Source: an uncultured Ruminococcus sp. (GTDB taxonomy: Bacteria; Bacillota; Clostridia; Oscillospirales; Ruminococcaceae). Taken from it: DNA of 64,000 nt. The notes beneath the pieces were generated by a model. The model did no database searches. It saw nothing but the letters and a program-made list of their open reading frames with translations, and was not told the DNA's origin. The DNA lies in the NCBI GenBank assembly GCA_902762785.1, contig CACWPL010000015.1, positions 3,478 to 67,477 on the forward strand, in the 5' to 3' direction. The position numbers and the translations under genes were made by a program. Positions 1 to 64,000 of the stretch are shown piece by piece; within the stretch, counting starts at the first letter, position 1; every line of letters begins with the position of its first letter.

Positions 1-248
1 CACTGCCGAACAGCGAGATCATGATCCACCAGCCGCTGATCTCCGGCGGTCTCGCTGGCCAGTGTACCGACATCAAGATCCATTCCGATCACCTCGTCCG
101 CACGCGTCAGCGCATGAACGAGATGCTCGCGAAGCACACCGGCCAGCCGCTCGAGGTCATCGAGCGCGACACCGAGCGTGACAACTATATGACCGCCGAT
201 GAGGCCAAGGCATACGGCCTGGTCGATCAGGTGATCGCAAAGAGGTAA
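1..248 (+). CDS. clpP: ATP-dependent Clp protease proteolytic subunit ClpP, C-terminal fragment (5' end outside window)
   Basis: Translation ...[20 protein letters not shown]...[24 protein letters not shown] is the conserved ClpP C-terminus; TAA at 246-248; clpX follows immediately. Confidence 0.9.
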
Positions 249-255
249 CGTCGAT

Positions 256-1527
<1,272 letters not shown>

Positions 1528-1549
1528 CGTGCCCCGCATCTGAGAGAAG

Positions 1550-1580
1550 AGCCACACAGCTTCGTGTGGCTTTTCGTTTC
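1550..1580 (+). terminator. Rho-independent terminator after clpX
   Basis: AGCCACAC-agcttc-GTGTGGCT stem followed by TTTCGTTTC. Confidence 0.8.
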
Positions 1581-1628
1581 TATCAGGGCATTCTATGGGA
1601 CATTCGGGCGGCGACCGAAAATTACCGC

Positions 1629-1657
1629 TTGCATCCTGTCGGGATATGTGGTATAAT
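1629..1657 (+). promoter_or_regulatory. sigma-A type promoter for lon
   Basis: TTGCAT (1629-1634), 17-nt spacer, TGg-TATAAT (1652-1657, extended -10). Confidence 0.7.
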
Positions 1658-1725
1658 GGAGTAGATGATGGAAGGTAAATGACAGGATGGCCGGTCCGCC
1701 GCGCCACCAGAACGGGAGGTATATT

Positions 1726-4140
1726 ATGCCGGATAGCAGAAAAAAGACCGAGATGCTGCCGACCGTACCGCTGCGCGGTACCGTTGCGTTCCCGCACATG
1801 ATCATGCATTTCGACGTGGCAAGGGAAATGTCCGTCCAGGCTGTCGAGCAGGCGCTCGGGAACGACCGCCGTCTCTTCCTCGTGGCACAGCGCGATGTGT
1901 TCGAGGAGGAGCCGTCCGAGAAGGACCTCTACCAGATCGGTGTGGTCGCCGAGATCAAGCAGACCCTCCGCGGGCAGGACGAGACCGTCCGCGTCCTCGT
2001 CGAGGGACTGTACCGCGCCTTCGTCCGCAGCATCGAGACGGTGGACGGTGTCATGGTGAGCCAGGTCAAGCGCCTCAACGAGCCGGAGCCCGATCCTGCG
2101 GATTCCATCGACATCGAGGCCATGGTGCGCGCTGTCAAGGGCGTGTACGAGCGCTATGCCAAGCTGTTCCCGCGGATGCCCAAGGAGAATCTGATCTCCG
2201 TGATGTGCCAGGACGACCCGGTGCGTCTCTATGAGCAGATCGCGTTCAACACGATGTTCGACCATCACGACAAGCAGGAGCTCCTCGAGGAGAACTCCGT
2301 ATACGACCGTCTCCAGCACCTTTATGCGATCCTGACGCATGAGACGATGGTGCTCGAGATGGAGAAGGAGATCCACGACCTCACCCAGGAGAGCATCGAC
2401 CAGGGGCAGCGTGAATACTTCCTCCGCGAGCAGATGCGCATCATCGGCAACCAGCTCAAGGAGGAGACCGGCGAGGCGCCCGACGAGGACATCGAGTCCT
2501 ATATGGACCGCATCGACGCCCTCCCCGCGCCGGAGCAGGTCAAGGAGAAGCTGATGAAGGAGGCGTCCCGTCTCCGTCAGATGCCGCCTGCCTCGCAGGA
2601 GGCCTATGTCGTGACCAGCTACCTCGACACCGTGCTCGACCTCCCGTGGGAGGACCCGGAGCCGGAGAAGCTCGACCTCGAGAGCGTCGCCGAGGTGCTC
2701 GATGCGGACCACTACGGCCTCCAGAAGGTCAAGGAGCGCATCCTCGAGACGCTGGCCGTCCGCGTCCTCAACCCCGACCTGCGCGGACAGATCCTCTGCC
2801 TCGTGGGACCGCCCGGTATCGGCAAGAGCTCCGTGGCCAAGTCGGTCGCCGGGGCGATCGGACGCAGGTTCGCGCGCGTGTCGCTCGGCGGCGTGCGCGA
2901 CGAGGCCGACATCCGCGGTCACAGAAAGACCTACATCGGTGCCATGCCCGGCCGCATCATCGCGGCGCTCCAGGAGGCCGGCACCCGCGACCCGCTCATC
3001 CTACTTGACGAGCTCGACAAGATGGGCTACGACTACAAGGGCGACCCCTCCGCCGCCATGCTCGAGGTGCTCGATACCGAGCAGAACCACGCGTTCCGCG
3101 ACCACTACCTCGAGGTGCCCTTCGACCTGAGCAAGGTCATGTTCATCGCGACGGCGAACACGCTCGAGAACATCCCCGCGCCGCTGCGTGACCGTATGGA
3201 CATCCTCGAGCTGCCCAGCTACACGCGCGAGGAGAAGTTCCAGATCGCCGTGCGGCATCTGGTGGCCAAGCAGCGCGAGCAGCACGGCCTCACGCCCACG
3301 ATGATCCGCTTCGCCGATGAGGCCATCTACGAGATGATCGACGGCTACACCAAGGAGGCCGGCGTCCGCAATCTCGAGCGCACCATCGCGACCGTGTGCC
3401 GCAAGGTCGCCAAGACCATCGCGACCGGCGAGCGCAAGCGCGTGACCGTCAAGAAGAAGGACCTCAAGGGCTACCTCGGCATCCCGCGCTTCCTGCCGGA
3501 TGCCCAGAGCCGCAAGGACCAGGTCGGCGTCGTCAACGGCCTCGCCTGGACGTCGGTCGGCGGCGTGCTGATGCCGCTCGAGGCCGTCGTCATGGAGGGG
3601 AACGGCAAGGTGCTGGTGACGGGAAGCCTTGGCCAGGTGATGCAGGAGAGCGCCCAGCTCGCCGTCACCTACGCGCGCCTCGTGGCCGACCGCTACAAGA
3701 TCGACCCGGCGTTCCTGACCCGTTGTGACATCCATATCCACGCCCCGGAGGGCGCCGTCCCGAAGGACGGCCCGTCGGCCGGCGTGTCCCTCACGACCGC
3801 GCTGATCTCAGCGCTCTCGGGCATCCCCGTCCGCGCGGACGTGGCCATGACCGGCGAGGTCACGCTCCACGGCAAGGTCATGCCGATCGGCGGACTGCGT
3901 GAGAAGTCCATGGCCGCCTTCAAGGCCGGCATCAAGACGGTCATCATCCCGGAGGAGAACCGCGCCGACCTCGAGGAGGTCGATCCGGTGGTCAAGGAGA
4001 ACGTGACCTTCGTCCCGGTGACGGATCTGCGTCAGGTGCTCGACACGGCGCTCGCCGCCGACAAGCCCGTGCGCACGCCCGCCAACACCAAGCCGCGCAA
4101 GAAGGCTGCCGACCCGGCCAAGCCTGCGGCACGCGCGTGA
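1726..4140 (+). CDS. lon: Lon protease (LonA)
   Basis: LON N-domain, Walker A GPPGIGKSS, protease motif PKDGPSAG; start placed at ATG 1726 behind GGGAGG (track ORF begins 1687). Confidence 0.96.
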   Translation: MPDSRKKTEMLPTVPLRGTVAFPHMIMHFDVAREMSVQAVEQALGNDRRLFLVAQRDVFEEEPSEKDLYQIGVVAEIKQTLRGQDETVRVLVEGLYRAFVRSIETVDGVMVSQVKRLNEPEPDPADSIDIEAMVRAVKGVYERYAKLFPRMPKENLISVMCQDDPVRLYEQIAFNTMFDHHDKQELLEENSVYDRLQHLYAILTHETMVLEMEKEIHDLTQESIDQGQREYFLREQMRIIGNQLKEETGEAPDEDIESYMDRIDALPAPEQVKEKLMKEASRLRQMPPASQEAYVVTSYLDTVLDLPWEDPEPEKLDLESVAEVLDADHYGLQKVKERILETLAVRVLNPDLRGQILCLVGPPGIGKSSVAKSVAGAIGRRFARVSLGGVRDEADIRGHRKTYIGAMPGRIIAALQEAGTRDPLILLDELDKMGYDYKGDPSAAMLEVLDTEQNHAFRDHYLEVPFDLSKVMFIATANTLENIPAPLRDRMDILELPSYTREEKFQIAVRHLVAKQREQHGLTPTMIRFADEAIYEMIDGYTKEAGVRNLERTIATVCRKVAKTIATGERKRVTVKKKDLKGYLGIPRFLPDAQSRKDQVGVVNGLAWTSVGGVLMPLEAVVMEGNGKVLVTGSLGQVMQESAQLAVTYARLVADRYKIDPAFLTRCDIHIHAPEGAVPKDGPSAGVSLTTALISALSGIPVRADVAMTGEVTLHGKVMPIGGLREKSMAAFKAGIKTVIIPEENRADLEEVDPVVKENVTFVPVTDLRQVLDTALAADKPVRTPANTKPRKKAADPAKPAARA

Positions 4141-4150
4141 GGAGGCCGTC

Positions 4151-4798
4151 ATGCAGCTCCAGGACGCGTCGTTCGGCGCGGCATGCGGCAAGCTCTCGCA
4201 GCTCCCGAAGCCGGAGCGCATCGAGTTCGCCTTCATCGGACGGTCGAACGTGGGCAAGTCCACGCTCATCAACAAGCTGACCGGGCGCCGTTCGCTCGCG
4301 CGCGTCAGCGCCGTCCCGGGCAAGACCGCGACCATCAATTTCTATGACGTCGGTGACGCGTGGCTCGTGGATCTCCCGGGCTACGGCTACGCGAAGACGT
4401 CCAAGAGCGAGCAGCAGCGCCTCGCACGGCTCATCACGGGCTATCTGGCTGCCGACCGCGACATCCGTCTGGTCGTCCAGCTCATCGACATGCGCCACGC
4501 GCCCTCCAAGGACGACATCGCCATGATCGAGCGCCTGATCGACGAGGAGCTGCCGTTCATCATCGTGTTCACGAAGGCCGACAAGCTCGGCAAGCAGGAG
4601 CGCGAGCAGCGGATGGTAGCCTTCGCCGAGGAGATCCCGTGCTTCGAGGACATCCACTGCATCCCGTTCTCCGCCAAGACCGGCGAGGGCCGCGACGCGC
4701 TCGTCGACGTCCTGGAGGAGCTGGCAGAGGATGATGAGGACGATGAAGATGCGGACGACGAGGACGACACTGCCCCGTCCGATCCCGCAGAAGACTGA
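4151..4798 (+). CDS. engB: Ribosome-biogenesis GTPase EngB/YsxC with poly-acidic C-terminal tail
   Basis: G1 motif GRSNVGKST, DLPGYGY, TKADK; GGAGG RBS; lon-engB linkage typical of Firmicutes; tail EDDEDDEDADDEDD. Confidence 0.92.
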   Translation: MQLQDASFGAACGKLSQLPKPERIEFAFIGRSNVGKSTLINKLTGRRSLARVSAVPGKTATINFYDVGDAWLVDLPGYGYAKTSKSEQQRLARLITGYLAADRDIRLVVQLIDMRHAPSKDDIAMIERLIDEELPFIIVFTKADKLGKQEREQRMVAFAEEIPCFEDIHCIPFSAKTGEGRDALVDVLEELAEDDEDDEDADDEDDTAPSDPAED

Positions 4799-4799
4799 C

Positions 4800-4836
4800 G
4801 ATGCGCCCCCTGTACGATGGGTACAGGGGGCGCATC
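4800..4836 (+). terminator. Strong hairpin after engB (terminator-like, no U-tract)
   Basis: Perfect 16-bp stem GATGCGCCCCCTGTAC/GTACAGGGGGCGCATC with 5-nt loop; followed by CTTCTCC. Confidence 0.6.
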
Positions 4837-4903
4837 CTTCTCCGTCGGTCTCGTCCTTCCGACATCATTTTCTGATTTTCCAAAAAAAGATAGAAAAAAC
4901 CTC

Positions 4904-4932
4904 TTTACTTTTGCACGATAATGTGGTAAAAT
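4904..4932 (+). promoter_or_regulatory. Promoter upstream of yerC-like gene
   Basis: TTTACT, 17-nt spacer, TGg-TAAAAT extended -10 in an AT-rich intergenic block. Confidence 0.55.
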
Positions 4933-5005
4933 ATAAATAACGCAAGCATATGCCCGACCGCGTCCGGCCAGCGGACGCAGAATACTGCATCTGGAAGGAG
5001 TAGCC

Positions 5006-5347
5006 ATGAAACGAGGAAGATCCAAACCGACCGCCATCGACGAGCTCTATGAGGCGATCCTGTGCCTAGAGACCAAGGAGGAGTGCGCCGCGTTCTTTGA
5101 CGACATCTGCACGGTGCTCGAGCTCCAGACCATCTCGCAGCGTCTCCAGGTGGCCAAGATGCTCCGGGAGCATCATGTCTATGCCGACATCGTCTCCGCC
5201 ACCAGCGCGAGCACTGCGACCATCAGCCGCGTCAACCGCTCCCTCGGCACGGGGTACGAGATCGTGTTCGAGCGCATGAAGCAGCGCGGTACCTATGTCC
5301 CCGGCATCGCGGCCAACAGCGGCGAGGAGGACAATGACAACAAGTGA
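5006..5347 (+). CDS. TrpR-like YerC/YecD family DNA-binding protein
   Basis: 113 aa; ...LYEAILCLETKEECAAFFDDICTVLELQTISQRLQVAKML...ATISRVNRSL is the YerC/YecD signature. Confidence 0.85.
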   Translation: MKRGRSKPTAIDELYEAILCLETKEECAAFFDDICTVLELQTISQRLQVAKMLREHHVYADIVSATSASTATISRVNRSLGTGYEIVFERMKQRGTYVPGIAANSGEEDNDNK

Positions 5348-5480
5348 AGCCCCACATGTTGTCAAAGTCGCAGATTTGCCTGTTCCATGTGGTTTTTCGG
5401 CTTTTTTTCTAGGATATTATCTAAAAATGGCTGTATATGTGCCCTAAAAACTGTAGGAACGCCAGTTTTTCCGAAAAACC

Positions 5481-5509
5481 TTGACAAATCGCGACAAATC
5501 GTATATAAT
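5481..5509 (+). promoter_or_regulatory. Consensus sigma-A promoter for hup
   Basis: Exact TTGACA (5481-5486), 17 nt, exact TATAAT (5504-5509). Confidence 0.85.
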
Positions 5510-5546
5510 ACAAGTATATTAAAACTGGATTGGAGGATGTACCGAT

Positions 5547-5822
5547 ATGAAGAAGGCAGAATTGATTCAGGCTGTAGCAGAGAAGACCGGCAAGTCCAAG
5601 AAGGACGCTGGTGTTTTTGTTGACGCGATCTTCGAGAGCATCAAGGATGCACTCGTAGCTGGCGATAAGGTCACCCTGACCGGCTTCGGCGTGTTCGAGG
5701 TACGCGAGCGCGCTGCCAAGCAGTGCAAGAACCCCCGCACCCATCAGATGCAGGACGTTCCGGCTTGCAAGGCTCCGGCTTTCAAGGCTGGCAAGAACCT
5801 CAAGGAGGCCGTCAACAAGTAA
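5547..5822 (+). CDS. hup: Nucleoid protein HU
   Basis: 91 aa; MKKAELIQAVAEKTG...GFGVFEVRERAAKQCKNPRT...AFKAGKNLKEAVN; codons shifted to gct/ggt/gta/gtt (high-expression style). Confidence 0.97.
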   Translation: MKKAELIQAVAEKTGKSKKDAGVFVDAIFESIKDALVAGDKVTLTGFGVFEVRERAAKQCKNPRTHQMQDVPACKAPAFKAGKNLKEAVNK

Positions 5823-5850
5823 GTGCTCCCGCACATACAGACTGACACGA

Positions 5851-5890
5851 ACACCCTTTGCACCGCATGGCGCAAAGGGTGTGCCTTTTT
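5851..5890. terminator. Bidirectional terminator between hup and pflA
   Basis: ACACCCTTTGC...GCAAAGGGTGT stem followed by GCCTTTTT; lies between convergent genes. Confidence 0.8.
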
Positions 5891-5900
5891 CTATACGATA

Positions 5901-6650
5901 CTATTTCCCGTGACGCTCACGCAGTCCCTGCTTGAGGCCGCGCAGGATGACGGCGCGCGCCGCGCCTGCGGCCTCGGGGGTGACGGCTGGCGTATCGCCG
6001 AGGGGATAGGGGATGCCGAGCGCCTCGTACTTGCGGCGCCCCATGGTGTGATAGGGGAGGACGTCGAGCGCCTTGAGGTTCGGGAAGGCCGCGAGCCGGC
6101 GCCCGAGCGCGAGCTGCTCGTCCTCTCCGTCCGTCCACCCGGGGACGATGACGTGCCGTATCCAGAGCGGGACACCGAGGGCGGCCGTGCGTTCGGCAAA
6201 GGCGAGGACGGCCTCGTTGCTGTGGCCGGTGAGCGCGCGATGGCGTTCGGGGTCGATGTGCTTGATGTCGAGCATCACGAGGTCGGTGACGCGCAGGAGC
6301 GTGTCGAAGGCCTCCTGCTGCGCCGCGGTGTAGACGATGCCGGAGGTGTCCAGGCAGGTGTGGACCCCGGCGGCGTGCGCCTTCGTGAAGAGGGACGTGA
6401 GGAAGGGGAGCTGCGCCATCGGCTCGCCGCCGGTGGCTGTGATGCCGCCGGAGCGGTAGAAGGGACGGTTCCGCTCGAACTGCGCGAGCAGCGCGTCCTC
6501 CGTGACGGCAGTGCCGCCGTGAAAGTCCCAGGTGTCAGGATTGTGGCAATACAGGCAGCGCATGGGACATCCCTGGAAGAAGATGACGAACCGCACGCCC
6601 GGCCCGTCCACCGTGCCGAAGGACTCCGTGGAATGGATGTATCCGGTCAT
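5901..6650 (-). CDS. pflA: Pyruvate formate-lyase activating enzyme (radical SAM)
   Basis: 249 aa; IHSTESFGTVDGPGVRFVIFFQGCPMRCLYCHNPDTW (CxxxCxxC cluster motif). Confidence 0.96.
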   Translation of the reverse strand: MTGYIHSTESFGTVDGPGVRFVIFFQGCPMRCLYCHNPDTWDFHGGTAVTEDALLAQFERNRPFYRSGGITATGGEPMAQLPFLTSLFTKAHAAGVHTCLDTSGIVYTAAQQEAFDTLLRVTDLVMLDIKHIDPERHRALTGHSNEAVLAFAERTAALGVPLWIRHVIVPGWTDGEDEQLALGRRLAAFPNLKALDVLPYHTMGRRKYEALGIPYPLGDTPAVTPEAAGAARAVILRGLKQGLRERHGK

Positions 6651-6667
6651 AATGCCTCCTTGCGAGG

Positions 6668-6697
6668 ATGCCCCGTCAGCGTGGACTGACGGGGCAT
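6668..6697 (-). promoter_or_regulatory. Intercistronic stem-loop between the glycyl-radical module ORF and pflA
   Basis: Perfect 12-bp stem ATGCCCCGTCAG/CTGACGGGGCAT with 6-nt loop; on the sense strand it is followed by cctcgcAAGGAGGcattATG of pflA. Confidence 0.6.
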
Positions 6698-6703
6698 TTT
6701 GTA

Positions 6704-6952
6704 TCAGAACTTGTCGTGGAACGTGCGGGAGATGACGTCGTCCTGCTGCTCCTTGGTCAGCTTGATGAAGTTGACCGCATAGCCGGACACGCGAACGGTG
6801 AGCTGCGGGTAATTCTCGGGATGCTTCTGTGCATCCAGCAGCGTTTCGCGCGTGAACACGTTGACGTTCAGATGATGGCCGCCCTTCTGGACATAGCCGT
6901 CCAGGAGCTCTACCAGATTGTCGACCTGCTGCTCATTGTCTACAGTTGCCAT
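6704..6952 (-). CDS. Free-standing glycyl-radical domain protein (GrcA/YfiD-like, equals the PFL C-terminal module)
   Basis: 82 aa; [17 protein letters not shown]...[31 protein letters not shown] contains the RVSGYAV glycyl-radical loop; own GGAGG RBS 7 nt upstream of ATG. Confidence 0.9.
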
Positions 6953-6973
6953 AATGGTACCTCCTTATGTGGG

Positions 6974-7183
6974 TCAGTCGTCGTCCTCGGGATCCTCGCC
7001 GCCCAGGTTCGGGACAGCGCAGGGGCCGGGGCCGCTGCATTCAGTGCTGTTGACGGTCTGGACGCGCAGGGCATCACCGGGGGTGAGCCGGATGTGCTGC
7101 GTCCCCTGCTCACACAGGGAATCGAGCATATCGACCAGTGCGTCGAGATCCTGCTCCTGCGGATCAGTCGGCGTCGTCTTCAT
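6974..7183 (-). CDS. 69-aa ORF between pflB and the radical module; decayed radical-domain-like remnant or small hypothetical protein
   Basis: AGGAGG RBS 6 nt upstream; start overlaps the pflB 3' end by 20 nt in another frame; residues [21 protein letters not shown] parallel [21 protein letters not shown] of the next ORF; no catalytic Gly loop. Confidence 0.4.
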
Positions 7184-9290
7184 TGAGCGCCTCCTGGGTC
7201 AGGCGGTCGATGTCGAGGTCGCCCGCGAAGATCTTGGTGTTCTTGCCGAGAGCATCGGGGATGATGGAGAAGGTGTTCGAGATGCCGTCCTGTGCATGGC
7301 GGAACGGGAGCTTCGCCACGGAGGACAGGGACGCCACGGCGCCGTGGCTGTCGCGGCCGTGCATCGGGTTGGCGCCCGGTGCGAGCGGCACGCCCTGCTT
7401 GCGGCCGTCGGGGGTGTTGCCGGTCTTCTTGCCATAGACCACGTTCGAGGTGATGGTCAGGATGGACATGGTCGGCACGCTGTCGCGGTAGGTGTGGTGC
7501 TTGCGGATCTTGTCCATGAAGGTGCGGACGATGTTCACCGCGATCTGGTCGACACGGTCGTCGTCATTGCCGTACTTCGGGAAATCGCCCTCGATCTCGT
7601 AATCGACCACGACGTTCTTGGCGACGCCGGTGACATTGCCGGCACGGTCGCGGATCTCGATGTCCTGGCGGATGGGCTTGACCTTGGCGTACTTGATCGC
7701 GGAGAGCGAGTCGGCCACGACCGAGAGGCCGGCGATGCCGGTGGCGAAATAGCGCTTGACATCGCGGTCGTGCAGCGCCATCTGCACGCGCTCGTAGCTG
7801 TACTTGTCGTGCATGTAGTGGATGACGTTCAGGGTGTTGACGTAGAGGCCGGCGAGCCATTCCATCATGTCGTCGTACTTCTCCATGACGTCGTCATAGT
7901 CGAGATACTCGCCCTCGACCGGACGGTACTTCGGCCCGACCTGTACGCCCAGACGCTCGTCGACACCGCCGTTGATGGCGTAGAGCAGGCACTTGGCGAG
8001 GTTCGCGCGTGCGCCGAAGAACTGCATCTCCTTGCCGACGCGCATCGAGGACACACAGCACGCGATCGCGTAGTCATCGCCGTGGGTCACGCGCATGAGG
8101 TCGTCGTTTTCGTACTGGATCGAGCTGGACTTGATGGACATCCTCGCGCAGAAGCGCTTGAAATTGCGCGGCAGCCGGGTCGACCAGAGAATCGTCATGT
8201 TCGGCTCCGGCGCAGTGCCGAGGTCGTTGAGGGTGTTGAGGTAGCGGAAGGAGTTCTTGGTGACCATGTGCTGGCCGTCCACGGAGACGCCGCCGATGGA
8301 CTCGGTGACCCAGGTCGGATCGCCGGAGAACAAGGAATTGTACTCAGGCGTGCGGGCGAAGCGGACGAGACGCAGCTTCATGATGAAGTGGTCGATCAGC
8401 TCCTGCGCCTCACGCTCGGTGAGGATGCCGCGGTCGAGGTCACGCTGGATATAGATGTCGAGGAAGGACGACGTGCGGCCGAGGGACATGGCAGCGCCGT
8501 TCTGCTCCTTGACAGCGGCCAGATAGCCGAAATACAGCCACTGAACGGCCTCCTGCGCGTTCTTGGCAGGACGGGAGATGTCGAAGCCGTAGATCTCGCC
8601 GAGCTTCTTGAGGTCGCGCAGGGCGTTGATCTGCTCGGAGAGCTCCTCGCGCAGACGGATGTTCTTGGACGTCATGCGGACGAAGTGCGTGGCCTTCTGG
8701 TGCTCCTTGTCCTCGATCAGCATGTCGATGCCGTAGAGGGCGACGCGGCGATAGTCGCCGATGATGCGGCCGCGGCCGTAGGCATCGGGCAGGCCGGTAA
8801 GGATGGCGGCATGGCGCGCGAGCTTCATCTCGGGCGTGTAGGCATCGAAAACGGCCTGGTTATGGGTCTTGCGGTACTTCGTGAAGATCTCCACGACCTT
8901 AGGGTCGACCTCGTAGCCGTACTCACGGCAGGCCTGCTGCGCCATACGGATGCCGCCGAAGGGCTGCAGGCTGCGCTTGAAGGGCTTGTCCGTCTGGAGG
9001 CCGACGATCTTCTCGAGATCCTTGTTGAGATAGCCGGGGCCATGGGAGGTGATGGTGGAGATGATGGAGGTGTCCATATCGAGGACTCCGCCGGCCTCCC
9101 GCTCTTGCCGGGAGAGCTCCATGACCTGCTCCCAGAGCTTGGTGGTGGCTTCGGTGGGGCCTTCGAGGAAGCTCTCATCGCCGTCGTAGGGGGTGATGTT
9201 CTTTTGGATGAAATCGCGGACATTGACAGAGGTATTGCTCCATCTGCCGGGCGTGAAGCCCTCCCATTCCGGTGCAAATGATGTAAACAT
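7164..9290 (-). CDS. pflB: Formate C-acetyltransferase (pyruvate formate-lyase) large part, lacking the glycyl-radical C-terminal domain
   Basis: 708 aa; colinear with PFL ([16 protein letters not shown], active-site [37 protein letters not shown]), then a 25-aa acidic tail and TGA; no RVSGY loop. Confidence 0.93.
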
Positions 9291-9343
9291 AGGGGACCAT
9301 CCTTTCTATCTCACACCGTCATCCGGCGGTGTGCTCTGTACTT

Positions 9344-9372
9344 ATCATACTACTTTTCGGCCACTTTGTCAA
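9344..9372 (-). promoter_or_regulatory. Promoter for the pfl operon
   Basis: Minus-strand TTGACA (9367-9372), 17 nt, TATGAT (9344-9349); leader contains CACACCG...CGGTGTG hairpin. Confidence 0.7.
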
Positions 9373-9617
9373 GTTTTTGACGATGTGAGAGATGGACTTT
9401 CATCTTCTTGGCGATGCTGTTTCGATAGAAAAATAGCGATTTCGAGGAACGTCCGTGCCGCGCGCCGGGAGATCCGTTTGATCGACGAAGTTTCCCAGGC
9501 AAACAAGACGCACACTTTCCTCTCCTTTTATTATACCCCATCTGCGCCCCTGATTCAAGTAGCGGAGGAGAAAAAATTGTGAACGATCGGCGCAGGATCT
9601 CTGACTCCCTGCCGACG

Positions 9618-10373
9618 TCACGCCTGCTCGAGGAACGTGCGCACGGCCTCGATCCAGTTCTCCTCCTCGAAGCACGCGAGCTGCGCGTGGGCATAGCCGG
9701 GGAAGCAGCGGATCTGGGTCTGCGGGACGGCGTCCCTGAGGCGCACGGCGGCCTTGCGGGAGACGGCCTCGTTGCCCTTGGTGCCGTGCAGGAAGAGGAT
9801 CCGGGGGACGTCCTTTAGGGAGGCGAAGTCGAACGGCGCGAAGACGCTCTCGATCATGTTCGTGACGGACTCCTGTGTGAACCGGTCGGCGATCGGGAGG
9901 TAGGCGGGCAGATGACGCTCGGGCAGAAAGTCGCGCTGGGCGGCCGCGAGGGTCTTGGGGTCACGCGCGCGGGACTTCTCGAGGATGACGGCGTAGTTCT
10001 TCTTCATGATGATCTGTAGGAGACGCGGTACGGGCAGGAGGGGCGCCCCGTCGAGGACGAGCGTCCCGACCGTGACGTCCGGCCGTGCGGCGAGGACGGC
10101 GGCGATGCGTCCGCCCATGGACAGGCCGCAGAGGACGTCCACACGGCCGATCTGTTTGTCCCGGAGATAGGCCGCGATCGTCTCAGCCTCGTCCTCGACC
10201 GACCGGAACAGCGACGGCGCGGCTGTATGCCCGTCGAGCGCGGGGACGATCACATGATAGGTCTTGGAAAAGCAGTCGACAGCCTGCGTCCAGATCTGCC
10301 AGGGCGTGAGCATCCCGTGGAGCAGGAGCATGACCGGGGCGGCGGGGTCGCCAAAGGTGTGGAAGTCCATCAT
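9618..10373 (-). CDS. Alpha/beta-fold hydrolase
   Basis: HG oxyanion motif LLLHGM, nucleophile elbow GLSMGG; start placed at ATGATG 10373 behind GTGAGG (track ORF begins 10454). Confidence 0.8.
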   Translation of the reverse strand: MMDFHTFGDPAAPVMLLLHGMLTPWQIWTQAVDCFSKTYHVIVPALDGHTAAPSLFRSVEDEAETIAAYLRDKQIGRVDVLCGLSMGGRIAAVLAARPDVTVGTLVLDGAPLLPVPRLLQIIMKKNYAVILEKSRARDPKTLAAAQRDFLPERHLPAYLPIADRFTQESVTNMIESVFAPFDFASLKDVPRILFLHGTKGNEAVSRKAAVRLRDAVPQTQIRCFPGYAHAQLACFEEENWIEAVRTFLEQA

Positions 10374-10384
10374 TGCCTCACTTT

Positions 10385-10402
10385 CTGTACCGAACGGTAC
10401 AG
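10385..10402. promoter_or_regulatory. Perfect palindrome in the hydrolase leader / divergent spoIIID control region
   Basis: CTGTACCG-aa-CGGTACAG, flanked by a T/A run; immediately upstream of the hydrolase RBS. Confidence 0.4.
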
Positions 10403-10522
10403 GTCTTTTTTTATAGGATACTTCTATGATACCATCAGTCGGCCGGGATGTCAAGGGGGAGGCATGGATCGGCGCGCGCGCGCATATCCTTCCAAGGAGA
10501 AAGCAACGGAAGGAGGGAGGAT

Positions 10523-10807
10523 ATGCGCAGCCAGCCAGAGGACAGAGCCGTCATGCTCGGCGCCTACATCCTGGATCATCACGCCACCGTCCGCGCCGCG
10601 GCGGGACAGTTCGGCATCTCCAAGAGCACGGTCCATAAGGACGTCAGCGAGAGACTGCCGCGGATCGCACCGGGCCTCGCGGCAGCGGTGAGCGACGTGC
10701 TCCAGCAGAACAAGCAGGAGCGCCACATCCGCGGCGGCATGGCGACCAAGCAAAAATATGCCCTGCTCGCCCGAAACAGGCACCCTGCCGCAGGAACCGA
10801 CAAATAA
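10523..10807 (+). CDS. spoIIID: Sporulation transcriptional regulator SpoIIID
   Basis: ...ILDHHATVRAAAGQFGISKSTVHKDVSERLPRIAPGLAAAV...RHIRGGMATKQKY matches the SpoIIID HTH signature; GGAGGGAGG RBS before ATG 10523. Confidence 0.9.
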   Translation: MRSQPEDRAVMLGAYILDHHATVRAAAGQFGISKSTVHKDVSERLPRIAPGLAAAVSDVLQQNKQERHIRGGMATKQKYALLARNRHPAAGTDK

Positions 10808-10876
10808 CGCAGGTGAAAAGTGGTATACTGGTACTGTTGCCGATGCGGACGCACCGGCGGAAGGGAGACGAGGCTT

Positions 10877-13093
<2,217 letters not shown>

Positions 13094-13096
13094 GAA

Positions 13097-13130
13097 ACAG
13101 CGCCCGCATCCTCCCCGATGCGGGCGCTGT
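13097..13130. terminator. Bidirectional terminator between the Clp ATPase and the methyltransferase
   Basis: Perfect 14-bp stem ACAGCGCCCGCATC/GATGCGGGCGCTGT, 6-nt loop, between convergent genes. Confidence 0.75.
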
Positions 13131-13137
13131 CCTGTCG

Positions 13138-14085
13138 TCATCCCTTCCCGCCCTTCACGCGGGCGGCGAGGGTGTTGCGTTCCCAGAAGACGCCGTCGGC
13201 GTAGCCTTGGATCGTGGGGTCGGTATCGGCCATCTCGAGGCGCTGCTCCGCCCAGACGCAATACTGCGCCTCCCGCTCGATCCCGATGTAGCGCCGTCCG
13301 AGCTTCTTGGCCACCACGCTCGTCGTCCCCGAGCCGAGGAACGGGTCGAGCACGATGTCCCCCGGCGCGGAGCTGGCAAGGATCATCTTCGCGACCAGCT
13401 TCTCCGGCTTTTGCGTGGGATGCGCCGTGTTCTCCGGCATCGACCAGAACGGGATCGTGATGTCGTCCCAGAAATTCGAGGGGCAGGTGTCGCGGAAATT
13501 GCCGTCGGCGGTCTCCGTCCAGTCCTTCGGCGCACCGTCCACACGATAGGGCGCGACCACCCGCCGCCGGAGCTTGACGGCCTCGAGGTCGAAGGTGTAG
13601 CCGTCGCCCTTCGTGGCGAACCAGATGTCCTCCATGGCGTTCTTCCAATTCGCCTTGGCACCGCGGCCCTTCTCGCGCTGCCAGGTGATCCGGTTGCGGA
13701 CGGTGAAGCGTTCCCCGAGCACCTGCCCGATGACCAGACTGCTCTCCCAGTCGCAGCAGACATAGATCGTCCCGCCGGGGCGCAGGAGGTCGTGGGCGAG
13801 GCCGAGCCAGTCGCGCGTATAGGCGGCATAGTCGTCGGCGGAGCGCTTGGAGAACCGGCTGCCGTGGAAGTCCTTGGTCAGATTGTAGGGCGGGTCGGCG
13901 ATGATGAGGTCGACGCTCGCGCGCGGGAGCAGCGGCGCGACGGCGAACGTGTCACCGTGCAGGGTCTTGTCGACGATACGGCCGATGTCGTCCACGGGGG
14001 ACGTCAGCGAGAGGCAGCGCGCCAGATAGGCCGCCCCCTCGGACAGCGGGGTGTCGATCGTGCGGTTCCGCGGGGCTTTCGCCAT
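13138..14085 (-). CDS. Site-specific DNA methyltransferase, beta-class N6A/N4C (DPPY before FxGxG)
   Basis: IIADPPYNL catalytic motif, HPTQKPEKL, SAM motif VLDPFLGSGTT; start placed at ATG 14085 (MAKAPRNR); no adjacent restriction gene. Confidence 0.9.
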   Translation of the reverse strand: MAKAPRNRTIDTPLSEGAAYLARCLSLTSPVDDIGRIVDKTLHGDTFAVAPLLPRASVDLIIADPPYNLTKDFHGSRFSKRSADDYAAYTRDWLGLAHDLLRPGGTIYVCCDWESSLVIGQVLGERFTVRNRITWQREKGRGAKANWKNAMEDIWFATKGDGYTFDLEAVKLRRRVVAPYRVDGAPKDWTETADGNFRDTCPSNFWDDITIPFWSMPENTAHPTQKPEKLVAKMILASSAPGDIVLDPFLGSGTTSVVAKKLGRRYIGIEREAQYCVWAEQRLEMADTDPTIQGYADGVFWERNTLAARVKGGKG

Positions 14086-14255
14086 GGGGATCACTCGCTT
14101 TCTGGTAGTCTTTAAGATGATGACGGACACGTCCCCGCGCCAGATCGGCCGCCCTTGGACAGCGGGGCGATGATACGATCGCGCGGGGCATTTGCCATGG
14201 GGATCACTCGCTTTCTGGTACTATTTTGGGATGATGCTGATGATGACGACACGTC
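14018..14255. repeat. Tandem diverged direct duplication (about 116 + 120 bp) of the methyltransferase 5' end plus upstream region
   Basis: Copy A 14018-14133 and copy B 14136-14255 share CGCGCCAGAT..GGACAGCGGGG..GCCATGGGGATCACTCGCTTTCTGGTA..GATGATGAC.GACACGTC, with substitutions and small indels. Confidence 0.85.
14140..14198 (-). pseudogene. Truncated, frame-disrupted 5' fragment of a methyltransferase paralogue (copy B)
   Basis: Reads MANAPRDRIIAPLSKGG... versus MAKAPRNRTIDTPLSEGAA... of the intact gene; 3-nt and 2-nt gaps relative to copy A; runs into a stop. Confidence 0.6.
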
Positions 14256-15351
14256 ATCGGATCAGGACGTTCAGCACCAGCAGCGGCACGAGCAGTATCA
14301 CGCTGGCGGCGGTGAACGTGAGGAGATAGCGCCCGGTCTGTGCCGTCTTGGTCTGACGGTAGAACTGGAACGAGATGAGGCTCGCGAGCGACGCGATCAG
14401 CGTGCCGAGGCCGCCGAGGTCGACGCCGAGGAGGAGCTGCGTGCCGTTCTCCGTAAAGCCGGACAGCATGACGGCGGCGGGGACATTGCTGATGACCTGC
14501 GAGAGCAGGAGCCCGACAAGGAGCTCATGCCCGGTGAGGATGCTGTGGAAAAACTCGCTGACAGCGCCGATCCGGCCGATGTTCCCGACGAAGATGAAGA
14601 AGCATACGAACGTGGCGAGCAGGGCGTAGTCCGCCTTGCGGAGCAGGCCCCGGTCAAGGACGAGCGCCGTGACGACCGCCGCGATCAGGCAGACCCAGTC
14701 CGGGATGACGCGGAACACCGTCAGCAGGCACACGCCGAACAGCACGGCATAGCCGACCGCAGGGACGGTGCGGATGGCGGTGCGGCGTTCGGCAGGGGCG
14801 GCGCAGCGCTCCGCCGGGATCGTCCAGGTGAGCAGGACGAGCAGCACGAGGCTCAGGATGCCAGACGGGAGCAGCGTGGACACGAAGTCCATCGCGGAGA
14901 GCTGGTATTTGTCGTAGAGGTAGAGATTCTGGGGGTTGCCGACGGGCGTGAGCATGCTGCCGAGGTTCGCCGCGGCGGTCTCGAGGACGATCGTGCGGAT
15001 GCGCAGGCGTTCGTCCTGCACGCCCTCGAGGATCATCAAAGTGAGGGGGACGAACGTGATGAGCGCGACATCGTTGGTCACGAGCATGGACGAGAAGAAG
15101 CACAGCAGCATGAGCAAAAGCGCGATGCGGCGCGCAGTACCGGCTTTTTTCAGCAGCAGGTCGGTCGCCCGGTCGAAGATGCCGACGCTGCGGAGTCCCG
15201 CGACCGCGATCATCAGCGAGAACAGCTCGATGAGGACGGCGTGATTCAGATAGCCGATATATTGGCCGTCCGGCGGAACGAGGAAGACCGTGACGAGCGC
15301 CGCAAGGAACGCGATCACGAGGACGGGCTGCGAACGGAATAGCTTTTTCAT
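14254..15351 (-). CDS. ArsB/NhaD (CitMHS/SLC13-like) superfamily anion permease
   Basis: Polytopic membrane protein with TPVGNPQNL motif; start at ATG 15351 behind AAGGAG (track ORF begins 15510). Confidence 0.8.
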   Translation of the reverse strand: MKKLFRSQPVLVIAFLAALVTVFLVPPDGQYIGYLNHAVLIELFSLMIAVAGLRSVGIFDRATDLLLKKAGTARRIALLLMLLCFFSSMLVTNDVALITFVPLTLMILEGVQDERLRIRTIVLETAAANLGSMLTPVGNPQNLYLYDKYQLSAMDFVSTLLPSGILSLVLLVLLTWTIPAERCAAPAERRTAIRTVPAVGYAVLFGVCLLTVFRVIPDWVCLIAAVVTALVLDRGLLRKADYALLATFVCFFIFVGNIGRIGAVSEFFHSILTGHELLVGLLLSQVISNVPAAVMLSGFTENGTQLLLGVDLGGLGTLIASLASLISFQFYRQTKTAQTGRYLLTFTAASVILLVPLLVLNVLIR

Positions 15352-15403
15352 TCTGACTCCTTGGGTGGTTTGTAGGGAGCCTCCGGGAGGCTCGAGCATT
15401 ACC

Positions 15404-15432
15404 ATTATAGCACAGTGGGAAGGGAAATGCAA
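15404..15432 (-). promoter_or_regulatory. Promoter for the permease gene
   Basis: Minus-strand TTGCAT (15427-15432), 17 nt, TATAAT (15404-15409); followed by GAGCCTCC-cg-GGAGGCTC palindrome in the leader. Confidence 0.7.
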
Positions 15433-15441
15433 GGGGCGGCC

Positions 15442-15471
15442 TTGACAAACAGGGGGGCGGTGTGGTATCAT
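15442..15471 (+). promoter_or_regulatory. Promoter for the SIMPL-domain gene
   Basis: TTGACA (15442-15447), 18 nt, TGg-TATCAT (15466-15471). Confidence 0.55.
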
Positions 15472-15540
15472 GGGAGTAGAGCAGGCCGATGGACAGCAAG
15501 GTGGGATCATAAAACGATCTATAATAAAGGAGGAATCAAA

Positions 15541-16173
15541 ATGGGAAAACTGAGAGTAGTCGGAAAGGCAAGAAGGGAATACACTTGTGATATCATGTAC
15601 ATCAAGCTGAGTTTTAAGGCTTGGGCAGATGATACAGCGCAGGCGATCGCGACCTCGATGTCACAGTGTGATATGTTCCTTGAGATTCTGGAGCAGCAAG
15701 GGATCGACATCAATATGATCCATATGTCGAACGCTGACGTATCACAGGAGATGTATGATGAAAAGCATGAGATCAGCGCCGAAAGAGAGATCGAATTGAG
15801 ACTGCCTTTCGATATGAACGTCATCAACAGGCTATCCGAGATCATCAAGGAAAACAATTTAAAGGTCGATATGGACATCTCTTTCAAGCTAACGAATATG
15901 CTGGCGCTCCACGAACAGCTCCTGAAAGAAGCGGTCCTTGATTCAAAGAAAAAAGCGGAGATGCTCGCCGCTGCAATGGGACAGAAGGTCGTTGGGATAG
16001 AGAAACTGGATGCAGGTGATCGGTATCGAGCATGCGATTCAGAGGAAAAAGCCTACTATGATCAGTTCTCCCATAAGATCGGAGAAGTACATCAGCGCTC
16101 AAGATCAAACAGATTGCAAGCACCGCTTGTCACCGAATTTGAAAGCGTTGATGTTGAGTGGATCATTGAATAA
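15541..16173 (+). CDS. SIMPL (DUF541) domain protein, no signal peptide
   Basis: 210 aa; pattern LRVVGKA..., ...LLKEAVLDSKKKAEMLAAAMGQKVVGIEKL..., C-terminal ...VDVEWII fits the SIMPL fold family; AAAGGAGG RBS; visibly lower GC than its flanks. Confidence 0.6.
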   Translation: MGKLRVVGKARREYTCDIMYIKLSFKAWADDTAQAIATSMSQCDMFLEILEQQGIDINMIHMSNADVSQEMYDEKHEISAEREIELRLPFDMNVINRLSEIIKENNLKVDMDISFKLTNMLALHEQLLKEAVLDSKKKAEMLAAAMGQKVVGIEKLDAGDRYRACDSEEKAYYDQFSHKIGEVHQRSRSNRLQAPLVTEFESVDVEWIIE

Positions 16174-16181
16174 AACAAGAA

Positions 16182-16222
16182 AGCTATCCGACCCCGCCCG
16201 AGATCGGATAGCTCTTTTTTAT
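16182..16222. terminator. Bidirectional terminator between the SIMPL gene and the 160-aa ORF
   Basis: AGCTATCCGA...TCGGATAGCT stem followed by CTTTTTTATTT. Confidence 0.75.
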
Positions 16223-16701
16223 TTCAAATAAATGACCGTACTGTCCTCGATGAGAGCGCGGGATAGGGAGAGCGTATGCGCCTGAAGCCGCGAATTCCAG
16301 CGGATATGCTTTAGAAACGTCTCCCACTCGACCTGTAGTATCAGCTCTTTTTCATACGATCTGTCGAGCTTGACGATCACCAGATATTCAAACAGCGGCT
16401 TGATCTCATGCGCGGAAAAGTCCTTGGGGATCCCGCGGAAAGCACCTGTTTTATCCGTGGTCGTGCATTTGATCGTGTACCGATCGGCCTTGACACTGGT
16501 CGCGTCGATGTCTTTGAGATCTGGGGGCGCGCGATATAATTTGGGGAGCCCTTTGGTCTTGTTGTAGTGATCGATGACGATGGACTCGCCCAGATCACCT
16601 GTCACGTTTTTGGAACGGATGATCTTTCGCGAACGCATCTCGTCCAATAACGCACCATATAGCTTGATGAGCTCGATGTTGGAGCGATTCTTTAGATCCA
16701 T
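16219..16701 (-). CDS. Hypothetical 160-aa protein, possible PD-(D/E)xK nuclease-fold protein
   Basis: Low-GC ORF; ATG lies 4 nt after the guaA stop; candidate motif elements GDLGES..., DIDA..., YTIKC; N-terminal helix ELIKLYGALLDEMRSRKIIRSKN. Confidence 0.45.
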   Translation of the reverse strand: MDLKNRSNIELIKLYGALLDEMRSRKIIRSKNVTGDLGESIVIDHYNKTKGLPKLYRAPPDLKDIDATSVKADRYTIKCTTTDKTGAFRGIPKDFSAHEIKPLFEYLVIVKLDRSYEKELILQVEWETFLKHIRWNSRLQAHTLSLSRALIEDSTVIYLK

Positions 16702-16705
16702 GGAA

Positions 16706-18241
16706 TCATTCCCACTCTATCGTCGCCGGCGGCTTTGTAGTCACATCATACACGACTCGGTTGACGTTCTTGACCTCATTGACGATCCGGGACGCGGTGA
16801 GGGCGAGGGTGGGGTAGGGAATCTCGGCGAAGTTGGCGGTCATGAAGTCGGTGGTGGTGACGGCACGGAGGGCGACGGTATAGTCGTAGGTACGCGCATC
16901 GCCCATGACGCCGACGGAGCGCACGTTCGTCAGCACGGCGAAATACTGGCTGATGTCCTTGTCCATGCCGGCGTTCGCGATCTCCTCGCGGAAGATGGCG
17001 TCGGCCTCACGCAGCGTGTCGAGCTTCTCGTCCGTGATCTCGCCGATGATGCGGATCGCGAGGCCCGGGCCCGGGAACGGCTGACGCCATACCAGCAGCG
17101 GCGAGAGCCCCAGCTCCTGGCCGAGCTTGCGCACTTCGTCCTTGAACAGCATCCGCAGCGGCTCCACGATCTCGAAATCCACATCCTCCGGCAGACCGCC
17201 GACATTGTGGTGGCTCTTGATGGTGGACGCATCGCCCGCGCCGCTCTCGATCACGTCCGGATAGATCGTGCCCTGTACCAGGAAATCGACCTTGCCGACG
17301 TCCTTCTTGGCACGCTCGAACGTGCGGACGAACTCCTCGCCGATGATCTTGCGCTTCTGCTCCGGGTCGGAGACACCGCGCAGCTTGGACATGAACGCCT
17401 CCTTGGCATCCACGCGGACGAAATGCATCCCGCTGTCCTTGAACGCTGCCTCGACCTCGTCGCCCTCGTTCTTGCGCATGAAGCCGTGGTCGACGAAGAT
17501 GCAGGTGAGCTGATCGCCGACTGCCTTCGCGAGCAGCGCCGCCGCGACGGAGCTGTCCACGCCGCCGGACAGGCCCAGCAGCACCTTGCCGTCGCCGATC
17601 TTCTCGCGGAGCTGCGCGATGACGGCCTTGGCATAGCCCGCCATCGTCCAGTCACCGATCGCACCGCAGACGTTCTTCACGAAGCTGTCGATCATCCCCA
17701 GTCCGGCGAACGTGTGGTTCACCTCCGGGTGGAACTGGACCGCATACAGCTTGCGGGACGCGTCCTCAAAGGCGGCGTTCGGACACTTGGACGTGGTCGC
17801 CGTCGTGCGGAATCCGGCCGGCAGCTCGGAGACGAAGTCGTTGTGGCTCATCCAGCTCGTCGCGGTCTCGGGGAGCGCGATGCCGCCGAAGAGCACGCTG
17901 GAATGGTCGTAATGCGTGTCGGTCTTGCCGTACTCGGAGGCGTCGCAGGGCGATACCTTGCCGCCGAGGGTGTAGGCCATGAGCTGTGCGCCATAGCAGA
18001 TGCCGAGGATCGGGATCCCCAGGTCGAAGATCTCCTTGCCGATGTGCGGGGACTTCTCGTCGTAGACACTGTTGGGACCGCCGGTGAAGATGATGCCGAT
18101 CGGCTTGCGCGCGGCGAGCTCCTCGAGGGGGGTCTTGTAGCTCTTGACCTCGCAGTAGACACCGCACTCACGCACGCGCCGCGCGATGAGCTGGTTGTAC
18201 TGACCGCCGAAGTCCAGGACGATGACTAACTGATGTTCCAT
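16706..18241 (-). CDS. guaA: GMP synthase (glutamine-hydrolysing)
   Basis: 511 aa; GATase domain [13 protein letters not shown]-PPase SGGVDSSV, C-terminal ...KPPATIEWE. Confidence 0.98.
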
Positions 18242-18271
18242 AGATGGCTCCTTTCATGGGGAGGGGATGGC

Positions 18272-18300
18272 AAGGCCGCCGTCGGGAGGACGGTGGCCTT
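18272..18300 (-). promoter_or_regulatory. Hairpin between pyrB and guaA (weak terminator or processing element)
   Basis: AAGGCCACCGTC-ctccc-GACGGCGGCCTT on the sense strand, no U-tract; no purine riboswitch-like leader seen. Confidence 0.4.
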
Positions 18301-18315
18301 TGATACGAAATAGGA

Positions 18316-19398
18316 TCAATGCTCGAGCAGCAGACGCTCGTCGCAGTATTCACAGGTCAGGGTCGTGCCGGTGCCGGTGAAGCTGCGGGGGAGGTAGGTC
18401 TCCTTGTGGGTGATGCAGCGGGGGTCACGGCAGACGATGCCGCTGTGGACGTGGCCGCGCAGCAGCTCGGTCTTGGCCGTGCTCTGGAGCATGGTCAGGA
18501 TCAGCGACATGCGGACATACATGCCATAGCGCGCCTGCTTGAAATACATCGCGCGCGGGTCGTCATCCACGGCGACCTCGATCTCGTCCACGCGCGGCAG
18601 GGGATGCATGACGATCATGTCCGGGCGGGCGAGCTTCATCTTCTTGGTCGTGAGGATATAGGTATCCTTCTGCGCGAGGTAGGCCTCCTCGGAGGGGAAC
18701 CGTTCCCGCTGGATGCGCGTCATATAGAGCATATCCAGCTTCGGGAGGGCGTCCTCGAGGCTCTCGGTCTCCTCGAACGTGCAGCCGTGCGCGCGCACGA
18801 CGTCCTTGATGTAGGACGGCATCGCAAGCTCGCGGGTGCTGATGAAGATGAACCGGTTATCGGGATACTTGCTCATGGCCTTGCAGAGCGAGTGGACGGT
18901 GCGGCCGTTGAGGAGGTCGCCGCACAGGCCGATGGTCAGGCCGGAGAGGGTGCCCTTCTCGCATTTGAGGGTGAGCAGGTCGGTGAGGGTCTGGGTGGGA
19001 TGGAGGTGGCCGCCGTCACCGGCATTGATGACGGGACAGTCCGCCGTGAGCGCGGCAGCCTTGGCCGCACCGGGGACGGGGTGCCGGATGACCAGCACGT
19101 CCGAATAGCCGCTGACGATCTTGGTGGTGTCCTTGAGGTTCTCGCCCTTGGCGACGGAGGACGTCTGGGGATTGTCGAAGCCGATGATGGTGCCGCCGAG
19201 CCGCAGCATGGCGGTCTGGAAGGACATCTGCGTGCGGGTGGACGGCTCATAGAAGAGCGTCCCCATGATCTTCCCGCGGCAGCTATTGGCATAGAGCGCC
19301 GGATCGCGCAGGATGTCCTGTGCCTGGCGGAGCAGGCCGTTCCACCAGCTCACGGGATGATCGTCAAGGTCGATGAGATGCGGGAACTCTGAGATCAT
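18316..19398 (-). CDS. pyrB: Aspartate carbamoyltransferase catalytic chain fused to a PyrI-type zinc domain
   Basis: STRTQMSF, HPLPRVDEI ATCase motifs; C-terminal tail VCRDPRCITHKETYLPRSF...LTCEYCDERL resembles the PyrI Zn domain (CxxxxC...CxxC); AAGGAGG RBS before ATG 19398. Confidence 0.9.
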   Translation of the reverse strand: MISEFPHLIDLDDHPVSWWNGLLRQAQDILRDPALYANSCRGKIMGTLFYEPSTRTQMSFQTAMLRLGGTIIGFDNPQTSSVAKGENLKDTTKIVSGYSDVLVIRHPVPGAAKAAALTADCPVINAGDGGHLHPTQTLTDLLTLKCEKGTLSGLTIGLCGDLLNGRTVHSLCKAMSKYPDNRFIFISTRELAMPSYIKDVVRAHGCTFEETESLEDALPKLDMLYMTRIQRERFPSEEAYLAQKDTYILTTKKMKLARPDMIVMHPLPRVDEIEVAVDDDPRAMYFKQARYGMYVRMSLILTMLQSTAKTELLRGHVHSGIVCRDPRCITHKETYLPRSFTGTGTTLTCEYCDERLLLEH

Positions 19399-19446
19399 AA
19401 AAAACCTCCTTGTTGTTGGTGCGGTCCTGGGCATACAGGGGATGTA

Positions 19447-20115
19447 TCACAGCAGCTTCGCGCCGTTGACATACATCTCGAACCGGATGCCGAGGAACTG
19501 CGCGGACTTTTGGCAGAGGAGCATCCGCTGCAAAAAGATCTCGAAGTATTCCATGACGCTCGAGATCTCCGGGTCGATGGTCAGTGCGAGGCGCAGGGCG
19601 GACTTGTCCTCGCTGAAGGACAGATCCGTGTGCGTCACGGCATAGTTGACCCGGTCGTGGATGTCGAACGTCATCGGATCCTGGTTGCGCACGCGGCTCC
19701 GGCGGACGTCGGTCTTGTCCGCGATGATGAGCGCTGCGGAGAGGGGGTCGAGGGGCATGCCGGTGCCCTCGTCGTGGTTGCCGATGGCGGAGATGATCGA
19801 GCAGATCTCGCTCGCCGGCATGTTCATATTGTCGAGCAGACGGAACGCCATGACAGCGCCGCTCTGCGCGTGGTCGATGCGGTTGATGACATTGCCGATG
19901 TCGTGCATCATCCCGGCGATCCGCGCGAGCTCGACGGTGCGTTCATCATAGCCGAGCGCTTCGAGGATCATGGCCGCGTCATGCGCGACCTTCTCGACGT
20001 GTGCGAAGGAGTGCTCCGTGTAGCCCATCGCCGCGAGCGTCTCGTCCGCGCGGCGGATGTACTCCATGATGTCGGCGTTCTCCTTGATATACTTATATGT
20101 GACGTGGCTCGCCAT
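19447..20115 (-). CDS. HD-domain phosphohydrolase
   Basis: 222 aa; HSFAHVEKVA...MMHDIGN...NHDEG metal-binding HD signature. Confidence 0.8.
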   Translation of the reverse strand: MASHVTYKYIKENADIMEYIRRADETLAAMGYTEHSFAHVEKVAHDAAMILEALGYDERTVELARIAGMMHDIGNVINRIDHAQSGAVMAFRLLDNMNMPASEICSIISAIGNHDEGTGMPLDPLSAALIIADKTDVRRSRVRNQDPMTFDIHDRVNYAVTHTDLSFSEDKSALRLALTIDPEISSVMEYFEIFLQRMLLCQKSAQFLGIRFEMYVNGAKLL

Positions 20116-20139
20116 CGCAGGCTCCTTTCTTGCGCGGCG

Positions 20140-22020
20140 TCATCCCGCCGTGACCGGCTCGTTCTCGAAGAACACGCCGTACCAGACGAGGAACATGAAC
20201 ACCGTCCAGATCTTGCGGCTGTTGTCGGCGCGGCCGGCCCTGTGGTCGTCGAGGAGACGGACGAGCGCCTCCGTGTGGAAGAACCGGCGCCCTGCCTCGC
20301 TCTCGAAGCGCGCCTTCACGATGTTGTAATACGCGTCCTCCTTGAGCCAGACGCGGATCGGGACGGGGAAGCCGAGCTTCTTTTTCGCGGCGGTATCGGC
20401 CGTCTCGCGGGGGGTGTCCTGCTTGGCGGCCAGACGCATGGCATACTTGGTGACATAGGGGGTGTGCTCATCGGTGACGGCCTTGCGCGTCACACGGTAG
20501 CGGGTCGGGATGTGCTCGGCCACGGCCATGACCTCCTTGTCGAGGAAGGGCACGCGCAGCTCGAGGGAGTGCGCCATGCTCATCTTGTCGGCTTTGAGGA
20601 GGATGTCGCCGGCCATCCACATGTGCAGGTCGAGATACTGCATCTTCGTGACCTCGTCTGCGTCCTGGACCCGATCGTAATAATGGCGGGTCAGCACCTG
20701 CGGATCGGGGGCATCGGTCTGGATCTTCAGGAGAGACTTGCGCTCCTCGGGGGTGAACATATAGGCATTGCCGATGAAGCGCTCCTCGAGGTCCTTGCCC
20801 TTGCGGACGAAGAAGTTCACGCCGCGCTTGGCGGGGAGCTTTGCCGCCACGCTGCCGAACGTCCGGCGGACACCGCGCGGGAGGCGGTCATAGGCCGTGG
20901 CGTTCGGCTCGGAGTAGACATTATACCCGCCGAAGATCTCGTCCGCGCCCTCGCCGGAGAGCACGACCTTGACCTGCTCGGACGCGAGCTGGCAGACGAA
21001 GAACAGCGCGATCGCGGCAGGATCTGCGAGCGGCTCGTCCATCTGGTACTGGATATGGCGCAGCTCGCCCCAATACTCTTCGGGGGAGATGACCTTGGAG
21101 AAGTTCTGCTTGCCGATGGCCTTGGAGAAGCGCTTGGCCCATCCGATCTCGTTGTAGCGCTCGTCCTCGCCGAAGCCGACGGTGAAGGTCTTGTCCACGT
21201 CCGCGACGGCGGCCACATAGCTGGAATCAACGCCCGAGGACAGGAACGACCCGACCTCCACGTCCGCGATCTTGTGCGCACGCACGCTGTCGTGGAACAC
21301 CTCCGAAACGGCCTTGACCCAGTCCTCGAGGGAGGGGGACTCGTCCGGCTGGAAGCGCACGTCCCAATAGCGGCGGATGTCGAGCTTGCCGTCCCTCCAG
21401 AGGAAATAATGCGCCGGCTGCAGGCGGTAGACGCCCTTGAAGAACGTCTCGTCCATGGCCGAATACTGGAAGGTGAGGTACTCCTCAAGGGCGGCGGTGT
21501 TGAGCGCTTTCTCGAAGGACGGGTGCTTGAGGAACGCCTTGATCTCGGAGCCGAAGAGGAGCGAGCCGCCCATCTCGGCATAGTAGAGCGGCTTGATGCC
21601 GAAGAAGTCCCGCGCACCGAAGAGGGTCTTGGACGCCTTGTCCCAGATGACGAAGGCGAACATGCCGCGCAGGCGGGGGAGCAGGTCGGTGCCGTACTCG
21701 CGGTAGCCGTAGATCAGGACCTCGGAGTCGGTGTTCGTCGCGAAGCGGTAGCCCTTGGCGATGAGCTCCTCGCGCAGCTCGCGGTAGTTGTAGATCTCGC
21801 CATTGAAGACGAGCACGAGCTGGCCGTCCTCGCTGTAGAGCGGCTGGTCGCCTTGGCTGGAGATGTCGATGATGGAGAGCCGCCGATGCCCGAGGGCGAT
21901 GTCGTCATCGACATACTTGCCGCCCGCATCGGGGCCGCGGTGGCGGATGGTGTCCATCATGGCCTCCACGACCGTGCCGTCATCTCGAATCGCGTTCGTA
22001 AATCCTACAAATCCACACAT
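20140..22020 (-). CDS. asnB: Asparagine synthase (glutamine-hydrolysing)
   Basis: Starts MCGFVGF (Ntn Cys2), HRGPD, SSGVDSS synthetase motif; AAAGGAG RBS before ATG 22020 (track ORF begins 22068). Confidence 0.93.
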   Translation of the reverse strand: MCGFVGFTNAIRDDGTVVEAMMDTIRHRGPDAGGKYVDDDIALGHRRLSIIDISSQGDQPLYSEDGQLVLVFNGEIYNYRELREELIAKGYRFATNTDSEVLIYGYREYGTDLLPRLRGMFAFVIWDKASKTLFGARDFFGIKPLYYAEMGGSLLFGSEIKAFLKHPSFEKALNTAALEEYLTFQYSAMDETFFKGVYRLQPAHYFLWRDGKLDIRRYWDVRFQPDESPSLEDWVKAVSEVFHDSVRAHKIADVEVGSFLSSGVDSSYVAAVADVDKTFTVGFGEDERYNEIGWAKRFSKAIGKQNFSKVISPEEYWGELRHIQYQMDEPLADPAAIALFFVCQLASEQVKVVLSGEGADEIFGGYNVYSEPNATAYDRLPRGVRRTFGSVAAKLPAKRGVNFFVRKGKDLEERFIGNAYMFTPEERKSLLKIQTDAPDPQVLTRHYYDRVQDADEVTKMQYLDLHMWMAGDILLKADKMSMAHSLELRVPFLDKEVMAVAEHIPTRYRVTRKAVTDEHTPYVTKYAMRLAAKQDTPRETADTAAKKKLGFPVPIRVWLKEDAYYNIVKARFESEAGRRFFHTEALVRLLDDHRAGRADNSRKIWTVFMFLVWYGVFFENEPVTAG

Positions 22021-22097
22021 ACAGAACTCCTTTTCTATGATTATGTCTATGTTCTGTCTCATGAGCACGTCGGCGCGATGGCCGGCGCCTCTATCCT

Positions 22098-22126
22098 ATT
22101 ATACTATATCCGCGCGGGAAATGCAA
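22098..22126 (-). promoter_or_regulatory. Promoter for asnB (and possibly the downstream HD-pyrB-guaA string)
   Basis: Minus-strand TTGCAT (22121-22126), 17 nt, TATAAT (22098-22103). Confidence 0.7.
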
Positions 22127-22165
22127 CAAATTTTCATGATTTTTTGAAAAACATCGGAAAAGCAC

Positions 22166-22194
22166 TTGCAAATCAGGCGCTTTTAGGGTATAAT
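22166..22194 (+). promoter_or_regulatory. Promoter for ORF 22260
   Basis: TTGCAA (22166-22171), 17 nt, TATAAT (22189-22194). Confidence 0.65.
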
Positions 22195-22259
22195 ATTACA
22201 GAAGGAAAACGGATATTCGCGGACGCCTGGGCGCCCGCAGGGAGGAGCGAGAGCACATC

Positions 22260-23009
22260 ATGGCAAAGAAAAGACGCAAGCACGGGAGAGTCGAAGCGGC
22301 GAAGCAGCGGCCGCGGATCCAGTTCCGCATCGGGGCGCTGCTGGGCATCATCGCAGGGACGTTCCTGCTTTGTTTTTTGATCTACATGGTCAGGGCCGTG
22401 TCCTCGGACACCTACTGGGAGGAAGAGGTCGTGGCGAGCATGGAGAACGAGCAGAAGGGCGGCGCCGGCAAGAGCGGCGGCAGCGCCGGGGTGACGAACC
22501 CCGTGCCGTCCTCGGAACGCGCGGACGACAGCCGCATCCAGGAATGTGCGTTCATCGGCGATGTATCGGGATTCATCAACCGTTATGAGACGAACGCCTC
22601 GTATGTCTTCACGGACACGGTGCTGAGCATGTCGGAATCCCGCATGCGGAGCATCGCGCGGAGCATGAAGAGCGATCCCCCGACGGCGGCGTACATCTGG
22701 TACCAGGTGCCGGAGGACCCCGAGAAGGCGCAGCAGGCCGTGGCCTCGCTGGCGGACGCGCTCCACGATCAGATCGGCGTGCCGGTCTATCTGCTGACGG
22801 CGGTCCCCGCGGCAGACGCGGACACCAACCGCCGCGTGGACACCTGGAACGCCGCGCTGTTCTCCCTCGCGGACGAGATGGGGCTCCACTATGTCGACAT
22901 CAACACGACCCTCAAGGCCAATGACGGCACCCTCTCCCCGACCTACCAGGACGAGGAGGTCCTCTACAACACGGTCTACGATCAGATCCTGACCCATGTC
23001 GCAGACTGA
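22260..23009 (+). CDS. Membrane-anchored hypothetical protein, weak SGNH/GDSL-hydrolase-like ectodomain
   Basis: Basic N-terminus plus one TM helix (IGALLGIIAGTFLLCFLIYMV); CAFIGDVSGF resembles block I with Ser replaced by Val; assignment tentative. Confidence 0.4.
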   Translation: MAKKRRKHGRVEAAKQRPRIQFRIGALLGIIAGTFLLCFLIYMVRAVSSDTYWEEEVVASMENEQKGGAGKSGGSAGVTNPVPSSERADDSRIQECAFIGDVSGFINRYETNASYVFTDTVLSMSESRMRSIARSMKSDPPTAAYIWYQVPEDPEKAQQAVASLADALHDQIGVPVYLLTAVPAADADTNRRVDTWNAALFSLADEMGLHYVDINTTLKANDGTLSPTYQDEEVLYNTVYDQILTHVAD

Positions 23010-23022
23010 GCATCGTCACTTC

Positions 23023-23048
23023 GAGCGCCCCGCAGAGATGTGGGGCGC
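23023..23048 (+). terminator. Terminator-like hairpin after ORF 22260
   Basis: AGCGCCCC-10 nt-GGGGCGCT followed by ATGATTT. Confidence 0.55.
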
Positions 23049-23054
23049 TATGAT

Positions 23055-23083
23055 TTGACATTTTTCGCGGGATGTGCTATAAT
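23055..23083 (+). promoter_or_regulatory. Consensus promoter for the NYN/PIN-like gene
   Basis: Exact TTGACA (23055-23060), 17 nt, TGc-TATAAT (23078-23083). Confidence 0.8.
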
Positions 23084-23146
23084 AGAGGCGAGCATGGGGC
23101 ATGTCCGTCCTGCGCTCGCATCATCATCATAAGGAGGTGAAAAAAC

Positions 23147-24100
23147 ATGGCGATCTATCTGATCGACTACGAGAACGTCTACATCGAGGGATTGCAGGGC
23201 ATCGAGCAGCTCGGGAGCGAGGACAGGGTGCATATCTTCTACACCCAGAACCGCTGCGGTCTGACCTTTGGCCTGTACGAACAGCTCCTCTCCTGCGCGG
23301 CGCAGGTCAAGCTCAACGAGGTGAGCCTGAGCCCCAAGAACGGCGACCCCGTGAAGAACGCGCTGGACATCCAGCTCATGATGTACACCGGCTACCTGAT
23401 CGGCACAAAGCAGACGGATGCTATCTATATCGTCAGCAGGGACAAGGACTTCCTGCTGGGTGCCGAGTTCTTCCAGAGCTTCATCCATGACGACGCGATC
23501 GCGCTGCGGCAGGTGAGCTCCATCGAGGAGGCGCTCCGTCAGGACGAGGCCCCGGCCGAGGAGGAGGCGCCCTTCGACGACCTGCTCCCAGAGGAGCCCG
23601 AGGCGGAGACGCCGCCGGAGGGGTATGTGAGCTTCGTGCAGGCGCTGCGCACGCCGGATCCTGCGGGATTTGCGGCGTTCGTGGACCGCTTCGCGCGTGA
23701 CGATGCGCCGGCTGCGACCGCGGCCGATGCGCCCGCGCTGCTCGACGAGCTGAGCGATGAGGAGGCCGCTGCCGAGCTGCCGCTCTATGGCCGCATCGTC
23801 CTCGACGACATCAAGGTGCCTGCTCCTGCCAAGACGTCCCACGACTCCCCGCGCTTCGCGGTCCAGTTCACGGACACCGTCCGCGAGCTGCTCGGCAAGG
23901 GCGCCGATGCCGCGACCGTCGGCGATGTCTGTGAGATCATCTCGTCCTCCGAGACGCTCGTCGACCTCAACAACGGCCTCGCCCGCTACTACCGCGACGG
24001 CGATGGGGAACGTGCCAAGACGCTCTACCACAAATGTAAGCCCCGCTTCGACGACCTGCGGCGGCTCGCACGTCCCGGCCACGCCCGGAACAAGGGCTGA
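23147..24100 (+). CDS. NYN/LabA-like (PIN-fold) domain protein with acidic linker and C-terminal helical domain
   Basis: 317 aa; IYLIDYENV..., ALDIQLMMY..., IVSRDKDF match the NYN acidic-residue pattern; long E/A/P-rich linker; the C-terminus could be OST-HTH-like (unverified). Confidence 0.55.
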   Translation: MAIYLIDYENVYIEGLQGIEQLGSEDRVHIFYTQNRCGLTFGLYEQLLSCAAQVKLNEVSLSPKNGDPVKNALDIQLMMYTGYLIGTKQTDAIYIVSRDKDFLLGAEFFQSFIHDDAIALRQVSSIEEALRQDEAPAEEEAPFDDLLPEEPEAETPPEGYVSFVQALRTPDPAGFAAFVDRFARDDAPAATAADAPALLDELSDEEAAAELPLYGRIVLDDIKVPAPAKTSHDSPRFAVQFTDTVRELLGKGADAATVGDVCEIISSSETLVDLNNGLARYYRDGDGERAKTLYHKCKPRFDDLRRLARPGHARNKG

Positions 24101-24117
24101 TGCCCGTATCGAACAGA

Positions 24118-24154
24118 GAACGCCCCGCCTTCGGTCAGAGAAGGCGGGGCGTTC
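24118..24154. terminator. Bidirectional terminator (NYN gene / trkH)
   Basis: Perfect 15-bp stem GAACGCCCCGCCTTC/GAAGGCGGGGCGTTC, 7-nt loop, T-rich flanks on both strands. Confidence 0.8.
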
Positions 24155-24170
24155 TTGTCTGTACGATGGG

Positions 24171-25607
24171 TCACTTCTTGCGCACGGTGAAGAGCACCAG
24201 CAGCGGGTAGATCTCCAGTCGGCCGAGGAGCATGTCGGCGGAGAGCAGGAGCTTCGCCCATGCCGAGAAGCCGGCGAAATTGCCCGACGGTCCGATCTCG
24301 TTGAGGCCGGGGCCGACATTGTTCATGCAGGTGATGACGGCGGTGACGGTCGTGGGGACATCGTGTCCGTCCAGTCCCAGCAGCAGCACGGAGACGGCCA
24401 GCAGGAACATGAACACGATGAAGTAATACCCGATCCCATGGACGACCTCCTTCGGCACCGCGCGTCCGTCACACTTGACGACGACCACAGAGCGCGGGGA
24501 GAGGGTGCAGCGGATCTCCTTCAAGGCGCTCTTGAAGAGCACCATGATGCGCATGACCTTCAGGCCGCCGCCGGTCGACCCGGCGCATCCGCCCACGAAC
24601 ATGAGCACCATCAGGATGGTCTGCGAGAAGAACGGCCATTCCGTGTAATCCGCCGTGGCGAAGCCTGCGGTGGAGATGATCGTCATGACCTGGAAGGACG
24701 CGTAGCGGAAGGCTTTCAGGAGGCTGCCGTACACGGAGGTGATGTTCCCCGTGATGAGGATGGTCGCCACGGCGGCGATGCCCAGCAGGACGTGGAGCTC
24801 CTCATTCTTGAGCGCCTGGAGCCCCTTGCCGGTCACGACCATGAAGTAGAGCGTGAAATTGACGGAGAACAGCAGCATGAAGACGGTCACGACGCCGTCG
24901 ACATAGGCGCTGCCATAGTCGGCGATGCTGCCCGCGCGGCAGGAGAAGCCGCCGGTGCCGGCCGTGGAGAAGGCCGTGGTGATGGCGTCGAAGAAGGGCA
25001 TCCCGCCGCAGAGCAGGAGGATCATCTCCGTGAGCGTCAGGGCGATGTAGATGCCGTAGAGGATGCGGACGGAGCTGCTCATCTTGGCCACGAGCTTGCC
25101 GGCCGTGGGGCCTGCGGACTCGGCACGCACCAGATGCATCGTGCGCGTGTCGCTCTGCGGGAGGATGGCCAGCATGAGGATGAGTACGCCCATGCCGCCG
25201 ATGAAGTGCGTGAACGCGCGCCAGAACAGACAGCTCTTCGACATGCTCTCGATGTCGGTGAGGATGGTCGAGCCGGTGGTCGTCAGGCCCGAGGCCGTCT
25301 CGAACACGGCGTCCGCCAGATTCGGGATCTCGCCGGAGAAGAAATAGGGCAGCGCCCCCAGGAAGGAGCACGCGATCCACGCCACGGCCACGACCGCCAT
25401 GCCCTCACGGGTGAAGACGCTCGTGTCCTTGGGTTTTTTGAGCGTCAGGACCGTGCCGAGGAGGATCATCCCGATCCCGACCCCGGCGAAGGCCAGTGCG
25501 CTCGGCCTCTCGCCGTAGACGCCCGCCACGATCAGCGGGAAGACCATCAGGATCCCGACCGCGCGTACGATCTGCGCGGTCAGGTAGAATATCATCTTAT
25601 GATTCAT
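24171..25607 (-). CDS. trkH: Potassium uptake protein TrkH
   Basis: 478-aa polytopic protein with repeated pore-loop motifs (TTTG, TAGF, GGCAGSTGGG). Confidence 0.92.
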   Translation of the reverse strand: MNHKMIFYLTAQIVRAVGILMVFPLIVAGVYGERPSALAFAGVGIGMILLGTVLTLKKPKDTSVFTREGMAVVAVAWIACSFLGALPYFFSGEIPNLADAVFETASGLTTTGSTILTDIESMSKSCLFWRAFTHFIGGMGVLILMLAILPQSDTRTMHLVRAESAGPTAGKLVAKMSSSVRILYGIYIALTLTEMILLLCGGMPFFDAITTAFSTAGTGGFSCRAGSIADYGSAYVDGVVTVFMLLFSVNFTLYFMVVTGKGLQALKNEELHVLLGIAAVATILITGNITSVYGSLLKAFRYASFQVMTIISTAGFATADYTEWPFFSQTILMVLMFVGGCAGSTGGGLKVMRIMVLFKSALKEIRCTLSPRSVVVVKCDGRAVPKEVVHGIGYYFIVFMFLLAVSVLLLGLDGHDVPTTVTAVITCMNNVGPGLNEIGPSGNFAGFSAWAKLLLSADMLLGRLEIYPLLVLFTVRKK

Positions 25608-25619
25608 GCGCCGCCTCCG

Positions 25620-26978
25620 TCAATCCTGGAAGATCTCGTCGAGGCTGGCGATCTTGCGGTTGGTCGTCACGACCACGACGCTGTCGTTCACCTTGAGGCA
25701 GTCGGCGCCGGAGGGGATGATGCGCTTGTTGCCGCGGATGACGCCCGCGATCAGGAAGCCCGGCCGGAGCTGGAGCTCGGACAGCGGCTTGCTGACGAAC
25801 TTCGTCCCGCCGCGCACGATGAACTCGATGGCCTCGAGCTTATCCTCCGCGAGGCGGTAGAGGGTGATGATGTTGCTGTTCTCGGAGTTCTTCTTGGCGC
25901 GGACGTATTGCAGGATCAGCTCCGCGGTGGTCTCGATGGGCGAGACGACGTTCTCGAGCCCGACGCTCTCGGAGATGGGCAGGAGGGACGTGCGGTTGAT
26001 CTTGGTGACGACCTTGTCGACCCCGAGCTTCTTGGCGTAGAGCGAGAGGATGATGTTCTCCTCATCGATGCCGGTCAGGGTGATGAGCGCGTCCGTCCCG
26101 GCGAGGCCCTCCTCGAGGAGGATGTCCTGGTCGGTGCCGTCGGCCTGGATGACCTCGGCGCGGGGGAACCACTCAGCGAGCTTGTCGCAGCGCTCCTGCT
26201 TCTGCTCGATGATCTTGACCTGGAAGCCCAGCTCGAGGAGCTGGCGGACGAGGTAATAGCTGATGCGGCCGCCGCCGACGATGATGCAGCTGCGCATCCG
26301 GCTCTTGACGTCGCCGACCTCCTTGTAGAGCTTGGCGAGCTCGGCGTGCATGGCGGTGATGTAGATGCGGTCGCCGGCGAGGAGCGTGGCGCTGCCGTCC
26401 GGGATGGTGACGTCATCGCCGCGCCGCACAGCGCACACGAGCAGGTGGAGCTTGAGCTTGCGGCGGATGTCCATGAGCCGGAGCCCGTCGAGGATCGAGC
26501 CGGGGAGCACCTTGATCTCGGCGAGGTCCATGCGTCCCTTGGCGAAGGTCTCGACGTGGAGCGCGTTGGGATAACGCAGCATCCGCGCGATGGCGCCGGC
26601 GGTCTGGTATTCGGGGTTGATCATCATGCTCACGCCGAGCTCCTCGCGCATGAACACGAGCTGCTCCCCGTAGATGGGATTGCGCACGCGGGCGATGGAG
26701 TGCCGCGCGCCGCATTTGCGTGCCATCAGGCAGCACATCAGGTTGATCTCATCGGACTCGGTGACGGCGATGATGATGTGTGCCTGATCGACGTTCGCCT
26801 CCTTCAGGTCACTGACGATGAGCGCATCGCCCGTGACGCCCTGGATGTCGTTGTTGTCGACCATGTCACGGACGACCTCGGGGTCCTTGTCCATGACGGT
26901 GATGTTATGTCCCTCGCTGCAAAGCGTTTCAGCCAGGATGCTCCCGGCCTTGCCGCAGCCGACGATCAGTATATCCAT
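25620..26978 (-). CDS. trkA: Potassium uptake protein TrkA (tandem RCK/NAD-binding)
   Basis: 452 aa; two Rossmann motifs (ILIVGCGKAGS, CIIVGGGRISY). Confidence 0.93.
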   Translation of the reverse strand: MDILIVGCGKAGSILAETLCSEGHNITVMDKDPEVVRDMVDNNDIQGVTGDALIVSDLKEANVDQAHIIIAVTESDEINLMCCLMARKCGARHSIARVRNPIYGEQLVFMREELGVSMMINPEYQTAGAIARMLRYPNALHVETFAKGRMDLAEIKVLPGSILDGLRLMDIRRKLKLHLLVCAVRRGDDVTIPDGSATLLAGDRIYITAMHAELAKLYKEVGDVKSRMRSCIIVGGGRISYYLVRQLLELGFQVKIIEQKQERCDKLAEWFPRAEVIQADGTDQDILLEEGLAGTDALITLTGIDEENIILSLYAKKLGVDKVVTKINRTSLLPISESVGLENVVSPIETTAELILQYVRAKKNSENSNIITLYRLAEDKLEAIEFIVRGGTKFVSKPLSELQLRPGFLIAGVIRGNKRIIPSGADCLKVNDSVVVVTTNRKIASLDEIFQD

Positions 26979-27050
26979 ACATTACCTCTTTTCATCAGGG
27001 CGCCGCCGGAAAACAGCGGTGCCGCTCTCGTACACACTGTACTATCATGC

Positions 27051-27079
27051 ATTATAGCACGATCACGCGGCTTTGTCAA
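27051..27079 (-). promoter_or_regulatory. Consensus promoter for trkA-trkH
   Basis: Minus-strand exact TTGACA (27074-27079), 17 nt, TGc-TATAAT (27051-27056). Confidence 0.8.
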
Positions 27080-27174
27080 GGCGGTGGGGATGCAGAGAGG
27101 CGATAAATGGTCAGTCACGGCGGAAATACGGCCTTCGTACAGAAAGAAGGCGTCCCCGCGAACGGAAAGACCCT

Positions 27175-27203
27175 CTTGCAGATCGCGGCGAGATGTGGTA
27201 TAA
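27175..27203 (+). promoter_or_regulatory. Promoter for ORF 27252
   Basis: TTGCAG, 17 nt, TGg-TATAAT (27198-27203). Confidence 0.65.
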
Positions 27204-27251
27204 TATAGAGGATAGACACGAGACCTCCCATCGCAGAAAGGAGCGGTCGAC

Positions 27252-27599
27252 ATGCTCATCCTCATGATCTTCGCGGGCATCTGCCTGCTGGCGGCGGTCG
27301 GCATCATGGCCTACGCCTTCACCTATGACAAGCCCAAAAAGCCCCGTCCGCTCCCGCCGGAGCCGGAGCCGCTGCCAGGCGGCGGGGGGACGTATGTCCT
27401 CCACACGTCCGGGCTCGATGCCGCCGCGGCCGCGCGCGTCGTGACCGCGCTGATCGCCCTCCCGGGCATCGCCGCGAAGGCCGACACGTCCACGGGCGAC
27501 ATCACCGTCCGCTACCAGGGCATCCCCGCGCTCTCCCTCCTCGACGACCTCCGCGCTGCCGCCGAGGGCGCCGGCGTCACGGTCACGGAGATCGAGTGA
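27252..27599 (+). CDS. Small membrane-anchored protein with HMA-like (ferredoxin-fold) domain lacking metal-binding cysteines
   Basis: 115 aa; N-terminal TM helix, Pro-rich linker, then VLHTSGLDAAAAARVVTALIALPGIAAKADTSTGDITV... where HMA proteins carry CxxC; tentative. Confidence 0.4.
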   Translation: MLILMIFAGICLLAAVGIMAYAFTYDKPKKPRPLPPEPEPLPGGGGTYVLHTSGLDAAAAARVVTALIALPGIAAKADTSTGDITVRYQGIPALSLLDDLRAAAEGAGVTVTEIE

Positions 27600-27623
27600 G
27601 ACCGTTCGCCAGTGCAAATTTGC

Positions 27624-27653
27624 CTTGCTTTTTCCTTTTAGATATGGTATAAT
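27624..27653 (+). promoter_or_regulatory. Promoter for miaB
   Basis: TTGCTT, 18 nt, TGg-TATAAT (27648-27653). Confidence 0.6.
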
Positions 27654-27706
27654 GATAAGGTGCCGCTCTGCGACACTGAGAAGGTGCCGCTCTGCGACAC
27701 CTTATC
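27654..27706 (+). repeat. Two exact 20-bp direct repeats enclosed by a 9-bp inverted repeat at the start of the miaB leader
   Basis: AAGGTGCCGCTCTGCGACAC at 27657-27676 and 27681-27700 (4-nt spacer TGAG); outer GATAAGGTG/CACCTTATC; each unit can fold as GGTGCCGC-tct-GCGACACC. Confidence 0.9.
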
Positions 27707-27733
27707 TGACGAAAGAGAAAGGATGTGGATGCC

Positions 27734-29131
27734 ATGCAGGACACGCCAGATCTGAACGCGCTGCCCTCACAGGAGGACTGCATCGCGGCCGTGCGGGCGT
27801 GGCTCGCGGAGCGGCCGTCGCAGCCGCTGGCCTATCTGCACAGCTTCGGCTGTCAGCTCAACGTGGCCGACGGCGAGAAGCTCACCGGCCTCCTCCAGGC
27901 CATGGGCTATGGCCTCACGGACGATGTGGAGCGAGCCTCCCTCATCCTCTACAATACCTGTGCCGTCCGGGAGAACGCCGAGGACCGCGTCTTCGGCACG
28001 CTCGGCAGCATCAAGCACCTCAAGGCGCGCGACCCCGGCCTGATCCTCTGTGTCACCGGATGCATGACCGCACAGGAGAGCGTCGCTGAGAAGATCCGTC
28101 GGTCGTATCCCTATGTGGACATCGTCCTCGGCTCCTCGGCCGTGCAGCGCCTCGCGCCGATGCTCTATGCCCACATGCATGGGATGCGCCATGCGTGGGA
28201 CATCCAGACCTACACTGACATCCCCGAGGGCGTGCCGACCGTGCGGGAGAGCAGCTTCAAGGCCGCCGTGCCCATCATGTACGGCTGCAACAACTTCTGC
28301 ACCTACTGCATCGTCCCCTATGTCCGCGGACGGGAGCGCAGCCGCGCCCCGCAGGACATCCTCGCGGAGGTGCGCGGCCTCGTGCGGGACGGCTACAAGG
28401 AGATCATGCTCCTCGGGCAGAACGTCAATTCCTTCCGCGGCGACGACCAGATCCCCGACTTCCCCGCGCTCCTGCGCGCCATCGACCAGATCGAGGGCGA
28501 ATTCTGGATCCGATTCATGTCCTCGCATCCCAAGGACGCCTCGCCGGCGCTCATGGACGCGCTGCTCGAGTGTCGGCACGTCGCCAAGCACCTGCATCTG
28601 CCCGTGCAGTCCGGCAGCGACGAGATCCTGCGGCGCATGAATCGGCGCTACACCACTGCGCGCTACCTCGAGGAGATCGCGTATCTGCGCGACCGAGACC
28701 CGGATTTCTCCATCACCACCGACCTCATCGTCGGCTTCCCGGACGAGACCGAGGCGGACTTCGAGGCCACGCTGGACATCGTGCGGAGGGTCCGCTATGA
28801 CAACATGTATGCCTTCATCTATTCCAAACGGACGGGCACCAAGGCCGCGCTCCTGCCGGACGGCGTGAGCGATGCGGAGAAGTCCGCCCGGATGGGGCGT
28901 CTGCTGGCTTTGCAGCGCGAGATCGCGGAGGAGAACAACCGCCGCTTCCTCGGCCGCACGCTCACCGTCCTCGTGGACGGCACCAGCAAGAAACGCCCCG
29001 GCAGCCTGACCGGCCGCAGCTCGGAGAACATGCTCGTGGAGTTCCCGGGCGACCCCGCGCTGATCGGGCAGTTCGCAGAGGTCAGGATCGACCGGACGCG
29101 CAGCGGTGCGCTGTTCGGCGAGATCGTTTGA
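27734..29131 (+). CDS. miaB: tRNA-i6A37 methylthiotransferase MiaB
   Basis: UPF0004 N-domain (FGCQLN, NTCAVRE), radical SAM CNNFCTYC, TRAM C-terminus; start ATG 27734 (GTG 27725 possible). Confidence 0.93.
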   Translation: MQDTPDLNALPSQEDCIAAVRAWLAERPSQPLAYLHSFGCQLNVADGEKLTGLLQAMGYGLTDDVERASLILYNTCAVRENAEDRVFGTLGSIKHLKARDPGLILCVTGCMTAQESVAEKIRRSYPYVDIVLGSSAVQRLAPMLYAHMHGMRHAWDIQTYTDIPEGVPTVRESSFKAAVPIMYGCNNFCTYCIVPYVRGRERSRAPQDILAEVRGLVRDGYKEIMLLGQNVNSFRGDDQIPDFPALLRAIDQIEGEFWIRFMSSHPKDASPALMDALLECRHVAKHLHLPVQSGSDEILRRMNRRYTTARYLEEIAYLRDRDPDFSITTDLIVGFPDETEADFEATLDIVRRVRYDNMYAFIYSKRTGTKAALLPDGVSDAEKSARMGRLLALQREIAEENNRRFLGRTLTVLVDGTSKKRPGSLTGRSSENMLVEFPGDPALIGQFAEVRIDRTRSGALFGEIV

Positions 29132-29190
29132 TACCCCCTCAGATCGGCGCCGGGCAGGCGCCGTTCCACATCGAAAGGAGTCTTACTATC

Positions 29191-29598
29191 ATGGACGTGA
29201 TCGCGATCGCACGCGAGCTCGGCAAGGCCATCCAGCAGGATGACCGCTACATCGCCTACATGCTCGCCAAGCAGGCAAATGACGAGGACACCAAGCTCCA
29301 GGGCCTCATCAACGGCTTTGACCGTCTGCGCGTGGAGCTCCAGATGGAGGTCGGCAAGCCCGACCGCGACAACGACAAGATCGCCGAGCTGAACGAGGCG
29401 ATCAAGTCCACCTACAAGCGCATCATGAGCGACCCGAAGATGCTCGTCTACGAGGCCGCGAAGACCGGCTATGACCAGCTCATGAGCCAGGTGAACACCG
29501 TCATCTCCATGTCCGGCAACGGCGTCGATCCCGACGAGATCGACCTGGAGAGCACGGCCTGCTCCGGGAGCTGCGCGGGCTGCAGCGGCTGCGGCTGA
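29191..29598 (+). CDS. YlbF/YmcA-family regulator with Cys-rich C-terminal tail
   Basis: IAIARELGKAIQQDDRYIAYMLAKQANDED... helical YlbF-like; tail CSGSCAGCSGCG; AAAGGAG RBS before ATG 29191. Confidence 0.7.
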   Translation: MDVIAIARELGKAIQQDDRYIAYMLAKQANDEDTKLQGLINGFDRLRVELQMEVGKPDRDNDKIAELNEAIKSTYKRIMSDPKMLVYEAAKTGYDQLMSQVNTVISMSGNGVDPDEIDLESTACSGSCAGCSGCG

Positions 29599-29638
29599 TG
29601 CGTCCCGTCCCCAAAACAGGTAAGAAAGGAGCAGGAGG

Positions 29639-32245
<2,607 letters not shown>

Positions 32246-32284
32246 CGCGCAGCAGTGAACGAGACCCATCGGAAGGAGGTACCC

Positions 32285-34318
32285 ATGCCCGTCATATCCG
32301 TCCTTGACCCCGCCGTTTCGGAGCTGATCGCCGCCGGCGAGGTCATCGAGCGCCCGGCGTCCGTCATCAAGGAGCTGATCGAGAACGCCATCGACGCCCA
32401 CGCGACCCGTATCACCGTGGAGATCAAGAACGGCGGCACGACCTTCATGCGCATCGTGGACGATGGGGACGGCATGGCGCGGGAGGACGTCCCCACGGCC
32501 TTCCTCCGCCACGCCACCAGCAAGATCGCCGAGAAAGCCGACCTCGACACCATCATGACCCTCGGGTTCCGCGGGGAGGCACTGGCCTCCGTTGCGGCCG
32601 TGGCACGCGTCACAGTCATGACCAAGCGCCGCGAGGACGACCTCGGCACCCGCTACGAGATCGCCGGGGTCGAGCAGGGCGAGCCGGAGGAATGCGGCTG
32701 CCCGGACGGCACCAGCATCCTCGTCAAGGATCTGTTCTTCAATGTCCCCGCGCGGCGCAAGTTCATGAAGCGCGACAGTGCCGAGGGCAATGCCGTGGCG
32801 CAGATCGTCCAGAAGATCGCGATCTCCCACCCGGGGATCGCGTTCAAGTTCATCCGCGACAACAAGCTCGATTTCCATTCCGACGGCTCCGGCGAGCTCC
32901 TCGCTGCAATCCGCGCCGTCTATGGCCGTGACTTCGCCCACGACCTCATCGCCGTCGACCACGAGCAGGACGGCATCCATGTCAAGGGCTATGTCGTCAA
33001 GCCGCTCTACTCCAAGAGCAGCCGGAGCTTCCAGGATTTCTTCGTCAACACGCGCTACGTCCGTTCGCGCGCGCTGTCCGTCGCGCTCGAGAGCGCCTAC
33101 GAGAACATGGTCATGACCGGGAAGTTCCCGGCCTGCGTCCTGCTGCTCGACCTCCCGCCGGACACCCTCGATGTCAACATCCACCCCGCCAAGGCCGAGG
33201 TGCGCTTCACGGACGAGAAGGGCGTCATCAATGCCGTCTACTTCGCCGTCAAGAACGCCATGCTCCAGAACGGCCTGATCTACGAGTTCCAGATGCCCCG
33301 CCGGGACTGGTACGCCGGGGCGCCCGCGCCGACCTATGAGCAGCAGTCCCTCCCCGCGCCGCCGCCCGCCGAAAGACCGGCCTATCTGCCGCCTGTCCGG
33401 GAGACGGCGACGCCCTTGGAGATGCCCGTGGAGGAGATGCCGCAGGAGACGGCGCCGGTATCGTCGGATATGACTCAGGAGAGGGCACAGGAGACGGCAC
33501 CGTCCTCCGTCCCGCCGCGGCCGCAGCTCGACGGAGGAGACATGCCCTTCGGGATGCCGGCGCCGCGCCCGCGGACGGAGTACGCCGACCGAAGTGTCCC
33601 GGTCTCGCACTTCGGGGACAGCAAGCCCCCGCGTGCGGCCATCGTGCAGGACAGCTTCGTGGACATGGACGCCGAGACGGACACGCAGGAGTTCCCCGCT
33701 CCGCCGCCGCCGCAGGCCGCCCCCGCCCTCCGCGTGGCCGACCCCTACCCGGACATCAAGGTGCTCGGGGAGCTGTTCGCGAACTACATCCTCGCGCAGT
33801 CCGGGGACACCTTCATCATCATCGACAAGCACGCTGCCCATGAGCGCGTCATCTTTGAGCGTCTGCGGCGGCAGAACTGCCGGCAGTACCGCCAGCTCCT
33901 CCTCGAGCCGGGGCATGTGCTCCTGACGCTCGACGAGTTCTCGGCCATGGAGTCGAACACGGCGCTGCTCGACCGGCTCGGGTTCTCCTTCGACTTCACG
34001 CAAAAGCCCTGCCTCATCGTGACAGGCGCGCCGGTCTTCTTCGACGGTCTCGACCTCGACGAGATCGTGCAGGAGGTCGCCCACAGCCTCTACCTCGGCA
34101 AGATCGACCCGCAGAGCCATGTCCTCGACGACATGCTCCATGAGATGGCCTGCAAGTCCGCCATCAAGGCCAATGACCGCAACTCGATCTCCGAGCTCCA
34201 GGCGCTCGCCGAGGAGGTCGTCTCGAACGAGGACATCCGCCATTGCCCCCACGGCCGTCCCGTCATGTTTATCATGACCAAGTATGAGCTGGAGCGGCAG
34301 TTCCGCAGGAGGGTGTGA
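32285..34318 (+). CDS. mutL: DNA mismatch repair protein MutL
   Basis: IAAGEVIERPASVIKELIENAIDA, GFRGEAL GHKL-ATPase motifs; C-terminal endonuclease motif DKHAAHERV; GGAGG RBS before ATG 32285. Confidence 0.97.
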   Translation: MPVISVLDPAVSELIAAGEVIERPASVIKELIENAIDAHATRITVEIKNGGTTFMRIVDDGDGMAREDVPTAFLRHATSKIAEKADLDTIMTLGFRGEALASVAAVARVTVMTKRREDDLGTRYEIAGVEQGEPEECGCPDGTSILVKDLFFNVPARRKFMKRDSAEGNAVAQIVQKIAISHPGIAFKFIRDNKLDFHSDGSGELLAAIRAVYGRDFAHDLIAVDHEQDGIHVKGYVVKPLYSKSSRSFQDFFVNTRYVRSRALSVALESAYENMVMTGKFPACVLLLDLPPDTLDVNIHPAKAEVRFTDEKGVINAVYFAVKNAMLQNGLIYEFQMPRRDWYAGAPAPTYEQQSLPAPPPAERPAYLPPVRETATPLEMPVEEMPQETAPVSSDMTQERAQETAPSSVPPRPQLDGGDMPFGMPAPRPRTEYADRSVPVSHFGDSKPPRAAIVQDSFVDMDAETDTQEFPAPPPPQAAPALRVADPYPDIKVLGELFANYILAQSGDTFIIIDKHAAHERVIFERLRRQNCRQYRQLLLEPGHVLLTLDEFSAMESNTALLDRLGFSFDFTQKPCLIVTGAPVFFDGLDLDEIVQEVAHSLYLGKIDPQSHVLDDMLHEMACKSAIKANDRNSISELQALAEEVVSNEDIRHCPHGRPVMFIMTKYELERQFRRRV

Positions 34319-34319
34319 G

Positions 34320-35273
34320 ATGGCAGAGAACAAGCCCTTCGTCCTCGCCGTCGTCGGGCCGACGGCGTCGGGGAAGACGGCGCTGGGCGTCGCGCTCGCG
34401 CAGCGCTGCGGCGGCGAGGTCGTCTCGGCGGATTCGATGCAGATCTACGAGGGTCTGGACATCGCCACCGCCAAGCCCACGCCCGAGGAGATGCAGGGCG
34501 TCCCGCACCACCTGATCGGCATCGTCCCGCGGACGGTGCGGTTCTCCGTCGCGGACTATGTCGCCCGCGCCTCGGAGACGATCCGTGACATCGTCGCCCG
34601 CGGCCGCCTGCCCATCGTGGTCGGCGGGACGGGGCTCTATGTGGACAGCCTCCTCTCCGGGATGCAGTTCTCCCCCGAGGAGGGATCCCCGGACGTCCGC
34701 GCCGCGCTGACGCGAAGACTGGAGCAGGAGGGGAGCGCCGCGCTCTATGAGGAGCTGACGCGCCGTGACCCGGAGGCGGCGGTCAAGATCCATCCGAACA
34801 ACCACGTCCGCCTGATCCGGGCCCTCGAGGTCATCGAGACGACCGGCGGGACGTTCACCGCCTACAAGGCCGCCAATGCGGCGAGCCCGTCCCCCTATGA
34901 CGCCTGCCTGATCGGGCTCGACTGGGAGCGCAGCGTGCTCTATGACCGCATCGGGCAGCGCGTGGACGCCATGCTGGAGGCCGGCCTTTTGGAGGAGGTC
35001 GCCGCCGCGCGTGACCCCGCCATGCAGACCGCCGCGGCCGCCATCGGCTATAAGGAGCTGCTGCCCTATCTCGACGGCACCGCCTCCCTCGCGGACTGTG
35101 TGGCCATCCTCAAGCAGGAGACCCGCCGCTACGCCAAGCGCCAGCTCACTTGGTTTCGTCGAAATGATCAGATCCATTGGTTGAATGTAGGCAGATCTGA
35201 CAAAGTGCAACAACTTTCGGAAAAAGCGGGAAAGATACTGGAAATGACCGGGAAAATATGCTATAATGAATAA
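34320..35273 (+). CDS. miaA: tRNA dimethylallyltransferase MiaA
   Basis: P-loop GPTASGKT, DSMQIY, KRQLTWFR; ATG 34320 abuts the mutL stop. Confidence 0.95.
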   Translation: MAENKPFVLAVVGPTASGKTALGVALAQRCGGEVVSADSMQIYEGLDIATAKPTPEEMQGVPHHLIGIVPRTVRFSVADYVARASETIRDIVARGRLPIVVGGTGLYVDSLLSGMQFSPEEGSPDVRAALTRRLEQEGSAALYEELTRRDPEAAVKIHPNNHVRLIRALEVIETTGGTFTAYKAANAASPSPYDACLIGLDWERSVLYDRIGQRVDAMLEAGLLEEVAAARDPAMQTAAAAIGYKELLPYLDGTASLADCVAILKQETRRYAKRQLTWFRRNDQIHWLNVGRSDKVQQLSEKAGKILEMTGKICYNE

Positions 35274-35324
35274 TAAGTGCTTTCGGCGACCCCGAGGCAC
35301 GCTCGTGAGAAAGGAGCGAACGAA

Positions 35325-35567
35325 TTGAACAAGATGATGAACCTCCAGGACACCTTCCTGAACCAGGCGCGCAAGGAGCGCATCCTCGTGACGACGTACC
35401 TTGTCAACGGCTTCCAGTGCAAGGGCATCGTCAAGGGATTTGACAACTATGTGGTGATCTTCGACTGCCAGGGACAGCAGCAGCTCGTCTACAAGCACGC
35501 CATCTCGACCATCGCCCCCTCCCGTCCCGTTTCCATCCTGGATTCGGAGAACGAGAAGTCGGAATAA
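35325..35567 (+). CDS. hfq: RNA chaperone Hfq
   Basis: [40 protein letters not shown]...VYKHAISTI Sm motifs; start TTG 35325 (8 nt after AAGGAG) or ATG 35334; TGc-TATAAT at 35259-35267 inside the miaA 3' end. Confidence 0.93.
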
Positions 35568-35582
35568 GACAGGCGGCCGCTT

Positions 35583-36809
35583 ATGAAGGACGGGACACTG
35601 ACCTTCCTGCTGGTGCTGGTCGCGGTGTTCATCATCGTAACGGTCGTGAACGTCGGCTATAAGGCCGTCAATAAGGAGTACGTCACCGAGACGGCGCTCG
35701 CGTCGGTCGGCACGGATTCCGAGACGGTCAAGGGCGTATTCGTCCGCGATGAGAAAGTCATCACCTACGGCGGGAAGGGCGTCATCAGCTATGAGGTGCC
35801 CGACGGCGGCAAGCTCGGCATCGGCAGCGTGATCGCCAAGGTCTACTCCACCGAGGAGCAGATCGAGCTCGGCCGTCACATCCGCAGCCTGCAAAACGAG
35901 CTCGCGCTCCTCGAGCGCATCTCGAACACCGGCACCATCCAGACCGCGCAGCCCTCGAGCATCTCGGAGCTGTTCACGGAGAACTACAAGAACTTCCTCT
36001 ATGAACGCGAGCAGGGCGACCTCACCGATGTGCAGACCAAGCGCGAGGAGATGCTCGTGCTGCTGAGCACCTACCAGCTCGTCACCGGCAAGGACACGAG
36101 CTATGCGCTCAAGATGGAGACCATCCAGCGCGAGCTCGATGAGCTCGAGGGAGAGCAGGAGGAGCCGCTCGATGTCATCAAGGCTGAGGAGGCCGCCTAT
36201 TTCGTCAGCTATGCCGACGGATACGAGGGCGAGCTGAGCCTCGAACACCTCGACAGCCTGACTGCTCAGGACATCGAACGCATCCACGACTCCCCCCGCA
36301 ACGACAACGGCGTCGTCGGCAAGCTGATCGACAGCTACCAATGGGTGCTGGCCGCAGCCGTCGACAACACCGACAAGATCTACCAGACGGGCGATGTCGT
36401 GACGCTCAAGTTCTCCTCTACCTCGGAGACCGTGCGCGGCGAGATCACCATGGTCACGCCGAATCCGGCAGACCCCACCAAGACCGTCATCGCCATCACC
36501 TGCCGCTCCATGACCTACGACCTCGTGCAGCATCGCGCCGAGACGGTCGAGATCATCCGCGGCGAGTACCAGGGCATCATGGTGCCCAAGGATGCGTTGC
36601 ACTTCAAGCTCATCACCGATGAGGAGACCGGCGAGACCGAGAACGTCCGCGGCGTCTACATCCTCAGCGGCGAGCAGCCGGAGTTCCGGCGCGTCAAGGT
36701 CGTCTATGAAGCGGGCGACTACCTGATCTCCGCACAGACGACAGACAGCGACTGTCTGCATCTGTACGATTCCATCATTATGAAAGGGATAGATGCAGAT
36801 GGAGGATAA
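35583..36809 (+). CDS. HlyD-like membrane-fusion-family protein (single TM, coiled-coil, beta-barrel)
   Basis: 408 aa; N-terminal TM helix, coiled-coil LQNELALLERI, position upstream of ylmE/sepF as in many Clostridia; family call tentative. Confidence 0.55.
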   Translation: MKDGTLTFLLVLVAVFIIVTVVNVGYKAVNKEYVTETALASVGTDSETVKGVFVRDEKVITYGGKGVISYEVPDGGKLGIGSVIAKVYSTEEQIELGRHIRSLQNELALLERISNTGTIQTAQPSSISELFTENYKNFLYEREQGDLTDVQTKREEMLVLLSTYQLVTGKDTSYALKMETIQRELDELEGEQEEPLDVIKAEEAAYFVSYADGYEGELSLEHLDSLTAQDIERIHDSPRNDNGVVGKLIDSYQWVLAAAVDNTDKIYQTGDVVTLKFSSTSETVRGEITMVTPNPADPTKTVIAITCRSMTYDLVQHRAETVEIIRGEYQGIMVPKDALHFKLITDEETGETENVRGVYILSGEQPEFRRVKVVYEAGDYLISAQTTDSDCLHLYDSIIMKGIDADGG

Positions 36810-37491
36810 ACGCGCACAGGTGCGTGAGAACTACGCACGCATCGCAGCCAATATCGCAGAGGCCGCCGATAAGAGCGGCCGCCGCCCGGAGGACATCGCC
36901 TTCATGGCCGTGACCAAGACCGTCGACCCCGTCCTGGTCAATGAGGCCATCGACTGCGGCATCCGGCTCCTCGGTGAGAACCGGGTGCAGGAATGGCAGT
37001 CCAAGCGTGAGGCGTACCGTCCCGGCATCCCGGTGGACTTCATCGGGGCGCTCCAGGCGAACAAGGTCAAGTACCTGGTCGGCCAGGTGCGGCTCATCCA
37101 GTCGATCGACCGTCTGAGCCTCGCCAAGGAGGTCGAGCGCATCGCAGCCAAGCGGGAGCTCGTGCAGGACATCCTGCTCGAGGTCAACATCGGCGGTGAG
37201 GAGACGAAGAGCGGCGTCACGCCCGAAGGCCTCCCCGCACTGCTCGATGAAGTGGCCGAGCTGCCGCATGTCCGCGTCCGCGGGCTCATGACCATCCCGC
37301 CTCCGACCAGCGACACGCGGTTCCTGGAGGCCATGCAGGCGCTGTTCCTGAGGATGCAGGAACGTCCCGGCGCCGACCTGTCCATCCTCTCGATGGGCAT
37401 GTCCGGTGACTATGCCGAGGCCATCCGCTTCGGGTCGAACCTCGTGCGCGTGGGCTCCGCCCTCTTCGGCGCACGCCACTATCCAACGTGA
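36793..37491 (+). CDS. yggS: PLP-binding protein YggS/YlmE
   Basis: 232 aa; AVTKTV (PLP Lys), GENRVQE, HFIGALQANK-like, SMGMSGDY; alternative start ATG 36799. Confidence 0.93.
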   Translation: MQMEDKRAQVRENYARIAANIAEAADKSGRRPEDIAFMAVTKTVDPVLVNEAIDCGIRLLGENRVQEWQSKREAYRPGIPVDFIGALQANKVKYLVGQVRLIQSIDRLSLAKEVERIAAKRELVQDILLEVNIGGEETKSGVTPEGLPALLDEVAELPHVRVRGLMTIPPPTSDTRFLEAMQALFLRMQERPGADLSILSMGMSGDYAEAIRFGSNLVRVGSALFGARHYPT

Positions 37492-37599
37492 ACGACAGCC
37501 TGAGCGCTGATCGCATATCTTGAAAGCTAACAAAAGCGATGATATGGTGTCCGTATGCACCGTCCAAAATCCCTATCATACGGAGAAACGGAGAATACA

Positions 37600-38040
37600 A
37601 TGGAGATCTTCAAGAATGTCAAGGAATTCTTCTTCCCGTCCGACATGCCGGATTCCGGCTCCTCTGCCCCCAGCGCAGAGCCGGCCGTCCAGAACCACGG
37701 CATCGAGGAGATGCAGCCCGGCCGTGAGCCTGGCTCGAACATCGTGAACATCCAGGCCACCGCGCAGCTCCAGGTCGTTCTGGTCAAGCCCGAGGTCTTC
37801 ACGGACGCCAAGGCCATCGCCGATCACCTGATCAGCCGCAAGACCGTCGTCCTCAACCTCGAGACGGCCTCCCCGGAGAACCGCCGCCGCATCATCGACT
37901 TCCTCGTCGGCGTGTCCTACGCCATCAGCGGCAGCCTGAAGCCGGTCGCCAACCTGACCTATATCATCACCCCGTACAATGTCGGCTTCATCGGCGATGA
38001 CCTCGCGGCGGAGCTTGAGAACAACGGCGTGATCATCTGA
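37600..38040 (+). CDS. sepF: Cell division protein SepF
   Basis: C-terminal domain VVLVKPEVFTDAKAIADHLISRKTVVLNLE...RRIIDFLVGVSYAISG; start ATG 37600 behind GGAGAA. Confidence 0.92.
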   Translation: MEIFKNVKEFFFPSDMPDSGSSAPSAEPAVQNHGIEEMQPGREPGSNIVNIQATAQLQVVLVKPEVFTDAKAIADHLISRKTVVLNLETASPENRRRIIDFLVGVSYAISGSLKPVANLTYIITPYNVGFIGDDLAAELENNGVII

Positions 38041-38780
38041 TGCCCACCAAGCAGCAGGATGCCGACCGCATCCTGATCGCGCATGTGCAGGACATGGCCA
38101 CACGCGGCGCCTATCGCAGCTTCACGCCCTTCCTGGACATGCGGCAGTATACGCTGGTGCGCAGCATCCTCACGGCGGGGACCTACCGCTTCTTCGGCGG
38201 CTATGCCGATGCCTCCCGGGGCATCCTCTGTGTCCATCCTGCGGACTGTCCGCCCGAGGACGACGAGTTCCCCATCACCTGCCTGACCTACACCTTCCCG
38301 GAGGCCTACACGGTGACCCACCGGGACGTGCTGGGAAGCCTCATGGCACAGCAGGTGCAGCGTGACACGGTAGGGGACATCCTCATCGCCCCCGGCAGGG
38401 CACAGTGCTTCGTCACGGCCGCTGCCGTCACCGCAGGGATGCAGCTCACGAAGATCGGACGCATCGGCGTCAAGGTCACCGACCAGCTCCCCTTCGCGGA
38501 CGACTATGTCCAGGAGGTGCGCGAGATCGTCGGGACGGTCGCGACCCCGCGCCTCGACGCCATCCTCCGCACGGCGCTCGCCATCGGGCGGAACGCCGTC
38601 CTGCCGCTGATCACCGGCGGTGCGGTCATGCTCAACTATGCGCCTGCCGAACGCCCGGACAAGCTCCTCGCAGAGGGAGACGTGTTCTCCGTGCGCGGCT
38701 ACGGCAAGTTCCGCATCCGTGAGCTCGGCGAGCCCACCCGCAAGGGAAGGCTCCGCATCGTGATCGAGCGTTATCTTTGA
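38040..38780 (+). CDS. ylmH: YlmH-like S4-domain RNA-binding protein
   Basis: 246 aa; position after sepF; C-terminal S4 motif RLDAILRTALAIGRNAVLPLI; TGATG overlap with sepF. Confidence 0.85.
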   Translation: MPTKQQDADRILIAHVQDMATRGAYRSFTPFLDMRQYTLVRSILTAGTYRFFGGYADASRGILCVHPADCPPEDDEFPITCLTYTFPEAYTVTHRDVLGSLMAQQVQRDTVGDILIAPGRAQCFVTAAAVTAGMQLTKIGRIGVKVTDQLPFADDYVQEVREIVGTVATPRLDAILRTALAIGRNAVLPLITGGAVMLNYAPAERPDKLLAEGDVFSVRGYGKFRIRELGEPTRKGRLRIVIERYL

Positions 38781-38877
38781 ACCCATGTGCCGGGGACGCC
38801 CGGCTTTGCCATGCTCTCTCTTGACCGGATGCCGGCAGAGAGCCAAAATGACTATATATTATATGAGGTGATTCATC

Positions 38878-39507
38878 ATGATGACTGCTGAAGACATCAG
38901 AGAGCTGAGATTTGAGAAGGCCGCCTGGGGCTATCGTCCGGAGGACATCGACGAGTTCCTCGGCAAGCTGGAGGCGACCTTCCAGGAGATCGACAACGAG
39001 CGCGAGGACGCCAACCACAAGATCCAGATCCTCGCTGACAAGGTGCGCGAGTATATGAAGGACGAGGACGCCATCAAGGACGCCCTGCTCGGCGCACAGA
39101 AGGAGGGCCATCGCATCATCAGCGATGCCAACGAGAAGGCGGAGCAGATCCTCGCCAAGGCGAAGGAGGAGGCCGCTGTCCTCATCGACGAGGCCACCGT
39201 GCAGCACGATCAGCTCATGGAGAAGAACCGCAGTGAGATCGAGAAGGAGCAGCAGGCGCTCGTGGATGCCCGCCGCATGGTCGCGGACTTCAAGCGCAGC
39301 CTGTTCGACATGTACAAGGGCCATCTCGAGATGATCTCCGCCATGCCCGATGGGGAGGACGAGGAGTCTGCACAGCCCGAGGAGACCGCCGAGGACATCG
39401 CCCGAGAGGTCGCTGAGCCCTCTGCACCGGTATCGGATGTGCTCGCGGCAGTCGATGACATCGTAGACAACGCGAATGCCGCTGCGGCGAGCGGCATCGA
39501 CGAATAA
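38878..39507 (+). CDS. divIVA: Cell division protein DivIVA
   Basis: MMTAEDIRELRFEKAAWGYRPEDIDEFL N-terminal DivIVA motif plus coiled coil. Confidence 0.93.
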   Translation: MMTAEDIRELRFEKAAWGYRPEDIDEFLGKLEATFQEIDNEREDANHKIQILADKVREYMKDEDAIKDALLGAQKEGHRIISDANEKAEQILAKAKEEAAVLIDEATVQHDQLMEKNRSEIEKEQQALVDARRMVADFKRSLFDMYKGHLEMISAMPDGEDEESAQPEETAEDIAREVAEPSAPVSDVLAAVDDIVDNANAAAASGIDE

Positions 39508-39612
39508 GGGGAGCCGCCCCTGCGATGCCGTCCGGCACCGTGCCAACGGCAGAAACGGCCTGCTGATGCGGGTCGTTTTTCGTTCACGATAGAAAAAGGA
39601 AAGGAGCCCGCT

Positions 39613-40158
39613 TTGCTGATCCTCACCATCCTTACCATCCTATCCATCCTCGCCGTCGTTGTGGGCGACCAGGCCATCAAGATCTGGGTCGTCAAGAACA
39701 TGACGCTCTACGAGGACCGTCCCCTCCTCAAGATCGGGGACCTCGACATCCTCCACCTGCACTATATCCTCAACGACGGCTCGGCGTTCTCGAGCTTCAG
39801 CGGCCAGCGGGCGTTCCTGCTCGCCATCACGATCATCGGGACCATCGCGCTCGTCGCTGTCATGATCCGATTCCGCGGCAAGCGCCCGTTCCTGCATTGG
39901 ACGTCTGCGGCCATCGTCGCCGGCGGCCTCGGCAACATGATCGACCGCGTGTTCCGTTCCGGCAATGTGATCGACTATCTGGATGTGCAGCTCTTCGAGT
40001 TCGCCATCTTCAATTTCGCGGACTGCTTCGTCACCGTGGGGACGATCCTGCTGTTCATCTACATCCTCTTCTTCCTCGATAAGGACGAAAAGCGCGAGAA
40101 ACAGGCACAGACTGTCGCCGCCCCCACCGAAGAGGAGGCCCCAGATGACAAGGCATGA
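39613..40158 (+). CDS. lspA: Lipoprotein signal peptidase (signal peptidase II)
   Basis: NDGSAFS, GGLGNMIDR, FNFAD catalytic Asp motifs; TTG start 39613 after GGAAAGGAG. Confidence 0.9.
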   Translation: MLILTILTILSILAVVVGDQAIKIWVVKNMTLYEDRPLLKIGDLDILHLHYILNDGSAFSSFSGQRAFLLAITIIGTIALVAVMIRFRGKRPFLHWTSAAIVAGGLGNMIDRVFRSGNVIDYLDVQLFEFAIFNFADCFVTVGTILLFIYILFFLDKDEKREKQAQTVAAPTEEEAPDDKA

Positions 40159-41059
40159 GCTGACCTTCCCGCCCGAGGCAGAGGGGGAGCGCCTTGACAA
40201 ATGGACGGCCTCGCTCGACATCGGCCTGACGCGCTGCGCCGTGCAGGGACTGATCGCGGCCGGGCACGTCCTCGTGGATGGGAAGCCTGTCCCGAAGAAT
40301 TGCCGTCCCAAGGCGGGCGCCGCCATCCTGATCGAGGTGCCCCCGCCAGAGGAGATCGAGATCATCCCCCAGGACATCCCGCTCGACATCGTCTATGAGG
40401 ACGACGATCTGCTCGTCGTCAACAAGCCCAAGGGCATGGTCGTCCATCCGGCCGCGGGGAACTATGACGAGACGCTCGTCAACGCCCTGATGTTCCACTG
40501 CAAGGGCTCGCTCTCTGGGATCAACGGCGTCATCCGCCCGGGCATCGTCCACCGTATCGACAAGAACACGTCCGGCCTCCTCATCGTCGCCAAGAACGAT
40601 GCTGCGCACCAGGGCCTCGCCGCCCAGATCAAGGCACATTCGTTCACGCGCGAATACGAGGCGATCGCGGTCGGGCATTTTCGCGACACGACCGGCACGA
40701 TCGACGCCCCCATCGGCCGCCATCCCGTCGACCGCAAGAGGATGTGCGTCACCGACCGCAATTCCAAGCCGGCCGTGACACATTACGAGGTCCTGCGGCA
40801 GTTCGCCAACACGGCGCACCTCTCGCTCCGCCTCGAGACCGGCCGCACGCACCAGATCCGCGTCCACCTCGCGCACATCGGCCACCCCATCTACGGGGAC
40901 GATGTCTACGGCAAGGCCGTCAAGGGGACGCAGGGACAGTGCCTGCACGCCAGACGGATCGGCTTCGTCCACCCCACGACGGGGGAGTACCTGGAGTTCG
41001 TCCGCGAGGCACCGCCCTATTTCCAAAAATTGCTAGAACAGATGGAGAAACACGCATGA
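40145..41059 (+). CDS. rluD: 23S rRNA pseudouridine synthase RluD family
   Basis: S4 domain RLDKW, catalytic HRIDKNTSGLL, HQIRVH; ATG 40145 overlaps the lspA end (track ORF begins 39983). Confidence 0.92.
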   Translation: MTRHELTFPPEAEGERLDKWTASLDIGLTRCAVQGLIAAGHVLVDGKPVPKNCRPKAGAAILIEVPPPEEIEIIPQDIPLDIVYEDDDLLVVNKPKGMVVHPAAGNYDETLVNALMFHCKGSLSGINGVIRPGIVHRIDKNTSGLLIVAKNDAAHQGLAAQIKAHSFTREYEAIAVGHFRDTTGTIDAPIGRHPVDRKRMCVTDRNSKPAVTHYEVLRQFANTAHLSLRLETGRTHQIRVHLAHIGHPIYGDDVYGKAVKGTQGQCLHARRIGFVHPTTGEYLEFVREAPPYFQKLLEQMEKHA

Positions 41060-41871
41060 AACGAGATCCTCACAAGCTCTGCATCATCACCGACCTCGAC
41101 GGGACGTTCCTGCCCGCGAGCAAGGTGCCGCTGCCGCGTGACTTAGCGGCGGTCCGCCGGTTCGAGGCAGCAGGCGGCCTGTTCACCATCGCGACTGGCC
41201 GTACCATCGAGGCCTCGAAGCGCTACCCGCTCGAGCTCGGCCTGAAGAGCCCCATGATCGTCTACAACGGATGCGGCATCTATGATGCGGCGGCGGAGCG
41301 TCTGCTCTATCTCCATCCGCTCCCGGACAAGGCGCGCGATTACACCCGGCGCGTGGTGCAGGAGATGCCGCACGCCGGATGTGAGGTGCTCTGTGCGGAG
41401 TCGACATGGGTCGTCAACAACACGCCCGCCGAGCAGGAGCACGTCAAGATCTGCGGTGTGACGCCGTTTTACGGTACCGCCGACGAGGTCGACGGCACCT
41501 GGCTCAAGGTGCTGTTCGCGATGCCGTCTGCCCAGATCCCGGCGTTCATCGACTACATCGACCGATGCGGCTTTGAAGATGTCGACTTCATCCGCTCCGA
41601 GCGCCGGTTTTATGAGATGCTGCCGAAGGGCGTTTCCAAGGGGAGCGCGCTGACGGCCTACCGCTCGCTCCCGGGCATGGAGGGGTATACCTTCATCGCC
41701 GTCGGTGATTTCGACAATGACATCGAGATGCTGCGTGCGGCAGACATCGCTGTCTGCCCGAAAAATGCCGCAGATTCGGCAAAATCCTGCGCCGACATCG
41801 TCCTCTCCCGCACCTGCGAGGAGGGCGCGATGGAGGAGCTGATCGACCGCCTGCTGGCGGGGGAGGTGTGA
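41056..41871 (+). CDS. Cof-type HAD-IIB phosphatase
   Basis: ITDLDGTFL motif I, GDFDNDIEM motif IV; ATGA overlap with rluD. Confidence 0.85.
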   Translation: MKRDPHKLCIITDLDGTFLPASKVPLPRDLAAVRRFEAAGGLFTIATGRTIEASKRYPLELGLKSPMIVYNGCGIYDAAAERLLYLHPLPDKARDYTRRVVQEMPHAGCEVLCAESTWVVNNTPAEQEHVKICGVTPFYGTADEVDGTWLKVLFAMPSAQIPAFIDYIDRCGFEDVDFIRSERRFYEMLPKGVSKGSALTAYRSLPGMEGYTFIAVGDFDNDIEMLRAADIAVCPKNAADSAKSCADIVLSRTCEEGAMEELIDRLLAGEV

Positions 41872-41872
41872 C

Positions 41873-42406
41873 ATGAAGGTCCTGAGCATCCACGGCTACA
41901 AGAGCGACCCCTACAATTCCCTCTATGACGCCCTGCGCAGCAACGGGATCACCGACATCGTGGCGCCTGTCATGGAGTACGACACGACCGCGCCCGGCAT
42001 CCTGTTCGCGATGCTCCAGCGCCTCTACCGTGAGGAGCAGCCGGACATCGTGTGCGGGTCGAGCATGGGCGGCTATTTTTCGGCACTTTTGAGTGCAACG
42101 ACCGGGTGCCGCGCGCTCCTCGTCAACCCGTGCATGACGCCCTACATCATCCTACCGCGTCTCGGGGCGAAGAACGAGGCGTTCGTGCGGGAATACATGC
42201 AGCTCTCCGCACACCTAGCCGGCCTCCGCAATGCCTATGCCATCCTCGCCGACCAGGACGAGCTCATCGAGAGCCACGACTTCACGGCCTTCCTCCTCGG
42301 GGAGGGGCACAGCATCTACGTCCCAGGCGGGCATCATCGCGGCTCCTCGCTCCCGCTCAAGGAGCTCATCCGGGACTATGGGGAGACGTTTTTTGCCCAA
42401 GGATGA
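41873..42406 (+). CDS. YqiA-like (UPF0227) alpha/beta esterase
   Basis: 177 aa; SIHGYKSD, nucleophile elbow GSSMGG. Confidence 0.7.
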   Translation: MKVLSIHGYKSDPYNSLYDALRSNGITDIVAPVMEYDTTAPGILFAMLQRLYREEQPDIVCGSSMGGYFSALLSATTGCRALLVNPCMTPYIILPRLGAKNEAFVREYMQLSAHLAGLRNAYAILADQDELIESHDFTAFLLGEGHSIYVPGGHHRGSSLPLKELIRDYGETFFAQG

Positions 42407-42425
42407 ACGTCCCTCCGCAAAACAC

Positions 42426-42454
42426 TTGCATTCTCTCGGAAGATATGCTATAAT
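42426..42454 (+). promoter_or_regulatory. Strong promoter 500 bp upstream of transketolase
   Basis: TTGCAT (42426-42431), 17 nt, TGc-TATAAT (42449-42454). Confidence 0.75.
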
Positions 42455-42610
42455 AGAGAAGGTGCCCCTGTGGGAACGGAGCCGCTGACATTGAGGTTGA
42501 CCCGCGTAATGCGCACTTTGCGTCGACAAACGGTGTCCGCGATGACAAAGCTGCGGCGGCTGGCCGCAGTCCCGTCGATGCAGCGGCAGGTCACCCTGCC
42601 GGAGGGGCCG

Positions 42611-42902
42611 ATGATCGCAGAGACCGCGTATTTCCAGATCGGTCAGCTCACGGCCAAGCTCGGCGGCGGCCTATGTCATCTACCACTTCCGCACCTCGCC
42701 CCTTTTAGAGGAGGTCATCCGCGGCGGAGACACGGCGTCGTTCGCGCTCATGCTGCACAGCGAGGTCCAGCTTCCCCGCGAGACGGTCGAGCGGCTGCGC
42801 GCGATCAGTGCGGAGGCCAAGTGCAATGCTGCGAGCGCGATGCTCCTCGACGACCGACAGACGCATCTCGGCACAGATCCGCCGGGATGCCTGCGTCTCT
42901 AG
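42611..42902 (+). pseudogene. Frame-disrupted small ORF (about 97 codons if repaired), possible HTH protein
   Basis: ATG 42611 behind GGAGGGG reads MIAETAYFQIGQLTAKLGGG; coding-like sequence continues in the +1 frame (AAYVIYHFRTSPLLEEVIRGGDTASFALMLHSEVQLPRETVERLRAISAEAK...*); switch at the cggcggcggcc run, about 42661-42672. Confidence 0.45.
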
Positions 42903-42959
42903 GATCATGCCATCAGGACGCCGTGTGGCGTCTTTAGATAGATCAATGGAGGTATTCTC

Positions 42960-43802
42960 ATGGACGAAACTATCAAGAAGCAGCTTCAGAAAACGGCTGT
43001 CCACATCCGCATGGGCGTGCTGACGGGCACGTTCCACGCCAAGTCCGGGCATCCGGGCGGATCGCTCTCCATCGCCGATCTGCTCGCATACCTGTACTTC
43101 GCCAAGATGCACGTCGATCCGAAGGCGCCTGATATGGACGACCGCGACCGTCTCGTGCTCTCGAAGGGCCACACGGCACCGGCACTCTATGCAGCGCTCG
43201 CGGAGCGGGGCTTCTTCGATAAGAAGGAGCTCGAGAGTCTGCGCCACATCGGCGCGCTGCTCCAGGGCCACCCCTGCATCCACATCCCGGGCGTGGACAT
43301 GTCCTCCGGATCGCTCGGCCAGGGCATCTCGGCCGCCTGCGGCATGGCGCTCGCCGGCAAGCTCGACAGCAAGCCCTATCACGTCTACACCATCCTCGGC
43401 GATGGCGAGATCGAGGAGGGCCAGGTCTGGGAGGCAGCGATGTTCGCGGCCCACTACGGCCTCGATAACCTGACCGCGATCGTGGACAACAACGGTCTCC
43501 AGATCGACGGCAGGATCACGGAGGTCTGCTCCCCGGAGCCGATCGACGAGAAGTTCCGCGCGTTCGGCTGGTATGTGATCGTCCTCGAGGATGCGCACGA
43601 CTTCGACCAGATCGACGCCGCCTTCCGCGAGGCGGAGAGCGTGACCGGGCAGCCCGTCGCCATCATCCAGAAGAGCATTAAGGGCAAGGGCGTGTCCTTC
43701 ATGGAGGACCAGGTCGGCTGGCACGGGACCGCGCCGAACGCGGAGCAGTATGAGCAGGGCATGAACGAGCTGCGCGCAGCTCTGGCACAATTGGAGGCGT
43801 AA
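42960..43802 (+). CDS. tkt: Transketolase, N-terminal (TPP-binding) subunit
   Basis: 280 aa; GHPGGSLS, GDGEIEEGQVWEA TPP motif. Confidence 0.95.
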   Translation: MDETIKKQLQKTAVHIRMGVLTGTFHAKSGHPGGSLSIADLLAYLYFAKMHVDPKAPDMDDRDRLVLSKGHTAPALYAALAERGFFDKKELESLRHIGALLQGHPCIHIPGVDMSSGSLGQGISAACGMALAGKLDSKPYHVYTILGDGEIEEGQVWEAAMFAAHYGLDNLTAIVDNNGLQIDGRITEVCSPEPIDEKFRAFGWYVIVLEDAHDFDQIDAAFREAESVTGQPVAIIQKSIKGKGVSFMEDQVGWHGTAPNAEQYEQGMNELRAALAQLEA

Positions 43803-43804
43803 CG

Positions 43805-44749
43805 ATGGCAGATGTAAAGAAGAAGGCGACACGCGAGAGCTACGGCGAGGCGCTGACCGCGCTGGCCGAGAAGTATCCGGAGCTGGTCGTGCTCGATGCC
43901 GACCTGGCCGCCGCCACCAAGACGGGCATCTTCAAAAAGGCCTATCCTGACCGCTTTTTCGATTGCGGTATCGCTGAGGCGAACATGATGGGCGTCGCCG
44001 CCGGCCTGGCGGCATCCGGCAAGATCCCGTTCGCGTCCACGTTCGCGATGTTCGCAGCGGGACGTGCCTATGAGATCGTACGCAATTCCATCGGCTATCC
44101 CGGTCTGAACGTGAAGATCGGTGCGACGCACGCCGGCATCTCTGTCGGTGAGGACGGCGCGACCCACCAGTGCAACGAGGACATCGCCCTGATGCGTACC
44201 ATCCCGGGCATGACGGTCATCGTTCCTGCGGACGATACCGAGGCGCGTGCGGCAGTCGAGGCCGCGATCCAGCACCAGGGGCCGGTCTACATGCGATTTG
44301 GCCGACTGGCAGCCCCGATCCTGAACGATCCTGCGACCTACAAGTTCGAGCTCGGCAAGGGCATCACGCTCCGTGACGGCAAGGACATCACGATCGTGGC
44401 CACGGGCCTGATGGTCGCTGAGGCAGTTGCTGCTGCCGAGACCCTCGCATCCGAGGGCATCGACGCGCGCGTCATCAACATCCACACGATCAAGCCGCTC
44501 GACGACGAGCTGATCCTCAAGGCCGCCAAGGAGACCGGCCGCATCGTGACGGTCGAGGAGCACAGCGTCATCGGCGGTCTGGGCAGCGCTGTTGCGGACT
44601 GCGTGACGGCTGGGTGCCCTGTTCCGGTCACGAAGATCGGTGTGAACGACGTGTTCGGCCATTCCGGCCCGGCTGTCGACCTCCTCAAGGAGTTCGGCCT
44701 GTCCGCGGAGAACATCGTCGCGACCGTCAAGCGCGTGCTCGGCAAGTAA
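43805..44749 (+). CDS. tkt: Transketolase, C-terminal (pyrimidine-binding) subunit
   Basis: 314 aa; DCGIAEANMMG, GATHQCNEDIA. Confidence 0.95.
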   Translation: MADVKKKATRESYGEALTALAEKYPELVVLDADLAAATKTGIFKKAYPDRFFDCGIAEANMMGVAAGLAASGKIPFASTFAMFAAGRAYEIVRNSIGYPGLNVKIGATHAGISVGEDGATHQCNEDIALMRTIPGMTVIVPADDTEARAAVEAAIQHQGPVYMRFGRLAAPILNDPATYKFELGKGITLRDGKDITIVATGLMVAEAVAAAETLASEGIDARVINIHTIKPLDDELILKAAKETGRIVTVEEHSVIGGLGSAVADCVTAGCPVPVTKIGVNDVFGHSGPAVDLLKEFGLSAENIVATVKRVLGK

Positions 44750-44761
44750 ACTGATACGATA

Positions 44762-44801
44762 GAACGACGCCACTGTGCATCTGCGCAGCGGCGTTCTTTT
44801 T
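44762..44801 (+). terminator. Terminator after transketolase
   Basis: Imperfect stem GAACGACGCCACTG...CAGCGGCGTTC followed by TTTTT. Confidence 0.7.
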
Positions 44802-44844
44802 AACGCATATTCGCCGAATAAGATGATCTATGACATGACAAAGA

Positions 44845-44874
44845 AACGCCCCGGAGCGAAAGCTCCGGGGCGTT
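44845..44874 (-). terminator. Terminator after the GH48 gene
   Basis: Perfect 13-bp stem AACGCCCCGGAGC-gaaa-GCTCCGGGGCGTT; T-rich tract on the minus strand. Confidence 0.8.
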
Positions 44875-44886
44875 GGTCATTGCGTG

Positions 44887-47463
44887 TTAGGAGTTCTTAA
44901 CAGGCAGCTCAACGAGCTTAACGACCTTCTTCAGGATGTTCAGAGCATCGGTGGTGTCGATCTCGTTGTTGATATCAACATCAGCGTTGATCTTGCCCTG
45001 GGCGCTCAGCGTGGTAGCGCCGAGGATCGCCTTGTTGATGGCGATAACGTCCATGATGTCAACGTCGCCGTCAACATCGCAGTCGCCGTACAGAACATCG
45101 CCTACAGGCGGCTGAGCCTCAGAATCGGTCGGGGTCAGATCCGGATAGAGCTCTGCGAAGGTACCCAGAGACATCAGGATATCGCCAGCGTGCCAGAATC
45201 TGTGATACTTCAGCGGTACATCGCCAACGTGCGTGAACTTCGCGAGCTGAGCCTTGCCCTCGTCGCTGGAAGCAGAGGCCTTGCCCTCCCACTTCGCGCC
45301 GGCAGCAACGTCGAGGTCATAAGCCTCCTTCAGCTCTGCTACGAGGTCGATGGCCTCCTGAGAGGTCTTCGCGCCCTTGCACTTAGAAGCGTCGGTGTAC
45401 ATGCTGCGGATGTCGAGGAAGGTGATGCCGTTCTTGATCACGTCGCCGTTCGGCATGGTGCCGTTGTAATCCATCGGGATCCATACAGGCTGCGAGAAGA
45501 AACGTGCGAGAGAACCGTTGTGATCCTCACGGGTCAGACCGATGTTGTCGCGGCCGATGGACCACTCTCGGTCAACGAGCTGCTGAGCGAGGTACAGACC
45601 AGCTGCCGGCAGAGCCGTGTCGCCAGAGGTCTTGTAAACGGTGGTGCCGACCTTGGATACACCGTCGATGCCGCCAGCGTAGGAAGCACCTACAGCGGTC
45701 TCGTCGAGGGAAGCGATGTCAGCAGCCTTGACGCCCTTCGCCTTCGCATAGTAGGTCAGGGTGTTCGCCAGGGAGGATACGCAGCCGAAGTCGGTGTTGC
45801 CATAGCCGGTGATGGTGCAGGTCAGGCCGGTGTTTGCGGACTGAGAGCCGCCCCACTTGTCAGGCTGGCCGCTCCAATCGAGGTTGGACGGGATGTAGAA
45901 GTCGCCATCGGTGGTCAGAACGGAGTTGTTCACGAACCAAGCTACCCACTTGTCGAGGATCTTCTCGAGAGCTGCCTCGAGGGAAACGCCGCCAGGCGTT
46001 ACGCCGCCGTCCTCACCGGAGGTCTTTACCCAGTAGTACAGCTCAGACAGACGCTGAACAGCCCATACCTGGTTACCGATCCAGTGGTTGGAACCCGGGT
46101 CAGCATATACCGGGTGCTCGATGTACATCATGCCGTTGAACGTAGAAACGCCAGACGGATATGCCTCGTAACGACCCTTGTAGCTGTTGGTAGCACCGCC
46201 GGCGATCGGGCCGTCAGCGGACTGCAGCCACTGATAGAACTCTACCTGAGTCTGGAGAGACTTCTTGTAGTCGTCCAGAGCGCCCTGTGCCTTCATGCCG
46301 TCCTTCAGACCAGAAGCGGTCAGCAGGCCGTAAGCAGCGAGCGGGTTCTGATAGAACTCGTGAGCGTGAGAGCAGCCGATCTGCCATACCCAGCTATCAA
46401 CGAGCGCGCCGCCCCAAGAGGTGTACCAGTTTCTCAGGAAGTGAGCGGACTTGTAGCCAGCGTTGCCGTTGGCCCAAGTGGTGTTCTCGGAGATCTCCTG
46501 ATAGTACTTATCGAAGAAGTTGTTACGGAGCTCATCACCCATCTTCGCAGCGTTCGCAGTAACAGTCGGATCTGCAACGCCCCACTGGATGGAGTCGAAT
46601 ACGCCCTGGATCGCACGGTCCTCAGCGTCAGGTGCGTTGGTGTAAGCGTACTGCTTTGCTACCTGAGCGTCGGTGTTGAAGATACCCTTCATACCACGGG
46701 TGCCTTCCATACCGTACTTCAGCTCCTCAACACAGGGATGCGGAACAGTCTCCCAGCAGGACTCGTTCTCACCACGCTGGAAGGTATTGATGAAGGTGAA
46801 GTCCGTGCCGGTGCCGTAGCCGTACCAGTTCTCAACGTCAGCGAGCCAGTGCATGAGGTACAGGCCCTTGTCGCCGGAGTATACGGTGAAGTAGTCGTGG
46901 ATCGGGTTCACAGCGGTCTTGTTGGGCTCAGAAGCGTACTTGGTAGCGCACTCCTCCGGCCAGTCGTACTCGCCGCAGTACTGCGCAGATACAGAGCCGC
47001 TCATGAAGTTCGGCTGTACGCTCGGGATCATGTTCTCCATGGTCTTCCAAGCCTTGGCGAGGTCGCCGGTGTACTCGGGCTTCTTGGTGGTGCACAGATC
47101 AGCGTGGTTCTTGGCGATGTTGTCGCGCATCGCAGCTACCCATACCAGGTAGGACATCGCCTCGGACGTGGTCTCATGACCGTAGTCAGGAGCCTCGATG
47201 ATGACCTCCTCGACAGCGTGGAACGGGATGCCGAAGGAGTCGCTGCTAGAGCCGTTCTGAGACATGTAGCCGTTGTCGACACCATGGGTCATAACGTCAT
47301 CATACAGCGACAGGAAGCGCTCTGCATAGGTGGAGTCACCGAAAGCCTCTTCCTTGGTGCGGGTCCCTGCTGCGGAAGCAGAGATCGTTGCTACCATTGC
47401 ATTCGCAGCCATCGCAGCGGATAGCACAGCAGCAATGACAGCCTTGCTCTTCTTGAAATGCAT
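44887..47463 (-). CDS. Glycoside hydrolase family 48 exoglucanase (cellobiohydrolase) with C-terminal dockerin
   Basis: Signal peptide MHFKKSKAVIAAVLSAAMAANA...; GH48 signature FHAVEEVIIEAPDYGHETTSEAMSYLVW; start ATG 47463 behind GAGGGG (track ORF begins 47685). Confidence 0.92.
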   Translation of the reverse strand: MHFKKSKAVIAAVLSAAMAANAMVATISASAAGTRTKEEAFGDSTYAERFLSLYDDVMTHGVDNGYMSQNGSSSDSFGIPFHAVEEVIIEAPDYGHETTSEAMSYLVWVAAMRDNIAKNHADLCTTKKPEYTGDLAKAWKTMENMIPSVQPNFMSGSVSAQYCGEYDWPEECATKYASEPNKTAVNPIHDYFTVYSGDKGLYLMHWLADVENWYGYGTGTDFTFINTFQRGENESCWETVPHPCVEELKYGMEGTRGMKGIFNTDAQVAKQYAYTNAPDAEDRAIQGVFDSIQWGVADPTVTANAAKMGDELRNNFFDKYYQEISENTTWANGNAGYKSAHFLRNWYTSWGGALVDSWVWQIGCSHAHEFYQNPLAAYGLLTASGLKDGMKAQGALDDYKKSLQTQVEFYQWLQSADGPIAGGATNSYKGRYEAYPSGVSTFNGMMYIEHPVYADPGSNHWIGNQVWAVQRLSELYYWVKTSGEDGGVTPGGVSLEAALEKILDKWVAWFVNNSVLTTDGDFYIPSNLDWSGQPDKWGGSQSANTGLTCTITGYGNTDFGCVSSLANTLTYYAKAKGVKAADIASLDETAVGASYAGGIDGVSKVGTTVYKTSGDTALPAAGLYLAQQLVDREWSIGRDNIGLTREDHNGSLARFFSQPVWIPMDYNGTMPNGDVIKNGITFLDIRSMYTDASKCKGAKTSQEAIDLVAELKEAYDLDVAAGAKWEGKASASSDEGKAQLAKFTHVGDVPLKYHRFWHAGDILMSLGTFAELYPDLTPTDSEAQPPVGDVLYGDCDVDGDVDIMDVIAINKAILGATTLSAQGKINADVDINNEIDTTDALNILKKVVKLVELPVKNS
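44890..45102 (-). other. Type I dockerin module of the GH48 enzyme
   Basis: Duplicated Ca-binding segments DCDVDGDVDIMDVIAINKAILG and ADVDINNEIDTTDALNILKKVV. Confidence 0.88.
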
Positions 47464-47599
47464 TGTGATTTCCCCTCTCGTTAAAAATTTTGCGTTTGCA
47501 GGGCAGATGCCTCTGCAATTTTTACGGATCTGAAATCCCCCTCGTCCGCGGCGGCCAGCAGCGCACAGGTCACAGCGATACCAGGGTTTTTCACAATTT

Positions 47600-47628
47600 A
47601 TTATAACCAATTCTGCGATCCTTGTCAA
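47600..47628 (-). promoter_or_regulatory. Consensus promoter for the GH48 gene (leader about 130 nt)
   Basis: Minus-strand exact TTGACA (47623-47628), 17 nt, exact TATAAT (47600-47605). Confidence 0.8.
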
Positions 47629-48081
47629 GGGTTTGTACAAAGACTCGCCGCCTCTCCCGCCTTTTTCGGCATCATGTCTATACATCGAAGCTCAGATCTG
47701 TGCATTTTCACATCTCTGACACACAACAAATACACGAAATGTTCATCATTTTGCATCATATCTGCTATATTATTTCTCTGTTTTTTCAAAATTATTAGTA
47801 CGTTTTCATCTGCCGTACACATTTATAGGGTAAGCTGTTTGAGGCGGGGCAGGCGACGGCACGGTCCACATCGCCGCTTTTCCGCTCGGATGCCACTGGC
47901 TTTCATGGTATATCCACTAAATGTACATATCATGTTCATAAATATATGCGATAATAAAATGTGTGTCTGTACGGCAGGGGAACACCTGCGGACAGGCCCT
48001 CCATCCGTGACCGTCGGACGGTGCAGCGCCGTCCTTATCTAACGCAGCGCGCCCATTTATATAATGAAAGGGGCCATACCT

Positions 48082-49089
48082 ATGGTCGAGATCAAGAACT
48101 TGACGAAGCATTACGGACGAAATGCTGCCGTCAAGGGCATCAGCTTCGAGATTCGTGACAACGAGATCTTGGGATTCCTCGGGCCGAACGGCGCCGGGAA
48201 GTCCACCACCATGAACATCATCGCAGGCTACCTGCCCTCCACGAGCGGCAGCGTCACTGTCTGCGGACACGACATCACCGAGGACGCGATCGAGGCGAAG
48301 AAGTGCATCGGCTATCTTCCCGAGATCCCGCCCGTTTACCCGGACATGCGCGTCGAGGAGTACCTCAAGTTCTGCGCCGGCATCAAGGGCGTGGCACGCG
48401 CGGATGTGATGCCGCAGGTCGAGCGCGCGATGGAGCGCCTGCGCATCACCGACATGCGCCGCCGCCTCATCCGCAACCTCTCGAAGGGCTATAAGCAGCG
48501 TGTCGGCTTCGCACAGGCACTTCTGGGCAGTCCGAAGGTGCTGATCCTGGACGAGCCGACCGTCGGCCTCGACCCCGCGCAGGTGTCCGAGGTGCGCCAG
48601 CTCATCCTGGACCTGAAGAAGGACCATTCGATCATCTTCAGCTCGCACATCCTCGCAGAGGTCAGCGCGGTCTGTGAGCGCGTCGTCATCATCAACAAGG
48701 GCGAGATCCTCGCGGAGGACACCATCGCCCACCTCGAGGAGAGCATGACCGCGAGCACCCTCCTCAACATGACCCTGGACGGCGAGCGTGACCAGATCAT
48801 CCGCCTCCTCAAGGACGTCGAGGGCGTCAAGGACGTGCGCGATGTCAAGGAGATCGCGGCCGGCCGCTGGACGCTGGCGGCAGAGCTGGAGAACGAGCGC
48901 GTGCGCGACGAGATCATGCAGGTGCTGATCGCCAACAAGGTCGGCATCGTGGAGATGTCGATGGCGAAGCTGAGCCTCGAGCAGGTCTTCCTCAAGGTGA
49001 CCGAGCAGGCCGGCAAGCGCCGCTCGAGCCTCCAGGATCTGCTCGACGAGACGCCCGATACGCCCGCAAACCCCTACGACGCAGAATGA
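48082..49089 (+). CDS. ABC transporter ATP-binding protein (ABC-2 type)
   Basis: Walker A GPNGAGKST, signature LSKGYKQR, Walker B ILDEP; ATG 48082 behind AAAGGGG. Confidence 0.93.
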   Translation: MVEIKNLTKHYGRNAAVKGISFEIRDNEILGFLGPNGAGKSTTMNIIAGYLPSTSGSVTVCGHDITEDAIEAKKCIGYLPEIPPVYPDMRVEEYLKFCAGIKGVARADVMPQVERAMERLRITDMRRRLIRNLSKGYKQRVGFAQALLGSPKVLILDEPTVGLDPAQVSEVRQLILDLKKDHSIIFSSHILAEVSAVCERVVIINKGEILAEDTIAHLEESMTASTLLNMTLDGERDQIIRLLKDVEGVKDVRDVKEIAAGRWTLAAELENERVRDEIMQVLIANKVGIVEMSMAKLSLEQVFLKVTEQAGKRRSSLQDLLDETPDTPANPYDAE

Positions 49090-49102
49090 GAGGAGGCCGA
49101 CC

Positions 49103-49837
49103 ATGTTCGCACTATATAAAAAGGAGCTCCAGTCGTTCTTCTTCTCGCCTTTCGCGTATGTACTGGCATCGCTCTTCATGTTCATCTTTTCGGTGAGCTT
49201 CGTGACGGCCATCGCGGACGTCTCGAGCAACACCCTGCGCTTTACCTTTTCTAATATCTTCTATAATAACTTCTTCTATTTCATCTTCATCATCCCGATC
49301 CTGACCATGCGTTCCTTCGCGGACGAGCGGCGCGGCGGCACGGAGGTGCTGCTGTTCTCGAGCCCGCTGTCGGTCCCGAAGATCGTGCTGGCGAAGTTCC
49401 TCTCGATCGTGACGGTCTACTTCTTCATGATGCTGACCACGTTCTTCTTCCCGCTCTATGCGGTGCTGACGGGCGGTCAGGTGATGTGGTCGTCGCTGGC
49501 CTGCGCGTATCTGGGCTTCTTCCTTTGGGGCTTGGTCTGCATCGCGGTCGGCATGCTCCTCTCCTCGCTGACGGGCAACGCGATCATCGCGGCCATCATC
49601 GGCGAGATCATCATGGAGGGCCTGCTCTTCCTGGACACCTTCGCAGGCAGTAAGCTCGTCGCGGCCTACCCGCGGCTCAATTCCATCGTGACGTGGTTCT
49701 CGATGCAGCGCCGGTTCATCTTCTTCTCGGAGGGCATGTTCCGGCTCGAGGATCTGGTATTTTTCCTGACGCTGACGGCTGTGGTGCTCTGCTGGAACAT
49801 CATCTCCATCGAGAAGCGCCGCTGGAGCCATAGCTAA
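49103..49837 (+). CDS. ABC-2 family permease (GldF-like)
   Basis: 244-aa six-TM protein directly after the ATPase. Confidence 0.85.
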   Translation: MFALYKKELQSFFFSPFAYVLASLFMFIFSVSFVTAIADVSSNTLRFTFSNIFYNNFFYFIFIIPILTMRSFADERRGGTEVLLFSSPLSVPKIVLAKFLSIVTVYFFMMLTTFFFPLYAVLTGGQVMWSSLACAYLGFFLWGLVCIAVGMLLSSLTGNAIIAAIIGEIIMEGLLFLDTFAGSKLVAAYPRLNSIVTWFSMQRRFIFFSEGMFRLEDLVFFLTLTAVVLCWNIISIEKRRWSHS

Positions 49838-49849
49838 GGAGGATTCGAC

Positions 49850-51397
49850 ATGGCAAAGACACCTGAGAAGGCCAAAAAGGCCCAAACGCCCAAGAGCACG
49901 CAGAGCAAGAAGCGCAGCTTCTCGGCCTATGCCGCGATCCTCGCCGCGCTGGTGCTGGCGGTCGCGATCGTGCTCGACCTGATGGCGAGCCGTTTGAACG
50001 TCGTGTGGGACATGACCCCCTCGCGGCTCTATGAGCTCTCCGATACCACCAAGAGCTACCTCCAGTCGCTCGACAAGAAGGTGGAGATCTACTTCCTGAT
50101 CGACATGGACGTCCTCTCGACGGACACCTCCAGCATGGCGCTCTATCATGCCATGGAGGAGTATGCGTCCTTCGACAACGTCGAGCTGATCGACTTCGAG
50201 CCGGACGACGACCCGGAGACGACCAAGAAGCTCCAGAGCGAGGGCTACTCCCTCTCGCGCGGCGACATCGTCGTGTCCTGTGAGGGACGCACGAAGCATG
50301 TGCCAGGCCGCGTGATGTACGAGAACAAGTACGAGACCGACGAGGCCGGCAACACGACACAGTACGCCGCCTACTTCGCCGGCGAGAACTACATCACCGG
50401 CGCGATCGACGCCGTCGTCAGCGGCCGCGACACCGTGATCTACTTCCTGAACGGTCACGGCGAGAAGCTGCCGGAGAACGACTACACGCGTCTGGTCACC
50501 AACCTTGCGAACCGCAACTATTCGGTCGACACGCTGACCCTCGCGACGGCGGACGCCGTCCCGGACGATGCGGCCATCGTGATCGCGGCTGCCCCGCAGT
50601 CCGACCTCTCCAATGACGAGACCCGCAAGATCAACGAATACCTCGACCGCGGCGGCAACGTTTGCTTCTGGATGTCCCCGAACGAGGCGGCCGTCCGCTA
50701 CACGAACATCGAGAGCATCCTCAGCGACCTCTCGATCGGCATGGACTACGACCGCGTGGCCGAGACGGACTCGAGCCTCCACATCAGCGGCGACCCCTAC
50801 ACCTTCAAGTGCAGCGTCGTGGCCAATGAGGATGACGAGATCGGCCTGACCAAGGAGCTCGTCGAGTACACGGACGCCGGCATCATCCCCTTCATGAGCA
50901 ACACCCGCAGCTTCTATCAGCTCGTCGGCAGCACGTCCGACAGCTCTGTGACCGTCGGCTCGATGCTCCAGACCGTCGGCACGGTCGACGCCCTCGGCGG
51001 CGACACCTCGACGGCTGTCGGCGAGATCTGCGGCGGCACGGACGCCGAGGCGAAGGACATCCAGGGGCAGGTGCTCGACCTGGCGATGTATGCCACGAGC
51101 CCCCAGCGCAGCGGCGCGAAGCTCATGGTCATGGGCAACGCGGAATTCATCGACGATGAGAACGTCGCCCAGGACTACATGATCATCCCCGTCAACATGA
51201 TGCTCGCGACGATCTCCTGGATGTACGACAGTGACCTCGACCTCGACATGGGCATCGCCGACAAGGAGCGCACCTATGACGCGCTGCTCCTCAACTCCGA
51301 GCAGGCCGCCAACCGCACGAACATCATCTTCGTCGCCGTGCCGCTCTGCGTGGCACTGGTCGGCGTGGTGGTATGGCTCAAGAGGAGGTACTCGTGA
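49850..51397 (+). CDS. GldG-like ABC-transporter auxiliary protein
   Basis: 515 aa; N- and C-terminal TM anchors with a large extracytoplasmic domain; conserved position after the ABC-2 ATPase and permease. Confidence 0.7.
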   Translation: MAKTPEKAKKAQTPKSTQSKKRSFSAYAAILAALVLAVAIVLDLMASRLNVVWDMTPSRLYELSDTTKSYLQSLDKKVEIYFLIDMDVLSTDTSSMALYHAMEEYASFDNVELIDFEPDDDPETTKKLQSEGYSLSRGDIVVSCEGRTKHVPGRVMYENKYETDEAGNTTQYAAYFAGENYITGAIDAVVSGRDTVIYFLNGHGEKLPENDYTRLVTNLANRNYSVDTLTLATADAVPDDAAIVIAAAPQSDLSNDETRKINEYLDRGGNVCFWMSPNEAAVRYTNIESILSDLSIGMDYDRVAETDSSLHISGDPYTFKCSVVANEDDEIGLTKELVEYTDAGIIPFMSNTRSFYQLVGSTSDSSVTVGSMLQTVGTVDALGGDTSTAVGEICGGTDAEAKDIQGQVLDLAMYATSPQRSGAKLMVMGNAEFIDDENVAQDYMIIPVNMMLATISWMYDSDLDLDMGIADKERTYDALLLNSEQAANRTNIIFVAVPLCVALVGVVVWLKRRYS

Positions 51398-52782
51398 GCG
51401 CCCGCAAGATGCGCACCGTCATCATCGTCATGGTCATCCTGCTCGTGGCAGCGGTCGCCGGATATATCGGCGTCGACCGCTACAAGAAGGCGCAGGAGGA
51501 CGCTGAGGCACAGGCCCAGGCCGAGCTTACGCTGTTCAGCTTTTCGGACGATGCGGTGACGGATGTGGATATTAAGAATGAGGACGGCCATTTCCACATC
51601 ACCAAGGGCGCGGACGGATGGGAGATCACCGATACGGACTATCCCAACGAGATCCGCCTCAACCCGTACTACATCAATTCCGTGACGGCCGCGATGTGCG
51701 TGCTGACCGCGGACAAGAAGATCGAGGCCGCGGACGACCGCATGGCCGACTACGGCTTCGACGATCCCGCCGTCGTGACCTGCACGGTCGACGGTGTGGA
51801 CAAGACCATCGAGATCGGCAATTTCTCGGCGACCGGCGAGAGCTGCTACATCCGCCGCCCGGACAGCAGCGACGTCTTCGCGATCACCTATGACAAGGGC
51901 ATGCTGTTCAGCGGCGGCGTCTTCTACCTCATGGCGCACGACATGATCCGCTTCACCGATGTGGAGATGGACGGCTTCACCCTTGAGCGCGACGGCAAGA
52001 CGGTCTACGACCTCGACCGCTCCACCGGCATGTGGACGCTCGAAGCACCGAAGCTGGGCGCATCGGTCGATTCCGCGCAGGTATCGAGCATGCTGACCAT
52101 GGTCACGCGCATCGAGTACCAGTATTTCTACGGCTATGACGATGACCCCGAGGCGCTCAAGGCGTCCGGCTTCACCAAGGCGGCCTACCGCGTGACGGCC
52201 TCCAGCAACGGCGAGACGGTCGAACTCGAGTTCGGACCGATCCCGGAGGGGAAGGGGCTCGTGCCGGTGCATGACCTGACCAGCGGTCTGGTCTGCGCCA
52301 TCGACAGCAGCTCTGCCGGATTCCTGAACAGCACGCTCAACGAGCTGCTGACGACCAAGATGCTCCCGATCGGCTTCTCCGATGCCGCATCCATGGAGGC
52401 CACGATCGACGACACGTCCTTCACCATGACCATGGATCCCGAGGCAGGGGAGTACCGCTTCAACGATACGCCCATCGACACGGACGACACCGCGCTCTTC
52501 CGCCAGTTCCGCGAGCTGTTCGAGACGGTGCCGAACATGACCTACGAGGAGGTCGTCCTCGACCCTGCGCTCCCCGAGACTCCCGAGGCGACCTGCCGCT
52601 TCCACATCACCACCCTTGAAGGGACCGAGTACCTGCTCGAGCTGGTGCCGACCGACGAGGAGAACCTCTATTGGGCCTATGTGGACGGCACCTATGAGGG
52701 CTTCACCGTCCGCCGCCGCGCCCTGACCGGCTCGACCGGCGTCCTGCCCTTCTATGAGAAGATGGTGGACATGCTGTCTTGA
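51394..52782 (+). CDS. DUF4340-like membrane-anchored protein
   Basis: GTG 51394 (5 nt after AGAGGAGG, GTGA overlap with the upstream stop); N-terminal TM helix; usual fourth member of ABC-2/GldG modules; family call tentative. Confidence 0.6.
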   Translation: MSARKMRTVIIVMVILLVAAVAGYIGVDRYKKAQEDAEAQAQAELTLFSFSDDAVTDVDIKNEDGHFHITKGADGWEITDTDYPNEIRLNPYYINSVTAAMCVLTADKKIEAADDRMADYGFDDPAVVTCTVDGVDKTIEIGNFSATGESCYIRRPDSSDVFAITYDKGMLFSGGVFYLMAHDMIRFTDVEMDGFTLERDGKTVYDLDRSTGMWTLEAPKLGASVDSAQVSSMLTMVTRIEYQYFYGYDDDPEALKASGFTKAAYRVTASSNGETVELEFGPIPEGKGLVPVHDLTSGLVCAIDSSSAGFLNSTLNELLTTKMLPIGFSDAASMEATIDDTSFTMTMDPEAGEYRFNDTPIDTDDTALFRQFRELFETVPNMTYEEVVLDPALPETPEATCRFHITTLEGTEYLLELVPTDEENLYWAYVDGTYEGFTVRRRALTGSTGVLPFYEKMVDMLS

Positions 52783-52788
52783 ACGAAC

Positions 52789-52817
52789 ACGCCGCTCTGC
52801 ACGACGCAGGGCGGCGT
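52789..52817 (+). terminator. Terminator-like hairpin after the ABC/GldG module
   Basis: ACGCCGCTCTGC-acga-CGCAGGGCGGCGT followed by CGTCTTTCGG. Confidence 0.6.
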
Positions 52818-52972
52818 CGTCTTTCGGCAAAAGTGTTTTTGACGCATTTTCGTGCCCGCGGGGACGGCCCCCACCAAGAAAAAGTCCTTCCCGCGTGTGG
52901 AACGAATAATTCTGTAAAGCGGTACCGTGCTTGAAAGCGATAAAATATATTAAATAAATAGGAAAAGTAGGG

Positions 52973-53001
52973 TTGACATTTTGGAGCGGATATGGTATAA
53001 T
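52973..53001 (+). promoter_or_regulatory. Consensus promoter for the LysR-family gene
   Basis: Exact TTGACA (52973-52978), 17 nt, TGg-TATAAT (52996-53001); leader has CGGCGGT-acc-ACCGCCG and CCCCGCGCGGGG hairpins. Confidence 0.8.
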
Positions 53002-53084
53002 AGTATCGAAACGAAAGACCGGCGGTACCACCGCCGCGACCACGAGGCCCCCCGCGCGGGGACGTACCAGAAAGCAGGCACATT

Positions 53085-53993
53085 ATGACCCTTCAGCAGC
53101 TCAACTACGCCATCGTCATCTCCGAGTGCGGCTCCATGAATAAGGCGGCCGAGCGGCTCTACATCACCCAGCCCTCGCTGACCAGCGCCATCAAGGAGCT
53201 CGAGCGCGAGATCGGCATCGTCATCTTCAACCGCTCCGGCAAGGGCGTGACCCTGACGGCGGATGGCGCGGAGTTCCTGACCTACGCCCGCCAGGTCTAC
53301 CAGCAGTACGAGGTGCTGCGGGAGAAGTACTCCGGCGGCGTCAAGCACAAGTTCGGCGTGTCGGCGCAGCACTATTCCTTCGCGGTGCAGGCGTTCGTGG
53401 CGATGGTCAAGCAGTTCGGCACCTGCGATTACGAGTTCGCCATGCGTGAGACCAAGACCGCCGAGGTGATCGCGGACGTCAGCGAGCTGCGCAGCGAGAT
53501 CGGCGTGCTCTACCTCAGCGACTTCAACCGCCAGATGATGCAGCGGCTCTTCCAGGCGAACCATCTCGAGTTCCACCGTCTGATCGAATGCCCCGTCTAT
53601 GTGTACCTGTGGAAGGGCGACCCGCTCGCGAGCAAGGAGCGCGTCACGTTCGAGGAGCTCTCGGAGCGGCCGTGCCTGACCTTCGAGCAGGGCGACCGCA
53701 GCTCGTTCTATTTCGCCGAGGAGATCTTTTCCACGGGGGACTATGCGCGCGTCATCAAGGCCTGCGACCGCTCGACCATGCTCAATCTGATGAAGGGACT
53801 CGGCGGCTACACGTTCTGCTCCGGCATCATCTGCGACGAGCTCAACGGCTCGGACTATGCCGCCATCCCCCTCGCGGATGATGACAGTCTCATGGAGATC
53901 GGCTATATCACGCGCAAGAACGTCATCCTCAGCCGCATGGGCAAGGTCTACATCGAGGAGCTCGAGCGTTATCTCTCCCAGTCGGTGCGATGA
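53085..53993 (+). CDS. LysR-family transcriptional regulator
   Basis: N-terminal wHTH MTLQQLNYAIVISECGSMNKAAERLYITQPSLTSAIKELE. Confidence 0.92.
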   Translation: MTLQQLNYAIVISECGSMNKAAERLYITQPSLTSAIKELEREIGIVIFNRSGKGVTLTADGAEFLTYARQVYQQYEVLREKYSGGVKHKFGVSAQHYSFAVQAFVAMVKQFGTCDYEFAMRETKTAEVIADVSELRSEIGVLYLSDFNRQMMQRLFQANHLEFHRLIECPVYVYLWKGDPLASKERVTFEELSERPCLTFEQGDRSSFYFAEEIFSTGDYARVIKACDRSTMLNLMKGLGGYTFCSGIICDELNGSDYAAIPLADDDSLMEIGYITRKNVILSRMGKVYIEELERYLSQSVR

Positions 53994-54023
53994 TGTCACC
54001 ATACCTGGACCATATGACGAACG

Positions 54024-54053
54024 AAGGCTGATGCGCATGCGTCAGCCTTTTTT
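54024..54053 (+). terminator. Rho-independent terminator after lysR
   Basis: AAGGCTGATGC-gcat-GCGTCAGCCTT followed by TTTT. Confidence 0.85.
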
Positions 54054-54208
54054 GTCGGGCCGCACTGTCCCGGATCAGGGACAGCGGGATGCCAATGGCT
54101 GGGAGTCTTGAAAAAACGGTTGCTTTCCCTTTAAAAATGTAGTATAATGAAAAAGATAGAGACATGCTGTCCTTTTAAGGGAACAGACCGCACACAGGAG
54201 GTGAGCCG

Positions 54209-56443
54209 ATGGCAGAGACACTGACGATCGAGGGGACGGTCGAGACCATCATCTTCAATAATCCCGACAGCGGCTATGCCGTGGTCGACCTGAACAGCGA
54301 CGGGGAGATGCTCACTGCACGCGGGGAGCTGGGCGATGTCGATGAGGGCGAGGTGCTCGTCCTCAAGGGCGCGTTCGTCGACCACCCGCGCTACGGCACC
54401 CAGTTCGAGGCCGAGAGCTGCGAGCACAAGCTGCCCGACACTGTCGACGGTATCCGCCGCTACCTCTCCTCCGGCGTCATCAAGGGCATCGGCAAGGCGC
54501 TCGCCAACAAGATCGTCGATGCCTTCGGCGCCCGCACGCTCTACATCATGGAGCACGAGCCCGACCGCCTCATGGAGGTGCGCGGTATGTCCCAGGCCAA
54601 GTGCGACGAGGTCGCGGCCGAGGCCAAGCAGATCTTCGTGCTGCGGAGCATCATCAGCTATTTCACCGACCGCGGCATCAAGTCGCGCTACGCCATGCGG
54701 GCTTTCCGTTCGTGGGGCGCGTCCTGCACCGAGAAGGCCGAGTCCGACCCGTATCTCCTGTGCTGCGATGCCGTGGGACTGAGCTTCCGCGAGGCCGAGA
54801 ACTTCGCCCACGATCTCCACGTCCCCAAGGACGATGCGAGCCGGATCGGGGCGGGCATCGTCCACATCCTGCGGTATAATGCGGGCGTCGGGCATACCTG
54901 TGCCCCTCTCGACCGCCTCTGCAAGACGGCCAAGGACTTCCTCGAGATCAGCGAGACACGGTTCTATGAGGTCTACAATGCCATGCTCGCGGACGAGGCG
55001 CTGGTCGAGTATGTCAAGAAGGAGCGCGAGTTCGTCTATCTGCCGGAATACTACGACGCCGAGCGCTCCATCACCGAGCGCATCGCCGTCATGCGGCAGT
55101 TCGGCATCCGCGATTCCAAGGACTACAGCCACATGATCGACGAGATCGAGCAGAGCTCCGGCATGGAGTACGCGGAGCTCCAGCGCGAGGCCATCCGTGC
55201 GGCGCTCTCGCGCGGCCTGCTCATCCTCACCGGCGGCCCCGGCACTGGTAAGACCACCACGCTCAACGCCATCATCTCGTGCTTCGAGAAGCTCGGCCAG
55301 CATGTGCTGATCGCCGCCCCCACGGGACGCGCCGCGAAGCGTGTCTCCGACCTGACGGGCTACGAGGCCAAGACCATCCACCGTCTGCTCGAGGTGCAGT
55401 TCGACGGGGACGCGCAGCAGACCTTCACCCATGACGAGAACTCCCCGCTCAACTGCGATGTCCTCATCGTGGACGAGATGTCCATGGTGGACGTGCTGCT
55501 GTTCTCGCACCTGCTGCGGGCGCTGCGGCTCGGTTGCAAGCTCATCCTCGTCGGCGACAGCGACCAGCTCCCGTCCGTCGGTGCGGGCAACCTGCTCCGG
55601 CATCTGATCGCGAGCCGGTGCATGCCCGTGGTCACGCTCAAGGAGATCTTCCGGCAGGCGCAGCAGAGCTGCATCATCACCAATGCCCACCGCATCGTCC
55701 ACGGAGAGATGCCCGATCTGCTCCGGAAGGACAATGACTTCTTCTTTTTCCACCGCACGGAGTTCGAGCCGGCCGCGGATCTCCTCGTGGACCTCGTCGT
55801 CCACCGGCTCCCGGCCGCACCGGCGTACAAGCTCTCACCGACGAAGGACATCCAGGTGATCTGTCCCTCGCGGCGCGGTCCGCTCGGCACGGTCGAGCTG
55901 AATAAGGCGCTCCAGGCGCGTCTGAATCCGCCGACCGCCGGGAAGGCACAGGTCAAGTCCCCGCTCTACGTCTTCCGCGAGCAGGACAAGGTCATGCAGA
56001 CCAAGAACAACTACGACATCCCCTGGACGAAGGACGGCGAGAGCGGCAAAGGCATCTTCAACGGTGACATCGGCCACATCCTGGCCATCGACCGGCGCAG
56101 CGGCGAGGCCGTCATCGACTTTGAGGGACGCATCGCCCGCTTCCCGCTCACCATGATCGACCAGCTCGAGCTGGCCTACGCCATCACCGTCCACAAGAGC
56201 CAGGGCAGCGAGTTCGAGGCGGTCATCATCCCGCTGCTCGGGCGGTTCGAGAAGCTGACCTATCGCAATCTGCTCTACACGGCCGTGACGCGCGCCAAGC
56301 GCCTGCTCATCCTCATCGGCACGCCCCAGAAGGTCGCGCAGATGGTCGAGAACGACCGGCGCACCAACCGCTATTCCTGCCTGCGCCACATGCTCGAGGA
56401 GAGCGTGCGCGCGGAAACGCCGCCGGAGGAGACAGATGCTTGA
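54209..56443 (+). CDS. recD2: RecD2-type ATP-dependent 5'-3' DNA helicase
   Basis: 744 aa; Walker A GGPGTGKTT, LVGDSDQLPSVGAG, VHKSQGSEF, YTAVTRAK SF1B motifs. Confidence 0.93.
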   Translation: MAETLTIEGTVETIIFNNPDSGYAVVDLNSDGEMLTARGELGDVDEGEVLVLKGAFVDHPRYGTQFEAESCEHKLPDTVDGIRRYLSSGVIKGIGKALANKIVDAFGARTLYIMEHEPDRLMEVRGMSQAKCDEVAAEAKQIFVLRSIISYFTDRGIKSRYAMRAFRSWGASCTEKAESDPYLLCCDAVGLSFREAENFAHDLHVPKDDASRIGAGIVHILRYNAGVGHTCAPLDRLCKTAKDFLEISETRFYEVYNAMLADEALVEYVKKEREFVYLPEYYDAERSITERIAVMRQFGIRDSKDYSHMIDEIEQSSGMEYAELQREAIRAALSRGLLILTGGPGTGKTTTLNAIISCFEKLGQHVLIAAPTGRAAKRVSDLTGYEAKTIHRLLEVQFDGDAQQTFTHDENSPLNCDVLIVDEMSMVDVLLFSHLLRALRLGCKLILVGDSDQLPSVGAGNLLRHLIASRCMPVVTLKEIFRQAQQSCIITNAHRIVHGEMPDLLRKDNDFFFFHRTEFEPAADLLVDLVVHRLPAAPAYKLSPTKDIQVICPSRRGPLGTVELNKALQARLNPPTAGKAQVKSPLYVFREQDKVMQTKNNYDIPWTKDGESGKGIFNGDIGHILAIDRRSGEAVIDFEGRIARFPLTMIDQLELAYAITVHKSQGSEFEAVIIPLLGRFEKLTYRNLLYTAVTRAKRLLILIGTPQKVAQMVENDRRTNRYSCLRHMLEESVRAETPPEETDA

Positions 56444-57153
56444 CCGCCGTCAAGCTGTCCGGCAGCTCCTGAACGTCCTCTGGCCGAACCGCTGTCCCGG
56501 ATGCGACTGCTTCCTCACCGCGAACGAGATGGTCTGTCCGGCGTGCGCGGAGGACATGCTCCTCGACCACGATGCCTGCTGCCATGTCTGCGGCAAGGTC
56601 GCGTGTCGGTGCAAGGAGGCGCGATTCGCCTATGACCGCGCGGTCGTCAGCTTTGCCTACGCGGGCGCGACCATCCCCGCTGTCTACCGGCTCAAGGACT
56701 CACAGAACAATCCTGGCCGAACGCGTCAAGATCTCGCCGCTCTACGGGGTGCCGGACTGCGTCATGTCCGTGCCGATGCACCCCTCCCGCCGCCGCAAGC
56801 GCGGCTATGACCAGGCCGCGCTCATCGCGAAGGACATGGCGGAGCGCCTGGACCTGCCCTACCGGGACGATGTCCTCTATCGGGACAGGCCCGGTGCCGT
56901 CCAGCATCTGCTCAAAAATGCCGCTGAGAGGGCGGCGAACGTCCTGTCCTTCGGCATACGGGACGTCCCGCTCGACGGGCTGCGCGTCCTGCTGGTGGAC
57001 GACGTGCTCACGACCGGCAGTACCCTGAATCGCTGCGCCTCGCTCCTGAAGCAGAACGGCGCTGTCTGGGTCGTGGCTGCGGCCGCTGCGACGACCGTCC
57101 CCCATGCCCTGCAAAAAAACGCGGCCAAGACCCCCAAGGAGGATCCCTCATGA
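56436..57153 (+). pseudogene. comFC: ComFC/ComF-family phosphoribosyltransferase, frame-disrupted
   Basis: N-terminal Zn-finger part (CPGC...CPAC...CHVCG) in frame of 56436 up to ...AVYRLKD; PRT part (VPMHPSRRRKRGYDQA...LLVDDVLTTGST) in another frame from about 56700; join region is shorter than expected. Confidence 0.75.
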
Positions 57154-58169
57154 ACACACCGGATATCGGTATCGATCTCGGCACGACCAACATCGTCATG
57201 ACCTACGGCAAGAAGGGCGTGGTGCTCTCCGAGCCGTCCGTGATCGCGTATAACAAAAGCACCCAGCGCATCCTCGCCGTCGGGCAGGAGGCGTACAAGA
57301 TGATGGGCAAGACGCCCGCCTACATCGAGGTCGTCCATCCCCTCGCGGACGGCGTCATCTCCGACGACCTGCTCACACAGTGCATGATTCGCGAGTTCCT
57401 GCAAAAGGTCTCCGGCTCCGACCTCGTCAAGCCGAGGATCATCATCTGCGTCCCCGCCTTCATCACGGATCTCGAGAAGCGTGCCGTGGGCGACTGCGTC
57501 ATGGCCGCGGGATGCCGCAAGGCGTATCTCATCGACGAGCCCATCGCCGCCATGCTCGGCGCCGGCATCAACATCGGCAAGGCCAAGGGCCACATGGTCG
57601 TGGACATCGGCGGCGGCACGACGGACGTCGCGATCGTCTCCATGAACGGCATCGTCACCTCCCACTCCATCAAGAGCGCCGGGACCCAGATCGACGCCGC
57701 CATCCAGAAATACATCATGGACCGCTACAAGCTCCTGATCGGTCCGCAGACGGCCGAGCAGGTCAAGAAGACCCTCACCAACCTCTACGACCCCCGCGAC
57801 GACATCACCATGACCGTCAAGGGACGCAGCGTCCTGCGCGGCCTGCCGGACGCGGTCGAGCTCAATGAGATGGAGCTGTTCGACGCCATGGAGGACGAGA
57901 TCTTCGCCATCATGGAGGGCATCAAGAAGGTGCTCGAGGAGACGCCCCCCGAGCTCGTCGGCGACATCTATGAGAACGGCATCCTGCTCACGGGCGGCGG
58001 CGCGCTGCTCGGCGGACTGCGCGAGCTGATCCACCGCACGCTCAACGTCAACTGCGTCCTCGCCAAGGACGCCGTCCACTGTGTCGCCAAGGGCACGGGC
58101 ATCGCCTTCCAGAAGATCAACGACATGCTCGACGGCTTCGAGGGCGTGACCATCTACAAGTACCACTGA
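57150..58169 (+). CDS. mreB: Rod-shape-determining actin homologue MreB/Mbl
   Basis: IGIDLGTTN, VVDIGGGTTDVA, LTGGGALL actin-fold motifs. Confidence 0.95.
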   Translation: MNTPDIGIDLGTTNIVMTYGKKGVVLSEPSVIAYNKSTQRILAVGQEAYKMMGKTPAYIEVVHPLADGVISDDLLTQCMIREFLQKVSGSDLVKPRIIICVPAFITDLEKRAVGDCVMAAGCRKAYLIDEPIAAMLGAGINIGKAKGHMVVDIGGGTTDVAIVSMNGIVTSHSIKSAGTQIDAAIQKYIMDRYKLLIGPQTAEQVKKTLTNLYDPRDDITMTVKGRSVLRGLPDAVELNEMELFDAMEDEIFAIMEGIKKVLEETPPELVGDIYENGILLTGGGALLGGLRELIHRTLNVNCVLAKDAVHCVAKGTGIAFQKINDMLDGFEGVTIYKYH

Positions 58170-59014
58170 TGGAGCACCCCGAACGACTGCTGGCGGCGGT
58201 CTTTCTGGGCGGCGCCGTGCTGTGCGGGGCGCATCTGTACGTCTCGCAGCCGCGCGAGCGGCTCATGCCCTACACGCACCGTGCTGTGCTGGCCGATGCC
58301 GTCGAGACGGAGGCACCGACCGAGGCCGCGACGTCTGCCAAGAAGACTGCCTCGCGCGTCACCGCGACGACCGTCCCCACAGACCCGACCGTCCCGGAGA
58401 CGACCGTCCCCACGGCCGACCCCTTCCCCCTCGACCTCAACACCGCCACAGCCGAGGAGCTGATGCTGCTCCCGAGCATCGGAGCCGTCCGCGCACAGGC
58501 CATCGTGGACTGGCGTGAGGCGCACGGCGGCTTCTCCAGCATCGGCCAGCTCGTCGAGGTGCCCGGGATCGGGGAGGCGTATCTCGCGGCGGTCGAGCCG
58601 TATGTCTGCCTGCCGCATCCCGCGCCGCCGCCCGCCGCGGCAGACGTCCCACAGGACGTGCCGCAGGATGTGCCGGAGGACCTGGCGGCGTCCCTCATCG
58701 AGCCGCCGGCCGAGGAGGAGGCACCGACCGTTCCGCCCGTCATCGACCTGAACACGGCGACGATGGACGACCTGCTCCTGCTCCCCGGATGTGACGCCGA
58801 GTCGGCAGACGCGATCCTCCGTCTGCGCGACACGATCCACGGCTTCACCAGCATCTACGAGATCCTCTACGCCGAGCATGTGACCAGCGGCCTGTTCGAG
58901 ACCTGGCGTCCCTGGCTCGCGGTCGATGCCGAAGGGAACATCGAGCTCCCGACTGATTCTCCCGACACGCTGCCGGTGGAGGAAGATACTGTACCCGAAA
59001 CGGAAGAAGGCTGA
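58169..59014 (+). CDS. comEA: ComEA-like DNA receptor with two helix-hairpin-helix modules
   Basis: N-terminal TM; LDLNTATAEELMLLPSIGAVRAQAIVDWR and IDLNTATMDDLLLLPGCDAESADAILRLR; linker with DVPQDVPQDVPED. Confidence 0.85.
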   Translation: MEHPERLLAAVFLGGAVLCGAHLYVSQPRERLMPYTHRAVLADAVETEAPTEAATSAKKTASRVTATTVPTDPTVPETTVPTADPFPLDLNTATAEELMLLPSIGAVRAQAIVDWREAHGGFSSIGQLVEVPGIGEAYLAAVEPYVCLPHPAPPPAAADVPQDVPQDVPEDLAASLIEPPAEEEAPTVPPVIDLNTATMDDLLLLPGCDAESADAILRLRDTIHGFTSIYEILYAEHVTSGLFETWRPWLAVDAEGNIELPTDSPDTLPVEEDTVPETEEG

Positions 59015-59037
59015 TGCACGGGCATCGGCCTTCTTTT
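59003..59037 (+). terminator. Terminator overlapping the comEA stop
   Basis: GAAGAAGGCTGATGC-acggg-CATCGGCCTTCTT followed by TTGT. Confidence 0.7.
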
Positions 59038-59063
59038 GTCGAGCAGATCTCCTTTCGTCCGCG

Positions 59064-59426
59064 TCACGGGCCTTCCTGTCCCGCATCGGGGACATCCAGC
59101 AGCGCCGCGGCGGCCGTCCGGGGGAGGGCGGTGAAGATCTCGTAGTCCCGCGCCATGTCCTCGCAGAGCGCACGCAGCGACGCGTCCCCGTCCGGGTAGA
59201 CGAGCAGCACTGTGCGCAGGAGCGCGGTGTCCGTCCACGAGGCCTGCGCCGCGATCCTGTGGAGCTGTGCGCGCACCGCAGGCGTCGCCGCCGGCACGGG
59301 CAGCACCGCGAAGGGCACGAGCAGCGGCGGCGCATCGTCCTCCGGCGGCACGGCCAGCAGCGCATAGGCCACCGCCCCGCCCACTGCCAGCAGCAGGATG
59401 CCTCCGATCATCGCCAGATGTATCAT
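59064..59426 (-). CDS. Small membrane-anchored hypothetical protein
   Basis: 120 aa; N-terminal TM helix MIGGILLLAVGGAVAYALLAV; no recognisable motif. Confidence 0.45.
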   Translation of the reverse strand: MIHLAMIGGILLLAVGGAVAYALLAVPPEDDAPPLLVPFAVLPVPAATPAVRAQLHRIAAQASWTDTALLRTVLLVYPDGDASLRALCEDMARDYEIFTALPRTAAAALLDVPDAGQEGP

Positions 59427-59617
59427 AGCACGACCTCCGATCTGATACGAACTATCTTTATGCAGAGCTACGATAATATCCTATGCAGGAAAGAAAAAAC
59501 TGTGAATTTTAAAAATTTTTCGGGATAGGTATGGAGATCTTGTTTGGGATATGGTATAATAGGTACTGTATACCATGCCGCCCTGCGGCATCCCGCACCA
59601 TCCGAACGGAGGTCATC

Positions 59618-60460
59618 ATGCAGCTCACCGACTGCCACACGCACACCAGTATCTCCCCGGACAGTGACGCATCCATCGCCGCGATGCTCGAGGCCGCCCA
59701 GGCCCAGGGGCTCGCCGCCTACGCCGTCACCGACCACATCGAGCTCTGCCGCTACTACCCGCAGGGCTACTACGGCACCGCGCCGCGCAACGAGGAGGAC
59801 TTCTTCGATCACGCCGCCCGCTGGGAGCAGGCCATGGAGCAAAACCGGCGTGCGCGCGCGCTGGTCGGCGGCAGCATGACCTTCATCAGCGGCATCGAGC
59901 TGGGCGAGCCGGACGCAGACTTCGGTCTGGCCGAGAGCCTCTACCGCGATGTCCGTCTGGACTTCACCATTGCCTCGCTGCATGAGCTGCGCGGCAAGCT
60001 GGATTTCTATTTTTTGGACTATGCCCATGAGGACGTGGACGCCCTCCTCGAGCGCTATTTCACCGACCTGCTGGCCATCGCGCGGTGGGGCTATTACGAC
60101 GTCTTGGGACACGTCACCTATCCGCTGCGCTACATCGTCGGCGACGCGGGCATCGCGGTGGACATGGCGCGCTGGACGGACTGCCTCGCCGAGGTGTTCA
60201 AGGCGGTCATCGCCGCCGGGCGCGGCATCGAGCTGAACACCTCCGGCTATCGCCAGACCTATGGCCGTCCCTTCCCGGACGAGCCGCTCCTGCGGCTCTA
60301 TCGCGACCTTGGCGGCACGATCCTGACCCTCGGCTCGGACGCGCATCGTCCCGAGGACGTGGGCGGCGGCATCGCGCAGGGCGCGGCGCTCGCCAAGGCC
60401 TGCGGCTTCGACCGCATCGCCGTCTTCCTGCGCCACGAGCCGCACTACATCACGCTCTGA
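59618..60460 (+). CDS. PHP-family histidinol-phosphatase-like hydrolase (HisJ family)
   Basis: Starts MQLTDCHTHTSISPDS (PHP HxH), internal ...VLGH..., ...GSDAH; GGAGG RBS before ATG 59618; TGg-TATAAT at 59562-59570. Confidence 0.85.
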   Translation: MQLTDCHTHTSISPDSDASIAAMLEAAQAQGLAAYAVTDHIELCRYYPQGYYGTAPRNEEDFFDHAARWEQAMEQNRRARALVGGSMTFISGIELGEPDADFGLAESLYRDVRLDFTIASLHELRGKLDFYFLDYAHEDVDALLERYFTDLLAIARWGYYDVLGHVTYPLRYIVGDAGIAVDMARWTDCLAEVFKAVIAAGRGIELNTSGYRQTYGRPFPDEPLLRLYRDLGGTILTLGSDAHRPEDVGGGIAQGAALAKACGFDRIAVFLRHEPHYITL

Positions 60461-60532
60461 CCCGGGGACGCCCCGGTCGTATCTATGTGTACCCCATGCA
60501 TATCGCATCAAATATAAAAGGAGGAACTGAAA

Positions 60533-61009
60533 ATGACTGATCTGCTCGCTTTACTGAAGGAGAACGCCAGACTGACCAACGCCCAGCTCGCCGGCATGCT
60601 CGGCAAGACCGAGGACGAGGTCGCCAAGGAGATCGCTGCCCTGGAGAAGCAGGGCGTCATCCGCGGCTATACCGCCATCATCAACGATGAGCTCGCCGAC
60701 CCGAACGAGGTCGAGGCACTGATCGAGCTGCGCGTCACCCCCAAGCGTGACTGCGGCTTTGACGACATCGCCAAGACCATCATGCTCTATGACGAGGTCG
60801 AGAGCGTGTCGCTGATGTCCGGCAAGTACGACCTGGCACTGACCGTCAAGGGGCGGAGCCTGCGCGAGGTAGCGATGTTCGTCTCCCAGCGCCTGTCCGC
60901 CATGGAGGGCGTGCTCGCGACCGCGACCAGCTTCGTGCTCAAGCGCTACAAGGATAAGAACATCCTCATCGCCGATGAGGAGAAGGACGAAAGGAGCATG
61001 GTCTGGTGA
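60533..61009 (+). CDS. Lrp/AsnC-family transcriptional regulator
   Basis: 158 aa; HTH LLKENARLTNAQLAGMLGKTEDEV plus RAM domain. Confidence 0.88.
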   Translation: MTDLLALLKENARLTNAQLAGMLGKTEDEVAKEIAALEKQGVIRGYTAIINDELADPNEVEALIELRVTPKRDCGFDDIAKTIMLYDEVESVSLMSGKYDLALTVKGRSLREVAMFVSQRLSAMEGVLATATSFVLKRYKDKNILIADEEKDERSMVW

Positions 61010-62208
61010 TGGATCAGGAGAAAAAACTCGATTATGATAAGCTGCTGGCCAAGCGCGTGCGCGACCTGAAGCCCTCCGGCATCCGCCGGTTCTTCGACCT
61101 GGCCGCCACGATGGACGACGTGATCAGCCTCGGCGTGGGCGAGCCGGATTTCTCGACCCCGTGGGCGATCCGCAAGGAGGCCATCGACGTGCTCGAGAAG
61201 AAGAAGATCGTCTACACGGCCAATGCCGGTATGGTGCAGCTCCGCGAGTCCATCGCGAAGTACCTCGAGCGCAGCATCTCCACGAAGTACGACCCGGAGC
61301 ACGAGATCGTGGTCACGGTCGGCGGCTCGGAGGCGATCGACATCGCGATCCGTGCGGTGGTCGATCCCGGTGACGAGGTCCTGGTCGTGGAGCCGGCGTT
61401 CGTCTGTTATGCACCCATCGTGGAGATGGCGTGCGGCGTCGCCGTGCCGATCGCGACCCAGGCGAAGAACAAGTTCAAGCTGACGGCCGAGGAGCTGCGT
61501 GCGAAGATCACCGACAAGACCAAGCTCCTCGTGCTGCCCTACCCGAACAACCCCACCGGCGCCATCATGACCCGCGAGGACCTCGAGGCCATCGCGGAGG
61601 TGCTGCGCGGGACGGACATCCTCGTCCTCTCCGACGAGATCTACTGCGAGATGACCTACGGCGGCCGCCGTCACTGCTCCATCGCCCAGATCGAGGGGAT
61701 GCGCGAGCGGACGATCCTCGTCAACGGCTTCTCGAAGTCCTATGCCATGACGGGCTGGCGCCTGGGCTATGTCTGCGCGCCCGCGCCCCTCATCACCCAG
61801 ATCGTCAAGATCCACCAGTACATCATCATGAGCTCGCCGACCGTGAGCCAGTATGCCGCCATCGTCGCGCTCGAGGAGTGCGAGGAGGAGGTCGCCCGCA
61901 TGATCCGCGAGTACGACCTGCGCCGCCGCTACCTCGTGGAGGCGTTCAACCGCATCGGCATGACCTGCTTCGAGCCGGAGGGCGCGTTCTATGTGTTCCC
62001 GTCGATCCAGTGTACGGGGATGACGAGCGAGGAATTCTGCGAGCGTCTGCTCGAGGAGGAGCGCGTGGCCGTGGTGCCGGGCGATGCCTTCGGTGCGAGC
62101 GGCGAGGGCTTTGTGCGCGTGTCGTATGCATACTCCCTCAAGCATCTGATGACCGCCGTGGAGCGCATCACACACTTCCTCGAGCGCCACAAGGGGGCCC
62201 AGGCATGA
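61006..62208 (+). CDS. Class I/II pyridoxal-phosphate aminotransferase (aspartate/aromatic type)
   Basis: NPTGA, SDEIY, PLP-Lys motif GFSKSYAMTGWRLGY; start GTG 61006 or ATG 61009, overlapping the lrp stop. Confidence 0.9.
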   Translation: MMDQEKKLDYDKLLAKRVRDLKPSGIRRFFDLAATMDDVISLGVGEPDFSTPWAIRKEAIDVLEKKKIVYTANAGMVQLRESIAKYLERSISTKYDPEHEIVVTVGGSEAIDIAIRAVVDPGDEVLVVEPAFVCYAPIVEMACGVAVPIATQAKNKFKLTAEELRAKITDKTKLLVLPYPNNPTGAIMTREDLEAIAEVLRGTDILVLSDEIYCEMTYGGRRHCSIAQIEGMRERTILVNGFSKSYAMTGWRLGYVCAPAPLITQIVKIHQYIIMSSPTVSQYAAIVALEECEEEVARMIREYDLRRRYLVEAFNRIGMTCFEPEGAFYVFPSIQCTGMTSEEFCERLLEEERVAVVPGDAFGASGEGFVRVSYAYSLKHLMTAVERITHFLERHKGAQA

Positions 62209-63095
62209 CCACCCTCACGCTGCGATGCCCTGCGAAGATCAATCTGACGCTCGACGTCACCGGCCGCCGCGAGGACGGCTACCACACGCTCGCGAGCATA
62301 TTCCAGAGCGTGGACGTATATGATACATTGACCCTCACCGTCACCGAGGGCACGGGCATCGCGCTCCGCTGCGAGACGCCCGGCGTCCCCTGTGACGAGA
62401 CGAACCTCGCCTGGCGCGCGGCCAAGGCGTTCCTGGATACCACCGGCCTTGCACGCCATGTGGACATCGTCCTCGAGAAGGGCATCCCCTCCGGCGCCGG
62501 TATGGGCGGCGGCTCGGCGGATGCCGCGGGCGTGCTCTGGGGGCTCGACCGGCTCCTGGAGACGCATCTCTCGGACGAGCAGCTCCGCGCTGTCGGCGTG
62601 ACGCTCGGCGCGGACGTCCCGTTCCTCCTGACAGGCGGGACGGCGCTCGCGGAGGGCATCGGGGAGATCCTGAAGCCTCTGCGTCCGCTGCCGACGACGC
62701 TGCCGCTCGTGATCGTCAAGGGCGAGGCGGGCATCTCGACCCCCGCCGCCTACCGCGCGATCGACGCGCTGACCGACCCGCCCCACCCGGATGTCGCCGG
62801 GAACGTGTGGGCGGTGGAGACCCGGCAGACCGACCTGCTGATCGAGACCTGCGGGAATCTCTTCGAGGACGCAGTCGACTGTGCGGACGTCGACCGTGCC
62901 AAGCAGCGTCTGCTGGAGGTCGGGGCGGCGTGTGCTGTCATGACGGGCAGCGGTGCGGCCGTCTTCGGCATCTTCCCCGAGGGGACGGACGATGCGGCGC
63001 TCGAGTCTGCCGCGGAGACTCTCAAGAAGGAGTTCGCCTTCGCACAGGCCGCCCATCCCGCCCCGGAGCGCTTCACGGTCATCCGTGAGGCGTGA
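62205..63095 (+). CDS. ispE: 4-diphosphocytidyl-2-C-methyl-D-erythritol kinase
   Basis: CPAKINLTLDVTGRREDGYH, GHMP motif PSGAGMGGGSADAA; ATGA overlap with the aminotransferase. Confidence 0.94.
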   Translation: MTTLTLRCPAKINLTLDVTGRREDGYHTLASIFQSVDVYDTLTLTVTEGTGIALRCETPGVPCDETNLAWRAAKAFLDTTGLARHVDIVLEKGIPSGAGMGGGSADAAGVLWGLDRLLETHLSDEQLRAVGVTLGADVPFLLTGGTALAEGIGEILKPLRPLPTTLPLVIVKGEAGISTPAAYRAIDALTDPPHPDVAGNVWAVETRQTDLLIETCGNLFEDAVDCADVDRAKQRLLEVGAACAVMTGSGAAVFGIFPEGTDDAALESAAETLKKEFAFAQAAHPAPERFTVIREA

Positions 63096-63130
63096 GAGAC
63101 GTTTTTGATATGACCGAAAGGAGGACATCC

Positions 63131-64000
63131 ATGCATTTGGATCGGCTCACTGCCGGTGTGCTCGGTGTCTTGATGACTGCCACAGCCATCGCACCGCTGC
63201 CGGCCGGAGCAGGCACGACCCTGCATATGCCGCACATCGAAAGTCTCGAGGACTTGGAGGCCATGGTGCGTGCAGGACAGCTCGCTGCCGCAGACGCTGC
63301 GGAGACGACCGCGCCCGTGACCGAGACGACCGTCTCCACGACGACTGCAACGACATCTGCGACGTCCACGACCGCTGAGACCACGACGTCCGCGACGGAG
63401 GGAACGACCGAGGCGACCGAGGAAACGACGTCCGCGGCCGAGGAGACGACCGAGGAGACCGAGACGACTTCCGCCTATCCCGCCCGCTACGACATGCGGG
63501 AGGTCGGCGTGCTCCCGGCAGTCCGCGACCAGGGGAGCTATGGCATGTGCTGGAGCTTTTCGGCGATGGCCTCGCTGGAGAGCGCCATGACTGCGCGCGA
63601 TCCTGCGGTCGACCTGAGCGAGTGGGCGCTGGCGTATCATTGCTATTCGCCGCGCTTTGGCTTCCCGCTCCCGGAGGGCGCGTCCCAAACGGATGCGCTG
63701 CGTCACGGCGGTAATTTCTACATCGCCGCGCCGCTGCTCACGAGCTGGATCGGACCGGCGTCCGAGGCGGCCTATCCCTTCGGGGACTATTCCGTGCTCG
63801 ACCCGAATGCCGAGGCCGATGCCGTCCGCGAGCAGGCGGCCGTCCATGTGACGGACGCGGAGCTGCTCCGCTACCGCATCGGCGGCACGGACGTGGCATC
63901 CTCGACGGACGAGATCAAGAAGGCCGTGACGGAGGGACATGCCGTATCCGTGAGCTTCCTGCGGAATCTGGCTTGCTTCGACAGCAAGAACGATTCCTTT
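63131..64000 (+). CDS. Secreted papain-like (C1 family) cysteine peptidase, 3' end outside window
   Basis: Signal-like N-terminus, Thr/Glu/Ala-rich linker, then RDQGSYGMCWSFSAMASLES (Gln oxyanion and catalytic Cys); frame open to the window end; GGAGG RBS. Confidence 0.8.
   Translation, partial: MHLDRLTAGVLGVLMTATAIAPLPAGAGTTLHMPHIESLEDLEAMVRAGQLAAADAAETTAPVTETTVSTTTATTSATSTTAETTTSATEGTTEATEETTSAAEETTEETETTSAYPARYDMREVGVLPAVRDQGSYGMCWSFSAMASLESAMTARDPAVDLSEWALAYHCYSPRFGFPLPEGASQTDALRHGGNFYIAAPLLTSWIGPASEAAYPFGDYSVLDPNAEADAVREQAAVHVTDAELLRYRIGGTDVASSTDEIKKAVTEGHAVSVSFLRNLACFDSKNDSF

Follow-up and report, generated by a model that had tools for sequence, protein, structure and literature searches.

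The DNA studied here is a stretch of 64,000 nucleotides, referred to as the window, from a gut or rumen Clostridia-type bacterium. Within it, pyruvate formate-lyase (PFL) is encoded in pieces on the minus strand. The first gene of the operon encodes the core of the enzyme, PflB, and is followed by a small gene termed MID, by a free-standing glycyl-radical domain known as GrcA3 and, finally, by the PFL activating enzyme, PflA (Table 1). The pflB, MID and grcA3 reading frames lie in this order, each with a Shine-Dalgarno (SD) sequence and an ATG of its own. That pflA follows on the same strand had already been noted in a preliminary description of the locus, and the cognate radical-SAM activase is indeed found directly 3′ of grcA3. 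The similarity of PflB, the GrcA3 reading frame and PflA to their respective families is far above chance.

Table 1. Features of the split PFL locus (window positions; all on the minus strand)
Feature	Position	Details
Operon pflB(core)-mid-grcA3-pflA	9290..5901 (-)	all genes on the minus strand
Candidate sigma-A/sigma-70 promoter of the operon	9344..9372 (-)	TTGACA, 17 nt, TATGAT; consensus match at 11/12 positions
pflB core, PFL without glycyl-radical domain, 708 aa	7164..9290 (-), stop codon included	PF02901, TIGR01255
Codons of active-site pair Cys411-Cys412 (E. coli C418/C419)	8055..8060 (-)	CCVS at residues 411-414
Conserved C-terminal tail of PflB, residues 684-708	7167..7241 (-)	motif in same-architecture loci
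Shine-Dalgarno of MID, AGGAGG	7190..7195 (-)	inside pflB coding sequence, 6 nt upstream of ATG
MID, conserved small protein, 69 aa	6974..7183 (-)	between pflB and grcA3
Shine-Dalgarno of grcA3, AAGGAGG	6960..6966 (-)	7 nt upstream of ATG
grcA3, free-standing glycyl-radical domain, 82 aa (E. coli PFL residues 677-759)	6704..6952 (-)	NF038360
Codon of Gly57, predicted radical site in RVSG57YAV (E. coli PFL G734)	6782..6784 (-)	aligned
Perfect 13-bp stem-loop between grcA3 stop and pflA ribosome-binding site	6668..6697 (-)	no U tract
pflA, PFL activating enzyme, radical SAM, 249 aa	5901..6650 (-)	TIGR02493, 279 bits (cutoff 232)

The stem-loop between grcA3 and pflA is unusually stable. Its 81-nt context folds at -31 kcal/mol (z -4.08), and none of 200 shuffled sequences was as stable. 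It is possibly an mRNA-stabilising or attenuating hairpin that would set the ratio of the structural genes to the activase. Rfam searches gave no element, either in the locus or in the rest of the window.

PflB was described earlier as colinear with canonical PFL, with the CCVS active site, up to ...ALGK, and its coordinates and motifs are confirmed. It matches PF02901 with an E-value of 3e-217, and TIGR01255 with 1112 bits (equivalog cutoff 994) over model positions 1-664 of 744, as expected of a PFL barrel. In the alignment with E. coli PFL (PDB 1h16), the match covers residues 7-680. The segment with the two adjacent cysteines (residues 409-419) aligns with the PFL structures, and the cysteines are invariant among the homologues compared (alignment A5). 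The polypeptide carries no RVSGYAV domain, as the match stops at model position 664, and after ...IIPDALGK there are 25 residues and a TGA at 7166..7164. The truncated gene nevertheless keeps every catalytic motif, and its dN/dS against the closest relative (locus L001) is 0.042. Such strong purifying selection argues that the core must work with GrcA3 in trans.

The 25-residue tail had been regarded as unrelated sequence, which does not hold, and it is no accident of read-through either. Of the 35 loci with the same architecture (class A), 34 have the motif [VILM]F-x-G-[DE]-h-[DE]-h-[DEQ]. The DNA encoding the tail also holds the ribosome-binding site and the start codon of MID. A similar tail, ALGKSGNVMFGECDMCEM..., is seen up to residue 699 in PDB 38lb. 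The tail was also considered as a degenerate strand of the radical domain; this was rejected, as profile-profile comparison of the tails with GrcA3 gave nothing.

The missing domain is found in the 82-aa reading frame, which, as claimed, has its own ribosome-binding site and resumes the PFL alignment where PflB leaves it. It covers TIGR01255 positions 662-743 (E 1.3e-28) and picks up E. coli PFL at residue 677. Gly57 in its RVSGYAV loop is invariant (alignment A2) and, judged from sequence, would carry the radical. The alignment to PflB and GrcA models proposed earlier places it, as a free-standing RVSGYAV protein of about 80 aa, in NCBIfam NF038360 (GrcA3) with 168.4 bits, above the cutoff of 158. 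It falls short of the GrcA/YfiD model TIGR04365 (96.1 bits against a cutoff of 170) and of GrcA2, NF008341 (106.3 against 145). Members of the GrcA/YfiD family have about 127 aa, with a disordered N-terminal half; here, only residues 21-80 align to TIGR04365, at positions 65-124, and the N-terminal extension is lacking. The gene is under purifying selection, with a dN/dS of 0.11 against the closest relative. Operon linkage and the precedent of E. coli suggest that GrcA3 may act as the autonomous radical cofactor of the PFL core. Within the operon, as had been suggested, and within the window, it is the only radical-bearing piece.

The locus was earlier read as a PFL of two polypeptides. This count has to be revised, since a third conserved reading frame, MID (7183..6974), lies between the pieces and overlaps the stop of pflB by 20 nt in a different frame. 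An SD-like sequence is present 5′ of 27 of the 35 MID starts. The N-terminal half (residues 8-35) is paralogous to the radical domain over that domain's first helix and strand; profile comparison (hhalign) of MID with GrcA3 gave a probability of 90.9% (E 1.2e-6), the homology being confined to these two elements. The C-terminal half has the cysteine motif C49...C55-x-x-P58-N and an acidic end. In other lineages, the same motif is located on the tail of PflB (hhalign of MID with such tails: 95.8%, E 7.7e-9). No radical glycine is present in MID, and no conserved glycine was found at the loop position among the 35 orthologues. Similarly, Pfam gave no PF01228 match for MID of the window, only three of 35 orthologues reach E 0.03, and the RVxG[FWY] signature is absent. 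No credible match to MID was found in Pfam, NCBIfam or PDB. Its 'ACCxPTE' likeness to BMP-2 was dismissed as a chance motif match. Fusion of MID to PflB was rejected as well, as exhaustive profile searches gave essentially just free-standing proteins of 50-130 aa.

It may be asked whether MID is a functional protein at all. It could be a small gene unrelated to the enzyme, or a functionless relic of the ancestral radical domain whose frame has stayed open through chance or the constraint of the overlap. Its fast evolution (59% identity to the closest orthologue vs 94-95% for PflB) would fit such a view, and so would its absence from many split-PFL lineages (classes B and 0) and its low-confidence AlphaFold2 (AF2) model, which has a helix at 13-25, strands at 30-34 and 40-44 and a pLDDT of 60. 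However, none of the 35 class-A loci has lost the frame; C55 and P58 are invariant, and an Asp, a Gly, a His and an Ala are nearly so. The dN/dS is 0.38 against the closest relative and 0.05-0.40 in 12 further pairs. The overlap with pflB is limited to the first ~20 nt of MID, and the family comprises 2159 clusters of constant length, all of about 66-81 aa and labelled 'hypothetical'. The retention of the cysteine motif as the PflB tail in class B further argues for a selected function at that position. A remnant or a bystander is, therefore, unlikely, and the best reading of MID is an accessory docking or redox piece. Tail-less PflB without MID is found in Amygdalobacter, Breznakia and Traorella; thus, a split PFL can do without MID and the tail, and MID is accessory at most. 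For PflB, AF2 gave a pLDDT of 73, which drops below 50 over the C-terminal region 637-690 and is about 50 in the tail. As confidence is low both here and in MID, the models are silent on the docking of the tail or of MID.

The split is conserved in orthologous loci, a check that had been proposed along with the first description. A relative of GrcA3 is present in at least 592 species-representative genomes, and thousands of homologues of about 80 aa bear the GrcA3 name. Among the best 80 loci, about 73 have a truncated pflB followed by grcA3; three are fused, two carry an orphan grcA3, and two are cut by a contig end. Independent assemblies share the three-ORF layout, and so does Ruminococcus sp. 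YRD2003 (GCA_900109435.1), an isolate in culture. From one family to the next, PflB is truncated at the same point, and 34/35 class-B loci keep pflA in the operon. The spacing of pflB and grcA3 varies among loci, from -17 to 346 nt, and their relative frames vary too. In a neighbour-joining tree of the PflB cores, the MID-bearing and the Cys-tail architectures interleave, and the fused forms are nested inside. A second split lineage is represented by Amygdalobacter, whose complete genome (A. nucleatus CP118869.1, 1.5 Mb) has the order pflA-trx-pflB(666 aa)-grcA3-like(77 aa); the radical domain is lacking in all of the 120 nearest homologues of its PflB. The genus is known to produce formate (PMC11318147). 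The split layout is real and widespread.

We consider that the locus encodes an obligately multi-subunit PFL, in which GrcA3 is a radical subunit that can be exchanged and MID plays an accessory part in docking or redox chemistry, and assign this reading a probability of roughly 0.78. The PFL polypeptide would be naturally broken right after ...ALGK, near residue 677 of the E. coli enzyme. Of the ten barrel strands, nine would come from the 708-aa core, which also brings the Cys-Cys active site. The tenth (GGHHLNVNV) would be added in trans by GrcA3, along with a helix, the RVSG57YAV finger and the helix at the C-terminus. PflA would remove the H atom of Gly57 while GrcA3 is either in solution or bound to the core; once docked, the radical subunit would start catalysis via Cys412/Cys411. 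As the O2-labile glycine would sit on a subunit of 82 residues, damage would cost one small protein and not a 700-aa enzyme. The rationale of a cheap replacement of the labile module, offered earlier, is plausible as a hypothesis. MID is probably translationally coupled to pflB, and is best pictured as an accessory subunit at the mouth of the barrel. Its radical-domain-like helix and strand may form a docking element, joined to a Cys-x5-Cys-x2-Pro motif that appears fused directly to the PflB tail in sister lineages. It may hold the place of the radical domain in the vacant slot, serve there as an adaptor, or guard the radical site by means of its thiols. From the one 64-kb window, we infer that the split is obligatory.

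In the main alternative to such a multi-subunit enzyme, GrcA3 is just a spare part as in E. coli; the full-length PFL is encoded elsewhere, and the truncated pflB is auxiliary or decaying. The name given by NCBI, 'autonomous glycyl radical cofactor' (rad_fix_GrcA3), speaks for it. So do phage-borne copies of grcA3 and the two orphan genes (L070 and L080), which have no pflB nearby; because of the latter, members of the family are not always subunits linked to the operon. In addition, related Lachnospiraceae have full-length, fused PFLs whose radical domains are almost the same (L040, L054). A decaying pflB, however, is hard to reconcile with its low dN/dS and intact catalytic motifs, or with a truncation point kept across families and a conserved linkage to pflA. 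No second PFL was found in the window. Further, a formate-producing organism with a genome of just 1.5 Mb carries the split form, and none of the 120 closest homologues of its PflB has the domain. A mere spare part is, for these reasons, quite unlikely.

The pieces could also be rejoined into a full-length PFL by programmed recoding, that is, by frameshifting, read-through or ribosome hopping. The overlap of pflB and MID within the operon would agree with this, as would one relative (L015), in which there is just one ORF of 780 aa and the junction holds an insert with Cys. However, the variable gaps and relative frames, together with the strong SD and ATG of each small ORF, lead to its rejection. 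The MID start itself shifts from the 20-nt overlap to about 100 nt downstream, and neither an Rfam element nor a conserved slippery context was found, so that recoding is very improbable. A sequencing or assembly error, or a recent pseudogene, by which one continuous pflB is broken by an indel, might be suspected from the frameshift-like overlap, but is practically negligible. Conservation and selection led to its rejection: the insert of ~285 nt is non-PFL sequence, dozens of independent assemblies and isolates share the architecture, each piece has its own start signals and is under purifying selection, and the small protein has a curated HMM.

The multi-subunit reading can be extended. In a large share of the gut and rumen Clostridia, PFL may be an obligate enzyme of three components: the core; GrcA3, charged off the enzyme by PflA and swapped after O2 damage; and MID or the Cys-tail as a 'dummy' that descends from the radical domain and fills or gates the empty slot, with the conserved cysteine pair quenching or protecting the radical site. 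This proposal is tentative and, on balance, doubtful. If it were true, a phage-borne grcA3 would plug directly into the core of the host.

No other glycyl radical enzyme is as widespread as PFL, which gut and rumen fermenters use as a main route to formate and acetyl-CoA. A natural, conserved split within one operon suggests that such an enzyme can, in its normal state, carry the radical domain on a subunit of its own that is open to replacement. Spare-part proteins are described only as rescue devices for full-length PFL in a 2026 review of the field (PMC13450708). The split PFL would also offer a natural system for the exit and re-entry of the radical domain from the barrel at activation, which in E. 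coli has been approached just through engineered truncations. Many Clostridia may be scored wrongly by annotation pipelines and metabolic models that expect a full-length PFL. The unannotated MID family, like the tails with cysteines, hints at an unstudied accessory function at the site where the radical domain docks.

Other glycyl radical enzymes are known to have several subunits. Benzylsuccinate synthase (with its beta and gamma subunits) and 4-hydroxyphenylacetate decarboxylase consist of a large glycyl-radical subunit and small accessory subunits with cysteines, whose genes share its operon. There, the large subunit keeps the radical glycine, and Fe-S clusters are bound by the small ones. 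MID, in contrast, has only two to three cysteines and shows no detectable similarity to such subunits.

The arrangement is less novel than it first looked, given a curated GrcA3 family, thousands of homologues and a core structure in PDB. The family name of NF038360, which covers the 82-aa ORF, implies a repair cofactor; neither this name nor the literature found mentions the truncated partner PflB or the MID gene. The best PDB match of PflB of the window is 38la (73% identity by tblastn, 1141 bits). It is a natural 666-aa PflB without radical domain from Amygdalobacter nucleatus, 100% identical to P0388. Both 38la and 38lb are deposited as 'formate acetyltransferase', and neither entry includes a GrcA3-like chain. 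No publication on the two entries was found, nor a description of the arrangement in the literature on GrcA3, on split or truncated PFL or on Ruminococcus PFL proteomics. The Amygdalobacter operon differs from the one described here, having neither tail nor MID but a thioredoxin-like gene instead.

The closest functional precedents are GrcA/YfiD of E. coli and Y06I of phage T4, which are likewise free-standing RVSGYAV domains, activated by the PFL activating enzyme and completing a PFL core devoid of the loop (PMC8683613; PMC13450708). An engineered E. coli PFL(1-695), when combined with YfiD and activated, reaches the activity of the wild type (PMC8683613); therefore, the assembly of a split PFL in trans is feasible. 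The two small proteins differ at the N-terminus: YfiD has a disordered region of about 60 residues, whereas GrcA3 lacks it and has a PFL-like helix (residues 5-21) instead; the homology between them begins only at residue 22 of GrcA3. The gene organization differs as well. In E. coli, the enzyme is full-length, and GrcA is a rescue part after cleavage by O2; here, the core gene never encodes the domain, and grcA3 resides inside the pfl operon, together with MID and the conserved tail of PflB.

The minus strand of the window carries a compact operon, pflB-MID-grcA3-pflA, in which the middle ORF (MID) separates pflB from grcA3, the ORF bearing the RVSG57YAV glycyl-radical loop. The encoded PflB exceeds the cutoff of the curated formate C-acetyltransferase equivalog, yet it spans only model positions 1-664 of 744, and the 82-aa ORF covers positions 662-743. 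Similarly, on alignment with E. coli pyruvate formate-lyase (PFL), the large ORF ends at residue 680 and the small one picks up at 677. With 168.4 bits, the 82-aa protein also clears the cutoff (158) of NCBIfam NF038360, 'autonomous glycyl radical cofactor GrcA3'. No other PFL-like sequence is present in the 64-kb window. The preliminary description had proposed a PflB without its radical domain, the latter being in a separate ORF with its own RBS. This observation was accurate, as model coverage and the E. coli alignment show both pieces, and an AAGGAGG does precede the small ORF.

Features of the PFL operon and its flanks in the window
Feature	Coordinates	Strand	Remarks
Candidate promoter	9372..9344	-	near-consensus TTGACA, 17 nt, TATGAT
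pflB	9290..7164	-	708 aa
14-residue PflB insertion	~7620-7670	-	PflB residues ~541-556
MID ORF	7183..6974	-	69 aa; AGGAGG precedes ATG; ATG 20 nt inside pflB end
grcA3	6952..6704	-	82 aa; AAGGAGG upstream
Hairpin	6697..6668	-	perfect 13-bp GC-rich stem without U tract, between grcA3 stop and pflA RBS
pflA	6650..5901	-	last gene of operon
HU gene	beyond pflA		convergent to operon

Folded within 81 nt of its surroundings, the hairpin reaches -31 kcal/mol (z -4.08); it may tune how much activase is made relative to the structural genes, or make the mRNA upstream of it more stable. Rfam gave no family at gathering score over the entire 64-kb window. The GC content of 62.9% and the neighbouring genes, which by sequence recognition only we take to be look-alikes of HU, YihA/EngB, a TrpR-like protein, SpoIIID and a ClpC-like ATPase, are consistent with high-GC, spore-former-lineage Clostridia (Oscillospiraceae). 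Compared with E. coli PFL and PDB 38la, PflB has an insertion that forms a portion of a long beta-hairpin in the AF2 model. Some relatives, whose PflB is ~700-708 aa long, share it, while it is missing from others (~689 aa).

The split is real. A protein search returned at least 8000 relatives of the 82-aa protein, the best 120 of which are mostly 79-83 aa long with 83-95% identity and come from Oscillospiraceae, Ruminococcus, Lachnospiraceae and Christensenellales. With one genome scanned per species, at least 592 genomes hold a GrcA3 relative. Among the best 80 loci, a truncated pflB is followed by grcA3 in about 73, a fused full-length PFL occurs in three (L040, L054 and L015), grcA3 has no pflB within 5 kb in two, and two are broken off at a contig end. 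The same three-ORF layout (707, 70 and 79 aa) is present in a cultured isolate, Ruminococcus sp. YRD2003, and in three independent assemblies. Against the closest relative, a goat-abomasum Oscillospiraceae MAG (PflB identity 94-95%), dN/dS is 0.042 for pflB, 0.11 for grcA3 and 0.38 for MID. The recurrence across genomes, independent assemblies and an isolate, together with the low dN/dS, rules out both an assembly error and a pseudogene in decay.

MID is itself a conserved gene, which the preliminary description overlooked. Its frame is open over 57-84 codons in 35/35 loci with a 200-350-nt spacer, 27 of them with an SD-like sequence upstream of the start. Cys55 and Pro58 are invariant, and Asp21, Gly27, His30 and Ala54 nearly so; dN/dS in 12 further pairs is 0.05-0.40. 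A profile search gave 2159 clusters; those listed are 66-81 aa long, 'hypothetical protein' where named, and without a Pfam domain. When 1.84 billion representatives were searched exhaustively with HMMER, 166 clusters came up, essentially all free-standing. In profile-profile comparison, MID residues 8-35 match GrcA3 residues 6-33 (90.9% probability, E 1.2e-6), a stretch made up of a helix and a strand, GGHHLNVNV, which is the tenth of the barrel in PFL. Residues 47-69 match the distal portion of the long tails that PflB has in another layout, class B (95.8%, E 7.7e-9; tail consensus DDxIFAGDIxVDxDCxxGACxxPTLFEGLD). For MID alone, AF2 predicts no more than one helix (residues 13-25) and one hairpin (30-34 and 40-44), with pLDDT 60. 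The glycine at the radical-loop position is absent; therefore, MID cannot carry the radical.

The 25 residues beyond ALGK, the end of the PFL-like core, had been regarded as unrelated to PFL. Instead, they hold a motif, [VILM]F-x-G-[DE]-h-[DE]-h-[DEQ], in 34/35 loci with the window's architecture (class A: short tail, MID and GrcA3), and the longer PflB tails, in other lineages as well as in PDB 38lb, begin with the same motif. In class B, a long Cys-bearing tail is followed by a 10-80-nt gap and GrcA3, with pflA adjacent in 34/35. In class 0 (Amygdalobacter, Breznakia, Traorella), PflB stops 1-3 residues past ALGK, at 664-670 aa, without MID. When the PflB cores are placed on a rough tree, class A and class B are intermixed and the fused forms are nested inside them. 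One fused form, in a Treponemataceae-labelled MAG (L015, 2859-5243), is a single 780-aa PFL in which a ~40-residue insert with C-x2-C (…GNCMSCDTATIM…) joins the core to a GrcA3-type radical domain; it is either a re-fusion of the split gene or an intermediate form. The two orphan grcA3 genes, in a Lachnospiraceae and a Gastranaerophilales MAG (L070, 4992-5237; L080, 5001-5243), look like true spare-part genes; an uncharacterised 233-aa ORF lies directly upstream of the Lachnospiraceae one.

PFL is most likely assembled here from separately encoded chains, GrcA3 being the radical subunit, since the core is not radical-competent alone yet strongly conserved, GrcA3 supplies what it lacks and the operon also encodes PflA. 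Core and GrcA3 would join as PFL, the latter contributing exactly the 80 residues that the core is without. Of the two-polypeptide enzyme suggested earlier, the separate encoding of core and radical module stands, but a third conserved ORF lies between them. Such assembly is plausible because E. coli PFL cut at residue 695 regains wild-type activity with YfiD once activated (PMC8683613), and because Amygdalobacter, with a 1.5-Mb genome and a class 0 split operon, excretes formate (PMC11318147). GrcA3 begins ~15 residues before the folded part of YfiD and retains the PFL-like helix, which would give the larger docking surface expected of a permanent subunit.

As class 0 has neither, MID and the Cys tails appear accessory, and both where they lie and what they are homologous to would put them at the docking site of the radical domain. 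They might serve there as a placeholder or adaptor, or give thiol-based protection. In the Amygdalobacter nucleatus operon (CP118869.1, 3703-7291), pflA comes first, then a gene for a thioredoxin-like protein of 109 aa, the pflB whose 666-aa product is that of PDB 38la, and last a GrcA3-like gene for 77 aa; at 154 bits, its product falls slightly short of the cutoff of NF038360. The thioredoxin-like gene, in the operon place taken elsewhere by Cys-bearing tails or MID, is a weak hint of thiol chemistry.

Free-standing GrcA3-type genes, mostly without a nearby pflB, also occur on many IMG/VR contigs of 70-420 kb labelled viral (L087-L124), and are reminiscent of T4 Y06I. Some adjoin a weakly PflA/NrdG-like radical-SAM gene, three contigs (L096, L097, L108) have a truncated pflB too, and in a second group (L112-L123) the N-terminal helix resembling that of PFL is missing.

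The deposited 'formate acetyltransferase' structures, 38la, the natural 666-aa Amygdalobacter nucleatus PflB (identified by 100% identity to P0388), and 38lb, with a Cys-bearing tail, contain no GrcA3 chain; they indicate that someone is studying these enzymes. Among the papers searched, none names GrcA3, a natural split PFL or either entry, and a 2026 review of glycyl radical enzymes treats spare parts as rescue devices only (PMC13450708). A Fannyhessea vaginae transcriptome has grcA and pflB in the set of genes whose expression falls most strongly together (tabulated at about -18 and -14); at the RNA level, this is evidence for co-regulation of pflB and a small radical-domain gene in a Gram-positive anaerobe (PMC11979175). 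The small protein family is already curated; neither the obligate-split reading nor the MID family is described. The closest known system is E. coli PFL with GrcA/YfiD, along with phage T4 Y06I; the window's 82-aa protein belongs to the NCBI GrcA3 family and stays below the cutoffs of GrcA (96 against 170 bits) and GrcA2 (106 against 145 bits).
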